64,000 nt of DNA from NCBI GenBank assembly GCA_963797095.1, contig CAWCNY010000001.1, forward strand, positions 32,001 through 96,000. The letters are read 5' to 3'. A program made the position numbers and the translations under genes. Below are positions 1 to 64,000 of this stretch, in pieces. The notes beneath the pieces were generated by a model. It was not told where the DNA came from. It did not search any database and saw only the letters and a list, made by a program, of their open reading frames with translations. The stretch comes from an uncultured Chloroflexia bacterium (GTDB lineage Bacteria; Chloroflexota; Chloroflexia; QHBQ01; JADMIH01). How positions within the stretch are numbered: the stretch's first letter is position 1; each line of letters begins with the position of its first letter.

Positions 1-146
1 TGCACCGGGCTTATTGTGCTTCGTCATTCGTCACCGGCACCCCCTACTGAGTGAAGTCAGCAGGGCGGGAGGGGTTAGGAACAGATATCTCTACCGTATC
101 TGTGGGCTGTTCACAGCCCAGTCATATGGCACCCTAACGGGCGCCC
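1..146 (-). mobile_element. 5' portion of a probable second group II intron inserted in the RT ORF of the first (twintron); runs off the window
   Basis: RT homology stops exactly after ...ASCFDR. The following minus-strand sequence starts GGGCGCCCGTT, resembling the group II 5' consensus GUGYG and the outer intron's GTGCGACCCGTT. Confidence 0.65.
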
Positions 147-740
147 TCTATCGAAGCAACTGGCAATGTCGGCATCAAGTACATACTTTTGCATGTACTT
201 GATACTTTCAAAGATAGCGGCAATGGCATCATGGGCTGAGCGTCCTGGCCGAAAACCATAGCTATTGGCTTCGAATTTGGCTTCCCATTCGGGTTCAAGA
301 GCCAGTTTGACCAATGCTTGTGCTGCTCGGTCATGCATCACGGGAATACCGAGAGGCCGTTTATCCGTTGTGCCAGGTTTGGGTATCCAAACCCTTCGCA
401 CCGGTTGTGGCTTACCTCGCAGGTCCAGGGATTGTACAAGCTCCATGCGTTGTTGAGGAGTTAGAGATTTCACCCCGTCAATTCCGGCGGTTTTCTTGCC
501 CTGGTTATCCTGTGTTACCCGTCTTACCGCCAGGCATCTGGCTGCCCAGGACCTAACCATCAGGTGTTGCAAGTTGTGTACAGTTTTTCTATCGTCACGT
601 TGTGAGGCTTGGTAAATGCGCTTTTGGAGCTTGAAAACCGCCTGTTCGATTGCTCGCCAGGGGAGGGTTTTCCATTCATACACTGGCATTGGCGCTGGTG
701 CTTGCTTTTGCATTGGCACTTGCGCTGATACCGTGCTCAT
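111..740 (-). CDS. ltrA: Group II intron reverse transcriptase/maturase, N-terminal part (interrupted at ~146)
   Basis: Motifs VFKLQKRIYQAS, NQGKKTAGIDG, RRVWIPKPG..RPLGIP..DRA.Q, FEANSYGFRPGRSAHDA, VLDADIASCFD. Confidence 0.9.
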   Translation of the reverse strand: MSTVSAQVPMQKQAPAPMPVYEWKTLPWRAIEQAVFKLQKRIYQASQRDDRKTVHNLQHLMVRSWAARCLAVRRVTQDNQGKKTAGIDGVKSLTPQQRMELVQSLDLRGKPQPVRRVWIPKPGTTDKRPLGIPVMHDRAAQALVKLALEPEWEAKFEANSYGFRPGRSAHDAIAAIFESIKYMQKYVLDADIASCFDRGRPLGCHMTGL

Positions 741-1343
741 GACATTCGACTCCTACTCATGCCCTTACCATCCGTATGCCGACCTGCTCCTCATGAGGAG
801 CATTTTCCTCGTGAGGAGAACCAACTGAGTGGTTACCCCGTTCCTGGTATTCGTTTTACGCAGTTTTAGGACCGTACTATCCGCCGGGTTTAGTGGGAAT
901 GAAAACTGGTCAGATGGAAAGCCGCCAGCCCCTATCCTTATCCTTTTGGACCAGGCCATAGAACCTGCGTAGGCCTGTTCGCGCTAACGACGGTTCAGCT
1001 GTACGTTCACTTTCGTTGTCCATGACTGCCTGCTGGCAAGTTATCGGCATCAGGTTTGTCGTTGGCTTGCGTTCCACCCATGCACCGCACTGAGATTGAT
1101 GGTCAGTCGCATCCATGTGGGTGGCGCATTTCCTTGTTCATTTCAAGGATGGGGAATTGGACCAGACCTTACACCACGCTAGACTGTGCTAGACCGTGCT
1201 GGACTGTGCTAGACCGTGCTAGACCGTGCTAGGCCGCACCCCACATCGAATACCAAGTTATCTGAGAAGGCTGATCGGCATACATCCTCCTCAGTCTCAC
1301 ATTCGAGTCGTTATATTGACAATTATGTGAGAACGGGTCGCAC
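147..1343 (-). mobile_element. Group II intron (IIB/chloroplast-like class), 5' part, inserted in IS3 orfB
   Basis: Starts GTGCGACCCGTT at 1343, right after IS3 codons ...DNAVME. EBS1 TTCCAT (914-919) and EBS2 TATGGC (955-960) are complementary to the exon end GCCGTA-ATGGAA. Contains an RT ORF. Confidence 0.9.
1178..1237 (+). repeat. Tandem 10-mer repeat (GCTAGACCGT) x6 inside intron domain I
   Basis: Directly visible imperfect tandem array. Confidence 0.9.
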
Positions 1344-1992
1344 TTCCATTACGGCATTGTCGTAGCAATCTCCTTTCCTGCTCATGCTGCACACCATCTT
1401 GTGAGCATCAAGCAACTGCTGATAGTCTTGGGCGGCATACTGGCTCCCTTGGTCCGAGTTATGCAGCACGCCTTCTTGGGGCCGCCGCTGCGTAGTGGCC
1501 ATCTGCAATGCTGAAGCCACTAGCGTCTCCTCCATGTGCTTGTCCATCGCCCAGCCTACTATCTTGCGAGAATAGATGTCGAGCACCGCTGCCAGGTACA
1601 GCCACCCTTCTTTGGTTCTCAGGTACGTAATGTCGCTGACCCATTTTTCGTTAGGTCCGGCCGCCCAGAACTGGCGGTTCGGTGTGTTTGGAGCCACAGG
1701 GTAGCTGTGCTTGGAAAAGGGTGGTTGTTACCTTGTATGCCCGTCGCCTGAGGGCTTTTATGCCTGCCTTTCGCATCAATCGAGCCACACGGTTGAGGCC
1801 GCAAGGTGTGCCTGTACTGTTCAATTCAGCATGTATGCGTGGCGCTCCGTAAGTGCCACGGCTCCTCTTGAATGTGGCTTGTATTGCCGCAGTTAGCTGT
1901 TCGTCAGCCATCTCTCTCCTTGAAGGCGGCTCTTCCTGGCGCTTGACCCACGTGTAGTATCCACCTCTTGAAACCTGCAGTACCCGGCACAT
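1344..1992 (-). pseudogene. IS3 orfB transposase (frameshift near 1715; intron insertion at DNAVME)
   Basis: MCRVLQVSRGGYY, YGAPRIHAEL, WVSDITY, YLAAVLDIYSRKIVGW, HNSDQGSQY, CYDNAVME, spread over two frames. Confidence 0.9.
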
Positions 1993-2039
1993 TATCTTGA
2001 GTTCGTACTTGCCTCTGTGCCTGTGAATGAAGGCAAACT

Positions 2040-2416
2040 TCAGTCTTGGTCTTGCGTCTTGGAGAAGATGGCAATGGCTTACTTTAGTATGTCCCTTTCT
2101 TGTCGAACGATCTCCAGCTCTCGCTTTAGCCTGTGTACTTCAGCTTCCGCATCACTTTGATGGCCTGTGCCTGGAAAGGCTCGCTCCACATTTCCCCCTT
2201 CCTTATTGAATGCCCTTTCCCACAGGTGGATCTGGCCAGGGTACAACCCAAGCTCTCGTTCCAGGTCGGCCTTGGTCTTACCACTGCTTTTCAGCAGCCG
2301 CAACGTTTCAAGCTTGTGCTTTTCAGCAGCCGCAACGTTTCAAGCTTGAATTCTCGGGTGTATACTTTCTTCGACGGCCTCTCTGCTCTTTTTGTTTGGG
2401 ACTTGTTAGGCATCAT
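2040..2416 (-). pseudogene. IS3 orfA, broken by a 32-bp tandem duplication (2285-2348) and a premature stop
   Basis: YTREFKLE...ELEIVRQERDILK; duplicated TGCTTTTCAGCAGCCGCAACGTTTCAAGCTTG. Confidence 0.8.
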
Positions 2417-2479
2417 TTAGACTTCCTCCATATTGTGGACCAGGGTCTTCCTCGTGTCCACTTTGATGGGGGAATCCCA

Positions 2480-2695
2480 GGAAGAGGAGGTGGTCAGAGC
2501 ACGCACACTCCCCAGCCTGTCTGCGAACCGGTTGCCGATCAGGCGTACCAGATTTGCAGTAATAGTGTTGTGCTCAGGGCTAGCGCAGGCCATCGCGTAT
2601 ATCTGGCCGTTGATAAGCTCGCTCTTGTAATCGGCCCTGGTCTCAAGAGCGAGGCATTCTTCCTGGGTATATTGTTTATGGGGTAATGCTGCCAT
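2480..2695 (-). pseudogene. Uma2/DUF820 endonuclease N-terminal fragment truncated at the IS3 end
   Basis: YT.EE.L..E...YKSELING.IYAMA.AS.EHN.I..NL motif. Confidence 0.7.
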
Positions 2696-2773
2696 GATGC
2701 CCAGAGTCTGCTCCTTTTGTGCCCGTTATTATCCTGGCCCCGCCTCTTCCTGGGGCCATTATGCCAACAGGAG

Positions 2774-2817
2774 AAAAGAAAACGAACAGGCCCGTCGCTC
2801 CGGCGGGTCTGTTCGTT
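2774..2817 (-). terminator. Rho-independent terminator after the substrate-binding protein gene
   Basis: Long hairpin AACGAACAGGCCCGTCG/CGGCGGGTCTGTTCGTT with a minus-strand T-rich tail. Confidence 0.75.
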
Positions 2818-2834
2818 CGAGAGAAGGAGGTATT

Positions 2835-5276
2835 CTACTTGAAGTACCACTGAGGGCTGTTCCACCACTGTGGCCAAGAGCTGTTAGTGGTCTTGCGGTT
2901 CACCATCTTGTTTGTGTAGATCTCGATGGTTGGGCGGGCTGCCAATGGGATGGTCGCCGCATCGTTCATCATCTCCACCTGTATAATCGCCGACTGCTCA
3001 GCCTGCTTGCTTCTATCAAGTTCGGCCTTGAAGAGCGCGTTGGCGTTCGTTACCTTCTCGTTGATGTACTGCTGACGGTTCGGGTTGCCCGGGTTGTTCG
3101 CCGTCACCAACTGGCCCGAGTCCCACGGGTCGAAGTTAGAGGTGGAAAGCTGAGTGTAAGCGAACTGGCACAGCTTGCACTTGCCCGTGCTGATAGGGCC
3201 GTCCGGGGCGAAGTAGCCGGTTGGGTAGTTCACCACCTGCGCGTCCACCCCGATCGATTTCAGGTCATTCGACACAAGAGCCTGGATTGCCTGGCGGGTG
3301 GTGTTGCGCGTGGTCGCGTACTCGAACGATAGCTCAACGCCGTTCTTGTCGCGTATGCCGTTGCCGTTAGTATCTTTCCAACCCGCTTCGTCGAGTAGCT
3401 GGTTGGCCTTGTCAGGGTCGTAGTTGTACACAGGCAACTTGTACTTGGCTGCCAGGTCCGGGAAGTTCTTGGCGAAGTCGGGGTTTGAGAGCGAATGGAA
3501 CACCGAAGGAGGCACCGGGCTATCGAGCACGCTCGATTTTCCTTTGAACACCACGTCCACGATCTGCTGGCGGTTGATGCCATAAGCCAGCGCCTGCCTC
3601 ACCTTCAGGTCCTTGAACGGCTCATACAGGAAGTAGGGGTCGAGATGCTCCCACGAAGCGGCCACCTTGCTCACTACCACGCCACCTGCCGCCTCGATCT
3701 GGGCCGACTGATCGGGCACTACCACGAAACCTTCGGAGGCGATCCCGTCCACCTGTCCCGTCAAGAAAGCGTTCACCTGTGCGTTGACGTCGGTGTTGAA
3801 CTTTGTGATGATGCGCTTGAGCAACGGGGGAGCGGTCAGGTTGTAGTTGGGGTTGGCAACCAACGTCATGCTTTCTCCCTGCTTCCATTCCTGGACCATG
3901 AACGGCCCGTAACCTGTCGGCTTCTGCCCCTCTGTCGATTGCTGAATCTGGTCAACAGGTATCTTCTCCAGTATGTGCTTTGGATGCACAGTGCCGATCA
4001 GGGCATACTGGAGGTCCACTACCGGCCTGTTCAGGTCGATGAAGGTCTGAAGGAACGCGAACTGTGTCTTGTCGGTGGCTGGGTCGGCCAGCTTGGCTTT
4101 CGCTTCGCGCACCGACATCCAGTTGTACACCACGGTGTACTTGTCAGGGTTGTCTACGCTCGATATCTTCTGTTGGAGTGATATGGACGCCGAGAACGGG
4201 TCGTCCAGGATCAGCTTGTAGCTGAACACGGCATCGTTCGAGGTCAATTCCACGCCGTCCGACCACTTGATGCCTTTGCGCAGCTTGTACTTGGTCACCA
4301 GGTGGCGGTCATCGCCCGCTCCTACAAAGAACGAGCCACCGTTCTCGATGGTCGGCACGTACCAGGCTGCCAGCGGGAGGAGGTTCTCCTGGTCGTCGCC
4401 TATCACCAGGCCATCATCGAAGGTAATGGCCGCACATATACGGACCGCCACCACCGTACCGGCCTCGTTGCAGAACATCGTGTCCGGTTCCTGGAGCGAG
4501 CCGTCTGTAAAGGTATCTTTGCTGCTCGTCACACCCGAAGGTGGGGCAATGGACAGCTGGTCGGCGGCCACAGGAGTGGTCTTGTACTGCTGCACACCCA
4601 GCAGACCCAGCTCTACCTCGTAGGGGGCTTGCTTCTCAGGGTGTACCTCGAAGCGTGCTCGCTCGAAGTACTGCACATTGTACGTCTTGCCGTCTGTAGC
4701 CGACACCTCGTCGAATGCTTCGCTCAGAGGATAGCCGAACTGAGAAAGACCACCGTACTGCTGCCAGTACTGGAGTATCTTGCCTGAGATAGTGTGTCCG
4801 GTCTCGGGGAACCACAGCTTGGTGGCGCTCAGATCGCTCGGTTGATCTACCTTTACGAACGGTTCGTCAGCGGCGTTGCGCGCTTTATTAGTAGTGGGAT
4901 CTAGCGAGCCACGGCCTTCGACGAAGTTAGCGCCGAGGCGGCCGAGGAGCACGTCGTAGGGGGCTGTATTTTCGGGGTGAGCCTCATACTTAGCGCGCTC
5001 GAACCACTGGGTTGAGTACGATTTACCGTCTTCAGTCGAAATCTCGGCGCGGCTAGCGGTGATAGGGAGGCCGTTGACATAGGTGGAAGCCTGGTCATTA
5101 CCCTGGGCTTGCCACACTTCGAGGAAGCGGCCTGTCACATCGAAATCGCCGATTTTGCGGGACGCGCCCTGGGCTGCTGCGGGATTGGCGGCCACGGGCA
5201 GCAGGCTCGCCGCCATCGATCCTACCATGCCTGCATAGAGCGCTGTGCGTAACAGAGTTATTTTGGGTTTTTCCAT
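2835..5276 (-). CDS. Peptide/oligopeptide ABC transporter substrate-binding protein (family 5) with two N-terminal Chloroflexi cell-wall (LGFP-like) repeats
   Basis: Signal peptide; repeats QWFERAKYEAHPEN.APY.VLLGRLG; SBP5 motifs KLRKGIKWSDG..LTSND, PTGYGPF, VRQALAYGINR. Confidence 0.9.
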   Translation of the reverse strand: MEKPKITLLRTALYAGMVGSMAASLLPVAANPAAAQGASRKIGDFDVTGRFLEVWQAQGNDQASTYVNGLPITASRAEISTEDGKSYSTQWFERAKYEAHPENTAPYDVLLGRLGANFVEGRGSLDPTTNKARNAADEPFVKVDQPSDLSATKLWFPETGHTISGKILQYWQQYGGLSQFGYPLSEAFDEVSATDGKTYNVQYFERARFEVHPEKQAPYEVELGLLGVQQYKTTPVAADQLSIAPPSGVTSSKDTFTDGSLQEPDTMFCNEAGTVVAVRICAAITFDDGLVIGDDQENLLPLAAWYVPTIENGGSFFVGAGDDRHLVTKYKLRKGIKWSDGVELTSNDAVFSYKLILDDPFSASISLQQKISSVDNPDKYTVVYNWMSVREAKAKLADPATDKTQFAFLQTFIDLNRPVVDLQYALIGTVHPKHILEKIPVDQIQQSTEGQKPTGYGPFMVQEWKQGESMTLVANPNYNLTAPPLLKRIITKFNTDVNAQVNAFLTGQVDGIASEGFVVVPDQSAQIEAAGGVVVSKVAASWEHLDPYFLYEPFKDLKVRQALAYGINRQQIVDVVFKGKSSVLDSPVPPSVFHSLSNPDFAKNFPDLAAKYKLPVYNYDPDKANQLLDEAGWKDTNGNGIRDKNGVELSFEYATTRNTTRQAIQALVSNDLKSIGVDAQVVNYPTGYFAPDGPISTGKCKLCQFAYTQLSTSNFDPWDSGQLVTANNPGNPNRQQYINEKVTNANALFKAELDRSKQAEQSAIIQVEMMNDAATIPLAARPTIEIYTNKMVNRKTTNSSWPQWWNSPQWYFK

Positions 5277-6012
5277 GTTTGGGATTCCTTCCGTTCTCGA
5301 TCATGCTATCTGACACAATCATCGAAACGTCGGGCAGCCTTGCAAGTGATCAATCTTGTCTGCTGCTGGCTCTGGCCCTTTGCTTCTCATCTTCGCTACG
5401 GTGGGCTGTTGTAGGTGGCTCTTGTCGGCTACACGCGATCGGTGCAGGGACTCAAATTCGGGGTTAGCCACAGTACACGCTCAGATCATGAAGACGAATC
5501 GTTTCCTGCCCGCCGTGCCCCATGTGCGCCTGGTATTCTGCCTCGAACCTGTAAATAAGTTGAGCGTCCGGTTCCGTGTGAGGATTTCAGCCTTTTACCT
5601 GGTTACACACCCCATGTGAAGTGGGTGTGGGAGGATATTTCGGCGCACCTTTGGGGCCAGGCAGGATGGGAACGCCGAATGAGGAACAGTCCAGCGTCTG
5701 CCCAATGCCTCACATCCATTCTAGACACGGCCCGGCTCGTGGACTATCGCATATTTGGGTAGTTTGTTGGGCTATCTGCTCGTGGCCCAGGTGACCGCTA
5801 CCAACGGAGATTACCCGTTTGGGTAATACCTTTCAGCAAATTGCAACCTTCGTATACCCTACCCTTTACTATTTAGCGCTAACATAGACTCGGATGAGTC
5901 TACTTACTTTTCGTCCTATCCTGACTCGTAAGTGGCGGATAGGGCAGGTTTCAAGCCTGCATCTATCAATCTTCTGTTTTCGGTAGGCGTATTTGACGGA
6001 GGAGGCATTTCA

Positions 6013-6495
6013 ATGAAAGCGCTCGTTATCTACGACTCCAAATTCGGCAACACCAAGCTGCTGGCTTCAGAGATTTCCCACGTGCTGTCCGAATACGGAG
6101 AGGTAAACATGGTGTATGCCCCTGAAGTGGACCCAACTATCTTTGAGAGCGTGGACCTTCTGGTAGTCGGCGGCCCCACCCAGGCGCACGGTCTAAGCCC
6201 GGACATGAAGCAATTACTGGAGGACATCCCGTCAGGCGATAAAATGGGGGGTGGCCCCTCGGCTCTGGCCTTCGACACACGCCTGGACTGGCCCACATGG
6301 CTATCGGGGTCCGCTTCCAGCAAAATCGCTCATGCCCTCGAAAAGCTCGGTTATACGCTGTTGGCTCCTCCTGAGAGCTTCACCGTAAAAGGCACCTCTG
6401 TGCCGGAGCTTTTAGAGGGCGAAAAAGACCGGGCACGCGCCTGGGTCCGCCTGGCCGTGGAGCACATAGCGACCCCTGCGCCCGTCGCTCAGTAA
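6013..6495 (+). CDS. Flavodoxin-like protein
   Basis: VIYDSKFGNT, LLVVGGPT, LAFDTR motifs; GGAGG RBS before ATG 6013. Confidence 0.88.
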   Translation: MKALVIYDSKFGNTKLLASEISHVLSEYGEVNMVYAPEVDPTIFESVDLLVVGGPTQAHGLSPDMKQLLEDIPSGDKMGGGPSALAFDTRLDWPTWLSGSASSKIAHALEKLGYTLLAPPESFTVKGTSVPELLEGEKDRARAWVRLAVEHIATPAPVAQ

Positions 6496-6546
6496 GAGCC
6501 AAACGACAATAAAGTAAGTCCGTGGCTTGGATGAAGGGAGCGGCTG

Positions 6547-7305
6547 TTGAAAAGTCTCACTCTATCTCAACCCGCGAATCCGCCTGCTTATGCAAGCAGC
6601 ACGTTGGCATACCCCGTGGTTGGACTCGTCAGCCGAACGATCCTCTTCCTGGCCTGGCAAGCCGCCATCGCCCTAGTGATTGCACTATCAGGTGGCTCAG
6701 GGGCATGGGAAGCATCGGCGGCATGGTGGCCGGTGACGGCCACCCTCACCAATATCGTCTCGATAGGCTTGCTGGTGTTCTGGTTCAGGCGGGAGGGCGC
6801 GCGTTACCGCGCTCTGTTCCATGTCGAGCGCGAAACCTGGAAGCAAGACCTGAAGGCAGTTGCCGGAGTCGCCCTCGTAAGCGCGGTGCTGGCGATTCTT
6901 CCCAACTTCGGGCTGGCAATATGGCTCTTCGGAGATGCCCAGGTACCGGCAGATATGTTGTTCCGGGCGCTGCCTGCCTGGGCCGTGTGGATCAGCCTGG
7001 CGGCTTTCCCGATCACGATCGCGCTCGCCGAGCTTCCCACCTATTTCGGCTATGTAATGCCCCGTCTCGGGCAGGGCACGCGGGCGGTGCTGCTGGCCGC
7101 CTTCTTTCTTGGCATCCAGCATGCCACTCTGCCTCTGTTGTTCGATTGGCGCTTCATCCTCTGGAGGGCAGGCATGTTTCTGCCGTTCGCTCTCTGCTTG
7201 GCGGTCGTGCTACGCTGGCGACCACGTTTGCTCCCGTACCTGGTGGTCGTCCATGGCTTGTTGGACTTGCAGGCGGTGTTGATGGTGCTCCCGCTATCGT
7301 ACTGA
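6547..7305 (+). CDS. CPBP/CAAX-like intramembrane protease-family membrane protein
   Basis: Multiple TM helices; degenerate AELPTYFGY, GIQH, VHGLLD motifs. Confidence 0.65.
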   Translation: MKSLTLSQPANPPAYASSTLAYPVVGLVSRTILFLAWQAAIALVIALSGGSGAWEASAAWWPVTATLTNIVSIGLLVFWFRREGARYRALFHVERETWKQDLKAVAGVALVSAVLAILPNFGLAIWLFGDAQVPADMLFRALPAWAVWISLAAFPITIALAELPTYFGYVMPRLGQGTRAVLLAAFFLGIQHATLPLLFDWRFILWRAGMFLPFALCLAVVLRWRPRLLPYLVVVHGLLDLQAVLMVLPLSY

Positions 7306-7382
7306 GGGGAGCCGGGAATCGATCATACTGAACCTGACGAGGACTCGTCGTAGTCAGGAGGAACACTGAGAGGGACATTGAA

Positions 7383-8051
7383 ATGAAAAGCATTGACTTT
7401 CGCGTTATAGGAGGCGCTCTGTTGGTGGTGGCCGGTGCGCTGGCGCTCCTGCAAACTCTGACCGGCCAGGAAACTATGTGGGGGTGGGTTTGGGCTTTCC
7501 TCTTCGCGTTGGTTGGTTTGACCTTCCTCGCGTTGTATGCCAACACTCCGACCCGCAACTGGTGGGCAATCATACCGGGCATTACACTCGTCGCTCTGTC
7601 GGCCCTGATCGGCCTGAGCCTGCTTGGTTTCGGCGACGACACTGTTGAGGGCACCTGGCTTGGCGCGTTCTTCCTCGGCTCAATAGGATTGAGCTTCTGG
7701 ATCGTCTACCTGACACGGCGCGAGTTCTGGTGGGCGGTCATCCCCGGCGGCACCCTGTTCACACTGGCCGTCGTAGCCCTCATGTCCATTCAATTCCAGG
7801 ATGAGGTCGTGGGGGCCGTCTTCTTCTTCGGCCTTGCCGTCACTTTTGCCCTGCTCTACTTCCTACCCATACCCCATGTACATACTGCCTGGGTGCTCAT
7901 CCCTGCTGTTGGCCTCGTCGTCATGGGTTTGGCGGTGCTGCTTGCCTATACCAACCTGGTCAACTATATCTGGTCGTCGGCGCTTATCCTGATCGGCATC
8001 TATCTGCTGTTCAGGCAAAGAGGCGGCGGTGAGATGACCAGGAAGGGGTAG
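7383..8051 (+). CDS. Multi-pass membrane protein with repeated WWAIIPG motif
   Basis: Hydrophobic ORF with RBS; internal repeats. Confidence 0.75.
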   Translation: MKSIDFRVIGGALLVVAGALALLQTLTGQETMWGWVWAFLFALVGLTFLALYANTPTRNWWAIIPGITLVALSALIGLSLLGFGDDTVEGTWLGAFFLGSIGLSFWIVYLTRREFWWAVIPGGTLFTLAVVALMSIQFQDEVVGAVFFFGLAVTFALLYFLPIPHVHTAWVLIPAVGLVVMGLAVLLAYTNLVNYIWSSALILIGIYLLFRQRGGGEMTRKG

Positions 8052-8053
8052 AG

Positions 8054-8779
8054 GTGAAAACCCGAAGGCGCTACAGGATGCGGTGGCTTGCCCTATCGAT
8101 CCTGATGGTGATCCTGCTACCTGTGAGTGGTGTTGGCGCGGCTGCTTCACCTGTGGTTGCCGACCCTTTTGTGGAGTACTACAACGCACATGAAGGGATG
8201 CGCGTGCTCGGCCTACCCCTGAGTGAGTTGGTGGAGGTGGGCAGCTACCCCGCCCAGTACTTCGAGAAAGGCCGCATCGAGGACCACAGCAGCGACGTTA
8301 CCGACCCCAACTGGGCCTTCATGTACGGGCGGCTCACGGTTGAACTGATCGGATTGCATGACCAGGAATTAAAGGTCAGCGGCACCGATTTCACCTATGC
8401 TGACCTGGAGGAAGCCGCCGACCCGAAGCACCGGGTGGCCCCGCCTCCGAGTTTCACCGGGGGTACGGTTGGCGTGCTCGATGGCATGTTTGTGCCTTTC
8501 GACAGCCAGCTTCGTCCTGCTCCCGGCTACGCGGTAGCGCCCTACTTCTGGGCTTACGTCAACCGCGCCGACCTCTTCCCCGGTGGGTGGCTACACGACG
8601 TCGGCCTGCCTATGACCAACACCTTCACCGCCACGGTACTCAAAGGCGATGGCGAATCGCATACAATCTTTGTGCAGGCGTTCGAGCGAGCTGTCCTGAC
8701 CTACGACATGCGTAATCCCGCCGGGTGGCAGGTCGAAAAAGGCAATATCGGTGCTGATGCGCAGGAAGCTATCAAGTAA
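8054..8779 (+). CDS. Secreted protein consisting of a Chloroflexi-type cell-surface domain
   Basis: Signal peptide; YFEKGRIEDH...FVPFD...GGWLHDVGLPMT...FERAVLTYD domain shared with the 11094 and 16176 ORFs. Confidence 0.8.
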   Translation: MKTRRRYRMRWLALSILMVILLPVSGVGAAASPVVADPFVEYYNAHEGMRVLGLPLSELVEVGSYPAQYFEKGRIEDHSSDVTDPNWAFMYGRLTVELIGLHDQELKVSGTDFTYADLEEAADPKHRVAPPPSFTGGTVGVLDGMFVPFDSQLRPAPGYAVAPYFWAYVNRADLFPGGWLHDVGLPMTNTFTATVLKGDGESHTIFVQAFERAVLTYDMRNPAGWQVEKGNIGADAQEAIK

Positions 8780-9781
8780 TCAAGTAGCAGGCGCGTGTTC
8801 CTGGAGGAACTCGTAGACGCCCGTGAGCGCGACCTCTTTGTGGGTCACAATTGCCAGGTGGCTGCCGCCTTCGATCGTAAGAAGGCGCGCCCCTGGCACG
8901 CTATCCACAAGAGATCGCGAATGCTCGATAGGCACCGTATGATCGGCGGTGCCGTGCACCGCCAGGGTGGGCACGGCGATCTTTTGGAGCGGGTAGCGCG
9001 GCAGAGTCGGGAAGAGAGCCAGGTCCAGGGCGAAGCCTGCCCGCCGCAAGCTTAACGGGTGTGGGAAGTAGATCTCTTCCATAACCCGCAACTTATCAGG
9101 CTCCGACCTGTAACTTTGAAGGCGCTCCGGGGTCATACCGTAAAGAGCCAGCACCTTCTCTTTGGCAAATGTCCGGAGGGTAAGCAGCCCCAGGTCGTTG
9201 TTCAATACCGCTATCATCGCGCGCTCGCGCCGCGTAAGGCCGGGGTCCAGCCTCCCTGTCACCCCTGCGATTGACACCAAAGCCCAGCATCGATCAGGGT
9301 GGCGCAACACAAACTGAACAGCTGATGGTCCGCCCCCCGACACACCGATCATCGCCACGCGCTCTATGCCAAGCTTATCGAGGAGCGCCACGTAGGAATC
9401 GGCCTGGGCCTCGTAGGTGCGATGAGCAGGATCGTGCGGGACAGGGGTGCGCAAATATCCCCATCTGGATACCGACACCACATGCAGTCTGCGCTGGTCT
9501 GGTGGGGCGAGCTGCGTGATCAGCATACCCTGATCCCAGCCGCCCAGGATGCCATGTGCAATAAGCACCGGCGGCCCGCTCCATTCCTCGGCATATTCGA
9601 GGGGACCGAAGGGGGCAGCAACCAGGTGGCTCTGGGCCGCAAGGTGGCTGCGCATTGAGTGCAGCCATGCCTCGTACAATCCAAACCCCACGGAGGCAGC
9701 GCTTCCCACACCTATAACCGCCAGTGCGGACACAGGCGGCAGAATATGGGTATCAGGTTGGTTTAGAACATTCGCGGACAT
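8780..9781 (-). CDS. Alpha/beta hydrolase
   Basis: HGILGG, GVSGGG nucleophile elbow, HGTADHTVP, GGSH. Confidence 0.88.
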   Translation of the reverse strand: MSANVLNQPDTHILPPVSALAVIGVGSAASVGFGLYEAWLHSMRSHLAAQSHLVAAPFGPLEYAEEWSGPPVLIAHGILGGWDQGMLITQLAPPDQRRLHVVSVSRWGYLRTPVPHDPAHRTYEAQADSYVALLDKLGIERVAMIGVSGGGPSAVQFVLRHPDRCWALVSIAGVTGRLDPGLTRRERAMIAVLNNDLGLLTLRTFAKEKVLALYGMTPERLQSYRSEPDKLRVMEEIYFPHPLSLRRAGFALDLALFPTLPRYPLQKIAVPTLAVHGTADHTVPIEHSRSLVDSVPGARLLTIEGGSHLAIVTHKEVALTGVYEFLQEHAPAT

Positions 9782-9864
9782 ACAGCTACTTCGCGCTGTG
9801 GATAGCACAGTACCCTATTATACAACAGGCGCGCAACCCCATCCGCGATGACTCGTGTCCACGC

Positions 9865-10962
9865 CTATGGTCCCTGGCCCGTGGTTGGTGTAACAGTGGG
9901 TACCGGCACAGTAGGCGTAGCTGTGCCCACCGACTGGCCTCCGGTGTCGGTGGTGGGTGTCGCCGGGACGGTTGTAGCTCCTGTCGTGGCGGTTGCCTCT
10001 ATAGTAGCGGTGGCGGGCAGCGCGATGGTAGCAGTGTTGACAGGAGTGAGAGTGGGCGCGGATGTCGGTATCGTCGTAGCAGTTGCCGCAGGCGGGATAG
10101 GGGTGTTGCTAGGCGCGCGCGTATAGGTGGGCGCCGGCACAAAGGTAGCCGTAGCTGCCACCGTGTTTGTAGCGACAGGTGCTGTCGTAGCTGTGTTAGC
10201 AGGAGCAGTCGTGTTCGTAGGAGGCGCACCTGGCGGGTTGGTCGGTGGTAGAGGTGGGTTGGTGGGGTTGGGTGCGGGCGTGTTCGTGCGGTTTGACACG
10301 GCAGTCACAGTGCTTCCCACTGCGGGTGGGCTGCTCGGTTGTGCCGCACGTGTATTCGTGGGCTGCGTCGCGTGTGTAGCTGTGGTAGCGGGCGTCATAC
10401 GTCGCGTAGCTGTAGGTACGGGTGTTTCCGCCCCACCCGTATCGGCCGGATCGTTACTGATCTGTGGGCCGGAGTCTCCTTTGGGCGGCTGGCTATCCTC
10501 CTCCTGGCTCGAATCTGATTGCGATTCGCCCGAAATTGTAGAGGTAGCTTTGCCGGATATGCTCGTCGGAACAACTGTGATGGTTATGCTCACCATCGTG
10601 CCCTCCGGCGTGCGCGAGGGAACGGGCGTGCCCGCTCCCGGGCATCCCTCCGGTGGTGCAGGGATAATATCATCCAGGTATGTGTAATAAGCGCGTAAAT
10701 TAGCGCCCTGCGCCGTGACCAATTCATATGGCCTGTTGGGATCGCCTGTTGCGTGGCAAAGTGCGACCTTCGTTGGGCCGGGCGCGCTTACAGCTTGCGC
10801 GGTGGCATCAGGCGCAAGCGTGCCTATGGCTGTCGGGGTTGGCAGCCTCGGCTTGTTATCGTCGTTTCCGCACGCTGCGAGAATAAGGGCAATGGATATT
10901 ATCAAAATGGCGAGCCAGATTTTGTGAATATGTGAACCGAAGCGTGAAGTGGGCTTGAGCAT
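9865..10962 (-). CDS. Thr/Pro-rich lipoprotein
   Basis: Lipobox LAAC; small VALCHATG..PY domain; long P/T low-complexity tail. Confidence 0.75.
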   Translation of the reverse strand: MLKPTSRFGSHIHKIWLAILIISIALILAACGNDDNKPRLPTPTAIGTLAPDATAQAVSAPGPTKVALCHATGDPNRPYELVTAQGANLRAYYTYLDDIIPAPPEGCPGAGTPVPSRTPEGTMVSITITVVPTSISGKATSTISGESQSDSSQEEDSQPPKGDSGPQISNDPADTGGAETPVPTATRRMTPATTATHATQPTNTRAAQPSSPPAVGSTVTAVSNRTNTPAPNPTNPPLPPTNPPGAPPTNTTAPANTATTAPVATNTVAATATFVPAPTYTRAPSNTPIPPAATATTIPTSAPTLTPVNTATIALPATATIEATATTGATTVPATPTTDTGGQSVGTATPTVPVPTVTPTTGQGP

Positions 10963-11093
10963 GATGTTGTGTCCCTCTTTTGCAATTCCGTGTGCGTAGT
11001 GGTTTCAGCCAGGACGTGAGTTCGCCCACCACACCTATTGCAAATTCAGTACCAACAGCCGTTTTGCCCCTAGTCGTCCGCCTCGTCGAACGC

Positions 11094-12848
11094 TCAATTG
11101 CCCAGTACTTTGTCAGGGAAGAGGTCCCTGTACGCGAGGCCCACGTTGGCCCGTTCCACCTGGAACCCCGTGGGATTCAGCGGGTCGTAAGTTAGAATGG
11201 CGCGCTCGAATACCTGCACCGTGACCGTGCGCTTCTCGCTCCCCTTTGTCACCTCAATGGTGAAGGCTTCGCTCATCGGTAGCCCGGTGTCGTGCAGCCA
11301 GCCGCCGGGGAAGAGCCAAGCGTCATTGATATAGCGCCAGAAATAGGCAGGCACAATATGCCCGCTCCGGCCAGCAAGCCCGGCATCGAACGGCACGAAC
11401 ACAGATCCATCCGCGTTATTGACAACACCCCCAGCCGTCGAAGGAGTGGTGATGCGCGCATCCGCCGCTACCCTGCCCGCCAGGTCGCCATAAGTTGGCC
11501 CCTCGCTTCCCGCTATCTTCACATTGGCCCCGCTGCTGATCAGCTCCGGCACAAGCAAGCCATAAGCATATGCCCAATCGCCCAGGAACTCGGCGCTGTG
11601 GTCTTCCAACCGCCCCTTCTCAAAATACTGCACGTTGTCGAGCACCGGGCCAATTGGCGGCCCCAGCACCTTCTCTCCCGTAACCCGTGCGTAGTACCTC
11701 TCGAACTGCGGTCCGATTTCGTACGCTTGCGTCGGATTAGCGGTTGGCACGGGGGTGGCAGCCGGCTCCTGGCCCGCTGGCATATCGTCTCCGCGCGGGT
11801 CGACATTCGGGTTGGCCTTCTCCCACCCGCTATACGCGTCCGCCATTTCCGAGAATGTGGCCCACTGCGCCTTCCCCGACCTCACGAGCGGATCGACTAT
11901 CGTGGAGAGCCACCGGTCAAGCAAAGCATAGGGCTGGTTGCGCGCCCCCACAAGCTCGCCGGGCCTGATCGTGATATGAAACACATTCACCTTGCCTGCC
12001 TGCGCGCTCTTGAGCGAGTTTTGCAACTCCCCGGTCAGGTATTGGAAATAAGCCGCGTCACCTATCTGGTTCCGCCGCAGATCGTAGTCCACCCGGCGGA
12101 ATTTGCCGTCGGGCAGATACACAACCTTCCCCTTGGGGTCGTTGCGCGCGAAGGCGGTCAGGCCCCGGTCGCCAGGTCCCCCGGCGGGCCGCCACGGATT
12201 CACCCCAAGCACCAGCGCATCGGTCAGTTGGGTCCTGGGGTTCTGGTAATCGCTCATCACGTCCAACCCTGCTTGCGAGGCCGCCTGAAGGATGCCCGGA
12301 AATAGATACCCTCCGCTCAGGTATCGGATCGGCCCCGTCACTCCCGTTTCCTTAATGATCCCAACTTCCTCCGACAGGGCCGCGGCCCATGTATCCACCG
12401 GCAGGGTTTGTGGGTTCGCGCCGAGATGGGCATACTCGTTGAAGTGCAGCCCGATCTCGTGCCCGTGCGCCTGGAGGTCGCGCAAGATCGTGGACCCCGT
12501 ATCGGCAACTATCTGCGTGAAGGGTGTCTGTACCTGCACAGTTAGCACGCCGCTGTGCTTCTCCACAACCGCCGCCAGCAGGCGCAGCATCATCGAATGC
12601 TGGTTGAATAGCACGCGGTTGTTGTAGTCAAGCCCGTTGCCAATCGGCACCGGGGTGGCTCCCGGCACAAGCTTGCTGGGCCTGGCGCCGAACGGCTCGA
12701 TCTGCACCCCTATCCCGATCAGCAGCTTGCCCTCAGGTGCATCAACCATACCCGCGCTAGCAGAAGGCGCAGGCGCGTGCAGGCTCGATATTATGAGAGC
12801 GATAGCGGCAAGCCACCCTACCACTCTGTAGCCGTGTCTGTCTCTCAT
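11094..12848 (-). CDS. Secreted protein: NodB/polysaccharide-deacetylase-like barrel plus C-terminal Chloroflexi cell-surface domain
   Basis: Signal peptide; GHEIGLHF motif; C-terminal YFEKGRLEDH...GGWLHDTGLP domain. Confidence 0.7.
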   Translation of the reverse strand: MRDRHGYRVVGWLAAIALIISSLHAPAPSASAGMVDAPEGKLLIGIGVQIEPFGARPSKLVPGATPVPIGNGLDYNNRVLFNQHSMMLRLLAAVVEKHSGVLTVQVQTPFTQIVADTGSTILRDLQAHGHEIGLHFNEYAHLGANPQTLPVDTWAAALSEEVGIIKETGVTGPIRYLSGGYLFPGILQAASQAGLDVMSDYQNPRTQLTDALVLGVNPWRPAGGPGDRGLTAFARNDPKGKVVYLPDGKFRRVDYDLRRNQIGDAAYFQYLTGELQNSLKSAQAGKVNVFHITIRPGELVGARNQPYALLDRWLSTIVDPLVRSGKAQWATFSEMADAYSGWEKANPNVDPRGDDMPAGQEPAATPVPTANPTQAYEIGPQFERYYARVTGEKVLGPPIGPVLDNVQYFEKGRLEDHSAEFLGDWAYAYGLLVPELISSGANVKIAGSEGPTYGDLAGRVAADARITTPSTAGGVVNNADGSVFVPFDAGLAGRSGHIVPAYFWRYINDAWLFPGGWLHDTGLPMSEAFTIEVTKGSEKRTVTVQVFERAILTYDPLNPTGFQVERANVGLAYRDLFPDKVLGN

Positions 12849-12863
12849 GCCATCACCAAATCC

Positions 12864-12909
12864 AAAACTGTACCAAAGTACACCCCAAAACCTGTCCCGT
12901 TTGTCCCAC
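12864..12909 (-). promoter_or_regulatory. Conserved promoter/operator motif with GGGACA direct repeats (copy 1)
   Basis: Near-identical to 24983-25029; lies ~15 nt upstream of the 12848 start, divergent from the STAND regulator. Confidence 0.55.
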
Positions 12910-13142
12910 TAATGTCATTTAGTAAGTGAGGGCGGATCCACGCACCCATCCATTCTACCGCCTCAAGTATAACCGTATGTTCGTCCATCTGTGTTATTGA
13001 GCGATTAGCCGCGTGTAAAAGGAATGTAAAACCCTCAACGAACAATAAGACATATCCCACATGGGTAAGCGTTCTCTGTATCTCGGTGCTATAATGTGGT
13101 GCGGACGCAAGCGAGTATGTAAGCCTATCCAGATGGGTATGT

Positions 13143-15725
13143 ATGGCTGACCGGATTACTTTTGGACGCTGGTTGATGACCCGGCGGCAATCCCTCGACC
13201 TCACACGGGATGAGCTTGCCGACAGAATAGGTTGCGCTCCCATCACCATCGCCAAGATCGAGCGCGACGAGCGAAAGCCCTCTCGCCAGATGGCCGAGCT
13301 ACTGGCTGATGTCTTCCTCCCTGCCAACGAAGATCGCGAGCGATTTGTGCGGTGGGCGCGCGGAGTGCCCACCAATCAGGGGCTTCTCGAACTGCCCACG
13401 GCCCCCGTAATCACCGATCAAAGCCCCATAGATCCTGCACAGTCCCAAGAATCCGCGCAAAATCGCTTCAACAATCTCCCGTTTTCGCTCACCTCCCTCG
13501 TAGGGCGCGAAGACGATGTAGCCAGGGTGCGCTCCATACTGTGGCGCTCGGATGTGCGCCTCCTCACCCTTACAGGCCCGCCCGGTATCGGCAAGACCCG
13601 CCTGAGTATGGCCGCAGCCTCCTCTATAAGCGATGATTTCGAGCACGGCGTTTGCTGGGTTCCTCTCGCCCCTATCACCGACCCCGATCTGGTTGCCTAC
13701 ACCATAACCCAGGTGCTCAACCTGCCCGAGTCCACACGCACAGATCCACTTCGTACCCTGCGCACCTATCTTCGCAACAGGCACATGCTCCTTGTAGTGG
13801 ATAACTTCGAGCAGGTGGTATCCGCTGGCGGTCTCATCTCGGCGCTCCTGTCGTCTTGCCCCATGCTCAAAGTGATCGTGACCAGCCGCGAGAGGCTCCA
13901 CATCTACGGTGAGCACGAATACCCACTTTCCCCCCTCGCACTGCCAGGCCCCGGTTCGTCTTCTCCAAAGAAAGAGATGGGCAACGACGAAGCACCATCA
14001 GCAAGTAGCCGTTTGGCCGCTGTTTCCTCGGTAGCCTTGTTCGTGCAGAGGGCGCAAGCGGTCAGCCCCTCGTTCGAGCTAACCCTTGAGAACGAAGATG
14101 CAGTTGCCGCAATTTGCAGAGAGTTGGACGGTTTGCCCCTTGCCCTCGAGCTTGCCGCTGCTCGCGTGCGCTTCCTGCCGCCTCAAGCCTTGCTATCCAG
14201 GCTGGACAACCGCCTCGGCCTGTTGACAGGTGGGGCTCGCGACCTTCCCCCCAGGCAGCAAACTCTGCGCGGAGCCATAGGCTGGAGCTATGAGCTACTC
14301 ACTCCCTCCGAGAAAGCTCTTTTCAATATGCTGGGTGTGTTCGTAGGGGGGTGCACCCTTGAGGCGATTGAGGCTGTGGCCGGTACGCAGCCCGCCCATT
14401 TAGACGTGCTGGATGGGCTTGCCTCCCTGGTGGACAAAAGCCTCGTGCGGCAAGACGAACTGGAGTCGCAGACGGTCCATGCGCAGGACTCGCCAGATGT
14501 AAAAGAAAGTCCTTTGCCTGAGCATGACCCGCGTTTCACTATGTTGGAGATGATAAGGGAATACGCCCTGGAACAACTGGCCATCAGTGACACTGTCCAG
14601 GAAGTACGCGAGCAACATCTTGAGTATTACACAGCCCTGGCCGAGCGTGCCGATGCCTACTATTACGGGAATGAGCAGATCAAATGGCTGGAGCGTATGG
14701 AACTGGAGCGAGACAACTTTCGAGCGGCCATGAGGTGGGCGCTGGACTCCGAGCGCCATGTGGACGCCCTTAGAGTGGCTGTTGCGTTGTGGGCGTTCTG
14801 GTACAAGCGCCTCTATGTGCACGAGGGCTTGCAGTGGCTGCACGAAGCTTTGGACGGTGCCGCTGATGCTTCTCTCAAATTGCGGGCCGAGGGCAACCTT
14901 GCCCTTGGGGCGCTGATGATCGCCCAGGATGAATACGCGCAGGCCAAGCCATATATGGAGCGGGCATTGCAGTTCTATACCTTGATCGGGGATGCCGGCA
15001 GCGTTGGGCGTTGCGTGAATGGCCTTGCTCTCTCCTACCTGCAACTGGGCGATCCCATCAAAGCCGTGCAACTGATCGAGCAAAGCATAGCTGTCCAACA
15101 GGCGGCAGGCCACAAGGTCAGACTCGCGCTGGCCCATTCCAACATGGGCTACGCACTCATGCAGTTGCGGCGCTATCAGGAGGCCAGGGTCCACGCCGAG
15201 CAATCGTTGGTGCTCAGACGCGAAAACAGCGACCTGGAGGGGATTGGCACATCCCTGTTGATCCTGGGCGGGATCGCCATGCACGAAGAGCAGTACGACA
15301 GTGCAATCGTCCTGTTCGAGGAAGCGCTGGATATATGCCGCCAGGTAGGCGACCGTCGCGACGCGGCTACTGCCCTCATGGGTCTGGGGTTATGCAGGTT
15401 GAACCAGGGGCATTACGAAGAAGCGGAACCGTGGTACAGGCAAAGCCTGTCGATGTATCGCGACCTGGGCAACGAGTTCGGCATAGCTCGCGTGCTGGTT
15501 GGCCTGGCGGGCATTTTATCCGCCAGGCGCGAAGACGCGCGCGCTGTGCGCCTGTGCGGGGCCACTCTCCACTACTACGAGCCTCTGCTTACCAGGGTCT
15601 TGCCTGCCGAGTTGGATCTATACAACAAAGTGCTGGCCGATGCGCGTGCGCGCCTGGGTGACGCGGTTGTAAATACCCTGATGTACGAAGGCGGCCTCCT
15701 CGGCAGAGAAGAAGCAAGGCCCTAG
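13143..15725 (+). CDS. XRE-HTH / NB-ARC (STAND ATPase) / TPR transcriptional regulator
   Basis: N-terminal HTH; GPPGIGKT Walker A; LLVVDNFE; LDGLPLALELAAA; C-terminal TPRs. Confidence 0.92.
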   Translation: MADRITFGRWLMTRRQSLDLTRDELADRIGCAPITIAKIERDERKPSRQMAELLADVFLPANEDRERFVRWARGVPTNQGLLELPTAPVITDQSPIDPAQSQESAQNRFNNLPFSLTSLVGREDDVARVRSILWRSDVRLLTLTGPPGIGKTRLSMAAASSISDDFEHGVCWVPLAPITDPDLVAYTITQVLNLPESTRTDPLRTLRTYLRNRHMLLVVDNFEQVVSAGGLISALLSSCPMLKVIVTSRERLHIYGEHEYPLSPLALPGPGSSSPKKEMGNDEAPSASSRLAAVSSVALFVQRAQAVSPSFELTLENEDAVAAICRELDGLPLALELAAARVRFLPPQALLSRLDNRLGLLTGGARDLPPRQQTLRGAIGWSYELLTPSEKALFNMLGVFVGGCTLEAIEAVAGTQPAHLDVLDGLASLVDKSLVRQDELESQTVHAQDSPDVKESPLPEHDPRFTMLEMIREYALEQLAISDTVQEVREQHLEYYTALAERADAYYYGNEQIKWLERMELERDNFRAAMRWALDSERHVDALRVAVALWAFWYKRLYVHEGLQWLHEALDGAADASLKLRAEGNLALGALMIAQDEYAQAKPYMERALQFYTLIGDAGSVGRCVNGLALSYLQLGDPIKAVQLIEQSIAVQQAAGHKVRLALAHSNMGYALMQLRRYQEARVHAEQSLVLRRENSDLEGIGTSLLILGGIAMHEEQYDSAIVLFEEALDICRQVGDRRDAATALMGLGLCRLNQGHYEEAEPWYRQSLSMYRDLGNEFGIARVLVGLAGILSARREDARAVRLCGATLHYYEPLLTRVLPAELDLYNKVLADARARLGDAVVNTLMYEGGLLGREEARP

Positions 15726-16081
15726 CACACCTGCTCGTCGTCGGCTCGCCATGCCGGGTGTACTATGCACAGGAACACAAGGTCGTCCGGCCCTCTGTTC
15801 TCGATGTGCTGCACAGCCCCAGGCGGCACATATATTACACTGCCACCGGAAACCTCAGACTCCTCACCCTCGACGTGCATAATGCCCGCCCCTGAAAGGA
15901 TGTAATATACCTCAGACCCAAGCAGCACATGAGGCCGCGATGCCTCCCCCGCCCGAACAAGCGCATGAGCCAGACTGTAAGGCACGTCCACAGAGACCTG
16001 CGAGGGGTGCAACACCTCCCGCAAAATCGTTCCATCGCCCGCCACAAACGCAGCCATATCGGCAGCATCAATCTTCAGCAT
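15722..16081 (-). CDS. Cupin domain protein
   Basis: PH....EVYYILSG.G and VYVPPGAVQHIEN-like motifs. Confidence 0.85.
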   Translation of the reverse strand: MLKIDAADMAAFVAGDGTILREVLHPSQVSVDVPYSLAHALVRAGEASRPHVLLGSEVYYILSGAGIMHVEGEESEVSGGSVIYVPPGAVQHIENRGPDDLVFLCIVHPAWRADDEQVC

Positions 16082-16175
16082 AAGTCAAACCGGTGCGTAC
16101 TGCGTATCGCTTACTGCGTATCGCGTCCACTCGTCCCTCGTCCTCTGACTACCGACTACCATCGTGCCTCGTTCC

Positions 16176-17642
16176 TCATGGCTGCAAAACCCCTTCGCTC
16201 CTGCCTCCAACCTCTATCCGCACATCCCGCACCGTCGAGAACTGCTTCAGCGTGGCGGTGATCTGGTCGCGAATAGCTTGCACCCGCGCCGACCCTCCGC
16301 CATAAGCATTGATCTCCTCCGAGAAATCGGCGGTCGCCACTCCGTCCTTGATTATCAGGCCGCGCAGCGTCACGCGTGGCCCCCAGGTTGGCTCGCGGCC
16401 CGTGAAGTTCAGAACCTTTTCAGGCGAGGGTAAGGCCGTGCCGAACCCCGCTAGCGAAGACGGGTCGATGCCCCACAGTAGTTCCTGAAGGGCAGCCGTC
16501 GCGGGCGCGGGTGTCTTAGGAATTGCCCTTCTCGTCTCTTGAAGCTGCTGGTCGTCGTCAAGGAAATACAGTTTGACCTGCTGGCTGTCCGGGCTATCGA
16601 AGTACAACACGCTTACGTTTTGCCGCGCAATCACTTCACCCAACTCGTGCCTGAGCGTGAGCATGGCTTCGGGCGACGCAGGGCGTGGCGGCTGGCTCTC
16701 GATCAGCCAGTTGATGCTATCTACAACTATAGGGTCGCCATCTTCGCGCAGCACCTGTAGCGTGTTGGTGAATACAGTGCCATCCTCCCACCGCAATTCG
16801 GCCTCTATTTGCGTATCGTCACCTTTGAACCGCGCCACGATATGCAACGGCAAAGTGGTGACCGCACTGGGAGCGGGCATCTGGATGGCGGCGTCCGTGA
16901 CCCCCGCGAGTTGATCGGTTATCTGCACCGCATCCGCGCCGATATTGCCGCGTTCAACCTGGAAGTCGGCGGGGTTCTTCGCGTCGTAAGTCAGCACCGC
17001 GCGCTCGAACGCCTGGAGCATAATCGCTCGCGTTTCCCCGTTCTTCTCGACTGTGGCACTCATGACCTGGGTCATGGGTAGGCCCACATCGTGCAGCCAG
17101 CCGCCGGGGAACAGGTCGGCACGGTTGATGTAATCCCAGAAGTAGTCGGGCACCACGTAACCGGGGGCCGAGCCAAGCCCGGCGTCAAACGGCACAAACG
17201 TGCCATTCACCATCTTGATCACGCCTGTTCTTGAGCCGCCCACCACCGTCCTGCGACCCGGGTCGTGCGCCGCGCTCAGATTGGCATACGTGATACTGGT
17301 CGTGCTGACCGAGTCATCGGGGCTGCCTTCCATCAACTCCGGCACCAGCAACCCGTAAGTAAAGGCCCAGGCCGGGTTGTCGCTCTCGCCCCGGTGGTCT
17401 TCGATGCGTCCTTTCTCGAAGTACTGGGCCGGGTAAGTGTAGGCAAACACCTCACCTCCCACCGGGTTGCCCAGCACGCGCAATCCCTCATGCTCGTTGT
17501 AGTACGATTGGAAGCGCTGCGCCACCTCCGGGGCCGCCACGGCTATCCAAGTCGGTTGAAGCCTCTGCGGCACGAACAAAGAGATAGCGAGCACGATTGC
17601 GCATAGAGCCAGACGCGTCAAAATAAGGGGCTTGAGGGGCAT
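16176..17642 (-). CDS. Secreted protein: Chloroflexi cell-surface domain plus C-terminal GerMN domain
   Basis: AALQELLWG, VATADFS....GGS......QITATLKQFSTV..V GerMN signature. Confidence 0.85.
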   Translation of the reverse strand: MPLKPLILTRLALCAIVLAISLFVPQRLQPTWIAVAAPEVAQRFQSYYNEHEGLRVLGNPVGGEVFAYTYPAQYFEKGRIEDHRGESDNPAWAFTYGLLVPELMEGSPDDSVSTTSITYANLSAAHDPGRRTVVGGSRTGVIKMVNGTFVPFDAGLGSAPGYVVPDYFWDYINRADLFPGGWLHDVGLPMTQVMSATVEKNGETRAIMLQAFERAVLTYDAKNPADFQVERGNIGADAVQITDQLAGVTDAAIQMPAPSAVTTLPLHIVARFKGDDTQIEAELRWEDGTVFTNTLQVLREDGDPIVVDSINWLIESQPPRPASPEAMLTLRHELGEVIARQNVSVLYFDSPDSQQVKLYFLDDDQQLQETRRAIPKTPAPATAALQELLWGIDPSSLAGFGTALPSPEKVLNFTGREPTWGPRVTLRGLIIKDGVATADFSEEINAYGGGSARVQAIRDQITATLKQFSTVRDVRIEVGGRSEGVLQP

Positions 17643-17723
17643 TGATACTCCTTTGAGTGCAGATGTGGATTGTGGATAGTCTAGCAAGTGGGAGAGAAAG
17701 GCGTCAAGCCACCTATTGTGGGG

Positions 17724-18299
17724 TCAGCGCCGGGCGATTACGTGGAACGCGTGCCAGTATTTGGGCGCGCCGCTGGCGACGGTGCCCATCCTCTCCTCTT
17801 CCGTAAGCTCGATCACCTGCATATCGCTCAACAAGTCGTCGATCTCCTCGCGCGTCAGAAAGGTCATATCGCTCTCCGGTGTGTTCCAGCCATCATGTAT
17901 CCCGAAGAACTGCCCAGCGAAGATCCCGCTCGGCCATAGAGAGCTTTTCAAGCGGGCGAACGCATCATCGAAGCGCGATCTTGTAATGAAGGGAAGGGAG
18001 AATTGGGCGTTCACGAAATCATAGGTCTCAGGCTTGAACTCGAAGTCCTCGATACTCGATTGGACGGCCGTCAGCCTCTCCTGCGGTAGCTCTGCCAGCA
18101 GCGCGATGGCCTCGGCCTCACGATCCACGGCGGTGACGTGCCACCCTTTCGCCAGCAAATATCGTGTATCGCGACCCGCCCCGCAGCCAAGATCGAGCGC
18201 ATACTTCTTGCGCTGAGCCAGCGCGGCGGCCCTCTCCATCAAGGGCCAGTGCGGGTTGTCTTTGGTGGCCCTGTAGAAATCCGACCAACTTCTGTTCAT
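17724..18299 (-). CDS. Class I SAM-dependent methyltransferase
   Basis: ALDLGCGAGRD motif I. Confidence 0.88.
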   Translation of the reverse strand: MNRSWSDFYRATKDNPHWPLMERAAALAQRKKYALDLGCGAGRDTRYLLAKGWHVTAVDREAEAIALLAELPQERLTAVQSSIEDFEFKPETYDFVNAQFSLPFITRSRFDDAFARLKSSLWPSGIFAGQFFGIHDGWNTPESDMTFLTREEIDDLLSDMQVIELTEEERMGTVASGAPKYWHAFHVIARR

Positions 18300-18353
18300 A
18301 CTTTATACCCCGAGCCAGGTTCGGTGCACCGCGTGGCTCTTCCTGTTGTCATC

Positions 18354-19986
18354 TTACTGCGGCCAATGCCTGTTAGACCAGTGGACCGGATAGGTGTCGA
18401 GTTTGCCTTTGGTTGCCGCATCCAGCAGTGCATTATACGCATTCCACCGCGAAAAATGGAAGGACTGCCAATCCTGCCACTGCGTGTCCTGCTGCATTCC
18501 GGCGAGGCGATACGAAAGTTCATATGGTAGATCGTAGTTGACCTGCCCCGTAGTAGTGTCCAATCCCGCTACCAGGGCGGGCACCGCGTCATCGGACAAC
18601 AGGTAGAGATAGCGCGTGGCAAGCTCATCGTTGCGGCGCAGGTTGTGGGCGGCCACATCCGCATCCGGGTTGAGCGTATTGGCAATCACAATAAAGGCCA
18701 TCCCGGCCATGAACGCGCCGATGGCGAAGCGATCGCGCCTGAACCACATAGTAAGGAGATAGTGAGGAGCAGCCACCAGCACAGCGCGCCCAGGCACACG
18801 ATGAAGGTACGCACGTAGAGTCGGGTGGCCGTGTTGATGTAGAACTCGATATTCTCCCACACCACCATCCTCATAAACGCCGACACGAGCATCACCATCG
18901 CCAGCCCGATCATCACCGTGTTGAGCAACTTGACGTTGCGCTCCTGCCCCTCAGTCACCCGCTGCATCGCCCGGCGCAGCCCCAGGATCAGCACCATCGT
19001 AAGCAAGGCCACCATCAGCAACTCGCCGAAGCCCCGGCGCACGTACTCGCGGTACTCCTCGAAGCCCATCGTGCGGGCGGCCTCGCCCGAGAATAGCACC
19101 GTAAACTGTATCCAGGCGAACAGCGCGAATAAGGCGTTCACCAGCCCCAGCACAAGCGATCCTTCTACATAAGAAAGCCCCCGGCTCCTGAGCGCCACCG
19201 TGGGCTGGCCGCTCGCCTGTTGCGCAGCGGCTGGTGTAGGTTTGAGCGCGTGCCTAAACGCCCCCGCGATGGCCCACGCCGACCCCAGGATGATCAGCAG
19301 GCGCAAGAACGCTTCGGGCGCATCTGACATGAACCGCAGCTTGAGCAGATTCCCCACCAACCCCTCGAAAATGCTGTCGGCCTGCGATAGCAGCACCGTG
19401 AACAGCGCCAGGATCGGTATCGCGAGCAGGATGCCGCGCACTATCTCAAGAGCGCGCTTGCTGTGGGCGGGATTGGAGGTCGCCTGCCGGGCCATGCTCC
19501 CGGCCACCGGCGTGGGCCGCCGCAAGCTCTCCCTCACCATTTTCGCCACGGTCAGCGGGTAGCCGAGCAGCCCAAGCGCCTCCACCCGCCCTCCTGTGAA
19601 GAAGTAGACGAACAGGAGCAGCAGTACAAATGTGGCCCCAGGTTCGTGAGGGTAAGCTCAGGGTTGGCGCGCACCGCCACCATCCCCGCGCAGAAAAAGA
19701 GCGGCACCATAATCCAGAGGTTGCGCCACGCCACTTTCACCCGCTCCATAAGCCCCAGGGTCACCAGCGCCCCTACCATCAGGCTTACGAACAGCAGGCT
19801 CGATATACCCGCCGCCTTCTTGTAAAAGAGCACGTCCACCGACCCACCGAGCACCAGCGCCACAAGCAGGACCCGGTTGATCGATCTCCCTTCCGACTTC
19901 GCGGTAACAGCGTTATTGCCGGCACCCACAACGCGCACACGACGCGCAAGCAGGGTAGTGCGGTTTACCTGTTCACTCACAGCCAT
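18354..19986 (-). pseudogene. DUF4153/DUF4173 membrane protein split by two frameshifts
   Basis: F..LLSQAD..F, YVRRGFGEL, LSDDAVPAL, W.SF..SR across three frames; G-run slip at ~19637 and 11-nt duplication at 18748-18769. Confidence 0.75.
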
Positions 19987-20204
19987 AGTTGATCCCCTCC
20001 TGAAAGGTGGTGATGCGGGTACAACGGACCGCTAGAATACAGGTTGCGATTCATCGCTCCCTTGCTATCCCAGGACGTTGATATGGGTCGATAGTCTCAG
20101 ATCGTCTTTACTTCTATCGACTCAGGACAGGAGCAGTGAAAACCTGTATAATTAGGCTATCGGTGCCACCCAAAGGGGTGCAGCCGGTCGGGTTTTGGGC
20201 TTAG

Positions 20205-20221
20205 TAAGGAGTATGGTGTGA
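20205..20221 (+). promoter_or_regulatory. Minimal leader uORF (SD + Met-Val-stop) upstream of the ABC-F gene
   Basis: TAAGGAGT-ATG GTG TGA, ~90 nt upstream of the ABC-F start and downstream of a TATAAT. Confidence 0.55.
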
Positions 20222-20311
20222 CCAGGATCGCTCTCTAGTGATGTAAGTTGTATTATCGGTTTCAAGGCGTGGCGTCAGGCGCTTGCACGTCGTTCGTTCG
20301 CCTCTTAGAGA

Positions 20312-22018
20312 GTGAGCAGCATGTTTCAAGTCCAGAATCTGTACAAAAACTACGGCACATCCCCCGTACTCGCCGGGGTCAATTTCGTCGTCAACGACGG
20401 CGAGCACGTAGGGCTGATCGGCCCCAACGGCTCCGGCAAAACCACCCTCCTCAAAATAATCACACAGCGCGAGCAGGCCGATTTGGGCGCTGTCGTGCTT
20501 CAGCCTCGCGAGCTACGCATAGGATATCTCGCCCAGGCTTTCGAGCATGACGAAGGCTCGACCGTGGGCGAAGTGCTCCGCGAGTTGGAGGCCGATTTGG
20601 CTGACGCCGAGCGTGAAATGCAGCGTGCCGCCGATGCCCTCGCCCAGCCCGTCGATCTTGATGCGGCCCTGCGCGACTATGAAGATGCCAGCGCGCGCTT
20701 CGAAGCCCTCGGCGGCTACGAGCGCACCCACAAGGCCGAGGCAGTAATGCAGGGCCTATCGCTTGGCGACATATCGCATGAGACTGAAGTATCAACCCTG
20801 AGTGGCGGCCAGAAGACGCGATTGGGCCTGGCCCTTCTCCTCCTGCAAGAGCCTGACCTTCTCCTCCTGGATGAGCCGACCAACCACCTCGACGTCGAGG
20901 CACTCGAATGGCTAGAGGGCTTTGTGCAGAGCTACCGCAAGAGCGTCATGGCGGTGTCACACGACCGCGAGTTCCTGGACAAGACGATCACGCGGGTGCT
21001 GTATCTCGACCCCCAAACGCACATGATCAGGAGCTACGAAGGCAACTACACCGATTTTGAAGAGGCCCGCGAGCGCGAGCACGCCGCCCATATTGAAGCC
21101 TGGAAGCGCCAGCGGGAGTACATAGAACATACACAGCGCGACATCCAGGCCAAAAAGAGCAGCGCCCTCTCCCTTGAGCGCTCAACGAGTCCCCGCCAGC
21201 CCGGCCTGCGAGTGCTTGCCCGCAAGAAGGCCGCCGTAGCCAAATCACGCGAGCGCAAGCTGGAACGCTACATGGAATCGGACGAGCGCGTCGATAAGCC
21301 CAGGGCCAAGTGGTGGCTCAAGCTCGATTTCGGCCCGCCCCCGGCAGGTGGTCGCTCGGTCCTCCGGGTGGAAAATGTCTCTTTCTCCTACAACACCCAA
21401 CAGGAGCAAGGTCATGGATCAAGTATCATTTATCCTGACCTAATCAATGACGCCACTTTCGACGTACAATACGGCGACCGAGTCGCCCTGGTAGGCCCGA
21501 ACGGCGCGGGCAAGACCACCCTCCTACGCCTGATCGAGGGGCAATGGCAGCCCACATCCGGACAGATCAAGCTCGGCGCGAACGTGCGGCTTGGCGTGCT
21601 ATCTCAGGAGCAGGAAACGCTCACCCCAGGTAAAACGGTCCTGGAAACCGCCCTCGATGAGCGCTACATGGACGAGTCGGAGGTGCGCAATTTCCTTCAC
21701 TTCTTCCTGTTTGAAGGCGATGAAGTCTTCCGCAAGACCGAGGAGTGCTCGCTAGGCGAACGGACCCGCCTGCAATTGGCCTTGCTGGTGCTGAGAGGTT
21801 GTAACCTCCTCCTGCTCGACGAGCCGCTAAACCATCTCGATATCGATGGGCGCGCCCACTTCGAGGCCGCCCTGGAAGCCTACGAAGGCACTGTCATCGC
21901 AGTAGCACACGACCGGGCGTTCCTCAGGACCTACCCGGAGCGCGTGATCGAAGTGCGCGACGGACAAGTCCGGGTTTACGAAGGTGGATACGAAGACTAC
22001 CTGGCCCACAGGCTCTAG
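20312..22018 (+). CDS. ABC-F family ATPase (possible antibiotic-resistance/ribosome-protection type)
   Basis: Two NBDs (GPNGSGKT, LSGGQ, LDEPTNHLD; GPNGAGKT, SLGER, LDEPLNHLD), no TM domains, extended linker. Confidence 0.92.
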   Translation: MSSMFQVQNLYKNYGTSPVLAGVNFVVNDGEHVGLIGPNGSGKTTLLKIITQREQADLGAVVLQPRELRIGYLAQAFEHDEGSTVGEVLRELEADLADAEREMQRAADALAQPVDLDAALRDYEDASARFEALGGYERTHKAEAVMQGLSLGDISHETEVSTLSGGQKTRLGLALLLLQEPDLLLLDEPTNHLDVEALEWLEGFVQSYRKSVMAVSHDREFLDKTITRVLYLDPQTHMIRSYEGNYTDFEEAREREHAAHIEAWKRQREYIEHTQRDIQAKKSSALSLERSTSPRQPGLRVLARKKAAVAKSRERKLERYMESDERVDKPRAKWWLKLDFGPPPAGGRSVLRVENVSFSYNTQQEQGHGSSIIYPDLINDATFDVQYGDRVALVGPNGAGKTTLLRLIEGQWQPTSGQIKLGANVRLGVLSQEQETLTPGKTVLETALDERYMDESEVRNFLHFFLFEGDEVFRKTEECSLGERTRLQLALLVLRGCNLLLLDEPLNHLDIDGRAHFEAALEAYEGTVIAVAHDRAFLRTYPERVIEVRDGQVRVYEGGYEDYLAHRL

Positions 22019-22266
22019 AAGCTGCGATGCGCTTTCGGACACGAGTTCCTTGTGAGAACCATTTCATCACTTACCATATCTGCTATCTGATTGGCACCCG
22101 AGGCGCTGCCACTTGCCTTGACCCCTTGCGTTGAGGCTATAGAGACCCCTGGATCGGCGAGCCACATCTCTTGTTTGCCCTCTTGCACGAAATCGCCGCC
22201 CATCATCAAGGCCGCTACCACCACGATCAGTAGTGAACTTTGTACCAATCTCCTCTTCATAGACAA
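22015..22266 (-). CDS. Small hypothetical exported protein
   Basis: Signal-like N-terminus and GAAGGGG RBS. Confidence 0.4.
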   Translation of the reverse strand: MSMKRRLVQSSLLIVVVAALMMGGDFVQEGKQEMWLADPGVSIASTQGVKASGSASGANQIADMVSDEMVLTRNSCPKAHRSF

Positions 22267-22448
22267 CCCCCTTCAAAGAGTGCGATTACCTGTCTCTAGC
22301 TCTACTGAAAATCTCGTGCAACAATAGCCTGGCCCGGGCACCTGGCGCGGTCTCTACTCGGTGCTTTAGTTAGTACGCCGGTTTGTTACAGGGTAGTCGG
22401 TAGTCGGTAGTCGGAGGACGATAGAGAAGTAACGGAATACGCAGTACT

Positions 22449-22506
22449 CACTCGTCACTCGTCACTCGTCACTCGTCACTCGTCACTCGTCACTCGTCAC
22501 TCGTCA
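22449..22506 (+). repeat. Heptamer tandem repeat (CACTCGT) ~8 copies
   Basis: Directly visible; reverse-complement arrays at 24898-24918 and 41556-41592. Confidence 0.92.
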
Positions 22507-22575
22507 TCGATCGTCTACTGACTACCCATCCTTCGCCCTTCGCTGTAGAATGGAGTATCTTGCAAGCGGAGGAGT

Positions 22576-23388
22576 GTGATGGGGGAAGGTCTGAGGCTGA
22601 TGTGTGTGTTTGCCCACCCGGATGATGAATCACTGGGGACGGGGGGCGTACTGGCGCGGTATGCTGCCGAAGGGGTGGAAACGCATCTGGTAACGGCCAC
22701 AAGAGGTGAGCGCGGCTGGTTTGGCGCGCCCGAAGATAACCCTGGCCTGGAAGCGCTTGGCCGTATGCGCGAAGGTGAGCTAATGGCGGCGGCTCAGGTG
22801 CTTGGCATTCGCAGCGTCAGCTTCCTCGATTACATAGATGGCGACCTCGATCAAGCCCCTCCTATTCAAGCGATGGATAAGATAGCTCATCACATCAGGG
22901 GCGTAAAGCCGCACGTGATAATCACCTTCCCGCCCGATGGAGCCTATGGCCACCCCGATCACATAGCCATTTCCCAGTTTACCCAGGCTGCGATTGTGCA
23001 GGCAGCTTCCCCGGCCTTCCACGACCCCGAACAGTGCGAGCCTCATGCCGTCTCGAAACTCTATTACATGGTTTCTAATGCCCACGAAGCCAGGCATTAT
23101 GAAGAGATCTTCGGTGATCTCGTCATGCATATCGACGGCGTCGAACGGCGAGCCGTTGAGTGGAACGATTGGTCAATTACCTCGTGGATCGATGTCGCCC
23201 AATACTGGCGTACCACGCTCGATGCGATCTTATGCCACCGCACTCAATTGCCGGGTTACGACACGCTTTTGAACCTGTCGGAGCAACAAATACAAGGTCT
23301 GTGGACTTACTTGAGCTTCTATCGCGTTTACAGCATGGTAAACGGCGGACGCACGCTGGAGCGCGATCTATTTGAAGGATTGAGGTAA
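22576..23388 (+). CDS. PIG-L/LmbE-family deacetylase
   Basis: AHPDDE, TRGE, YGHPDH, HRTQ motifs. Confidence 0.92.
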   Translation: MMGEGLRLMCVFAHPDDESLGTGGVLARYAAEGVETHLVTATRGERGWFGAPEDNPGLEALGRMREGELMAAAQVLGIRSVSFLDYIDGDLDQAPPIQAMDKIAHHIRGVKPHVIITFPPDGAYGHPDHIAISQFTQAAIVQAASPAFHDPEQCEPHAVSKLYYMVSNAHEARHYEEIFGDLVMHIDGVERRAVEWNDWSITSWIDVAQYWRTTLDAILCHRTQLPGYDTLLNLSEQQIQGLWTYLSFYRVYSMVNGGRTLERDLFEGLR

Positions 23389-23393
23389 CTTCT

Positions 23394-24905
23394 ATGGATA
23401 AAGGCGGGGCGCGGAATGCGCCTATCGAGATGACACCTGACCAATTCCGGGCGCTCGGTCATAGCCTGGTAGACAAGATCGCGGCTTTCATGGAGACCAT
23501 GCCACAGGGCAAAGTCACATCGGGCGAGTCGCCTCGCCAGGTGCGCGATGCCCTGAACGCGAAGGCGGGCCTCCCGCAACAAGGGAGCGACCCTTCTCTC
23601 CTCCTGGACGAAGCAAGCGATCTTCTGTTCGAGCATTCCCTTTTCATAGGGCACCCCCGCTTCCTGGGCTTCATAACGTCGGCGCCCGCGCCTATAGGCG
23701 CGCTGGCCGACCTTCTAGCGGCGGCGGTCAACCCGAACGTGGGCGGGTGGGTGCTCTCACCTATCGCCAGCGAGATCGAAGCCCAGACGGTGCGCTGGAT
23801 TGCGGAGTTTCTTGACTACCCCTCCGATTGCGGCGGCCTGCTGGTGAGCGGCGGCAACGTGGCTAACTTCGTAGGCTTCCTGGCGGCGCGGCGTGCCAAG
23901 GCCCCATGGGATGTCCGCGCCGATGGCATCGCGGGTGGGGGCAGGCGAAATCTGCGAGCATACGCCTCGGCTGAGACGCACACCTGGCTGCAAAAGGCCG
24001 CCGACCTCTTTGGCCTGGGCACCACTTCTGTCCGGTGGATCAAGACCGACAACCGCCAGCGTATGGACATGCAGGCGCTGCGCCGCGCTATTGAGGCCGA
24101 CAAAGCCAGTGGCGATCTGCCGTTCCTGGTAGTGGGCGCTGGTGGTTCGGTCAGCACCGGGGCTGTAGACCCCTTGTACGAGATAGCCGACCTCTGCAAA
24201 GAGCACGATATGTGGTTCCATGTTGACGGCGCTTACGGCGGGTTTGCCGCTGCAGTGCCAGAGTCGCTCGGTTGCCCGCCCGACCTGAAGGGCCTTTCGC
24301 TGGCCGATTCGGTAGCCATAGACCCGCACAAGTGGCTTTACGCCCCTCTCGAAGCAGGTTGCGCGCTTGTTCGCAACCGCGAAGCCCTCCACGATACCTT
24401 TGTCTTCCACCCACCCTATTACTTCATGCAAGAGTACGAAGACGAGCCTGAGATCAACTATCATGAGTACGGGTTGCAGAACTCACGGGGCTTTCGCGCT
24501 CTTAAGGTGTGGCTTGCCTTGAAGCAGGTAGGTCGCGAAGGCTATGTCGGTATGCTGGCCGAAGATATCGCCCTCTCTCGCATGCTATACGAGGCTGTCA
24601 GGCTTTTGCCTGACCTGGAAGCCTGCACATCCGACCTGAGCATCGCCACGTTCCGCTACGTGCCCTCCGACCTGCGCGACGGCGCGCCCGCGCACGAAGA
24701 ATACCTGAATAAGCTCAACTCCGAGTTGGTCAAGAAGATCCAGGCAAGCGGCGAGCTATTCCTGACCAACGCCATAATCGACGGCAAGTTCTTGCTGCGC
24801 ACGTGCATAGTCAACTTCCGTACCTCCGCCGATGATATACGCGCCATCCCCGAAATAGTCTTGAGGCAAGGCCGCGAGCTCGACCAGGAGATGCGCAACG
24901 AGTGA
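23394..24905 (+). CDS. Group II PLP-dependent amino acid decarboxylase
   Basis: HPRFLGFI, SGG.VAN, WFHVDGAYGG, DPHKWL, SRGFRALKVW. Confidence 0.92.
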   Translation: MDKGGARNAPIEMTPDQFRALGHSLVDKIAAFMETMPQGKVTSGESPRQVRDALNAKAGLPQQGSDPSLLLDEASDLLFEHSLFIGHPRFLGFITSAPAPIGALADLLAAAVNPNVGGWVLSPIASEIEAQTVRWIAEFLDYPSDCGGLLVSGGNVANFVGFLAARRAKAPWDVRADGIAGGGRRNLRAYASAETHTWLQKAADLFGLGTTSVRWIKTDNRQRMDMQALRRAIEADKASGDLPFLVVGAGGSVSTGAVDPLYEIADLCKEHDMWFHVDGAYGGFAAAVPESLGCPPDLKGLSLADSVAIDPHKWLYAPLEAGCALVRNREALHDTFVFHPPYYFMQEYEDEPEINYHEYGLQNSRGFRALKVWLALKQVGREGYVGMLAEDIALSRMLYEAVRLLPDLEACTSDLSIATFRYVPSDLRDGAPAHEEYLNKLNSELVKKIQASGELFLTNAIIDGKFLLRTCIVNFRTSADDIRAIPEIVLRQGRELDQEMRNE

Positions 24906-24982
24906 CGAGTGACGAGTGGAGGATCGTTCGGGCAGGCTATTAAGCGTACCTTCCTAAGCACAACTGCCTTTTGCCTTTCCAA

Positions 24983-25029
24983 AAAACTGTACCAGAGTAT
25001 ACCCGAAAACCTGTCCCGTTTTGTCCCAC
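24983..25029 (-). promoter_or_regulatory. Conserved GGGACA-repeat motif (copy 2, orphan)
   Basis: Near-identical to 12864-12909; contains TATACT. Confidence 0.5.
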
Positions 25030-25250
25030 CAAATGATAACTCATGTTTAGTTTTACGGAAGCAAAAACAAGCGATCCCACGTAGGCTCGATATATGTGGC
25101 TGCCGACAGTAAGGCCAGCACTATACCTGTCGTACCCGTCAGGAGACCAGGGCTGTCGATGTAGTGCCCTCCTTCAACATCACGGAAGCCCAGCAGTGCA
25201 TCCGGGTCGAACTCATCAAGTATGGATCTTTGTACTGCGACCCTAAATCT

Positions 25251-25432
25251 GGCTCTTCGTCACTTTTGGTGAACCAGGGAAGCAAATCGCTCAAAGCGGT
25301 GGCCCAAGAGCCTTCAGGGCATGCTACAACCGGCATGGTGACGCAGAGGCACGCGGATTCGACAGTATATCGGCGCTCACCAGCAATAGATCCACGTTGT
25401 TAGACATGCTTCACCAAAAGTGACGAAGAACC
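25251..25432. mobile_element. 182-bp MITE with IS6-like ends
   Basis: 23-bp IRs GGCTCTTCGTCACTTTTGGTGAA / TTCACCAAAAGTGACGAAGAACC flanked by 8-bp TSD CTAAATCT. Confidence 0.85.
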
Positions 25433-25558
25433 CTAAATCTGGACAGAAAAATCAGGGTTGAAAGTTAGTAACCTCGGTTTCTGACTGTAATGAAAGCCTG
25501 TAGTGTGCAATAACTCGTCCGTGCACAGGAAGGGGCTTATGCAGCATCGATAATGACC

Positions 25559-26112
25559 GGAAGTGTCAGGAATCAGAGCACGCAATCTCCCCTTTGAGGC
25601 TGAAGACCTTTCAGTCCAGCCTCAAGCGCTGCTTTGGTACATCTTTACCCGGTCATCAGTCCATATTGCAGGGCACCGAAGCGCTCCCGGAACATAAGAC
25701 GTTGTTCTGCCAATGGCACTGTCTCTTTAGGTTTTGTCCGATACCTGAAATAGTCCCGCTGCTCATCGAACGCCGAGCAGAAACGTGATGCTGACCGGAA
25801 AGACCCGAACCCCCTCATCGGATAGTATCGCTGCTTTATGCCTCGATGATCTTGTTCCATTCGATTATTAAGATAGCGGTTAGTCCGGTGCACGACTTTG
25901 CGACCCAGTATACGGCGGATGACACGTGGGTAGGCTATGTGACCGTCGGAACTCACTCTCTCAGGGGCTTGGCCCACCACATCTTTGGCCTGTTTGAAGA
26001 ACCTCTTGGCCGCAACCATATCTCGCCTCTTTGACAGCATCGAGTCTACCAGGTTGCCATCCCTATCTACAGCACGATAGAGATAGCACCATTTGCCGCT
26101 GACTTTGATGTA
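25559..26112 (-). mobile_element. IS6-family element, 3' half (transposase 26112-25645 starting at YIKV)
   Basis: YIKVSGKWCYLYRAVD..G..VD..LS..RD, SDGH..Y, YLNNRMEQDHRGIK; candidate IR GGAAGTGTCAGGA at 25559. Confidence 0.85.
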
Positions 26113-26445
26113 ATACCAGTCGGAAGCGGCGCTTGCCTTCGGTTTCCCGAAGGTGCTCGACCCGCGTCCGCTGGCCCGAACCCGGCGTGTACCTTTCGAT
26201 TCACCAGGCTCTCACCTCAACCATCAGCGCGTCTTTCGTGCGTGCTGTGCAACTCTGTTGGGTTTTCAGGAATTGTGCCGTATCCACGACTAACCCTTAC
26301 TCCATTGGAGTCGCGGTTGAGCTAGCTCCCTTCGCCCTGTGAACGGTGTTACCGTCTCCTTGGCGGGTCGTTACTCCCACGGCTACTATGGAGCCTCTGC
26401 CCTGCTGTACTCGATCACTCGAAGCGAAGTCAGCCTCCACACGCC
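26113..26445 (-). ncRNA. ORF-less group II intron 3' portion (domains II-VI) inserted in the IS6 transposase
   Basis: Domain V GAGCCTGGTGAATCGAAAGGTACACGCCGGGTTCGG (26211-26176); domain VI ends in AT immediately before the TAC of YIKV; DII/III-like GTGGGAGTAACGACC...CAGGGCGAAGGG. Confidence 0.82.
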
Positions 26446-26975
26446 TGTAGTGTGCGGGAACGTCATCCGGGTGCTCAACTTCGGTTAGGCCGCCTCCCGC
26501 TGGTAGTCATGGATGATGCCTCCAAGTACATCTCGGCATTTCACGGGGCCTTCTCTTCGGCCATGCTCCACTGCTATTGGGCACCTCTGCTCTATGCCTT
26601 GATGCGGTCGAGAGCCGTTGTAGTATTCGTTGTAGTATTCAATGTACTCCAGCAGCACACGTCTCAGATGCGCTTCATTCAGGATCAATAGATGGTCAAG
26701 GCACTCCTCTCGAGCCGAACGGACCCATCTTTCAGCGAAGGCGTTCGCCCGCGGTGCTCGGTAAGGTGTCTGGATAATCTCTATGCCTTCGGCCGCAAAC
26801 ACTCTGTAAAGCTCGCAGTGAACTTGGCATCCCGGTCATGGATCAGGAGCCGGATGGGCAATCGCTCACCCCGCTCACCCCGCTCACCCCGCTCATCCTG
26901 CAGTTTCCATGTTAGCTGCCGAGCCCGTTGGGTAACCCACTCCCCTGTTGGTTGAGCCGTGCACCCTACACGCTC
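26446..26975 (-). pseudogene. rve integrase-core transposase fragment (IS481/IS3-like), frameshifted
   Basis: [59 protein letters not shown]. Confidence 0.85.
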
Positions 26976-27138
26976 GATCCAGGTGCGAACAGAGCCTGTA
27001 ATGTGCAAATAAGGATCCGACATCTGGGACCCTTTATCAGACAGGTTATCAAGCTCGATGTAAGGAGAGTGAGGGGCTTTATGCTATAATTTCTGTACGG
27101 CTACAGAGCAAGCAACAAGGAACGGCAGGTGATAAAAC

Positions 27139-27741
27139 ATGGCGATTCAGCAAGCATGGCCAACGGAGCAATCACAGCCGAACAGGCACCTGTTCACAAT
27201 CGAGGAATACGAGCTCATGTTAGAGGCGGGCGTCTTCGGCGAGGACGACCACATCGAGCTCATTAGAGGAGAAATCGTAGATATGCCACCAATCGGGCCA
27301 GGGCACGGCTTTGGCGTGTCTAATCTTGTTATGCTGCTAGCTCCCTTGGTAGGGAAATCAGCCATCTTGTGGGTGCAAAGTCCTGTTAGAATTAGCCCCA
27401 ACGATCGGCCGGAGCCTGACGTTGCCCTGCTAAGGGCGCGCCCTGACCTGTCCCCAGAATCGCCCCCACAAGCAGCAGACGTGCTGCTGGTCATAGAGAT
27501 CTCGGATAGCTCGATTGCTTATGACAGGAAAGTGAAGAGGAGCCTCTATGCCGAGGCAGGGATCCCCGAATATTGGATAGTCAACCTGCAAGAGCAGATA
27601 ATCGAGATCTACTCCAATCCATCAGAGGGCGAGTACAGGAAAGCAACCCAGGCCAAACGGGGCGAAACGCTCCCCCTGCCTATTGGGCTGAGGGGTGTAC
27701 AGGTCCGTGACATCCTGACCAACACATTGGCGACAGGATAA
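27139..27741 (+). CDS. Uma2/DUF820 family endonuclease
   Basis: FTIEEY, IELIRGEI, PEPDVAL, LVIEISDSS..YDR..K..LYA.AGIPEYWIVNL. Confidence 0.92.
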   Translation: MAIQQAWPTEQSQPNRHLFTIEEYELMLEAGVFGEDDHIELIRGEIVDMPPIGPGHGFGVSNLVMLLAPLVGKSAILWVQSPVRISPNDRPEPDVALLRARPDLSPESPPQAADVLLVIEISDSSIAYDRKVKRSLYAEAGIPEYWIVNLQEQIIEIYSNPSEGEYRKATQAKRGETLPLPIGLRGVQVRDILTNTLATG

Positions 27742-28169
27742 TACGCAAGAACTCGTCCGTGCGCGAGAACGTGTAGTGTGCTGGATGGTCGATGGTCGTC
27801 CAGGCGCTCAACTTCGATCAGGCCGCCTCTCGATGATAGTCGTGGATAATCCCTCCCAGCACATTCCGACATTTCACCAGACCTTCTTCACGACCTTGAC
27901 GACCATGCTCGATGGGTATTGGACAGCGCTGCTCGATCCCTTGGTGCGGGCGAGAGCGGTTGTAATACTCCACATACGCTCGTAGTACACGCCGCAAGTG
28001 CGCTTCCCCCAATATTGTTTTTGTCAATAGAAAAGGGAGCCATTTGATAACCAAAAAGGGAGCCACTTCTCCTCCCCGACGAAAATATTGATAATTAAAA
28101 AAGGGAGCCATTTGATAATCGAAAAGGGGGCCACACGGAAATCGCAAGTCTAGTGGGGACATCACGGAC

Positions 28170-28706
28170 ATGACTCTAGTCGACATTTGGAACAACATGG
28201 ACCGCAGCACGGTCGTGGCTTATCGAACGGTCTTTGACGCTTCGCAACAATCGTTTGCATGGTGGGTTGTAATAATCCCTCTGGCGGTTGCGTTCGTCGG
28301 TGTTGGAATATTGGTCAATCGCAGCCGCATACCCAAGGTACCTAGTGCCATAAGGATATCTGGATCTGTAACCCTGATCTGTGCTGGTTTGTGCGTTGCG
28401 ATCTTCCTCTTTGCGTCGACGCTTTCCGCATATCATACTGGCAGCGATTTGCTCGCCACTAATCAGGCACAGGTTGCTGAGGGGCAAGTAATAGACCTAA
28501 CCAGTACGGCCAGTGGCAAGGCCGAGAGCTTTAGGGTGCAAGGGGTCCAGTTTAGTTACTCCGAATACAGCGAGAGCCTTGGCTTTCACCATGTAAGTAC
28601 ACTTGGGGGGCCAATGAAAGAGGGGCTACAAGTCAAGATTTGGTATGCCCACATAGACGGCGATCCCTCGGATCCGGTGATATTGAAGCTAGAGATATCA
28701 CAGTGA
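28170..28706 (+). CDS. Hypothetical membrane protein (IS21 cargo)
   Basis: Two TM helices plus a soluble C-terminal domain; lies inside the IS ends. Confidence 0.7.
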   Translation: MTLVDIWNNMDRSTVVAYRTVFDASQQSFAWWVVIIPLAVAFVGVGILVNRSRIPKVPSAIRISGSVTLICAGLCVAIFLFASTLSAYHTGSDLLATNQAQVAEGQVIDLTSTASGKAESFRVQGVQFSYSEYSESLGFHHVSTLGGPMKEGLQVKIWYAHIDGDPSDPVILKLEISQ

Positions 28707-28808
28707 ATGGTTATAGCCATTTGGCATCGGAAGAGTAGGCACAGGGACCATCCTGCTCATTTACCCAGACGCAATAAGGCTCGGTGTGCCAATTAGGATA
28801 CGCTCAGT

Positions 28809-29132
28809 TCACCAATTCCAAGGCTTGCGAGGCCGTCCTACCCGTGGTCGCCATCCGTAGGGGCTAGTGTCTCGCTTGCGCTTCTCCCGCTGGCGCGCCG
28901 TGTTCATCGCCCTTTGGGCTTCCCTTCGGCAACCATCGCAGTAACGCGGAGCTGCCCCTGGATACTGCCACACCTCTCGCTCCTCGCTGCACCACTCGCA
29001 ACGGAACGAAACGAGTCGAGCGTGGAGGGTTCGTGTGTAGCCCCGGCAGGTCGTTACCACCTTCGAGGGCGGTTCGACGGCAGGTTCGCTAGCTGGGAGT
29101 GCGCTTGGGTTAGAGCTGGAGTTAGAGGTCAT
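28809..29132 (-). CDS. Small CxxC-CxxC zinc-finger protein with basic tail (IS21 cargo)
   Basis: CEWC...YCDGC; GRPRK C-terminus; follows istB in the same direction. Confidence 0.6.
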   Translation of the reverse strand: MTSNSSSNPSALPASEPAVEPPSKVVTTCRGYTRTLHARLVSFRCEWCSEEREVWQYPGAAPRYCDGCRREAQRAMNTARQREKRKRDTSPYGWRPRVGRPRKPWNW

Positions 29133-29173
29133 GACTTAATTTCGGCCATTTTGAGGTCAATTTTGCGAAAAAA

Positions 29174-30316
29174 CTAAGGCCGATCAGCGATGCTTGCCAT
29201 TTGCGCCGGTTCTGCTTCCTCTGTCTCCCCGCTCTCCCCGATCTCCCCGATCTCCCCGCTCTCCCCGCTCTCCCCGATCTCCCCCGCTTCTGCCCCCTCG
29301 TCTTCCTCCCCTCCTTCCATCTCTCGGCTCTCCAGACTCTGAATAGAACCGTACCCGAAATTCCCGTTCGCACCATCACCTGTTCTTTCACTTCGCCCCT
29401 GCCCCTGCCCCTGCACCTGTTGCTGTTGAAGACGCTGGCGAAAACGAAACGACTCTCCAACAAACTCCAGAATGTGTGCTTTGTGCGTGAGCCGGTCCAA
29501 AAGTGCAGCCGTCATTCGCTCATCTCCTAACACACTGTTCCAATCTCCAAATCGCAGGTTCGTAGTTATGATGATTGCCACTCTCTCGTAAAGGGTCGAA
29601 CAGAACTGGAAGAGCAACTGCGCACCCGCCGCTGTAAATGGTATGAAGCCTAGCTCGTCCAGCACAATCACCTGCTGCTTGCACATCTGTGTCATGAAAC
29701 GGGACAATCGCAGCTCCTGTTGTGCCTGGATCATATCATTGATTAAGCCTGCTACGTTGTAGAAGCGCACATGATGGCCCTGACGGCAAGCCGCAAGGGC
29801 AAGACTTGTGGCAATATGGGTCTTGCCAAGCCCTGGATTGCCAACCAAAAGGATCGGCTCTGCCCTCTGAATGTACCCACCCTGAGCCAGTTCAAGTACC
29901 CTCGTCTTGGCTAAACCCTGCACGACACTGAAATCGAAGTCAGCAAGCTCTTTGAGCACCGGGAATTTGGCGGAGGCGATAGAGCGTTCCACTCGATGCA
30001 CTTCTCGTTGGCCTACCTCTCCTTCAGCCAGAGCTAACAGAAAACGTTCATAGCTGAGGTTGGTCTGTGCGGCATCTTGAGCCAACTTCTGGTAGTGTTG
30101 CACGAAGCTGGGCAATCGTAACTGGCGTAGATAGCTTTCCAGCAACATGTGATGTTCTGTCGCCCTTGCTGCCCTTGCTGGCTTTACCGTGTTCGTATTC
30201 GCCGTGTTCACGGTCTGCGTCCTCTCCGTTCTCTCCCTCTCTTTCTCCAATTCATCCTCCTTGAAGCAGTTGCTCATAACGACGTAAGTCGATGGGCTGG
30301 CTGCCGATTTTGCCAA
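29174..30316 (-). CDS. istB: IS21 helper ATPase IstB with low-complexity acidic tail
   Basis: GNPGLGKTH, LDELGF, TTNL.F..W, LDRLTH...F.GESFR; true start may be downstream (~30148). Confidence 0.92.
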   Translation of the reverse strand: MAKSAASPSTYVVMSNCFKEDELEKERERTERTQTVNTANTNTVKPARAARATEHHMLLESYLRQLRLPSFVQHYQKLAQDAAQTNLSYERFLLALAEGEVGQREVHRVERSIASAKFPVLKELADFDFSVVQGLAKTRVLELAQGGYIQRAEPILLVGNPGLGKTHIATSLALAACRQGHHVRFYNVAGLINDMIQAQQELRLSRFMTQMCKQQVIVLDELGFIPFTAAGAQLLFQFCSTLYERVAIIITTNLRFGDWNSVLGDERMTAALLDRLTHKAHILEFVGESFRFRQRLQQQQVQGQGQGRSERTGDGANGNFGYGSIQSLESREMEGGEEDEGAEAGEIGESGESGEIGEIGESGETEEAEPAQMASIADRP

Positions 30317-31946
30317 TGGCTTGCAGGTGTGGGTGATCGGCCAGCCCTACCAGATCAAGACCTGCAAGCATGGTCAGCTCTGTTTCAGGCGTGGTGAGTT
30401 GCCTCAAACAATGGGTAACTCCATCAAAATGAACACACCCATACGAAAGAGCCTGCCCAACTGCTCGCTCCACAAGCACAGCGGGATAATCCTGATGAAG
30501 TTGCAAGATGCGGACAAACTCCTTCACTCCTCTGCCTTCCGGCCACTTCTCCCGTAACAGTTCCAACGCCTTCTCATATGTAGGTGGCCATTTGGCTCGC
30601 CACCGGCGCAATGGTTTGGCATAATCGAATGCCCCTGGCCGCTGAGCGAGCAAAGGCAGGTAATGCAGTGGCTCGAAGATATCCTGCTCTCGCTCGTAGC
30701 AGCGGGGATGACGGGCAAGCAATCCTGGTAGGCCGGAGCGGCCGGGCTGGTCATGCGATTGATTACGTGGCTGGCCATCGTTGGGATTGGGGTTGGGATT
30801 GGGGTCGAATATGTCCACATGGAAAGGGTAAGCCTTGACGATCACTTCTCGCCTTGCTCTCTCGACGGGCACCGAGTAGCGATTGGTCTCAAAGATCACC
30901 TGGCTGTATGGAGTGAGATGTGCCGTGCTCGTCACGCAACATTCATATTGGTAGGAAGGTAGAGGACGCAGATGAGGTAGCTCCTGCTCCCAGGCTTCTT
31001 TGATGGTGGTGGGTTGGCGCGCAACCCGGCGCTGATCATCTCGCAGGCACTCGCTCAGAAGAAAGATGTTCAATGCTTCAAATGAGGCCACATCTGGGAT
31101 AGGTACCAGGAAGTTGCGGCGGCTAAACCCTACGCTGTGTTCAACACCTCCCTTCTCATGCCCTTGTCCAGGCGTGCAGAAGTGGCTCTCGAACAGGTAA
31201 TGACTACGAAAGGCTACGAATGCTCTCTGCTCTCGTCGTACTCGTCCTTCGATCAGGAGGCGCACCGAGCTGAAAGAGGCAACCGGATCCACCGCCGAGG
31301 CCAGGTTGTCGTAGCTGATACGTTGGGGAACTCCACCAAAGTGCTGGAAAGCTGCCACATGACCGGCAAAGAAGGCTTCTTGTTTCTGCGAGGGGTAGGC
31401 CATCACGAAGGATCGCCTTGAGTAGTTCAGACGCATGATGAACAACTGCACGGTTTGGCGCTCGCCACCGATGACGGCAACAGCTTCACCCCAGTCAACC
31501 TGGGCGTCCTTCCCAGGCTCGAACTCTAGTGGTATGAACAGGGGTGGTGCGTGATGGGCTTTGCGATATCTGCTCACGTGCAATCGCACGCGAGACTCGC
31601 TACCCTGGTAGCCTTCCTTGACCAAAAGTTCAAAGATCTTGCGAGCGGTGTAGCGTTGTTTGCGTGGGAGACGGTCGTTTTGCTGTAGGAGTTCGTCGAC
31701 ACGGGTCTGGAAAGAGCCGAACACCGGAGCGGGTCTAGGTTTGGTGCGCCGGTAAGTTGGGTAAGGGTACGGTTGGTAGAATTGGGACTGGGATGGGTCC
31801 TGAGCCTGGGCTTGGGCTTGGGCAATGGCTTTGTCAACAGTCTTGCGGGAGTGCCTTTGTTCTCGTGCGATCTGCCTGACACTCTTGTGTTCGAGGTAGA
31901 AGGCGCGGCGGATGGCTTCGTGTTGTTCCACGGTAATCATCTCCAC
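30252..31946 (-). CDS. istA: IS21 transposase IstA
   Basis: PGKDAQVDWG, YDNL, HEKGGVE, NRYSVP. Confidence 0.93.
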   Translation of the reverse strand: MEMITVEQHEAIRRAFYLEHKSVRQIAREQRHSRKTVDKAIAQAQAQAQDPSQSQFYQPYPYPTYRRTKPRPAPVFGSFQTRVDELLQQNDRLPRKQRYTARKIFELLVKEGYQGSESRVRLHVSRYRKAHHAPPLFIPLEFEPGKDAQVDWGEAVAVIGGERQTVQLFIMRLNYSRRSFVMAYPSQKQEAFFAGHVAAFQHFGGVPQRISYDNLASAVDPVASFSSVRLLIEGRVRREQRAFVAFRSHYLFESHFCTPGQGHEKGGVEHSVGFSRRNFLVPIPDVASFEALNIFLLSECLRDDQRRVARQPTTIKEAWEQELPHLRPLPSYQYECCVTSTAHLTPYSQVIFETNRYSVPVERARREVIVKAYPFHVDIFDPNPNPNPNDGQPRNQSHDQPGRSGLPGLLARHPRCYEREQDIFEPLHYLPLLAQRPGAFDYAKPLRRWRAKWPPTYEKALELLREKWPEGRGVKEFVRILQLHQDYPAVLVERAVGQALSYGCVHFDGVTHCLRQLTTPETELTMLAGLDLVGLADHPHLQAIGKIGSQPIDLRRYEQLLQGG

Positions 31947-32442
31947 CTCTCTTTGCTATCGTATCGTTTGCGGTCTAACGGTCTAGCCGAGTAACCGAAA
32001 GGCAACATCTTTGCCTTGTCCCAACGATAGCAAAGAGAGAGCTAAGTGGCTCCCTTTTTGACTGTCAAGATTTCATCGAATGGCTCCCTTTTACATTAGC
32101 AGAAACACAATATGAGCAGCCGGTCCAGGCATTCTTCTCTGGCCGAGCGGATCCATCTTTCAGCGAAGGCGTTCGCCCTTGGTGCTCTGTAAGGAGTAAG
32201 TACCGTTTCGATACCTTCTGACTCGAATACCCTGTCGAATGACGAAGCGAACTTGGCGTCCCGGTCGTGGATCAGGAAGCGTATGGGCAACTCTCGGTCT
32301 CCCACATCCTGCATGTCCTGGAGATCCCACGCCAAGATATGTGCCTGTTGTGTGACCCATGCAGACGTCGGGTGGGCTGTACAACCGGCAAGGTGGACTC
32401 TGCGTGTGCTGAGCTCTATGAAGAACAGGACGTACAGGGTCT

Positions 32443-32751
32443 GTGATGACTCCGCATGGCGTAAACGCCAGCAGCTTCTACGGTTTTGCACCGATGCATA
32501 CTCATCCATATGCCATTAAGGTTGCACTATAGGAGACACCTAAGATGCTTTTACGCTGCACAAGGGTTTCGTGCAACAACCCGCTAACATCTTGCAATTT
32601 CAAAGTGCGGACTACTACCCGAAGGCAATAGTGGCGTGTAGCATTGGTTAGCTTCCACGTTACTTCAATTATGCGACAAAGGAGAGACTATGAGCAACCT
32701 TTTATCAGCCGAACCACAGCCCATAAATGGGCATGGCTTTCAAGGTTTTCT
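32443..32751 (-). mobile_element. 309-bp non-autonomous IS200/IS605-family element (no ORF)
   Basis: Inserted 3' of TTAC without TSD; left end AAAG guide plus hairpin; right end GAAG guide plus hairpin ending TCAC; removal restores ...ETIRLQTLYV... Confidence 0.8.
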
Positions 32752-33474
32752 GTAAGCGTATTGTCTCCAGCGTCAAGAAATCGCAGGCGAGCATTTCGCC
32801 GGCATAGTGACCAAGGAAGTTGCGCCAATTGCTCCCTTGCTTCTTCCGCTGGGGAGACGGACGGATGTGATGGCGTTTGAGCACGTTTCTAACACTGGAT
32901 CGGCTGACTGTGTACCCGAGCTTGAGCAACTCGCCCTGGATCTTGCTGTAGCCCCATCTTGGGTTCTCGTTGGCCAGGCGCGCTATCAGTTGTTCCAGCT
33001 CACTTGCAACAGGCGGCCTGCCGGTTGGTTTGCCTTGTGGAAAGGTCCACTTGCGTCGTACCAGTTGCCTGTGCCAGCGAAGCACAGTATCGGGCTTGAA
33101 CAGCAGCAGGACCTCGTCGAGTCGCCTGCCTGTGCCGACAGAGCATCTTCTGAACTGGACAGCGAGCACAGCAAGAATGCCTTTCTCCCATTTGGAGACG
33201 CGGGGTGCCTGAGCAAATTTGCGCTGCACGATACGGAGCTGGTGACGCAGCAGTAGTATCTCCATGTCCTTTTCGGAATCCGATAGACGTCTGGTAGCAA
33301 GTAGGTTAAGGAGTAGCCCCAAGAGGCCCTGGACTGAATGAAGGTAGGTGTGCATGGTTCAAGCATAAGCCGACTTTCCCGTCTGCACAAGGCACCTGCA
33401 GGCTTCGGATGCTTATTTACACACTACAGGCTAAAAGCAAAGAGGGAGGAGAAAGAGAGTAAAGGGAAAGAGAT

Positions 33475-33592
33475 GCCCCGCAATGGCCTACTTTCCCACA
33501 GCCGGGTAGCTGAAGTATCATCGGCGCTGTACTGTTTCACTTCCAGGTTCGGGATGGGGCTGGGTGGGTCCAGTACGCTCTGACCACGGAAC
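33475..33592 (-). rRNA. rrf: 5S rRNA
   Basis: CCCATCCCGAAC...GAAGTGAA...CGCCGATGATAC...GTGGGAAAGTAGG conserved motifs; ends approximate. Confidence 0.92.
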
Positions 33593-33794
33593 AAAATTCC
33601 CCTTCTCTCTCTTTCTCCTCCCTCCATGCGTTGGGAGTACCTAAGAGAAAAGGCAAGCAGACGAATTGAGCGGTTTTGGGTAACTGAGTAACCTATTTGC
33701 GTCTGTGATGAAATTGTTTGATGCTTGCTCTTGCTTGTGCTTACCTTTTGCAATCCTCTTGAGGAGGATGAACAGAGGGGGTAAGCCGAAAGCG

Positions 33795-36986
<3,192 letters not shown>

Positions 36987-37463
36987 TAACTCTCAGCCTA
37001 CCCCCTCCGTTCACAACTCCGACAGGAGGTGAATGAAGGAAGCACGCAAAAAGCGCATCAAACAATTATTTCATTCGTAGCGCAAATGTGGTTACTCATA
37101 TCACACACTTGATCGGTAATCTTATGTGCGAAATTGTATCCCAATTTTGCTTTTCTTCGTTGCTTGCTATTCTCTTGGTAAGGTGCTGGCACCCCTAGGT
37201 GCTCACTCCCTGAGGAGCCTGTCAGCCTTGTGACTGCCAGTCTTCGACCTTGTGCAGGGCGAGGAGCGGAAGTCGTTGCGGCTTATTTTGTATTTTGGTG
37301 TTTAGTGAGCTTGCAGATGTGGTCGAATGGCAACAAAAGAGGCTTGGGCACTCGCGCCTCAAGCCTTGGCGGCTGTTGGTATGCGAGATGGCCTATCTGG
37401 TTGTGGCCTCAACTATGTGCATGCTTTGCTCTTTCTTTGCACCATTTCCCAGGCGCAACACTA

Positions 37464-37492
37464 AGTATACTAAAGCCTCAGGCCTTTGTCAA
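37464..37492 (-). promoter_or_regulatory. Sigma70 promoter for 23S-5S
   Basis: TTGACA-N17-TATACT; boxA-like GCACCTTACCAA at ~37175-37186 downstream. Confidence 0.85.
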
Positions 37493-37677
37493 GCAGATTT
37501 AAGCCCTTTTCAATCGATTTGCCAGGGATCATTGTTCAATTTGCCAGGGATCATTGTTCGCTAATCAAGTTCAGAGTGCTTATGGAGTTTGGTTGGCATA
37601 GCATATTCAAGTGACATGAAAATGTGTGTCCCATATGCGATAATATTGAGGAACATGGCACTCCTTGGATAGTGCTG

Positions 37678-38574
37678 ATGAGAGACAAGCAACAAACATT
37701 CGCATTGTTCTTTCCCGAGCCTTTGGCCAATATAGACCAGGCTAATCTCCTTATGTCGCGCGTTCAGCGCGTCGAAATGTTACTCAGTGTGGCGCGCAAC
37801 AATCCGGCCCAGCTAAATTGGCTTGCAGCACACGGCATCCGGGCTATTTTTCGTGTAGAAGAGCCATCGCGGGGGAATATCGCCGAGGTGGCTGCTTCTT
37901 ATTACCGACCTGACGGGCGTGTTAGCGTTACTCATAGGCTTGCTGAGATCAGGGCAAGCGCGCCCGGTCTGACTATCGAAGCTGTTATCGCGGGTAATGA
38001 ACCCGAAGTTGAATACGACCTCCGCCGCAACACCCCCACCTGGGGCGACCTACCCGAGGCTACTTTTCCGCAGGGACGGGTCTGGGAACACCGCTTTGCT
38101 GTCAGTGAATTGCGCCGGTTGCTGGCCCCTACTGTGGTGGTAGCGCCCGGGTGGTCGCATAAGCAGCAAACACCACGCGATGCTCCCGAACCTGGACGTG
38201 CCACGTGGGGCCGCATACTGGCGGACGTATACAACCAGGGCCCCGCTGCCATGCACGCGTATTGCATCAACTGGCTCGGCAGTGAAGACGAACACCGCTT
38301 GCTTTGGTGGGTGAAGCACGAGCTTGAGCGGATCCATAGCGACGTGTGGGTTGATGAGATCAATGTGGTAACTCATACACTCGATAGCGAGCCTGTTGAG
38401 AGGATGCGAGCGGTGTTGGGGATGTATGACCTGATCGCGGCCCAGGACTGGTCATCGGTGATAAAGAGCTTCTGCCCGTTCGTAGCAAACGGGCGATCTG
38501 ATCAGGGGTGGTCAAACATGATTATGAATGACCGGAACTGTTATAGCCTGCTGGCGCAGTGGATTCAGACTTGA
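37678..38574 (+). CDS. Clan GH-A-like glycoside hydrolase (TIM barrel) in the 16S-23S spacer
   Basis: AGNEP (acid/base), AMHAY and VWVDEIN (nucleophile) motifs; start uncertain (37624 or 37678). Confidence 0.6.
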   Translation: MRDKQQTFALFFPEPLANIDQANLLMSRVQRVEMLLSVARNNPAQLNWLAAHGIRAIFRVEEPSRGNIAEVAASYYRPDGRVSVTHRLAEIRASAPGLTIEAVIAGNEPEVEYDLRRNTPTWGDLPEATFPQGRVWEHRFAVSELRRLLAPTVVVAPGWSHKQQTPRDAPEPGRATWGRILADVYNQGPAAMHAYCINWLGSEDEHRLLWWVKHELERIHSDVWVDEINVVTHTLDSEPVERMRAVLGMYDLIAAQDWSSVIKSFCPFVANGRSDQGWSNMIMNDRNCYSLLAQWIQT

Positions 38575-38578
38575 GGTT

Positions 38579-38633
38579 GGTGAATCAAAACAGCGCAGCC
38601 GGTACAAAGACCGTTGCGCTGTTTTGATTCACC
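38579..38633. terminator. Long hairpin between the converging ORF and tRNA (bidirectional terminator)
   Basis: GGTGAATCAAAACAGCGCA...TGCGCTGTTTTGATTCACC inverted repeat. Confidence 0.7.
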
Positions 38634-38635
38634 GG

Positions 38636-38708
38636 TGGACCTGAGGAGACTCGAACTCCTGACCTCCGCCGTGCAAAGGCGGCGCTCTCCCAGCTAAGCT
38701 ACAGGCCC
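38636..38708 (-). tRNA. tRNA-Ala(TGC), CCA not encoded
   Basis: Cloverleaf GGGCCTGTAGCTTAGCTGGGAGAGC...TTGCAC...GTTCGAGTC; G3:U70 pair. Confidence 0.95.
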
Positions 38709-38720
38709 ATACTGCCCGTT

Positions 38721-38749
38721 ATTATATCAACTCCGGACCTACTCCGCAA
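38721..38749 (-). promoter_or_regulatory. Sigma70 promoter for tRNA-Ala
   Basis: TTGCGG-N17-TATAAT ~12 nt upstream of the tRNA. Confidence 0.7.
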
Positions 38750-38762
38750 ACTACGCTCAAGC

Positions 38763-38786
38763 AAAAGGCACCCTCGGTAGGGTGCC
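38763..38786 (-). terminator. Terminator downstream of 16S
   Basis: GGCACCCT-ACCG-AGGGTGCC followed by TTTT. Confidence 0.7.
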
Positions 38787-38999
38787 CTGGCCTTGGCCAA
38801 CTGAAGGGTGGAGACAAGCACAGAGAACGAGACGACAAGAAAGGTGTTCATCTTGAGCAAGGCTGATGGGTTAGAACAGCTTTGCTTTTGTTAGTCAATG
38901 ACTAACAGGTAGGTTACGCCGGTCCGAGGACCGACGGTTGACCTGGGATCGTCCGAACTTGGAGTGAGCAAGCTCACCAAGCGAGGAACAAACTCCCTA

Positions 39000-40558
<1,559 letters not shown>

Positions 40559-40738
40559 AAAAAACCTTGAAAATCGTCACACGACTTTCAACATTCGCTT
40601 GGGTGTTCAGGTGAACACCTCAGCCCCTTGTTTGAAGGAACTGACTTGTTTTTCTCGTTATTTGTGGATTATCTCCACTCTTCAGTTGTTAAGGTTCATT
40701 TTGCCTTTTTACACGCCCTTTTCTGGGGCGCAAAAGTA

Positions 40739-40767
40739 ATTGTACTAAATCCGGAAGGGCTTGTCAA
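40739..40767 (-). promoter_or_regulatory. Sigma70 promoter for 16S
   Basis: TTGACA-N17-TACAAT; boxA-like GAACCTTAACAA at ~40686-40697. Confidence 0.88.
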
Positions 40768-41044
40768 GGAAAAATGAGATAATTCTGTGGGATTTGCCAG
40801 GATTCTTTGTACACGAAGATGCGAAGGGTTGTTGGTATTGCGTATTGCGTAGTTCGTCTGGCGTAGTGCGTACTGCTTATTGCTTATCGGTTAGTTGGGT
40901 ATGGGGAAGAGGGTGCACTTGCTGGTTGGGCTTGTGCACCCTTTTCCTTTTTGGTTTGTTGGTTTTGTGCTCTGCCTTTGGGGATCTTGCTCGCTGTGGG
41001 CACTCTGTGGGTTGGTTGGCTGCCAAAGTGTGGTTTTGGAGAGC

Positions 41045-41072
41045 GAGATCCTTCGCTTCGCTCAGGATGACA
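41045..41072. repeat. REP-like palindromic unit
   Basis: GAGATCCTTCGCTTCGCTCAGGATGACA, a pattern resembling widespread intergenic REP-like units. Confidence 0.55.
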
Positions 41073-41146
41073 AGGACCTTGTTGGTTCGTTTGCTTGTGG
41101 GTCTGTCGTTAGCTGAGCGGCGGATGGTTGGCTTTTGGGATAGGAA

Positions 41147-41498
41147 TGGTGTCCCTGTGGCGCAACTGGTACTTGTGGCGCAGGGTTCCTCTTGCCTTTA
41201 GAGGGTGTGACACGAATGCACACTGGATTACTGCTCCGTGTTGGTCCCCTTAGGGGCCGGTGGTGGGAGACCGGAGCGGTTGGTGGTCTTGTTGGTGATG
41301 GTGATGGTGGTGATGGTGGTGATGGTGGTGTTGAGAGAGCCACCGGCTTCTGGCTGACCATTCTTTTGGTTTGTAAGGTGCTGGCAGTAGTGATGGTTTA
41401 TGTGGTTTGTAAAGGTGCTAACGCAAAGATACACAGGGACACCAGTCTTGTCTCTATGTCCTCCTTGCTGCGCGGCTCGGAGGTGAATTAGCTATTCC
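41147..41498 (-). ncRNA. Candidate structured ncRNA of unknown family
   Basis: Own promoter, 13-bp perfect closing stem (41432-41444/41147-41159), two boxA-like motifs, internal hairpins, no credible ORF. Confidence 0.5.
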
Positions 41499-41505
41499 AC
41501 TCTTG

Positions 41506-41534
41506 ATCTTAGCACAGATGTTCTGTGTTTGCAA
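41506..41534 (-). promoter_or_regulatory. Sigma70 promoter with operator-like palindrome in the spacer
   Basis: TTGCAA-N17-TAAGAT with extended TG; CACAGA-N3-TCTGTG / AGAAC-N4-GTGCT in the spacer. Confidence 0.65.
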
Positions 41535-41616
41535 GTAGCCATTGGAATGGTCTTTGACGAGTGACGAGTGGCGAGTGACGAGTGGCGAGTGGGAAGTATA
41601 TTGTATTTGGATAGGG

Positions 41617-42018
41617 TCAGCTTGCCTTTAGCTCTGAGGTGCATTCGGGGCAGCGGGTTGCGCCGAGGGGGATCGTGGAGAGGCAGTAGGGGCACTCTTT
41701 GGTGTTGGTGACGGCGGGAGTTGCGGGGCGCATTCTGTTGTAGGCTTTCAGGACGAGGAAGATGGAGAATGCTACTACAAGGAAGTTGATAAGCGCGTTT
41801 ATGAAGGAGCCGTAGGCGATTATGCCGTTGCCGATGTTGAAGGTGAGGCTGCTGAAATCGGGCTGTCCGAAGATGGCGGCGATTATCTGCATGAGGATGT
41901 CTTTCACGAACGAGTTGACCACCGCCCCGAACGCAGCCCCGATGATAACGGCCACCGCCAGGTCGAGCACATTGCCTCTATTGATAAATGCCTTGAATTC
42001 ATCGAGCATTTCTTTCAT
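41617..42018 (-). CDS. mscL: Large-conductance mechanosensitive channel with C-terminal zinc ribbon
   Basis: EFKAFINRGNVLDLAVAVIIGAAF; CPYC...CPEC tail. Confidence 0.93.
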   Translation of the reverse strand: MKEMLDEFKAFINRGNVLDLAVAVIIGAAFGAVVNSFVKDILMQIIAAIFGQPDFSSLTFNIGNGIIAYGSFINALINFLVVAFSIFLVLKAYNRMRPATPAVTNTKECPYCLSTIPLGATRCPECTSELKAS

Positions 42019-42279
42019 AGTGTTCTCCTGTGGTCGTTTATTGTAACCGTGTGAAAGCAGCCATCTGCTCAACGGTTGGCATTTGTGTTAGACTCCACCT
42101 ACCGGCATCTTCATGGGCTAAATGCAACTTTTCGGGGAGAACAGTTGTCTTAATAGGTATGGATGCCGGTGTGCGCCAATACGAGCCTCAGGAGAAAAGT
42201 CCTTTCTCCGATACCAACGCCCGCGCAGGTGCGCACAGAGTATAATAATTGCTACATTTATTGTCAATAGGATTGCACG

Positions 42280-42894
42280 ATGAGCAACGAACAGACTTTT
42301 CGCATCGCTCCCTATAACGTTGTCGCCTGGATTTGGACCATCACATACGTAGTGGCCCTGTTCTTTTTCGGTATTCGCCTGAGCACAACATTGGCCGGTG
42401 GACTTGTCCCCGATCCTCTGGATCTTGTGTTCACTATTCTGCTCTTGTTTGTGGTGGTGTTTGCCTGGCTGCGCTCTGTGCGCTCCTATGCAATCGCAGG
42501 GGGGCAGCTTGTGATCGTGAGGGCAGGACCAGGCAGACTGGCTATCCCTCTTGACGAAATAACGCGAGCGCTTGCTGACGCATCAATCGGCTCTTTCTTT
42601 AATGTCAGTTTCTTGAGCACAGGTGGCGTGTTCGGCTGGGCGGGCCGGGCCAGGGTGCGTAACCCCTCAGACCTCAAGTCGATGGACGCCGAGGTGTATG
42701 GCACGAATCCAAAGTTCGCGGTGCTGGTCGAGCTACGAAGCGGGCGTAAACTGGTGCTCACGCCGACGGACCCTAAGGGCCTGGAGACCGCCCTGCATAT
42801 CGATGGCGCAGGCTCTGAAGTAGCGGTGAAGCGAACGGAGGTAGCCGCCAGGCCCGATTCTGCGAAGCCCTGGTTGCAGGGCGGCAAGAAGTAG
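42280..42894 (+). CDS. Membrane protein with bacterial PH domain
   Basis: Two TM helices; GGVFGWAG, VYGTN, LVLTP.DP. Confidence 0.7.
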   Translation: MSNEQTFRIAPYNVVAWIWTITYVVALFFFGIRLSTTLAGGLVPDPLDLVFTILLLFVVVFAWLRSVRSYAIAGGQLVIVRAGPGRLAIPLDEITRALADASIGSFFNVSFLSTGGVFGWAGRARVRNPSDLKSMDAEVYGTNPKFAVLVELRSGRKLVLTPTDPKGLETALHIDGAGSEVAVKRTEVAARPDSAKPWLQGGKK

Positions 42895-42906
42895 CCTGGA
42901 TCTACA

Positions 42907-43212
42907 GTGTCTGAATCTTCCTCGCCTGTTCGGCCTGCGCCGGGTGGGGCAGGAGTTACTATCCGCCTGTATGTCGCGCCTCGCGCTTCGGCTAACAAGG
43001 TGCTTGGCATCCACAACGGGGCGGTGAAGATCGCGTTAACTGCTCCGCCTGTTGAGGGCGCGGCCAACAGGGCGTTGGTGGCGTTCCTGGCAAAGGTGCT
43101 TGATGTTCCCAGGTCGTCTGTTACCCTCCTAGCGGGCGAAACCTCTCGCAACAAGATCGTTTTGGTTGATGGGATAGCTGTCGTGAAGGCCGTCGAGGCG
43201 CTGGGTATATAA
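42907..43212 (+). CDS. DUF167 (YggU) family protein
   Basis: V.PRAS, APPVEGAAN..LV.FLA, GETSRNK. Confidence 0.9.
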   Translation: MSESSSPVRPAPGGAGVTIRLYVAPRASANKVLGIHNGAVKIALTAPPVEGAANRALVAFLAKVLDVPRSSVTLLAGETSRNKIVLVDGIAVVKAVEALGI

Positions 43213-43335
43213 TGACCTCCATGAGCGACTACCAAGCATTCGGTCTGGAGAGCTATATGCGGCGTATCAAGGGTGGGCCGTGTTTTATCTGTGACGTAGT
43301 GGCAGGACGGGAGGGGACGCACCATGTAATTAAGA
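43212..43335 (+). pseudogene. Truncated HIT-family protein N-terminus
   Basis: GPCFICDVV...HHVI, then runs into a terminator and repeats. Confidence 0.45.
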
Positions 43336-43336
43336 A

Positions 43337-43370
43337 GAAAAGCCCCGGAGTTTGCACCGGGGCTTTTCTT
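43337..43370. terminator. Bidirectional terminator
   Basis: AAAAGCCCCGG...CCGGGGCTTTT; followed by TTGTTACCC tandem repeats to ~43421. Confidence 0.8.
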
Positions 43371-43434
43371 CTTATTCAATTGTTACCCTTGTTACCCTGT
43401 TTATGTTACCCTTGTTACCCTGTTTACTGCTTAT

Positions 43435-44010
43435 TTACGCCCTGCTTGTTGCGGGCGCAGGAGTTGCAACCTTTTGCTCAACCGACATCTGGGCGAAGAA
43501 GAGTTCGAAGACCAGCGCGCCGAGTACTATCAGACCTATTGCGCTGAGGCCGAAGCCTGCATATGTGCCCACAGTGCCGAAGATTGAGAAGGCCCAAGCC
43601 TGGTTCAACATGGAGCGGAGGGTCTCACCTTTGAAGGCTGTGTCTACGAGGGCGCTCTTCTGTGCCTTCAGTGTGGGGTCGGTCTCTGCGCGAGCCTCGG
43701 CGGACAGTTCCGAATATACCTTGCCGTCGGCCAGTTCGCTGAGGTGGAGGCCGATGTAATTCTCAGCAAAGACGTGAGCCTGCTCACCGGTCAATACCTG
43801 CTGGCCCACATACGGCTGCAAGGCGCTCTGCTGAGGCTGGGGCAAAGTGGAGACATCAGCGGGGAAGAAGATCTTCTGGGGCTCCAGTTGTGCCTTGACT
43901 TGCTCGTTCGTGAAATTGCCGGCCCAGAAGGCCAACCCAGCCGCGAATGCGAGCACTACGACCATCACTACCTGTAAAGTAACTATTCTCCAACGAAGTT
44001 GAGGTGTCAT
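43435..44010 (-). CDS. Conserved hypothetical membrane protein
   Basis: N- and C-terminal TM helices; QL..QKIFFP, FA..YI..H, F.GETLRSML. Confidence 0.75.
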   Translation of the reverse strand: MTPQLRWRIVTLQVVMVVVLAFAAGLAFWAGNFTNEQVKAQLEPQKIFFPADVSTLPQPQQSALQPYVGQQVLTGEQAHVFAENYIGLHLSELADGKVYSELSAEARAETDPTLKAQKSALVDTAFKGETLRSMLNQAWAFSIFGTVGTYAGFGLSAIGLIVLGALVFELFFAQMSVEQKVATPAPATSRA

Positions 44011-44331
44011 TGTTTTTTTCCTTCCATCAGTAAAGATTGTTTTTGCCAAAGAGCTTTCTAAGCCACTTGGAGGTTGTTTGTTTATTGTTACCGGTTCTCT
44101 CTTCCAGTTCGCCGGTGTTATTTCCTCCAGACATTCGAAGTTTATCGTGCCAAGGGGAATATGGCGGTATGCATGGGTGAACAGAGGGTGTGAATAGGTG
44201 AATATCGTGTAAAAATTGAGTCGGAAAGATAAATTATGGGGCGCAAGCCCGAAGAAGTGGGGCTTGCGCAGCGGGTTGTTCCCATGTATCGTAATATGGA
44301 AACGCGTGCCAGCGAGGGACGAGAGCTAAAT

Positions 44332-45039
44332 ATGCACCCACCCGATCCGACAACCGACCATATCCTCTCTGCATTGAGGAAGAGCATCCTGTTTCAGGGG
44401 ATGGACGACGAGAGCTTGCTGGAAGTGATGAATGCGGGCCGATTGAGGCGGGTGAGGAAGGAGGAGTTCTATTTTCACCAGGGCGACCCGGCAAAGGTGC
44501 TGTATGTGCTGGTGGAGGGGAGGGTAAAGTTTACGCAGGTGACGGCGGAGGGGCACCAGGTGATCGTGCGCGTGAGCGGGCCTGGCGAGGTGTTCGGGGC
44601 GGTGGCGGCGCTGGGGGATGCTGTGCACCCGGCCTCAGGTGAGGCTACGGGCGATTCGGCGGCCCTTGGGTGGCGTAGCGAGGTGATCAGCGGGCTGCTG
44701 GAGCGCTTTCCACGGATGGCGCTCAATGTGGTGCGCTTTCTGGCGGGGAGGGTGAAGGAGTTTCAGGACAGATACCGCGAACTGGCGACGGAGCGGGTGG
44801 AGCGGCGAGTGGCCCATGCGCTGTTGCGGCTGGCGGCTCAAATCGGCAGGCCGGTGGAGGGTGGGACGTTGATAGACCTGACGCTTTCGCGGCAGGACAT
44901 TGCCGAGATGACGGGTACAACTATATTCACTGTGAGCCGTATTTTGAGCGGGTGGGAGACGCAGGGGATCATCAGGAGCGGTCGCGAGCGGGTACTTGTG
45001 CTCAAACCGGAGGCTTTGACCGCTATCGCTGATGAATGA
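44332..45039 (+). CDS. Crp/Fnr-family regulator (NnrR-like)
   Basis: cNMP domain FHQGDPA..LY; HTH LSRQDIAEMTGTTIFTVSRILS.WE; start uncertain. Confidence 0.9.
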   Translation: MHPPDPTTDHILSALRKSILFQGMDDESLLEVMNAGRLRRVRKEEFYFHQGDPAKVLYVLVEGRVKFTQVTAEGHQVIVRVSGPGEVFGAVAALGDAVHPASGEATGDSAALGWRSEVISGLLERFPRMALNVVRFLAGRVKEFQDRYRELATERVERRVAHALLRLAAQIGRPVEGGTLIDLTLSRQDIAEMTGTTIFTVSRILSGWETQGIIRSGRERVLVLKPEALTAIADE

Positions 45040-45171
45040 ATTTAGGTAGAGGTGTGTTGAGTTTGCGCTCTGACAACGACTGTAGAGGGTATGTGCGGTA
45101 GGATGTTTGCGTAAGCCTGGATCGATCCTGCTCCTTACTATCTTCCATCTAAATAAAGGAGACAGAGTAAT

Positions 45172-45429
45172 ATGGCCTACGTGATTACCGAGCCGTGCAT
45201 CGGAGTTAAGGATACGGGGTGCGTGGATGTGTGTCCCGTTGATTGTATTCACCCACACAAGAGCGAATTGGGTTTTGGTGCGGCGCTTCAACTCTATATA
45301 GACCCTGACGAGTGCATCGATTGCGGGGCGTGCGAGCCTGAGTGCCCGGTGAACGCAATCTACCCTGAAGAGGATGTGCCCGAGGAGTATCTGAGGTATA
45401 TTGCCATCAACCGCGATCATTACAGGTAA
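45172..45429 (+). CDS. 7Fe/8Fe ferredoxin
   Basis: YVITEPC..KD..CVDVCPVDCI; CIDCGACEPECPV. Confidence 0.93.
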   Translation: MAYVITEPCIGVKDTGCVDVCPVDCIHPHKSELGFGAALQLYIDPDECIDCGACEPECPVNAIYPEEDVPEEYLRYIAINRDHYR

Positions 45430-45555
45430 GTACAGGTAAGGAGGCGTGAGGGGCACCGCGAGGGTGCCCCACGTATTCAGTATGAAGCTATCGGTTACGC
45501 TGCTTGCTCACCTGTGTAGCCCGCAGTTTAGAGGATGCGAGGATGGGCAACAAAG

Positions 45556-45596
45556 GAACAGGGGCGTGGGTCCTGATCGGCCCACGCCCCTGTTCG
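45556..45596. terminator. Long GC hairpin after ferredoxin
   Basis: GAACAGGGGCGTGGG...CCCACGCCCCTGTTC. Confidence 0.55.
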
Positions 45597-45951
45597 CGAG
45601 CGTAGTTCAAGCGGAGGGGACATTACGCACTCCTTCCGACACTACCATTATAACAAACACGAGAGGCAAAAAAAACCGTCCGCAGCCCGATTTATTCTCG
45701 GCCCGGTAGCAATATACTGGGCGAACACCAAACTGCATTCACGCACCATCGAGGTGCTGACGCACTACACCCAGAACCCTACGAAATGGGAGTGGCAAAA
45801 TGCGTGTGTTGGTGTTGGCGTGTGGGTCGCGTGGGGGGCGCCGGGTCGCTGGCTGCCCTCGTGGTGAGGTTGCGGGCACACGGCGCGTAGGTACAGGTAA
45901 GCACGCCGCCGGACTGCGCGGAGCGGCGGGCGGTATTATGCCCAAAGGAGT

Positions 45952-47484
45952 GTGGCTATGACTGAACATGAGGTGGTGATCGTGGGAGCGGGTCCGACCG
46001 GGCTGATGCTGGCGGGGGAGTTGGCGTTGGCGAAGGTCGACGTTGCTAGTGTCGAGCGGCGCACCAGCCAGGAGCTCCCCGGCTCGCGGTCAGGCGGTCT
46101 GCACTCGCGCACCATCGAGGTCTTCGATCAGCGTGGCATCGCCGATCGGTTCCTGTCGGAGGGGCAGGTGGCGCAGGTCGCGGGGTTCGCCGGGGTCTCC
46201 CTGGACATCAGCAACTTTCCCACCCGCCACCCCTACGGGCTCGGGCTGTGGCAGAAACATATCGAGCGCATACTGGCCGGCTGGGTCGACGAGCTTGAGG
46301 TGCCGATCTATCGCGGACGTGAGGTGACCGGCTTCGCGCAGGATAGCACAGGAGTCGACGTCCAACTGTCCGACGGCAAGTCGATGCGGGCGGAGTATCT
46401 CGTCGGGTGCGACGGAGGACGAAGCTTGATCCGTAAAGGAGCAGGCATCGAGTTCCCCGGATCGGATCCGACAACGAGCAACCTGATCGCCGAGTTCGAG
46501 CTGGCCGAGGGGGCCGAGGAGCCGCCATGGGGCATCCGCCACGATGCGCTCGGCATCCACGGCTTCAGCAGGGTGGAGTACGAGATCCGCGACGGCGAGG
46601 TGATCTACAAGGATGAGGGGCCGGTACGGGTCATGGTGACCGAACAGCACGTTGGACGCACCAACGAGCCCACCTTGCGCGATCTCAGCGAGGCGCTCAT
46701 TACCGTATACGGAAACGATTACGGGATCCACAGTCTCACCTGGATCTCCAGGTTCACCGATGCAGCCAGGCAGGCCGCGGCCTACCGCAAGGGACGGGTG
46801 CTGCTGGCGGGCGACGCCGCACATATACATCCCCCGGACGGCGGACAGGGCCTCAACATCGGTGTGCAGGATGCGGTGAACCTGGGATGGAAGCTGGCCC
46901 AGGTGGTCAAGGGGACAGCGCCGGAAAGCCTCCTGGATACCTACCATGTCGAGCGTCACCCGATCGCTGCCCGCGTGCTGCGCAACACGATGGCGTCGGT
47001 CGTGCTTCGCCGCCAGGACGACCGCACCAAAGCCCTGGGCGAGGTCGTGTCGGAGCTGCTGAGCATGGACGAGCCTCGCAAGCGGTTCGCCGGGATGATG
47101 TCTGGCCTGGACATTCATTACGACCTCGGTGAAGGACACCCGCTGCTCGGGCGCCGTATGCCCGATCTCGATCTGGTCACGGCCAATGGTCCGCTGCGGG
47201 TATTCACCCTGCTGCACGATGCCCGGCCCGTGCTACTCAACCTCGGTGAGCCCGGCAGCTTCGACAACGACATCACTCCATGGGCAGATCGGGTTCGGTT
47301 GATCGACGCCCAATATGATGGTATGTGGGAGCTTCCAGTCCTGGGCGCGGTCGCGGCTCCCGCTGCCGTGTTGATTCGGCCCGACGGATACGTCGCCTGG
47401 GTGGGAGACCAAACCCACCTGGGGCTCACTGACGCGCTGACTACCTGGTTCGGACCGCCCACTGCGGCGTATGCGGTACCATAG
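45952..47484 (+). CDS. FAD-dependent aromatic monooxygenase (PheA/TfdB/Rox-like family)
   Basis: GAGPTG, VGCDGGRS, LAGDAAHIHPP.GGQGLN, LIRPDGYVAW. Confidence 0.9.
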   Translation: MAMTEHEVVIVGAGPTGLMLAGELALAKVDVASVERRTSQELPGSRSGGLHSRTIEVFDQRGIADRFLSEGQVAQVAGFAGVSLDISNFPTRHPYGLGLWQKHIERILAGWVDELEVPIYRGREVTGFAQDSTGVDVQLSDGKSMRAEYLVGCDGGRSLIRKGAGIEFPGSDPTTSNLIAEFELAEGAEEPPWGIRHDALGIHGFSRVEYEIRDGEVIYKDEGPVRVMVTEQHVGRTNEPTLRDLSEALITVYGNDYGIHSLTWISRFTDAARQAAAYRKGRVLLAGDAAHIHPPDGGQGLNIGVQDAVNLGWKLAQVVKGTAPESLLDTYHVERHPIAARVLRNTMASVVLRRQDDRTKALGEVVSELLSMDEPRKRFAGMMSGLDIHYDLGEGHPLLGRRMPDLDLVTANGPLRVFTLLHDARPVLLNLGEPGSFDNDITPWADRVRLIDAQYDGMWELPVLGAVAAPAAVLIRPDGYVAWVGDQTHLGLTDALTTWFGPPTAAYAVP

Positions 47485-47534
47485 ACCCAACACTTTGTTG
47501 AGAGATTACCTGTTGGCGTATAATCCTGTGTAGA

Positions 47535-47796
47535 ATGCCGACTGCATTGCGAAGCGGACCCTACCGTTTCTACTTCTATTCATACGACTGTGGCGAGCCG
47601 CGCCATATGCACATCGATCGTGAGAACATGAGTGCCAAGTTCTGGCTCGACCGGATGTTTCTCTCGAGGAGAGCTACGGCTGCACTCGCCGAGAACTGCG
47701 AGACCTTGAGCAAATCACTCGTGACCACCTGGAGACTCTGAGAAATGAATGGGATGCCTTCTGCGGTGACGACCCCCGCACTACCCAGGATCGTTG
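47535..47796 (+). pseudogene. DUF4160 protein (putative toxin of DUF4160/DUF2442 pair), 1-nt frameshift at ~47651
   Basis: GPYRFYFYS...EP.HMH...AKFWL, continuing in another frame as DVSLEESYG...LRNEW. Confidence 0.7.
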
Positions 47797-48119
47797 ATGT
47801 GACCATCACAGATGATACGTTGTCCGCCGACCTAGAGGACGGGCGCACTATCAGCGTGCCCATTGGTTGGTATCCTCGTGTAGCATACGCGACACCCCAA
47901 GAACGTGCCTCTTTCCAGATTAGTGGGGCCGGGTATGGCATCCACTGGCCTGAGCTTGACGAGGATCTAGGGGTGGAAGGCCTGCTACTAGGCAGAAGGT
48001 CTGGTGAAAGCACTACATCTTTCAAAGAGTGGCTTGACCAGAGAGAGAAGCACAAAGGGCACAAGGAAAACAAGGAAAAGGAGCAGGAAGATTCGACTGG
48101 CTCGACCGGTAATGACTAA
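47745..48119 (+). CDS. DUF2442 protein (putative antitoxin)
   Basis: L.DGRTISVP..WYPR...AT..ER, GIHWPELDEDL.VEGLL. Confidence 0.85.
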   Translation: MNGMPSAVTTPALPRIVDVTITDDTLSADLEDGRTISVPIGWYPRVAYATPQERASFQISGAGYGIHWPELDEDLGVEGLLLGRRSGESTTSFKEWLDQREKHKGHKENKEKEQEDSTGSTGND

Positions 48120-48237
48120 TCCAAGGTCCAAGGCTTACCCTCTCCCTGCTCATTCTGCACTTGCCAGGTCAATTGCCGAGCCTGCCGGGCGACCTACTCC
48201 CCAGTCGGGTAGGAGTGCACACTACAGGCACTTTTTG

Positions 48238-49137
48238 TCAGCTACTTAACCGTTCTATGGCCTCCCTGGCTAATTCCGGGAAGTCGGTGGGGCCGGGCGA
48301 TTTCCTCATGCTTGCCGCCTGCTTGTAATATTCGAGAGCCTGCTGTTTATCGCCTTTGGCTTCGTAGGCGGTGGCAAGAATGAAAGGGCCGAAGCTCTGG
48401 TCGGGTGCGGCCTTCATCATGGCGCGGTATTCCTCGATGGCTTTGTCGTAGTTCTGGCGGTCCATCCAGACGTTGCCGAGGTTCAGGTGTGCCGGATAGG
48501 AATCGGGCTGCAATTCCAATAATCTGTGCATCACCTTCTCTGCCTGGTCGTAATCGCGCGAGAGGATCAGGGCCGAGCCAATCGCAAGCAGGGCGTCGGT
48601 GTCGTCGGGCCGCCAGAGGAGCAACGCCTGGGCGGAGTCCTGGGTGGCTCCCCACTGTTGCGCTCTGAGCGATTCGTTCATCTGTTTCTTGATGTCTTCG
48701 ATGTCGTGGTCGGTTGGGCCGTCGAAACTTTTGTGGAAGGCGGCTACTATGTCATCCGCTTCTTTGTCAGGCCCATCGACCTCCAACTCCAGGTAGGAAC
48801 GATTGCCTTTGTCCCACCGCATCTCGTAGCGGATGAGGGCGCGCCGACCGTCCAGCAGGCCGAACGTGGATACCTCTATGCCTGTGCCTTCTTTGGCGGG
48901 GTCTTTGGGCTGGGTCATTTCGCGCAGGCTGATGTTGATCCCTTTTTCCTTGCCGATCTTCGACCTGCGCCAGGTGACGTGGCGGTTGGAGTCGTCCTCC
49001 TGGTGGTCGACCGCCGTCATATCGAGCACGAACTGGGGGTCGAGGTGAGCCGCGTAGCCCGCAACGGCGTCAGGTATGCGGTCGTCCTCCGGGTTCTCCA
49101 TGAAGTAGGGTTGAAGCTTTACCGTTCTGGTAGCCAT
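48238..49137 (-). CDS. TPR domain protein
   Basis: C-terminal TPR repeats; GGAG RBS before MATRT. Confidence 0.8.
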   Translation of the reverse strand: MATRTVKLQPYFMENPEDDRIPDAVAGYAAHLDPQFVLDMTAVDHQEDDSNRHVTWRRSKIGKEKGINISLREMTQPKDPAKEGTGIEVSTFGLLDGRRALIRYEMRWDKGNRSYLELEVDGPDKEADDIVAAFHKSFDGPTDHDIEDIKKQMNESLRAQQWGATQDSAQALLLWRPDDTDALLAIGSALILSRDYDQAEKVMHRLLELQPDSYPAHLNLGNVWMDRQNYDKAIEEYRAMMKAAPDQSFGPFILATAYEAKGDKQQALEYYKQAASMRKSPGPTDFPELAREAIERLSS

Positions 49138-49156
49138 CTTTTTCTCCAAAGGGATG

Positions 49157-50522
49157 TTAGAGTATCCGGTTGTCGCGCATCTCGCGCAACGTCTCGCGGA
49201 ATGCTTCGACCGTTTGATCGAGGTCGGTGCCGGTGTGGGCAGTTGACATAACACCTGACTTGCCGGACATCAGATCTACTCCGCGCCTCATCAGGCCGCT
49301 TTGCAGGGCGGCCTTTACCGGGGGCTTGTTCAACTCGCGGAGGGTGACGGCGTCGGCGCTTGAGCGGTCCAGAGTGCCGTCCGGGTTGGCCCTGGCACCG
49401 CGCCCAAGCAGCACGTGCCACATGGGGCCGTCGCCATAGACGCAGCTTCCCCCGATGCCCAGGTCTGCGATTGCTTCGTTCATCGCGACGATGAGCTTGC
49501 GGCCCATCTGCGTGATGTACTCCTGGGGCTTGCCTGTGGCGGCTTCCTTAAGCATGGCTATGCCCGCCGTCGCGCTGAGGGGGTTGGCGTTGAACGTGCC
49601 AGGGTGGTTGATGCGCCTGTAGCGGTTCCATTTTGGGTCGCCCGGGTGGAACTCCAGAGCGGCCATAACCTCGGCTCGCCCGACGACCGCGCCTCCGGGC
49701 AGGCCACCCGCCATGATCTTGGCGAGGGTGGTCATGTCGGGCACCACGCCGGTTTGAGCCTGCACGCCGCCCGGCGAGTAGCGGAAGCCCGTGACGATCT
49801 CATCGAAGATCAGCAGCACGCCATGCCTGCGGGCGACCTCGGCGAGGCCCGCCAGGAAGCCATCAGGGAGAGGGATGGTGCCGTCAGGATGCGCCTGTCG
49901 GCTCCAGGATGACACAGGCGATCTCATTACCCTGCTTGTCAAGGATGCGCTCTACTTGTGAGAGGTCGGGGGGTGCGACTACCACATCATCGAGCATGGA
50001 GCCAAGCACGCCAACCGAGGTCGGCACGTCGAATGGGGCCTGGAAGCCGGCGGTCATTGCGTCGTACCAGCCGTGGAAGTGGCCCTGGAACTTGAGGAAC
50101 TTTGGGCGCTGGGTGCAGGCGCGGGCCAGCCTGACGGCCAGCATGACCGCCTCGGTGCCCGATGCTGTGAAGCTGATTCTCTGGGCGGAGGGGATCATCG
50201 ACTGGATCAACTCGCCCCATTCGACCTCAAGGGGGTGGCCGCCTCCCAGGTGGGTGCCGAGCTTGATCTGCCTCTCGACAGCCTCCACGATGGTGGGGTA
50301 GCCGTGGCCGAGCAGCAGAGCGCCGTGGCCCATCCAGTAATCTATGTACTCTTTGCCGTCTACATCCCACTTGCGCGAGCCCTGCGCCCGATCGAAATAG
50401 ACAGGCTCTATCTCCCCGAAATAGCGATTGTCGTGGGTTACGCCGCTGGGGAATATGCGTTGGGCCCGCTCGAATAGCTCGTGCGAGCGGCTACCTGTGC
50501 TCATGGTTGTGCTTTCCTGCAT
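49157..50522 (-). pseudogene. Glutamate-1-semialdehyde aminomutase-like class III aminotransferase, frameshifted at ~49885
   Basis: WDVDGKEYID, SGTEA, FHG, ILEP | LIFDEIVTGFR, AKIMAGGLP, GTFNANPL; possibly a sequencing error. Confidence 0.8.
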
Positions 50523-50639
50523 TTGCCCCTCTTGTTATGATGAAGATCAATTTTATGTCGAAGAAGTATATCACTCTGTGGCGATTGCGGCTTTCCGGTG
50601 TCGTTGGGTGAAAGTGCATACTGACGGCGGAGGATATTG

Positions 50640-50780
50640 GACCTATCACCAACCCCCTCTTCCCTGCCAGGGAAGAGGGGGCTTTATTCAGTAGAGATGA
50701 GAGTTGGGGGACACCCCCAACCCCCCGTCAGGGGAATACCCCTGCCCCCCGCGGCAGGCAGTTTCGCTTGCGCCCTCTTT
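50640..50780. repeat. Palindrome-rich intergenic repeat (copy A)
   Basis: Shares AGATGAGAGTTGGGGG..CCCCCAA.CCCCCG..GCAGGCAGTT with 59589-59635. Confidence 0.6.
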
Positions 50781-50816
50781 ACCCCCGATCTGAACACTTA
50801 CCTGCCGAGGAGTATA

Positions 50817-52178
50817 TCACGCTTCGGTGATTCTGGCCGCGCGACTCTGCCACTGGTGGGAGAGCAGGGACGACAGCCAACCAATCGCCACCCCCGCCCA
50901 GAGCGCTGAGAATGCCATCAAGGGCAGGGTGTATCTTTCCCAGTCCAGGCCCATATTGACTACGATCAGCGCGAAAAAGATCAGGGTCCATACCAGCGCT
51001 ACTATTGCGGCCTCGCCCTGCCGCTCAAAGATTGCGCCCTGCTCGTATTGCGGGCTGCGTATGGACGCGAAGAGCGTCCAGAGCGATGCTGCCAACCCTA
51101 ACGCTACCAGTATTGCATCCAATGGCAATACCTCTCCAACACCGCGCGCGTCTTCTCCCGCCAGCCACACAGTCAGGCTTACCCCCACGCCGTGGGTTAG
51201 CAAGGGCCGCTGTACCCCTGCCCATAACCTGGGGAGGCCCGGTGCGAGGGCCGCGGTGGGGTAAAGCTCCATCTGGTCGCGCATTTCGTTTGCACGGAAC
51301 TGGAACATCTGGAGCGAGTTGGCGAGGGGCGAGCGATAGAGCGCGGGGTTAAGCAGCGAGAAGATCGTGAAGGCAAGGAGGCCAGCGACGACCGTGGTGA
51401 CGATCGCTTCGGGCACGCCGCGCCAGTCCCAGGAGCGGAGGCGCACCTTGCGAAAGAGGAGCACAGCCCCCAGGGCGACGGGGAGGGCCGCCAAGCTGAG
51501 GGTGGCGGTAAGCTTGGAGGCCATGCCGAGGCCGAACGCGAAGCTGAGAAATACAGCCAGGCTTATGAGGGTGAGGAGAGGGGCGGGCTTGTTGATGGGG
51601 GTCAGGCGTTGGACGAGAATGATGGTCAGGAGGAGGCCCAGCAGTATGAAGAATACCAGCAGACCATCGGCTTCGGCACGAGTCATCAGCTCGCGTGCTT
51701 TGGAGTTGAGAGCCAGCCAGGAGGCGGCTCCGAGGCCCGCCGCCGGGCCGCCTACCCGGCTTGCGATGCCATACATGAGGAGAACTGAGGCGGCAGATAT
51801 GATTCCCATCGGCAGGCGCGCCCAGAAGAGCATATCGTCTGTGGGCATGTTTCCTTCGGCTACGTTCTCGTCCGGCTCTTTAGTGAAATCCCAGGGACTG
51901 TTGAGCGCCAGCAGATCGTAGCCTCTCGCCTTGAGCGATGCCCCCATGACATAGCGCGCCAGGGGGGGCTGTGTGTGGACCCAATAGCTATCCCACTCAG
52001 TTGAGTTGAATATGCCCTTGCTGAATAGCGTCAAGTAGCGGGCTGTGAAGATCCACTGGCTCTCATCGGGAGCGAATTCGGATGCCCACACGCCCGCGAA
52101 CATGAATGTCGCCAGCAAGCCGAGGAATATCCACCTCAGCGCCCTTGCGATCCCGTTGCCCCCACTTTTATCTCGCAT
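50817..52178 (-). CDS. GT-C fold (PMT/ArnT-like) membrane glycosyltransferase
   Basis: PDE near TM1, QPPLARY, WARLP, many TM helices, ERY. Confidence 0.75.
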   Translation of the reverse strand: MRDKSGGNGIARALRWIFLGLLATFMFAGVWASEFAPDESQWIFTARYLTLFSKGIFNSTEWDSYWVHTQPPLARYVMGASLKARGYDLLALNSPWDFTKEPDENVAEGNMPTDDMLFWARLPMGIISAASVLLMYGIASRVGGPAAGLGAASWLALNSKARELMTRAEADGLLVFFILLGLLLTIILVQRLTPINKPAPLLTLISLAVFLSFAFGLGMASKLTATLSLAALPVALGAVLLFRKVRLRSWDWRGVPEAIVTTVVAGLLAFTIFSLLNPALYRSPLANSLQMFQFRANEMRDQMELYPTAALAPGLPRLWAGVQRPLLTHGVGVSLTVWLAGEDARGVGEVLPLDAILVALGLAASLWTLFASIRSPQYEQGAIFERQGEAAIVALVWTLIFFALIVVNMGLDWERYTLPLMAFSALWAGVAIGWLSSLLSHQWQSRAARITEA

Positions 52179-52199
52179 ACCGTTTGCCGGTTATTGCTG

Positions 52200-52565
52200 T
52201 TAGATCCAGAGTTGCTCCTGTGCTGTCAGCTCGTTCACCACGTTACCTGTGTTGCGGGTAAGCTCGACAGGCTCAAGGAGCAAAATGTGTGCTTCCTCGA
52301 CGGCCATAGGTTTGTGTTCGACACCCCTCGGCACGATGAAGAACTCGCCCTCGTTCAGCAGTATATCACGGTCCTGTAGCTTGATAGTGAGGCGGCCCTT
52401 GACCACCAGGAATAGCTCATCTTCGTTGTCGTGGTGGTGCCAGGTGAACTCGCCGTGTACCTTTACCAGTTTGACGTGCTGGTCGTTCAGTTGGCCCACG
52501 ATTTTGGGGCTCCAGAGGTCGTTGAAGAGGCCGAATTTCTGCTGCAAGCTTACTTTGTCCATCAC
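52200..52565 (-). CDS. Cupin domain protein
   Basis: WSPKIV, GEFTWHHHDNEDELF, VPRGVEHKP. Confidence 0.9.
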   Translation of the reverse strand: MMDKVSLQQKFGLFNDLWSPKIVGQLNDQHVKLVKVHGEFTWHHHDNEDELFLVVKGRLTIKLQDRDILLNEGEFFIVPRGVEHKPMAVEEAHILLLEPVELTRNTGNVVNELTAQEQLWI

Positions 52566-52687
52566 CTTCTCCTTACGCGTTGATGCCCGCGCGACTATCT
52601 CAATTATAAGGCTTTTGCCGCGACTTCTTTATGGTTGAGGCGCTACCTCGTAAGGCTGTCAGAGCAGGGTATATGGGCGCTATCTGC

Positions 52688-54510
52688 TTACCGAAGTTGT
52701 TTTAGAGATGGGCTGCAACTCGGGAAGTAGGTGTTTGACACTATCTTCGATGTCTGACCTCTCGTGGCATTGTTGTTCGGGCGGAAGTAGGGGAGGTTGC
52801 CTGAGCCGCATGGCTCTCCCGGCCCTCCACATGGATATCCACTCATGATGCTACGCGTTACCAACCGGTATGTGTATGTGTAGTATGTGCTGCCTACAGG
52901 GATGTCCTCGAACTGCTGTCCGCTCGGGTTATCGGTGTACCCCGCCGCATTGGAATCAATCTTGGTGATTTGAGCTCTGGAAGCGTTGGCATTGGGGCGG
53001 AAGTAGGGGAGGTTGCCTGCTCCGCATGGCTCACCTGGCCCTCCACATGGGTAACCACCTATGTAGCCACGAGAGGCGAGCCTACCTATGAAGTCGAAGA
53101 AGGTAGAGCCGACCGGCACGTCCTCAAACATCTGGGTGGTCTGTGTGTCGGAGAAGCCTGCGGAATTGGAGACTACCTTGGAGAGTTGACCCCTGGTGAC
53201 AGGGTTGTTGGGGCGGAAGGTGCCATCGGAGTAGCCTGAGACGATGCCAAGGCAGGCAAGGCAGTGGCCGAATGGGTAGAAAGTGGAGCCTGACTGCACA
53301 TCTGAGAATTGGGTAGAGCAAGAGGCCAGGGGGTTATGCCAAATGCCAAAGTAATCGGACGGCTTACCACCTGCCGAGGTGAAGTTCCCTCCGACATACA
53401 CATCGCCTGTGCTGTTCTCGGTTATTGCATAGACGTAATTGCTCATACCACTGCCAAGGGGAGACCATGAGGTGCCGTTCCACCTGGCTATGTAATTCGT
53501 GCTTACCCCACCTGCTGTGGTGAAAGCCCCACCTGCATACAAATCGCCTGTGGTGCTGTTCATAGTTATTGCATCGACAGTGCTGTTCATGCCACTGCCA
53601 AGGGGAGACCATGAGGTGCCGTCCCACTTGGCTATGCGGTTGACCGTTGACCCACCTGCTGTGGTGAAAGCCCCACCGGCGTATACATCTCCTGTGCTGC
53701 TCACTGCAATGGCAAGGACACTGTCACTCACACCACTGCCGAGGGGAGACCAGGAACTACCGTTCCATTTAGCCATGTAGTTGGCACTTACCCCCCTGCT
53801 ATGGTGAATGTCCCACCAGCGTACACATCACCTGTGGCGCTCACCGCTATTGCAAGGACACTGCCGTTCATACCACTGCCGAGGGGGGACCACCCATCGC
53901 GATTCCATTTAGCTATGTAGTTGGCTGTCGACCCACCTGCTGTGGTGAATGTCCCTCCTATGTATAGATCGCCATCACTGCTCATTGCCATTGCATAGAC
54001 GGAACTGCTCACGGAAGCTGTGCCGAACCTGCCGTCCCAATTCTCATCACCTGCCACCTGTGGTTGTGGTGCCACGGTGCCCGAGCCTGGGCTTGTGCCT
54101 GGATCTTTGGTTGTACTCAAATTGGTTGTAGATGTGTTGGAGGTGGAGTGGACAAAGCGAGGAGGCATGCCTGGGTCGGAGATCATCTGCCAGCCCGTGG
54201 CATCGAGGCTGCCCTGGAGGCCGCTGCTCATGTTGAGCGTGCCGTCAGGGTTGAGTATGCTCTCCAGAGGGGTTGTTGGCTGCCCCAATCCGGGGTCCAA
54301 CTCATGGGCCTCGGCAGAGGCAGAGGCAGAGGCAGAGGCAGAGGCAGAGCCGGAGAGTGCAAGTGGCTGTGGTAGAGTAAGACCTATAGCCAGGAAGAGA
54401 ATTATACCGAGAGTGCTAAGATAGATGCCAGTGGTGAAATGGGTACCGGCCCGGATAAAAGAGATGCCAGATTTTAGTGGAGTTACAGGGGTTGCCGGTG
54501 CGCCGGGCAT
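52688..54510 (-). pseudogene. Surface protein: beta-propeller-type repeats plus three SLH domains; frameshift in a G6 run at 53791-53796
   Basis: YAGG.FT.AGG..N.IA.W.G..WSPLGSG repeats; SLH FRPNN..TRGQ with PCGGPGEPC inserts. Confidence 0.8.
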
Positions 54511-54749
54511 AATGAGAAGAGGAGGAGAAGGAGTGTGCGGCGCGCGGGCACAGACCGTTGCTCTTCCTGGAAAATATCAAGGAAAGAGCGCGGAGATATC
54601 GCGAGGTCTGCTCCAATAATGGATACCGGATTATACATCCGATCCAGAAATGTTGCAGAGAGTTAGAGGTATCGGAACAAAGCTGATGCCAGAACCAGTG
54701 GGAGCCTCGCCTTCGTCCTCACACTGCTTATGGTGTTGTTGTTCAGGGT

Positions 54750-55625
54750 CTATCTTCTGAAGAGCTTGCCTATGGACCTGAGCACCAGGAGGCCAAAGGC
54801 CGCCGCACCTGCGAAGACGGCGTAGCCGCGCCAGGTGGGAGGCGGCTCTACTACATCGCCGCTGGGTGGGACATAGGAGCGCATGCGCCACCAGAGGCGG
54901 ATGATCTCTCTGAAGGCCCTGAATACCACCTTTAGGTTCGCGCCCGACTGCTCGCCTTCCATGCGTGGGTAGTGGTTGACGCCTACCTGGGTGAGGCTGC
55001 GGCCCTGGGCCTTGGCTTTGGCGAGTATCTCAGTGTTGATGAGCGCACCCGGCGACTCCAGGTTGATCCCTTTGAGCACATCGGCGTGCATGATCTTGAA
55101 GGCGCAATCTATGTCGCGCACCTGGATATCGAACATGAGCCTGACGGCCATGCCGAAGATGGCGGCGTTGAGGAGGCGGTGGGCAGGGTCGTTGCGCTTG
55201 ATGCGGTAGCCCGCCACGATGTCGTACTCTTGGACGTAGGGCGTGAGGTTGTGGATGTCGTTGATGTCGAACTGGCGGTCGGAGTCCATGAACATGATGT
55301 AGTCGCCGGTGGCGGCGTTGAAGCCGCTGGTGAGGGCCGCGCCGTATCCGCGATTGACGGGGTGATTTACAACTACTACGTGGGGGTTCTCGTTCTCCAG
55401 CTCGCGTGCGATCTCAAGCGTGCGGTCTTTGGAGCCATCGTTTACTACGATCACTTCGTAGTCGGCGAAGGCGGTTGGAAGCACACGTGCGGCTTCCTCT
55501 ACTACCGCCCTGATGTTTGGCTCTTCGTTGTGGGCGGGGAGCACCAGCGACAGTTTCCCTGGCACTTTGTCGCTGTCATCTGATGTTACGCTTTCTGTTT
55601 CAGTACGTTCCAGAGTCTGGGCCAC
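54750..55625 (-). CDS. GT2 family glycosyltransferase (DPM-synthase-like)
   Basis: LPAHNEE, VNDGSKD, NRGYG, FMDSD, DIDCAFK. Confidence 0.92.
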   Translation of the reverse strand: MAQTLERTETESVTSDDSDKVPGKLSLVLPAHNEEPNIRAVVEEAARVLPTAFADYEVIVVNDGSKDRTLEIARELENENPHVVVVNHPVNRGYGAALTSGFNAATGDYIMFMDSDRQFDINDIHNLTPYVQEYDIVAGYRIKRNDPAHRLLNAAIFGMAVRLMFDIQVRDIDCAFKIMHADVLKGINLESPGALINTEILAKAKAQGRSLTQVGVNHYPRMEGEQSGANLKVVFRAFREIIRLWWRMRSYVPPSGDVVEPPPTWRGYAVFAGAAAFGLLVLRSIGKLFRR

Positions 55626-55737
55626 ATTGCCTCCGTTTGCGATACGCGATAAGTGATACATGACTATAAGCAGTCACGATTTAGATACCGAATAAGTTAC
55701 ACCATCCTGATAAGTGTATCGCATAGGAGTATGAGCG

Positions 55738-56223
55738 TCAAGAGTTTTGAGGTGACGGCACCGGCTTGCCGTAGCACAGGCTGTGGGGGTCGCCTGCATA
55801 CTGCCCGTAGCAGGGGATGGGGCTGTAGCCCTCGCTGATGTAGAGGCCGATTGCCTCAGTTTGGTTGACACCGGTTTCGAGCTTCAGTGTTGTGTAGCCG
55901 AATGATGCCGCCAGCAATTCCAGCTTGTGCAAGATCAACCTGGAGATACCCTGGCCGCGCATTTCGGGGATGACAAACATGCGCTTGACTTCCACGCTTG
56001 GCGGGTCGCCGGCAAAGGGCTTGATCGCACCGCAGCCCACCGGCTTGTTGTCTATACGAGCCACTAAGAAGGCGGCGCGCGGGGTCTTCACATCATCGGG
56101 CGAGAATGCTCCCGCCCCGTCACGACCGTACTGGCCGCCTAGCTCGGCGGTGAGCTGGCGTATAAGCTCCTGGGCGTCGGGGTGGGTGGCATCTTCAATA
56201 GTTATGGTAAGTCTGTCTATCAT
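55738..56223 (-). CDS. GNAT acetyltransferase
   Basis: VGCGA, EVKRMFV..RGQG, LETG..Q.EAI.LY. Confidence 0.9.
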   Translation of the reverse strand: MIDRLTITIEDATHPDAQELIRQLTAELGGQYGRDGAGAFSPDDVKTPRAAFLVARIDNKPVGCGAIKPFAGDPPSVEVKRMFVIPEMRGQGISRLILHKLELLAASFGYTTLKLETGVNQTEAIGLYISEGYSPIPCYGQYAGDPHSLCYGKPVPSPQNS

Positions 56224-56248
56224 GGCTTCCCTACAGCCGTCTCTATTG

Positions 56249-56629
56249 CTACACCGCGCCTTTGATCCAGTTTATGATGGTGCGCGCACCATCTATTGCG
56301 ACCGTTATCAGGTCGATACGCCAACTGGCGCTTTCGGGGTCGATGCCGGTCTCCTCTAAATAGGCGTACGCGGTGGCTGCCATGCTTGCCGCTTTCCTGA
56401 TTGAGATCGACTCCTCGGCAAGACCCTCCCGTCCATGCCGTGTGCGCACCTCCACGAAGGCAAGTGTTTCACCGCCCTCTTCAGAGGGGCATAGAGCCAC
56501 GATATCTATTTCGCCCGGGTGGGCGTGCCAGTTTCGCTCTACAATTGCGCAGCCCTCGCTTATCAGGTAGCGGGTGGCTCTCTCCTCGCCTTTGTCGCCT
56601 GTCGCGCTTCTTTCTTCATGCGACAACAA
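56249..56629 (-). CDS. YraN family protein
   Basis: G..GE..A..YL, RNW...GEIDIV, FVEVRTR. Confidence 0.9.
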   Translation of the reverse strand: MLSHEERSATGDKGEERATRYLISEGCAIVERNWHAHPGEIDIVALCPSEEGGETLAFVEVRTRHGREGLAEESISIRKAASMAATAYAYLEETGIDPESASWRIDLITVAIDGARTIINWIKGAV

Positions 56630-57350
56630 GTTCCTCCTCGATAAATTCCTGCGATCCGGCTGGGATTTCGGTGAGCATGCCGAACCGGCCGAGCATCGCC
56701 GCCTTGATCGGTGCGAAGGATTTTCTGTGAACGGGAGCTACTCCAAGCAGCTTTATGGAGTCGCTATGGAGGCGGGTGCCGTATCCTTTGTGCTGTGCGA
56801 ATCCCCAACCGGGATGGGTCTCTTCCATCTCGCACATGATAGCGTCTCGCGTTACCTTCGCCACGACCGACGCCGCCGCGATGGACATACACGCTGCGTC
56901 GCCCCTGATTATGGCTTTTTGCGGGAGTTTCACCCCTGGGAGCCTGAAGGCATCAAGGAGAAGGTGGTCGGGTTGGACGCCGAGCGAGCGCAAGGCCCGC
57001 GCCCAAGCCAACCTGTTGGCCGGACCGATCCCGATCACATCGATCAGCGCGTTGGAGACTATCCCCACGCCCACAGCGAGAGCTACGCCTTTGATCAGGG
57101 AGAGCAGCCGCTCGCGGGTGTGGGGTGTGAGCATTTTGCTGTCGCGTAACTCTGCAAGGCTCTCACTTAGCTCAGGTGTATGCGCCAGCTGATCGGGGCG
57201 TGGGAGCACGACGGCCCCCGCGACTAGCGGACCTGCCCAGGCCCCGCGCCCGGCCTCATCTACGCCCGCTATCAGGAGATGCCCTTTCGCGTAAAGCTCA
57301 TGCTCGAAATCCCAGCTTGGGAATATGCGCCTGGTCGCGATCCTCTCCAT
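56616..57350 (-). CDS. rnhB: Ribonuclease HII
   Basis: GVDEAGRG, DSK, SIAAASVVAKVTRD, HKGYGT..H, HRKSF. Confidence 0.95.
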   Translation of the reverse strand: MERIATRRIFPSWDFEHELYAKGHLLIAGVDEAGRGAWAGPLVAGAVVLPRPDQLAHTPELSESLAELRDSKMLTPHTRERLLSLIKGVALAVGVGIVSNALIDVIGIGPANRLAWARALRSLGVQPDHLLLDAFRLPGVKLPQKAIIRGDAACMSIAAASVVAKVTRDAIMCEMEETHPGWGFAQHKGYGTRLHSDSIKLLGVAPVHRKSFAPIKAAMLGRFGMLTEIPAGSQEFIEEELVVA

Positions 57351-57441
57351 AAATCGTATTGTACCAGAGCGACCGGCTAAAGGACGGGTTTTCAACAGAG
57401 CACGCGGAGCACGCGGAGCGCGATCCGACCTGGCCGCCGGT

Positions 57442-58687
57442 CTATTTTCGTCCGAAGATCTTCAGCGCCCTCATGATCCGCCCGGACTCGAGCCGGTTTA
57501 TGAGTGATTCGAGGTATTCGATGTGCCGGTTTTTCTCACTAATGATCTCGGTGAGCTTGGCATTCTCAACCATCAGGTGCTCGGTGTCGTTTGTTTCCTC
57601 AAGAGCATTGTTCTCCCACGACCCTCCTAAGGTGTGGAAAAGCGGCTCGAAGGCCGGCACTGCCTCCAACTGCTGCCACCCCTCTTCCCCCACTGTGTCG
57701 TTCTTGCGGAACGGCACCAGTTGCTCGAAATAGTTCGCGACGGCGCTATAGTCGCGGCGACCCACGCCTTTGGCCCATGTCATGATGTTGTAGTGGGTGC
57801 CCAGGTTATATAGATCAACGGTTTGCTTTTTCACCTGCGGGTCCTGTTCCCACAGGGCCCGGAATAGAGGCGGGATCACCTCGGATGGCCCGTCAACAAA
57901 CTTCCTGCCGAAGAAGAAAACCCCCGCCGCCACTTTCAACGCTCCCTCCTCTGTGAAAAGAGCATCGTAAGCTCGCAGGGGTTGAGCGAGCACCTTATGT
58001 AGCAGCATCCGGTAAGCCTGCACATGAGGGTCGGGATCGTTTTCCATCTGTTGCAGGTAGGTTACAAGGTTCATTTGGAGCGCAAACGAGGGCATCTGGT
58101 ATGGCGCGACACCAGTTCTTATCTTCTCGAATTGGGCGAACGCCTGCTCTAACCCTTGCTCGCTGGCGTTAAAAGTAGTGGTGAGGGTAGCCGTGGTAGG
58201 CGAATACGAAGTTGCAGTCTCCGTATACGTAGCCGCCATTGCGCAAGGCATTGAACATTTCCTGGGCCGCAAGGAACGGCTGGCGAAGGTGCTCGATCAC
58301 GGCGAGCGAGAAGATGAAATCGAATACACCTGGGCGGAAGGGCAGGGCATGTGCGTCGCCCACTACATCCACGTAGGGAGTTAGGGTCACGTCCATGCGG
58401 ATGACGTTCGGGAGGTCTTGCTTTTGGTTGCCCGCTCCCAGGTTGAGGATTATAGCGCTCCTGGGTAGGGATCTAATAACGAGCGGGGGAATCCAGAGAC
58501 CGTAGTCTGTTCGCACTTCCAACTCGTGCTGGTATTCGGTCTCGGGAACCGAGCCGTCGGGCAGAAGCACCGGGACACCATTTACGATGGGATAGGCGCG
58601 CTCGCACGATTGGCATATGAGCTTATCGCCCTCTCTCAGCAGGTCTCCCTTACATACGGGGCAGGCTAAGATAGTGTACAGGTCCAT
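57442..58687 (-). pseudogene. Trm112-like domain plus SAM methyltransferase with coiled-coil tail; frameshift in a T4 run at ~58171
   Basis: LACPVCKG..C..C..YPI; LNLGAG, GDAHALPF, YHGYPHHYF | NASEQGL in the next frame. Confidence 0.75.
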
Positions 58688-58758
58688 TACTCCTCCCCAA
58701 CATGCACAGAAGCCGCAGAACCATAATTGTTCCTGCGGCTTCTCCTGGAAAGCTGTTG

Positions 58759-59352
58759 CTATCCTTTTACTTCGCCGGCCTCTTCGGCCTCTTCATCGTC
58801 GCCAGCTTCGTCGTACTCTTCTTCGTCGGCGTCGGCCTCCGACTCGACCTCATCTGTCTCGTCGTAATCTTCGGCGTTATCGTACTCCTCGGCCTCCTCG
58901 GCTTCTTCGTACTCATCTTCCGCCTCGGGCCTCAGCTCCTCCGCTTCTACAGTGGCAGCAAGCGCGCCGCGCTTGCCTTTGCCATCAGCGGACGGCCTGT
59001 AGCGGCGCTCTTTGATGCGCGCGGCTTTACCTGTCAGACCGCGCAGGTAATACAACTGAGCGCGGCGCACTACGCCACGGCGTACGACCTCGATCTTGTC
59101 GATGCGGGGGGAGTTGAGGAGGAATGTGCGCTCGACGCCGATCCCGTGGGAGGCGATGCGGCGTACCGTGAAGTTGGCGTTAATCCCACCGCTTCTGCGG
59201 CGCATGACAACACCCTCGAACACCTGGATACGCTCGCGGTTTCCCTCAACCACCTTTACGCTCACACGTACGGTGTCACCTACGCCGAACTCGGGCACGG
59301 ACGCTTTCAACATGGCGGACGTGACCGCATTTATCGCCTGGGTGGGTTTCAT
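58759..59352 (-). CDS. rplS: 50S ribosomal protein L19 with long acidic C-terminal extension
   Basis: [34 protein letters not shown]; rplS-rnhB-yraN synteny. Confidence 0.95.
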
Positions 59353-59485
59353 TTCTTCCGGTTCTCCTATGTATCGCTTTTGCAAGCCCTCTTTTTAGGC
59401 GCGAAGGTAATTATAACACAAGCCAGGGCTGCTTGCAACGGCTTTAGAGCGAACGCAGGGTTTATTCATTCTCGCCTGGAGCGAG

Positions 59486-59700
59486 GGAGAGACCCCTCAC
59501 CCCCTGCCCCCCGCCTCCTTCGTCGGCACCCCTTCGTCGGCACCCCTTCGTCGGCACCCCGTATTCGGGGAGAGGGGAGAGTAGAAAGAAGATGAGAGTT
59601 GGGGGTGTCCCCCCAAACCCCCCGGCAGGCAGTTGCGCCTGCACCCCCTTTTGCAGGAACCTACCCCTGAAAGCGGTAGGGGAGAACCCCTGCACCCCTA
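59486..59700. repeat. Palindrome-rich intergenic repeat (copy B) with TTCGTCGGCACCCC x3
   Basis: Similarity to 50640-50780; internal 14-mer triplication. Confidence 0.6.
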
Positions 59701-59767
59701 TCGTGAATGAATAGACCGTGGAGCGAATGAAACGCGCGATACCTATTATATATGCAGTGCTCTTCAA

Positions 59768-60610
59768 TTACTCTATGACTATTTCCCGGCGCGACGAGAG
59801 CCACCATACCACCCCGATAATGGTTGTAGCGTATGCAGACACTACCAGCAGGGATGCTCGCGCTACCGTGTCGGGTTGCGTGTCGGTCGCGAAGTGGAGC
59901 GCGCCCACCAGCGGCGCTAGGAGGGGAGGTATCACCTCCACGAATGGCCTCAGGTTTTCAATGGGGAAAGTGCGTGGGTCAAACGCCATGACGCCAAGCG
60001 TAATCACGGCCAGCACCAGCAGCCTTACGCCGAACGGTGACACGAAGTTAGCAACCAGCGCCATCAACCCCACCATGCAGGCCAGCCCCACCGCCACAGG
60101 CAGAATGCCTCTCAGGAGCGTGCTCAGGTCGAGCCACTGTACATTATTTACCGGCGCGAGCACCGAATACCTGATGAATACGGCGAGGGCTGCCAGCCCG
60201 AAGGTTAAGATGCCTACGATCCAAGCCGACAGCAACCCCGCCGCCACATATGTGCTCTTACTCACTCGTCGCGCCAGGATCGGGTAGGTGTGGGGATGGT
60301 TTGCTCGCGAGAAGATGCCTGCCGTGTCGAGGGCCGCCAGCACCAGCGTCGAAAGGTATGTTACTGAGAAGAAGGCTCCACGGTCGGGTGCGCTGCCGAA
60401 AGAGAGGAGATGGGCGATGCCCACGCCGACTATGTTCAGCCAGATCCACGGACTGCGAGCGAAATCCTTCAGAATGAAGGTCGTCAGAGTGGCGAATATC
60501 GAGGTTCCACGCAGCCAATCAGGCACATATACCGGCTGTTTGAACGGGCGCTCGATCTGCCCGCCCTGGGCTGTGCCTTCCAACATGCTAGATGGAGTTC
60601 TCATGCCCAT
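59768..60610 (-). CDS. ABC-2 type permease
   Basis: About six TM helices; overlaps the ABC ATPase gene. Confidence 0.75.
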   Translation of the reverse strand: MGMRTPSSMLEGTAQGGQIERPFKQPVYVPDWLRGTSIFATLTTFILKDFARSPWIWLNIVGVGIAHLLSFGSAPDRGAFFSVTYLSTLVLAALDTAGIFSRANHPHTYPILARRVSKSTYVAAGLLSAWIVGILTFGLAALAVFIRYSVLAPVNNVQWLDLSTLLRGILPVAVGLACMVGLMALVANFVSPFGVRLLVLAVITLGVMAFDPRTFPIENLRPFVEVIPPLLAPLVGALHFATDTQPDTVARASLLVVSAYATTIIGVVWWLSSRREIVIE

Positions 60611-61886
60611 TGGCAGGTGTCCCTTCTTCTGATACGTGGAGTGGCCTTGTAAAACGGCTATCCAGGGGGCCGGTCATTGCCCCGGTGCTCGTGTTCGTGT
60701 GTCCCTCGTGCTCGGGTGTGGTCAGAGGCCCGGTGACGAGTGGGCCTGTAATCAACGGGCCGGTTGGTGTGATCCCTGTTTGGGCCTGCATCACCGGTGA
60801 CAATGTTTGCGCGTAGATGCTTTCCAGGTCCTTCCTCTCCGTATATACCGAGATCACGTCCCAGCCTGCTTCCACCAGCATCTTCAAGGCCGAGGCCTTG
60901 ATCCCCTGCGCGTTCAATATCGCCCCGCCTGAGGGGAGGCTGACAATCAGAGGGCCGGACGGTTGGCTGTTCGTGACGGTGACGAATGGGTGGAGGTTCT
61001 TGAGGGCGCTCAGCAGGTGCGGCAAACGTTCGGGCACATCCTCCCTGGGCACCGCCACGATAATGGTGCGTGGGCTGTTCTCCACGACCGCCTGCAAGAT
61101 CAGCTTGCCCGCTTTCAGCACGCCTACGGTATCGCAGGCGCGTTCTACTTCGGTTACTTTGTGTGAGGCCATTAATATGGTGGAGCCGCGACGTTTGCAT
61201 TGGAGCAATATGTCGCGCATAGCTATCTGCCCTCCACGTTCGAGGTGCGCCGAAGGCTCGTCTAGTATCAGCAGGTCGGGGAAGTGGTCCCCTGCCCCTA
61301 CCAGAGCCACCGCCAGGCCCAACCGGTGGAGCATCTCAGGTGTGTAATAGGCGATGCGTCTCTTGATCCAGGCCTGCGCCGCTACTATTTCGACTGCCCG
61401 CGCTGCCGACGCGCGCGCGTTGCGCCGGGTGAGGCCGCACAACCTTGCCTGGAAGCGCAGGTATTCCCAGCCTGTGAAGTTCGGGTGGAAATAGGGGTGC
61501 TCGGCCAGGTAGCCTATCCTGCCTCGCGCTTCTACCATTTCTCCCGGCTCGTCGGCCCCAAATACCGACACTTTGCCTTCATCGGGGCGCAAGAAACCGA
61601 GCACAAGCCTCAATAAAGTGGATTTACCGGAGCCGGTTGGCCCGAGCAATCCGAACACTTCTCCGGCTCGTACTGTAATAGAGACGTTACGCAAAGCGTA
61701 TATGTCTTTGAAGTGTTTGTTTACCGAACTCAGATCTATAACCGGCACGGGAGCCGCGACAGGCTCGCCATTCGGCTCGGTGGAGATGGTGTCTGCTTCA
61801 AATTGCGATGGCACCCGGCCATTGAGGCTGCCGGCAGGTCGCGTAATCAAGCCGTTTTGTGGATACTGTTCTGTCTCCCCAATCAT
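60588..61886 (-). CDS. ABC transporter ATP-binding protein
   Basis: GPTGSGKS, LLILDEP, SH motif; degenerate signature motif. Confidence 0.88.
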   Translation of the reverse strand: MIGETEQYPQNGLITRPAGSLNGRVPSQFEADTISTEPNGEPVAAPVPVIDLSSVNKHFKDIYALRNVSITVRAGEVFGLLGPTGSGKSTLLRLVLGFLRPDEGKVSVFGADEPGEMVEARGRIGYLAEHPYFHPNFTGWEYLRFQARLCGLTRRNARASAARAVEIVAAQAWIKRRIAYYTPEMLHRLGLAVALVGAGDHFPDLLILDEPSAHLERGGQIAMRDILLQCKRRGSTILMASHKVTEVERACDTVGVLKAGKLILQAVVENSPRTIIVAVPREDVPERLPHLLSALKNLHPFVTVTNSQPSGPLIVSLPSGGAILNAQGIKASALKMLVEAGWDVISVYTERKDLESIYAQTLSPVMQAQTGITPTGPLITGPLVTGPLTTPEHEGHTNTSTGAMTGPLDSRFTRPLHVSEEGTPANGHENSI

Positions 61887-62302
61887 AGGAGTATTATAGC
61901 ATGGAGGCAGCGGGAAGGCAGTGCCTGGCGCTCAGATCGGGGTGCCGGAGGTACGAAGAGCTTTGAAAGCTGCCCGATGGCGATTCATACCTGGGACCGA
62001 GGAGAAAGATCAGACTTAAGTACCATTGGCACGCGGCTTGCTTAACTGGTACAATAGTATTGGGAACAAGGGGGAGAGTCCTATTGCTTGTATTGGAGTC
62101 ACTTTCCACGAGAAGCTACTCCACATCAATACGGTCCTAGCAACCGCCAACTATCCTAGATCGTTCTATATATAGAACGCCCACCCCATATGCCGCCCTA
62201 TATATTATGGGGGGCGCGTTCGCCTTAGCTCTATGGAAAGCTTAGGTATGTATCTAACTTGTTTTGATATGATTGTAAATATAAGGTGCAAGGACATCAC
62301 GA

Positions 62303-64000
62303 ATGACAGCAGTAACCAGTAAGCCGGATGTGTTAGATCAGGCTCTATTTGAATATTTTGGGTATAGCGAGTTCCGCCCAGGCCAGCGAGAGGTGCTTGA
62401 TCAACTTCTCAAAGGGCAGGACGTGCTTGCTGTCTTCCCTACAGGCGCGGGTAAATCTCTTACTTATCAGCTGGCCGCGCTACTTCTTCCGGGCACGGCA
62501 ATCGTCGTGTCACCCCTGATCGCTCTTATGCGCGACCAGGTAGTGGACCTTCAGAGCAGGAGCATTGAGGGTGTATCCGCCATCAACTCTACCCTCACCG
62601 AGCAGGAAGTAAATGACCACCTCAGCGACCTTACCGGTGGCGAGGAAAAACTGCTTTATGTGACCCCGGAGCGCTGCTCCGATCCCGAATTTCTTGAGCA
62701 TCTTGAGAGAACCAACGTCTGCCTCTTTGTGGTAGATGAGGCCCACTGTATCTCCGAATGGGGCTACGACTTCCGCCCGGCCTATCTGATGCTCAACAAG
62801 GCGATCCGCGCAGCCAAGCGCCCGCCTATCCTGGCCCTTACGGCGACCGCCACCCCGCAGGTGCGCATGGACATCCAGTCCAACCTGGGCCTTATCGATC
62901 CGCTGGTGATCATCCACGGGTTCGACCGCCCCAACCTGGTGTTCGATGTCCTTTCGGCCTCCACGGATCGCGAGAAGGACTGGCAGCTACTCAAGCTTTT
63001 CGGCAGGGCTTCCTCCGGCAAGGCGGGAGAGGCAGGCGGTTATATGACCTCCACCTTCACGCGCCGCGATTTCCCCGCCGATATGAACTCGGAGTTGATA
63101 GAGAGGATTGAGTACCTCGATGCCACCCTGGAGGGTTCGGGGTTGGTATACGTGGCTACTACAGCCGAGGCTCGCCGTGTAGCCGGTCTCTTGAATGATT
63201 CAGGCCTGAAGGCGGCTTTCTATCACGGGCAGATGCGCAAGAGCGACCGGGACCGCGTGCAGCAGGAATGGATGGACGAGAAGACGCCCGTTGTGGTGGC
63301 GACCACGGCCTTCGGTATGGGCATCAATAAGCCCAATCTGCGCTATGTGGTCCATTATGACCTGCCCGCTTCTCTCGAAGCCTATTATCAGGAGGCAGGT
63401 AGGGCAGGGCGCGACGGCCTGCCGGCCAAGGCGATCCTCATTTACGACCCTCGCGACCGCAACATTCAGAACTTCTTCATCGGCGGTAGCGTACCGTCGG
63501 AGGCCAGCCTGCGGGACTTCTGGGACGAAATCAGGAAGCTGCTGCGCGCCAAAGAGCGCGCCAACCCAGGTGAGGGCAAGGTTACGTCCCTATCCATAAG
63601 CGAGGTTGCCAAGATACGCAATCTGCCTGTAGCGCGGGTTCGGCCTCTGCTGGCCGCGCTTGAGCAGGCGGGCGGGGTTGCCCTGCTGGAAGGGAACGGC
63701 GATAACCAGGATGTGGCGCACTTCCGCAAGCTGCACGTAATTGGCAGGCGTTTGCTACTCGATATGAAGAAACTCCAGGCCCGCAAGCAGTATGAGCAAA
63801 GCAGACTGGAGATGATGCAGAGATATGCCAGCACCCGCGATTGCCGCCGGAGGCTCCTCCTCGGCTATTTCGGGGAGACCTATGACCGCGAGAACTGTGG
63901 CGGGTGCGATAACTGCCTCAAGGCGGACGAAAGCACGGCCATTCGGAGCGAACAGTCGATGGCAGTGCCGGTGCCCGAAACTCCTTTCCATACAGGCTCC
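62303..64000 (+). CDS. recQ: RecQ family DNA helicase (runs off window end)
   Basis: Translated by hand from ATG 62303: FGYSEFRPGQ, PTGAGKS, VDEAHC.SEWGYDFRP.Y, ALTATA, AFGMGI.K, YYQEAGRAGRDG, CRR..LLGYF..C..CDNC. Confidence 0.93.
   Translation, partial: MTAVTSKPDVLDQALFEYFGYSEFRPGQREVLDQLLKGQDVLAVFPTGAGKSLTYQLAALLLPGTAIVVSPLIALMRDQVVDLQSRSIEGVSAINSTLTEQEVNDHLSDLTGGEEKLLYVTPERCSDPEFLEHLERTNVCLFVVDEAHCISEWGYDFRPAYLMLNKAIRAAKRPPILALTATATPQVRMDIQSNLGLIDPLVIIHGFDRPNLVFDVLSASTDREKDWQLLKLFGRASSGKAGEAGGYMTSTFTRRDFPADMNSELIERIEYLDATLEGSGLVYVATTAEARRVAGLLNDSGLKAAFYHGQMRKSDRDRVQQEWMDEKTPVVVATTAFGMGINKPNLRYVVHYDLPASLEAYYQEAGRAGRDGLPAKAILIYDPRDRNIQNFFIGGSVPSEASLRDFWDEIRKLLRAKERANPGEGKVTSLSISEVAKIRNLPVARVRPLLAALEQAGGVALLEGNGDNQDVAHFRKLHVIGRRLLLDMKKLQARKQYEQSRLEMMQRYASTRDCRRRLLLGYFGETYDRENCGGCDNCLKADESTAIRSEQSMAVPVPETPFHTGS

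Follow-up and report, generated by a model that had tools for sequence, protein, structure and literature searches.

Correia, ERIC, BOX and REPIN elements are dispersed, non-coding, intergenic repeats of 35-200 nt, which form stable hairpins, in some cases carry promoters, differ in copy number from lineage to lineage, and usually either have terminal inverted repeats or are paired with a RAYT transposase. MITEs and the PATEs derived from IS200/IS605 are non-autonomous, non-coding and multi-copy, have hairpins or inverted repeats, and multiply in bursts within lineages. The large RNAs OLE, GOLLD, ROOL and HEARO are several hundred nt long with multiple helices and no ORF, and are generally found as one or a few copies per genome in a wide range of organisms. 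Another category, putative mobile promoters (PMPs), is defined as homologous non-coding DNA upstream of unrelated genes in one genome (Matus-Garcia, Nijveen and van Passel, 2012; PMC3575422). PMPs were identified in 100-nt windows by at least 80% identity over at least 50 nt, they occur mostly as pairs, their means of movement is unknown, and Correia, ERIC and REPIN repeats are named alongside them (PMC3575422). boxA antitermination is described for rRNA leaders and also for suhB and the CRISPR arrays of other bacteria (PMC5725501; PMC13753749).

How does the locus described here compare with these systems? It lies in the window, by which we mean a stretch of 64,000 nt from an uncultured Chloroflexia bacterium (assembly GCA_963797095.1, contig CAWCNY010000001.1, positions 32,001 to 96,000), and it is one copy, at 41556-40897 on the minus strand, of a cassette family with a unit length of about 400-660 nt. 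The cassette, too, is homologous promoter-bearing non-coding sequence upstream of unrelated genes, at the identity and length used to define PMPs, but it differs from them in its size, in its 16-30 copies, and in having a full promoter, a folded RNA body, boxA and a terminal hairpin. From Correia, ERIC, BOX and REPIN repeats it is set apart by an internal inverted repeat, an rRNA-type boxA and a length several times theirs. Unlike MITEs and PATEs, it has a complete promoter and is without terminal inverted repeats, a recognisable parent or a clear target duplication. It resembles OLE, GOLLD, ROOL and HEARO in size, in its helices and in the lack of an ORF, but matches no Rfam family at E up to 10. 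With rrn, suhB and CRISPR boxA it has in common that a short boxA-like motif follows closely after the promoter of an untranslated transcript (PMC5725501; PMC13753749). It differs from those cases in that the family is unlinked to rRNA, Nus genes or CRISPR, is multi-copy and mobile, and has a predicted boxA whose consensus departs from the printed E. coli UGCUCUUUAACA and B. subtilis AUGAUCUUUGAAA; in comparison with the rrn leader, the motif lies inside, not upstream of, a long-range helix. Among described categories the putative mobile promoter comes closest; more loosely, the cassette resembles transcribed intergenic repeats such as Correia and ERIC. A literature search directed at mobile promoters and at boxA outside rRNA, rather than specifically at Chloroflexota repeats, gave nothing resembling the cassette. 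As a feature the cassette is genuine and out of the ordinary: it is a repeat element specific to its lineage, neither a one-off regulatory RNA nor a control part of the rRNA operon.

Anatomy of the cassette and its setting

The first-pass annotation had described this region as a boxA-containing structured RNA gene upstream of the 16S promoter. All the features that it listed are present in the sequence, the multibranch of GC hairpins included (P5), and they take the following places in the window.

41617: end of the mscL gene
41557..41591, minus strand: array of five heptamer units CACTCGY, in the 5' flank of the cassette and outside the copied unit
41535..41556, minus strand: A-rich, UP-element-like 5' end of the copied unit, where homology between copies begins
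41534-41529, minus strand: promoter -35, TTGCAA
41524-41511, minus strand: spacer palindrome AGAAC-N4-GTGCT
41516-41506, minus strand: TGTG-extended -10, with TAAGAT at 41511-41506 and a 17-nt spacer to the -35
41498-41485, minus strand: 5' hairpin P1
41483-41460, minus strand: 5' hairpin P2, CCUCC/GGAGG, from per-copy folds
41444-41432, minus strand: 5' arm of the long-range inverted repeat P3, perfect 13 bp
41419-41407 and 41385-41373, minus strand: two boxA-like motifs
about 41333-41278, minus strand: variable C/A-rich tract with (ACCACCATC)n
41277-41233, 41223-41205, 41204-41188 and 41181-41160, minus strand: conserved 3' domain, made of the multibranch P5 and of P6, P7 and P8, respectively
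41159-41147, minus strand: 3' arm of P3, perfect 13 bp
40948..41146, minus strand: optional module, found in 6 copies, with a REP-like two-hairpin repeat at 41071-41041
40947-40905, minus strand: terminal hairpin, 14-nt arms, 93% complementary
ending at 40897, minus strand: conserved 3' end motif CCCCATACCC, just after which the likeness of a 99%-identical pair of copies stops
40896-40833, minus strand: second heptamer-type array, between cassette and rRNA promoter
40828-40800, minus strand: recurrent CTTCG module, between cassette and rRNA promoter
40767-40739, minus strand: the rRNA operon's own promoter TTGACA-N17-TACAAT, found by promoter scan, outside the cassette
40697-40686, minus strand: the rRNA operon's own leader boxA, outside the cassette, with a small hairpin between promoter and boxA
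40559-39001, minus strand: 16S gene
38708-38636, minus strand: tRNA-Ala
36986-33794, minus strand: 23S gene
33475-33591: 5S gene, part of the minus-strand rRNA operon

The weak-looking promoter TTGCAA-N17-TAAGAT and the palindrome in its spacer lie where they had been placed, and the 13-bp stem is real, enclosing 272 nt where about 270 had been given; in an inverted-repeat search its arms can be extended to 21 nt at 86% complementarity. The C/A-rich tract is also present as described, is missing or far shorter in most other copies, and is therefore not a conserved functional part. The terminator-like hairpin was confirmed, its previously noted 8-bp core being the inside of the larger terminal hairpin. 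The A-rich upstream region has phased A-tracts in many other copies, and the 3' domain, 41160..41277, is the best-conserved block among the type I copies defined below. Where the optional module is not found in its place, it is missing or located elsewhere, and BLAST of the own genome finds its REP-like piece again at more than 20 other loci.

A common order of parts can be recognised in the copies. From 5' to 3', the A-rich upstream region, the -35, TGTG, the -10, two small hairpins and the 5' repeat arm are followed by a variable interior with at least one boxA-like motif, a conserved hairpin, the 3' arm and a short tail, and then by the optional REP-like module, an A-rich run, the strong terminal hairpin and the motif CCCCATACC. 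There are two types of interior: this genome has mostly type I copies and one type II copy, and the sister species, G017, has mostly type II copies and at least one type I-like copy. As to the surroundings, 849 nt separate the mscL stop from the -35 of the strong 16S promoter here, and the region flagged in the first pass is inside this gap. Heptamer units form arrays at dozens of loci, as found by BLAST of the own genome; these arrays are of the STRR kind.

Is the cassette coding? In the two longest ORFs, substitutions by codon position number 89/86/82 and 112/79/85, without third-position bias, and 45 of 82 and 69 of 85 gap runs among copies break the frame; with no conserved frame, the earlier view that there is no credible ORF is borne out. 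ARAGORN finds no tmRNA. A covariance search against Rfam, including 6S, tmRNA, RNase P, SRP, riboswitches and large ncRNAs, was negative at E <=10 for the window copy, and seven other copies have no match at E up to 1. This supports the view, on sequence grounds, that the cassette is laid out like a gene for a structured, non-coding RNA, with its own promoter and an rRNA-type boxA, outside the described RNA families.

A dispersed family in two sister species

When the intergenic region was compared by BLAST with its own 6.02-Mb genome, about 15 further loci were found, 69-90% identical over 300-600 nt. Since the whole unit is conserved at 15 other loci of the genome, the features of the window copy exceed chance. 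A covariance model of the cassette 5' domain (R1), which works mainly by sequence because the RNAalifold fold of this domain chose a local hairpin and not P1/P2, was searched in 40 genomes of the order, many of them fragmented and three of them (G016, G021 and G022) flagged as unpublished. It has 16 matches in this genome (G000), 15 at 88 bits or more and one degenerate, and 30-32 matches in the closest relative, G017, which is also the nearest by GlnA identity (93% vs at most 88% for the rest). R1 has zero matches in the other 38 genomes of the order, that is, 24 of the genus and 14 more, in each of which 111-150 first-look candidates were scored. An exact 22-nt pattern of the 3' arm was found at 29 loci among 185,579 species genomes; 26 are on contigs of one Chloroflexia MAG, and the other three, in other organisms, lack the 5' domain. 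The same pattern gave one true member among two loci in a metagenome collection, and an exact-pattern scan of genome contigs with a 3'-domain motif, which is specific to type I copies, gave no locus.

The neighbours of the 16 copies are unrelated to each other: the rRNA operon, genes for MutS-like, muconolactone isomerase-like, peroxidase and DeoC proteins, DUF4491, a phosphonate-binding protein, GlnA, sigma-70, and others. Crude calls of neighbour orientation by ORF length are ambiguous for 6 of 11 copies in this genome and 6 of 14 in the sister genome. By the gene calls used instead, 12 of the 16 copies are codirectional with the next gene, three are convergent and one is unclear. This fits selection against antisense read-out, or an effect of sense read-through. 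The cassette is a multi-copy family with conserved anatomy. In place of a single gene tied to the rRNA operon there are about 16 dispersed copies; the proposed anatomy, that of a promoter-driven non-coding structured RNA gene, has stood.

Insertion at the rRNA locus and recent spread

How did the window copy come to lie upstream of an rRNA operon? Synteny from mscL to 16S is kept in G041, G004 and G017. In G041, 33 nt lie between the mscL stop and the same TTGACAAGCCC promoter, and there is no cassette; in G004 the distance between mscL and the same 16S promoter is about 300 nt, with a further promoter-like site in the gap and again no cassette. The G017 junction holds 3.5 kb of other DNA, and R1 has no match on that contig. 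The second 16S gene of the genome has its own promoter and boxA and no cassette copy. It had been suggested that the region could be a far-upstream regulatory leader of the rRNA operon; the cassette is missing at the junction in G041 and G004 and at the second 16S gene, and because G041 and G004 keep mscL by the same 16S promoter without it, a conserved far-upstream rRNA leader is excluded. From the gaps in the relatives it follows that, in this species only, the cassette with its flanking arrays was inserted into the stretch from mscL to the conserved rRNA promoter.

The copies upstream of glnA and of the sigma-70 gene are 99% identical over the core. This likeness begins at the A-rich 5' end, continues to the conserved 3' end motif and is lost where the heptamer arrays begin, the two copies diverging within these flanking arrays. 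The sigma-70 site is without a copy in G017, G014, G041 and G004, with alignable flanking blocks, and the glnA site is occupied in G000 and in the sister genome, whereas in G015 and G018 it is short and holds no copy. A recent gain is therefore shown for at least one other copy. Among the 20 sister-genome copies that can be placed on G000, only three lie within 3 kb of a G000 copy, one of them in opposite orientation. Copy identity within the two genomes has medians of 0.76 and 0.71, and between them a median of 0.57 and a maximum of 0.65. What these alignments show is a family that has been amplified within its lineage, with recent duplicative gain.

The copied unit includes the promoter, which precedes the start site, and copying therefore takes place at the DNA level. 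Examination of the ends and flanks and genome BLAST revealed no transposase partner, terminal inverted repeats or clear target duplications, and a precise empty site could not be defined at one sister-genome locus, where the intergenic DNA is not alignable. Two defining features of a MITE are missing: the only long inverted repeat is internal, and whole-genome BLAST with the unit finds non-coding copies and no autonomous or longer coding relative. The check for a target-site duplication gave a similar, fixed CCATACC-like motif at both ends with heptamer-array flanks. This short direct motif borders both cassette ends, usually together with the arrays, and motif and arrays could serve ectopic recombination.

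Promoter and the question of LexA control

TTGCAA-N17-TAAGAT agrees with the consensus at 8 of 12 positions, and it is absent from the consensus-scan list because the scan needs nine matches. TGTG resembles the '-16' extended -10 of Gram-positive promoters. TGTGCTA is found in 18 of 20 aligned copies, and one TGTG letter differs in each of the remaining two; TGTG sits one base before the -10, which keeps TAnnnT in both species (TATGAT, TATAAT, TATACT or TATCAT in the sister species vs TAAGAT here). The module of upstream region plus promoter also lies directly 5' of at least three protein-coding ORFs, one of the glyoxalase family and two without a Pfam family; an idea that both of the two ORFs behind promoter-only copies are glyoxalase-type held for one only. 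The same module precedes two other short leaders, each again with a boxA-like motif.

The first-pass annotation had also raised damage induction through a LexA box in the spacer, and this is weakly supported. The genuine SOS promoters here, those of lexA and a dinB-like gene, have a perfect GAAC-N4-GTTC in their spacers; the cassette has GAAC-N4-GTGC and so falls outside this operator pattern, and in six of the 15 strong G000 copies the left half-site reads AAAC, giving AAAC-N4-GTGC. Furthermore, the GTGC half-site is part of the TGTG extended -10. As judged from these sites, LexA control of the cassette would be a weakly supported possibility.

boxA-like motifs

The second boxA-like motif shares a 13-mer with the 23S leader, as had been pointed out, where it stands at 37190, some 200 nt before the 23S gene. 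A second 23S gene, which is unlinked and lies on a different contig, has the same 13-mer in its leader (C3:464150), so that the motif agrees in 13 of 13 nt with both 23S leaders of the organism. It has four occurrences in 6.02 Mb, the fourth inside a coding region, vs about 0.2 expected. Local alignment of the boxA region with the 23S leader covers about 37 nt, 31 of them identical, with a score of 31 vs 28 for the best of 200 shuffles. From two 16S-leader boxA motifs the cassette motif has one or two differences. No aligned copy from either species is without a boxA-like motif. Across the genome, the 9-nt core of the motif is no more frequent than expected (44 occurrences vs about 46). The cassette motif does not belong to a conserved rRNA operon leader.

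RNA structure and the terminal hairpin

The 611-nt minus-strand RNA has a predicted folding energy of -165.5 kcal/mol, z = -5.2 vs 20 shuffles. In the alignment of 14 type II copies, 95.3% of cells are paired and 18 of 99 pairs have compensatory changes, vs a mean of 8.3 in shuffles (0 of 500 reach 18) and 5-8 in slid controls, and one long-range helix has five of its eight pairs compensated; in that of 14 type I copies, 93.3% of cells are paired and seven of 59 pairs are compensatory vs 2.3 in shuffles and 0-2 in slid controls, these structures, in both types, being favoured over the controls by having been derived from the same sequences as tested. Compensatory changes thus lend support to the predicted internal hairpins. 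P2 was judged from per-copy folds because MAFFT misregisters it between the two species, and it folds in all 26 copies examined; its stem passes through CCUCC/GGAGG, CCCUCC/GGAGGG, CCCUCU/AGAGGG and CCCUCUUUG/CAAAGAGGG with U.G intermediates, that is, by compensatory steps.

What about the long-range helix P3? Ten central positions of the inverted repeat are fixed in 26 of 26 copies, save a G.U at one position in three of them. Among these 26 copies it shows no covariation, and the variable pair is A.C in 11, A-U in 10, G-C in four and G.U in one. For sister-species copies RNAalifold favours local hairpins for both arms, and one such hairpin (helix 13) covaries, with U-A in seven copies and C-G in five. 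From these models a long-range helix is plausible, and a switch between long-range and local pairings is possible.

The terminal hairpin was found in 20 of 26 copies examined, at -15 to -32 kcal/mol, the other six stretches having ended before the hairpin or being without the anchor motif. It is flanked by an A-rich stretch on the 5' side and a C-rich one on the 3' side, and therefore, by the E. coli rule, it is terminator-like for the opposite strand. It has a recurrent internal A.C mismatch, which is G.U if read on the other strand. On which strand, then, is the RNA made? In the predicted sense-strand helices G.U vs A.C are 14 vs 12 in type I and 38 vs 15 in type II, without a clear excess, and neither these counts nor RNAalifold energies are informative on the strand because the opposite one is G/U-rich and folds better by composition; the strand of the cassette RNA was assigned from the promoter. 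A survey after 3,212 long ORFs of the genome gave no clear rule for terminators, a U-rich tail being present in only 38 of the 502 hairpins found. It is to be noted that the DNA after the 5S gene is likewise C/U-rich.

What is the cassette?

The reading that we consider probable is a duplicatively spreading, lineage-restricted promoter-plus-RNA cassette with an rRNA-type antitermination signal, and not an rRNA leader. Each copy would be a self-contained transcription unit, in which the A-tract upstream region, the -35 and the TGTG-extended -10 would drive an untranslated C-rich RNA. This RNA may fold co-transcriptionally into the 5' hairpins and several internal hairpins, and may also form the closing long-range helix or its local alternatives. 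The boxA may load NusB/S10, so that RNA polymerase would resist Rho on the untranslated transcript as on rRNA, and the terminal hairpin of 13-14 bp may end or stabilise the RNA; read-through, if any, would enter the neighbour gene in sense orientation in most copies. A bolder form of this, which we hold to be speculative and unlikely, is a self-spreading ncRNA gene with a captured ribosomal antitermination signal, a portable Rho-proof unit of which 16-30 copies would deliver antitermination-modified polymerase or titrate Nus factors. If it were true, it would couple a mobile element family to the rRNA synthesis machinery of the cell.

It can also be asked whether the product acts in trans, as a domesticated multi-copy ncRNA that would be, for example, a sponge for NusB/S10, Rho or another RNA-binding protein; this corresponds to the decoy suggested in the first pass. 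The strong-looking promoter with its A-tract upstream region, the protective hairpins at both ends, the covariation within internal helices, and the conservation of frame and boxA across two subfamilies with differing interiors all suit such a role, and C-rich, G-poor tracts resemble Rho loading sites. The probability of this explanation is nevertheless small, as the family is limited to two sister species among the 40 genomes of the order searched, its loci turn over fast between the two, the RNA interior is replaceable and its C/A tract variable in length, and no partner protein has been identified. A DNA-level mobile element, MITE-like or PATE-like, in which the repeat and hairpins would be sites for a transposase acting in trans and promoter and RNA would be incidental, would account for the multi-copy, intergenic, non-coding and lineage-specific amplification with its recent 99% copy, for an inverted repeat of 10-13 nt that is invariant without covariation, for the conserved internal mismatch in hairpins, and for the CCATACC motif at both ends; the genome has Y1 (HUH) transposase genes, too (four matches). 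We find it quite unlikely, because the inverted repeat does not reach the ends of the unit, with about 110 nt on its 5' side and at least 250 nt on its 3' side in long copies, because the BLAST search met no coding relative, and because the -10 and many hairpins are kept by selection-like patterns, compensatory changes among them. An IS200/IS605 PATE or a REP/RAYT pair in particular finds no phyletic match, since Y1_Tnp is found in 18 of 26 genus genomes vs two of 26 for the cassette and thus does not track the family.

Very improbable is a far-upstream leader or P1 promoter region that would regulate this rRNA operon, possibly under LexA. The cassette does share the strand of the 16S promoter, from which it lies 770 nt upstream, with a boxA of the rRNA type and a spacer GAAC-N4-GTGC one mismatch from the lexA/dinB-like box, and the lexA upstream region has a GAAC-N4-GTGC site as well. 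Against this stand the empty junctions of G041 and G004 and the other DNA found in G017, the second 16S gene without a copy, and the 15 other copies that adjoin unrelated genes; for the LexA part, the overlap of GTGC with the extended -10 and the AAAC half-sites count in the same direction.

Perspectives

For the annotation of genomes in this lineage, the family means that a promoter, a boxA and a long stem beside rRNA genes are not the mark of an rRNA leader. If the cassette is transcribed and its boxA works, it would be the first known dispersed bacterial repeat with a ribosomal-type antitermination signal and a complete promoter. It would then also be a ready-made way of rewiring the expression of neighbour genes, and canonical intrinsic terminators seem to be of little importance in this genome. 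Which parts are needed? With about 45 natural variants, spread over two species, the family itself supplies the material for testing this.

Repeats within and around the cassette

The cassette, a dispersed non-coding repeat made of a promoter and a predicted structured RNA, lies in the window at 41556-40897 (minus strand) between mscL and the rRNA promoter, and three kinds of smaller repeat are associated with it.

41591-41557 and 40896-40833: tandem arrays of heptamers (STRR-like), flanking the cassette copy
41071-41041: REP-like two-hairpin repeat, found also at more than 20 other loci of the source genome
40828-40800: CTTCG-repeat module of about 50 nt, terminating in GTGTACAAA, found also at C4:363679, C3:447299 and other sites of the source genome

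Most cassette copies are bordered by such STRR-like arrays, and in the sister species heptamer arrays are also found within the cassette, between the 5′ arm of its long-range inverted repeat and the boxA-like motif (for example, at loci L115 and L123). Downstream of several copies, the heptamer arrays are followed by the CTTCG module, which is near-identical between the glnA and sigma-70 loci. The REP-like repeat stands alone at many loci of the source genome, and its placement relative to the cassette core varies, being ahead of the core in three copies and behind it in six.

Two more loci of the source genome, C2:1038027 and C7:1407 (both minus strand), carry the promoter module of the cassette; a short leader that has a boxA-like motif comes after it, and the structured core is absent.

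Reading frames of recA and UvrB

In recA of the source genome (C6:978919-979708), the match to Pfam RecA is split between neighbouring frames, with positions 1-137 in one and 137-262 in the other, which suggests a frameshift or an assembly error. The UvrB match (C2:588767-588895 and upstream) is within an open frame of 1225 aa; since typical UvrB proteins are far shorter, this frame may harbour an inserted element, for example an intein.

Arrangement of rRNA genes

In the sister genome, the closest relative (G017, C403:1953-5445), mscL and the conserved 16S promoter are 3.5 kb apart. The 16S-23S spacer in the window (36986-39001, minus strand) is about 2 kb long and contains tRNA-Ala and then a separate promoter, TTGACA-N17-TATACT, which has its own boxA leader and is located about 500 nt ahead of the 23S gene. 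A second 16S gene (C5:149241) and a second 23S gene (C3:464132) of the source genome are on separate contigs; thus, this genome has at least one unlinked pair of rRNA genes.
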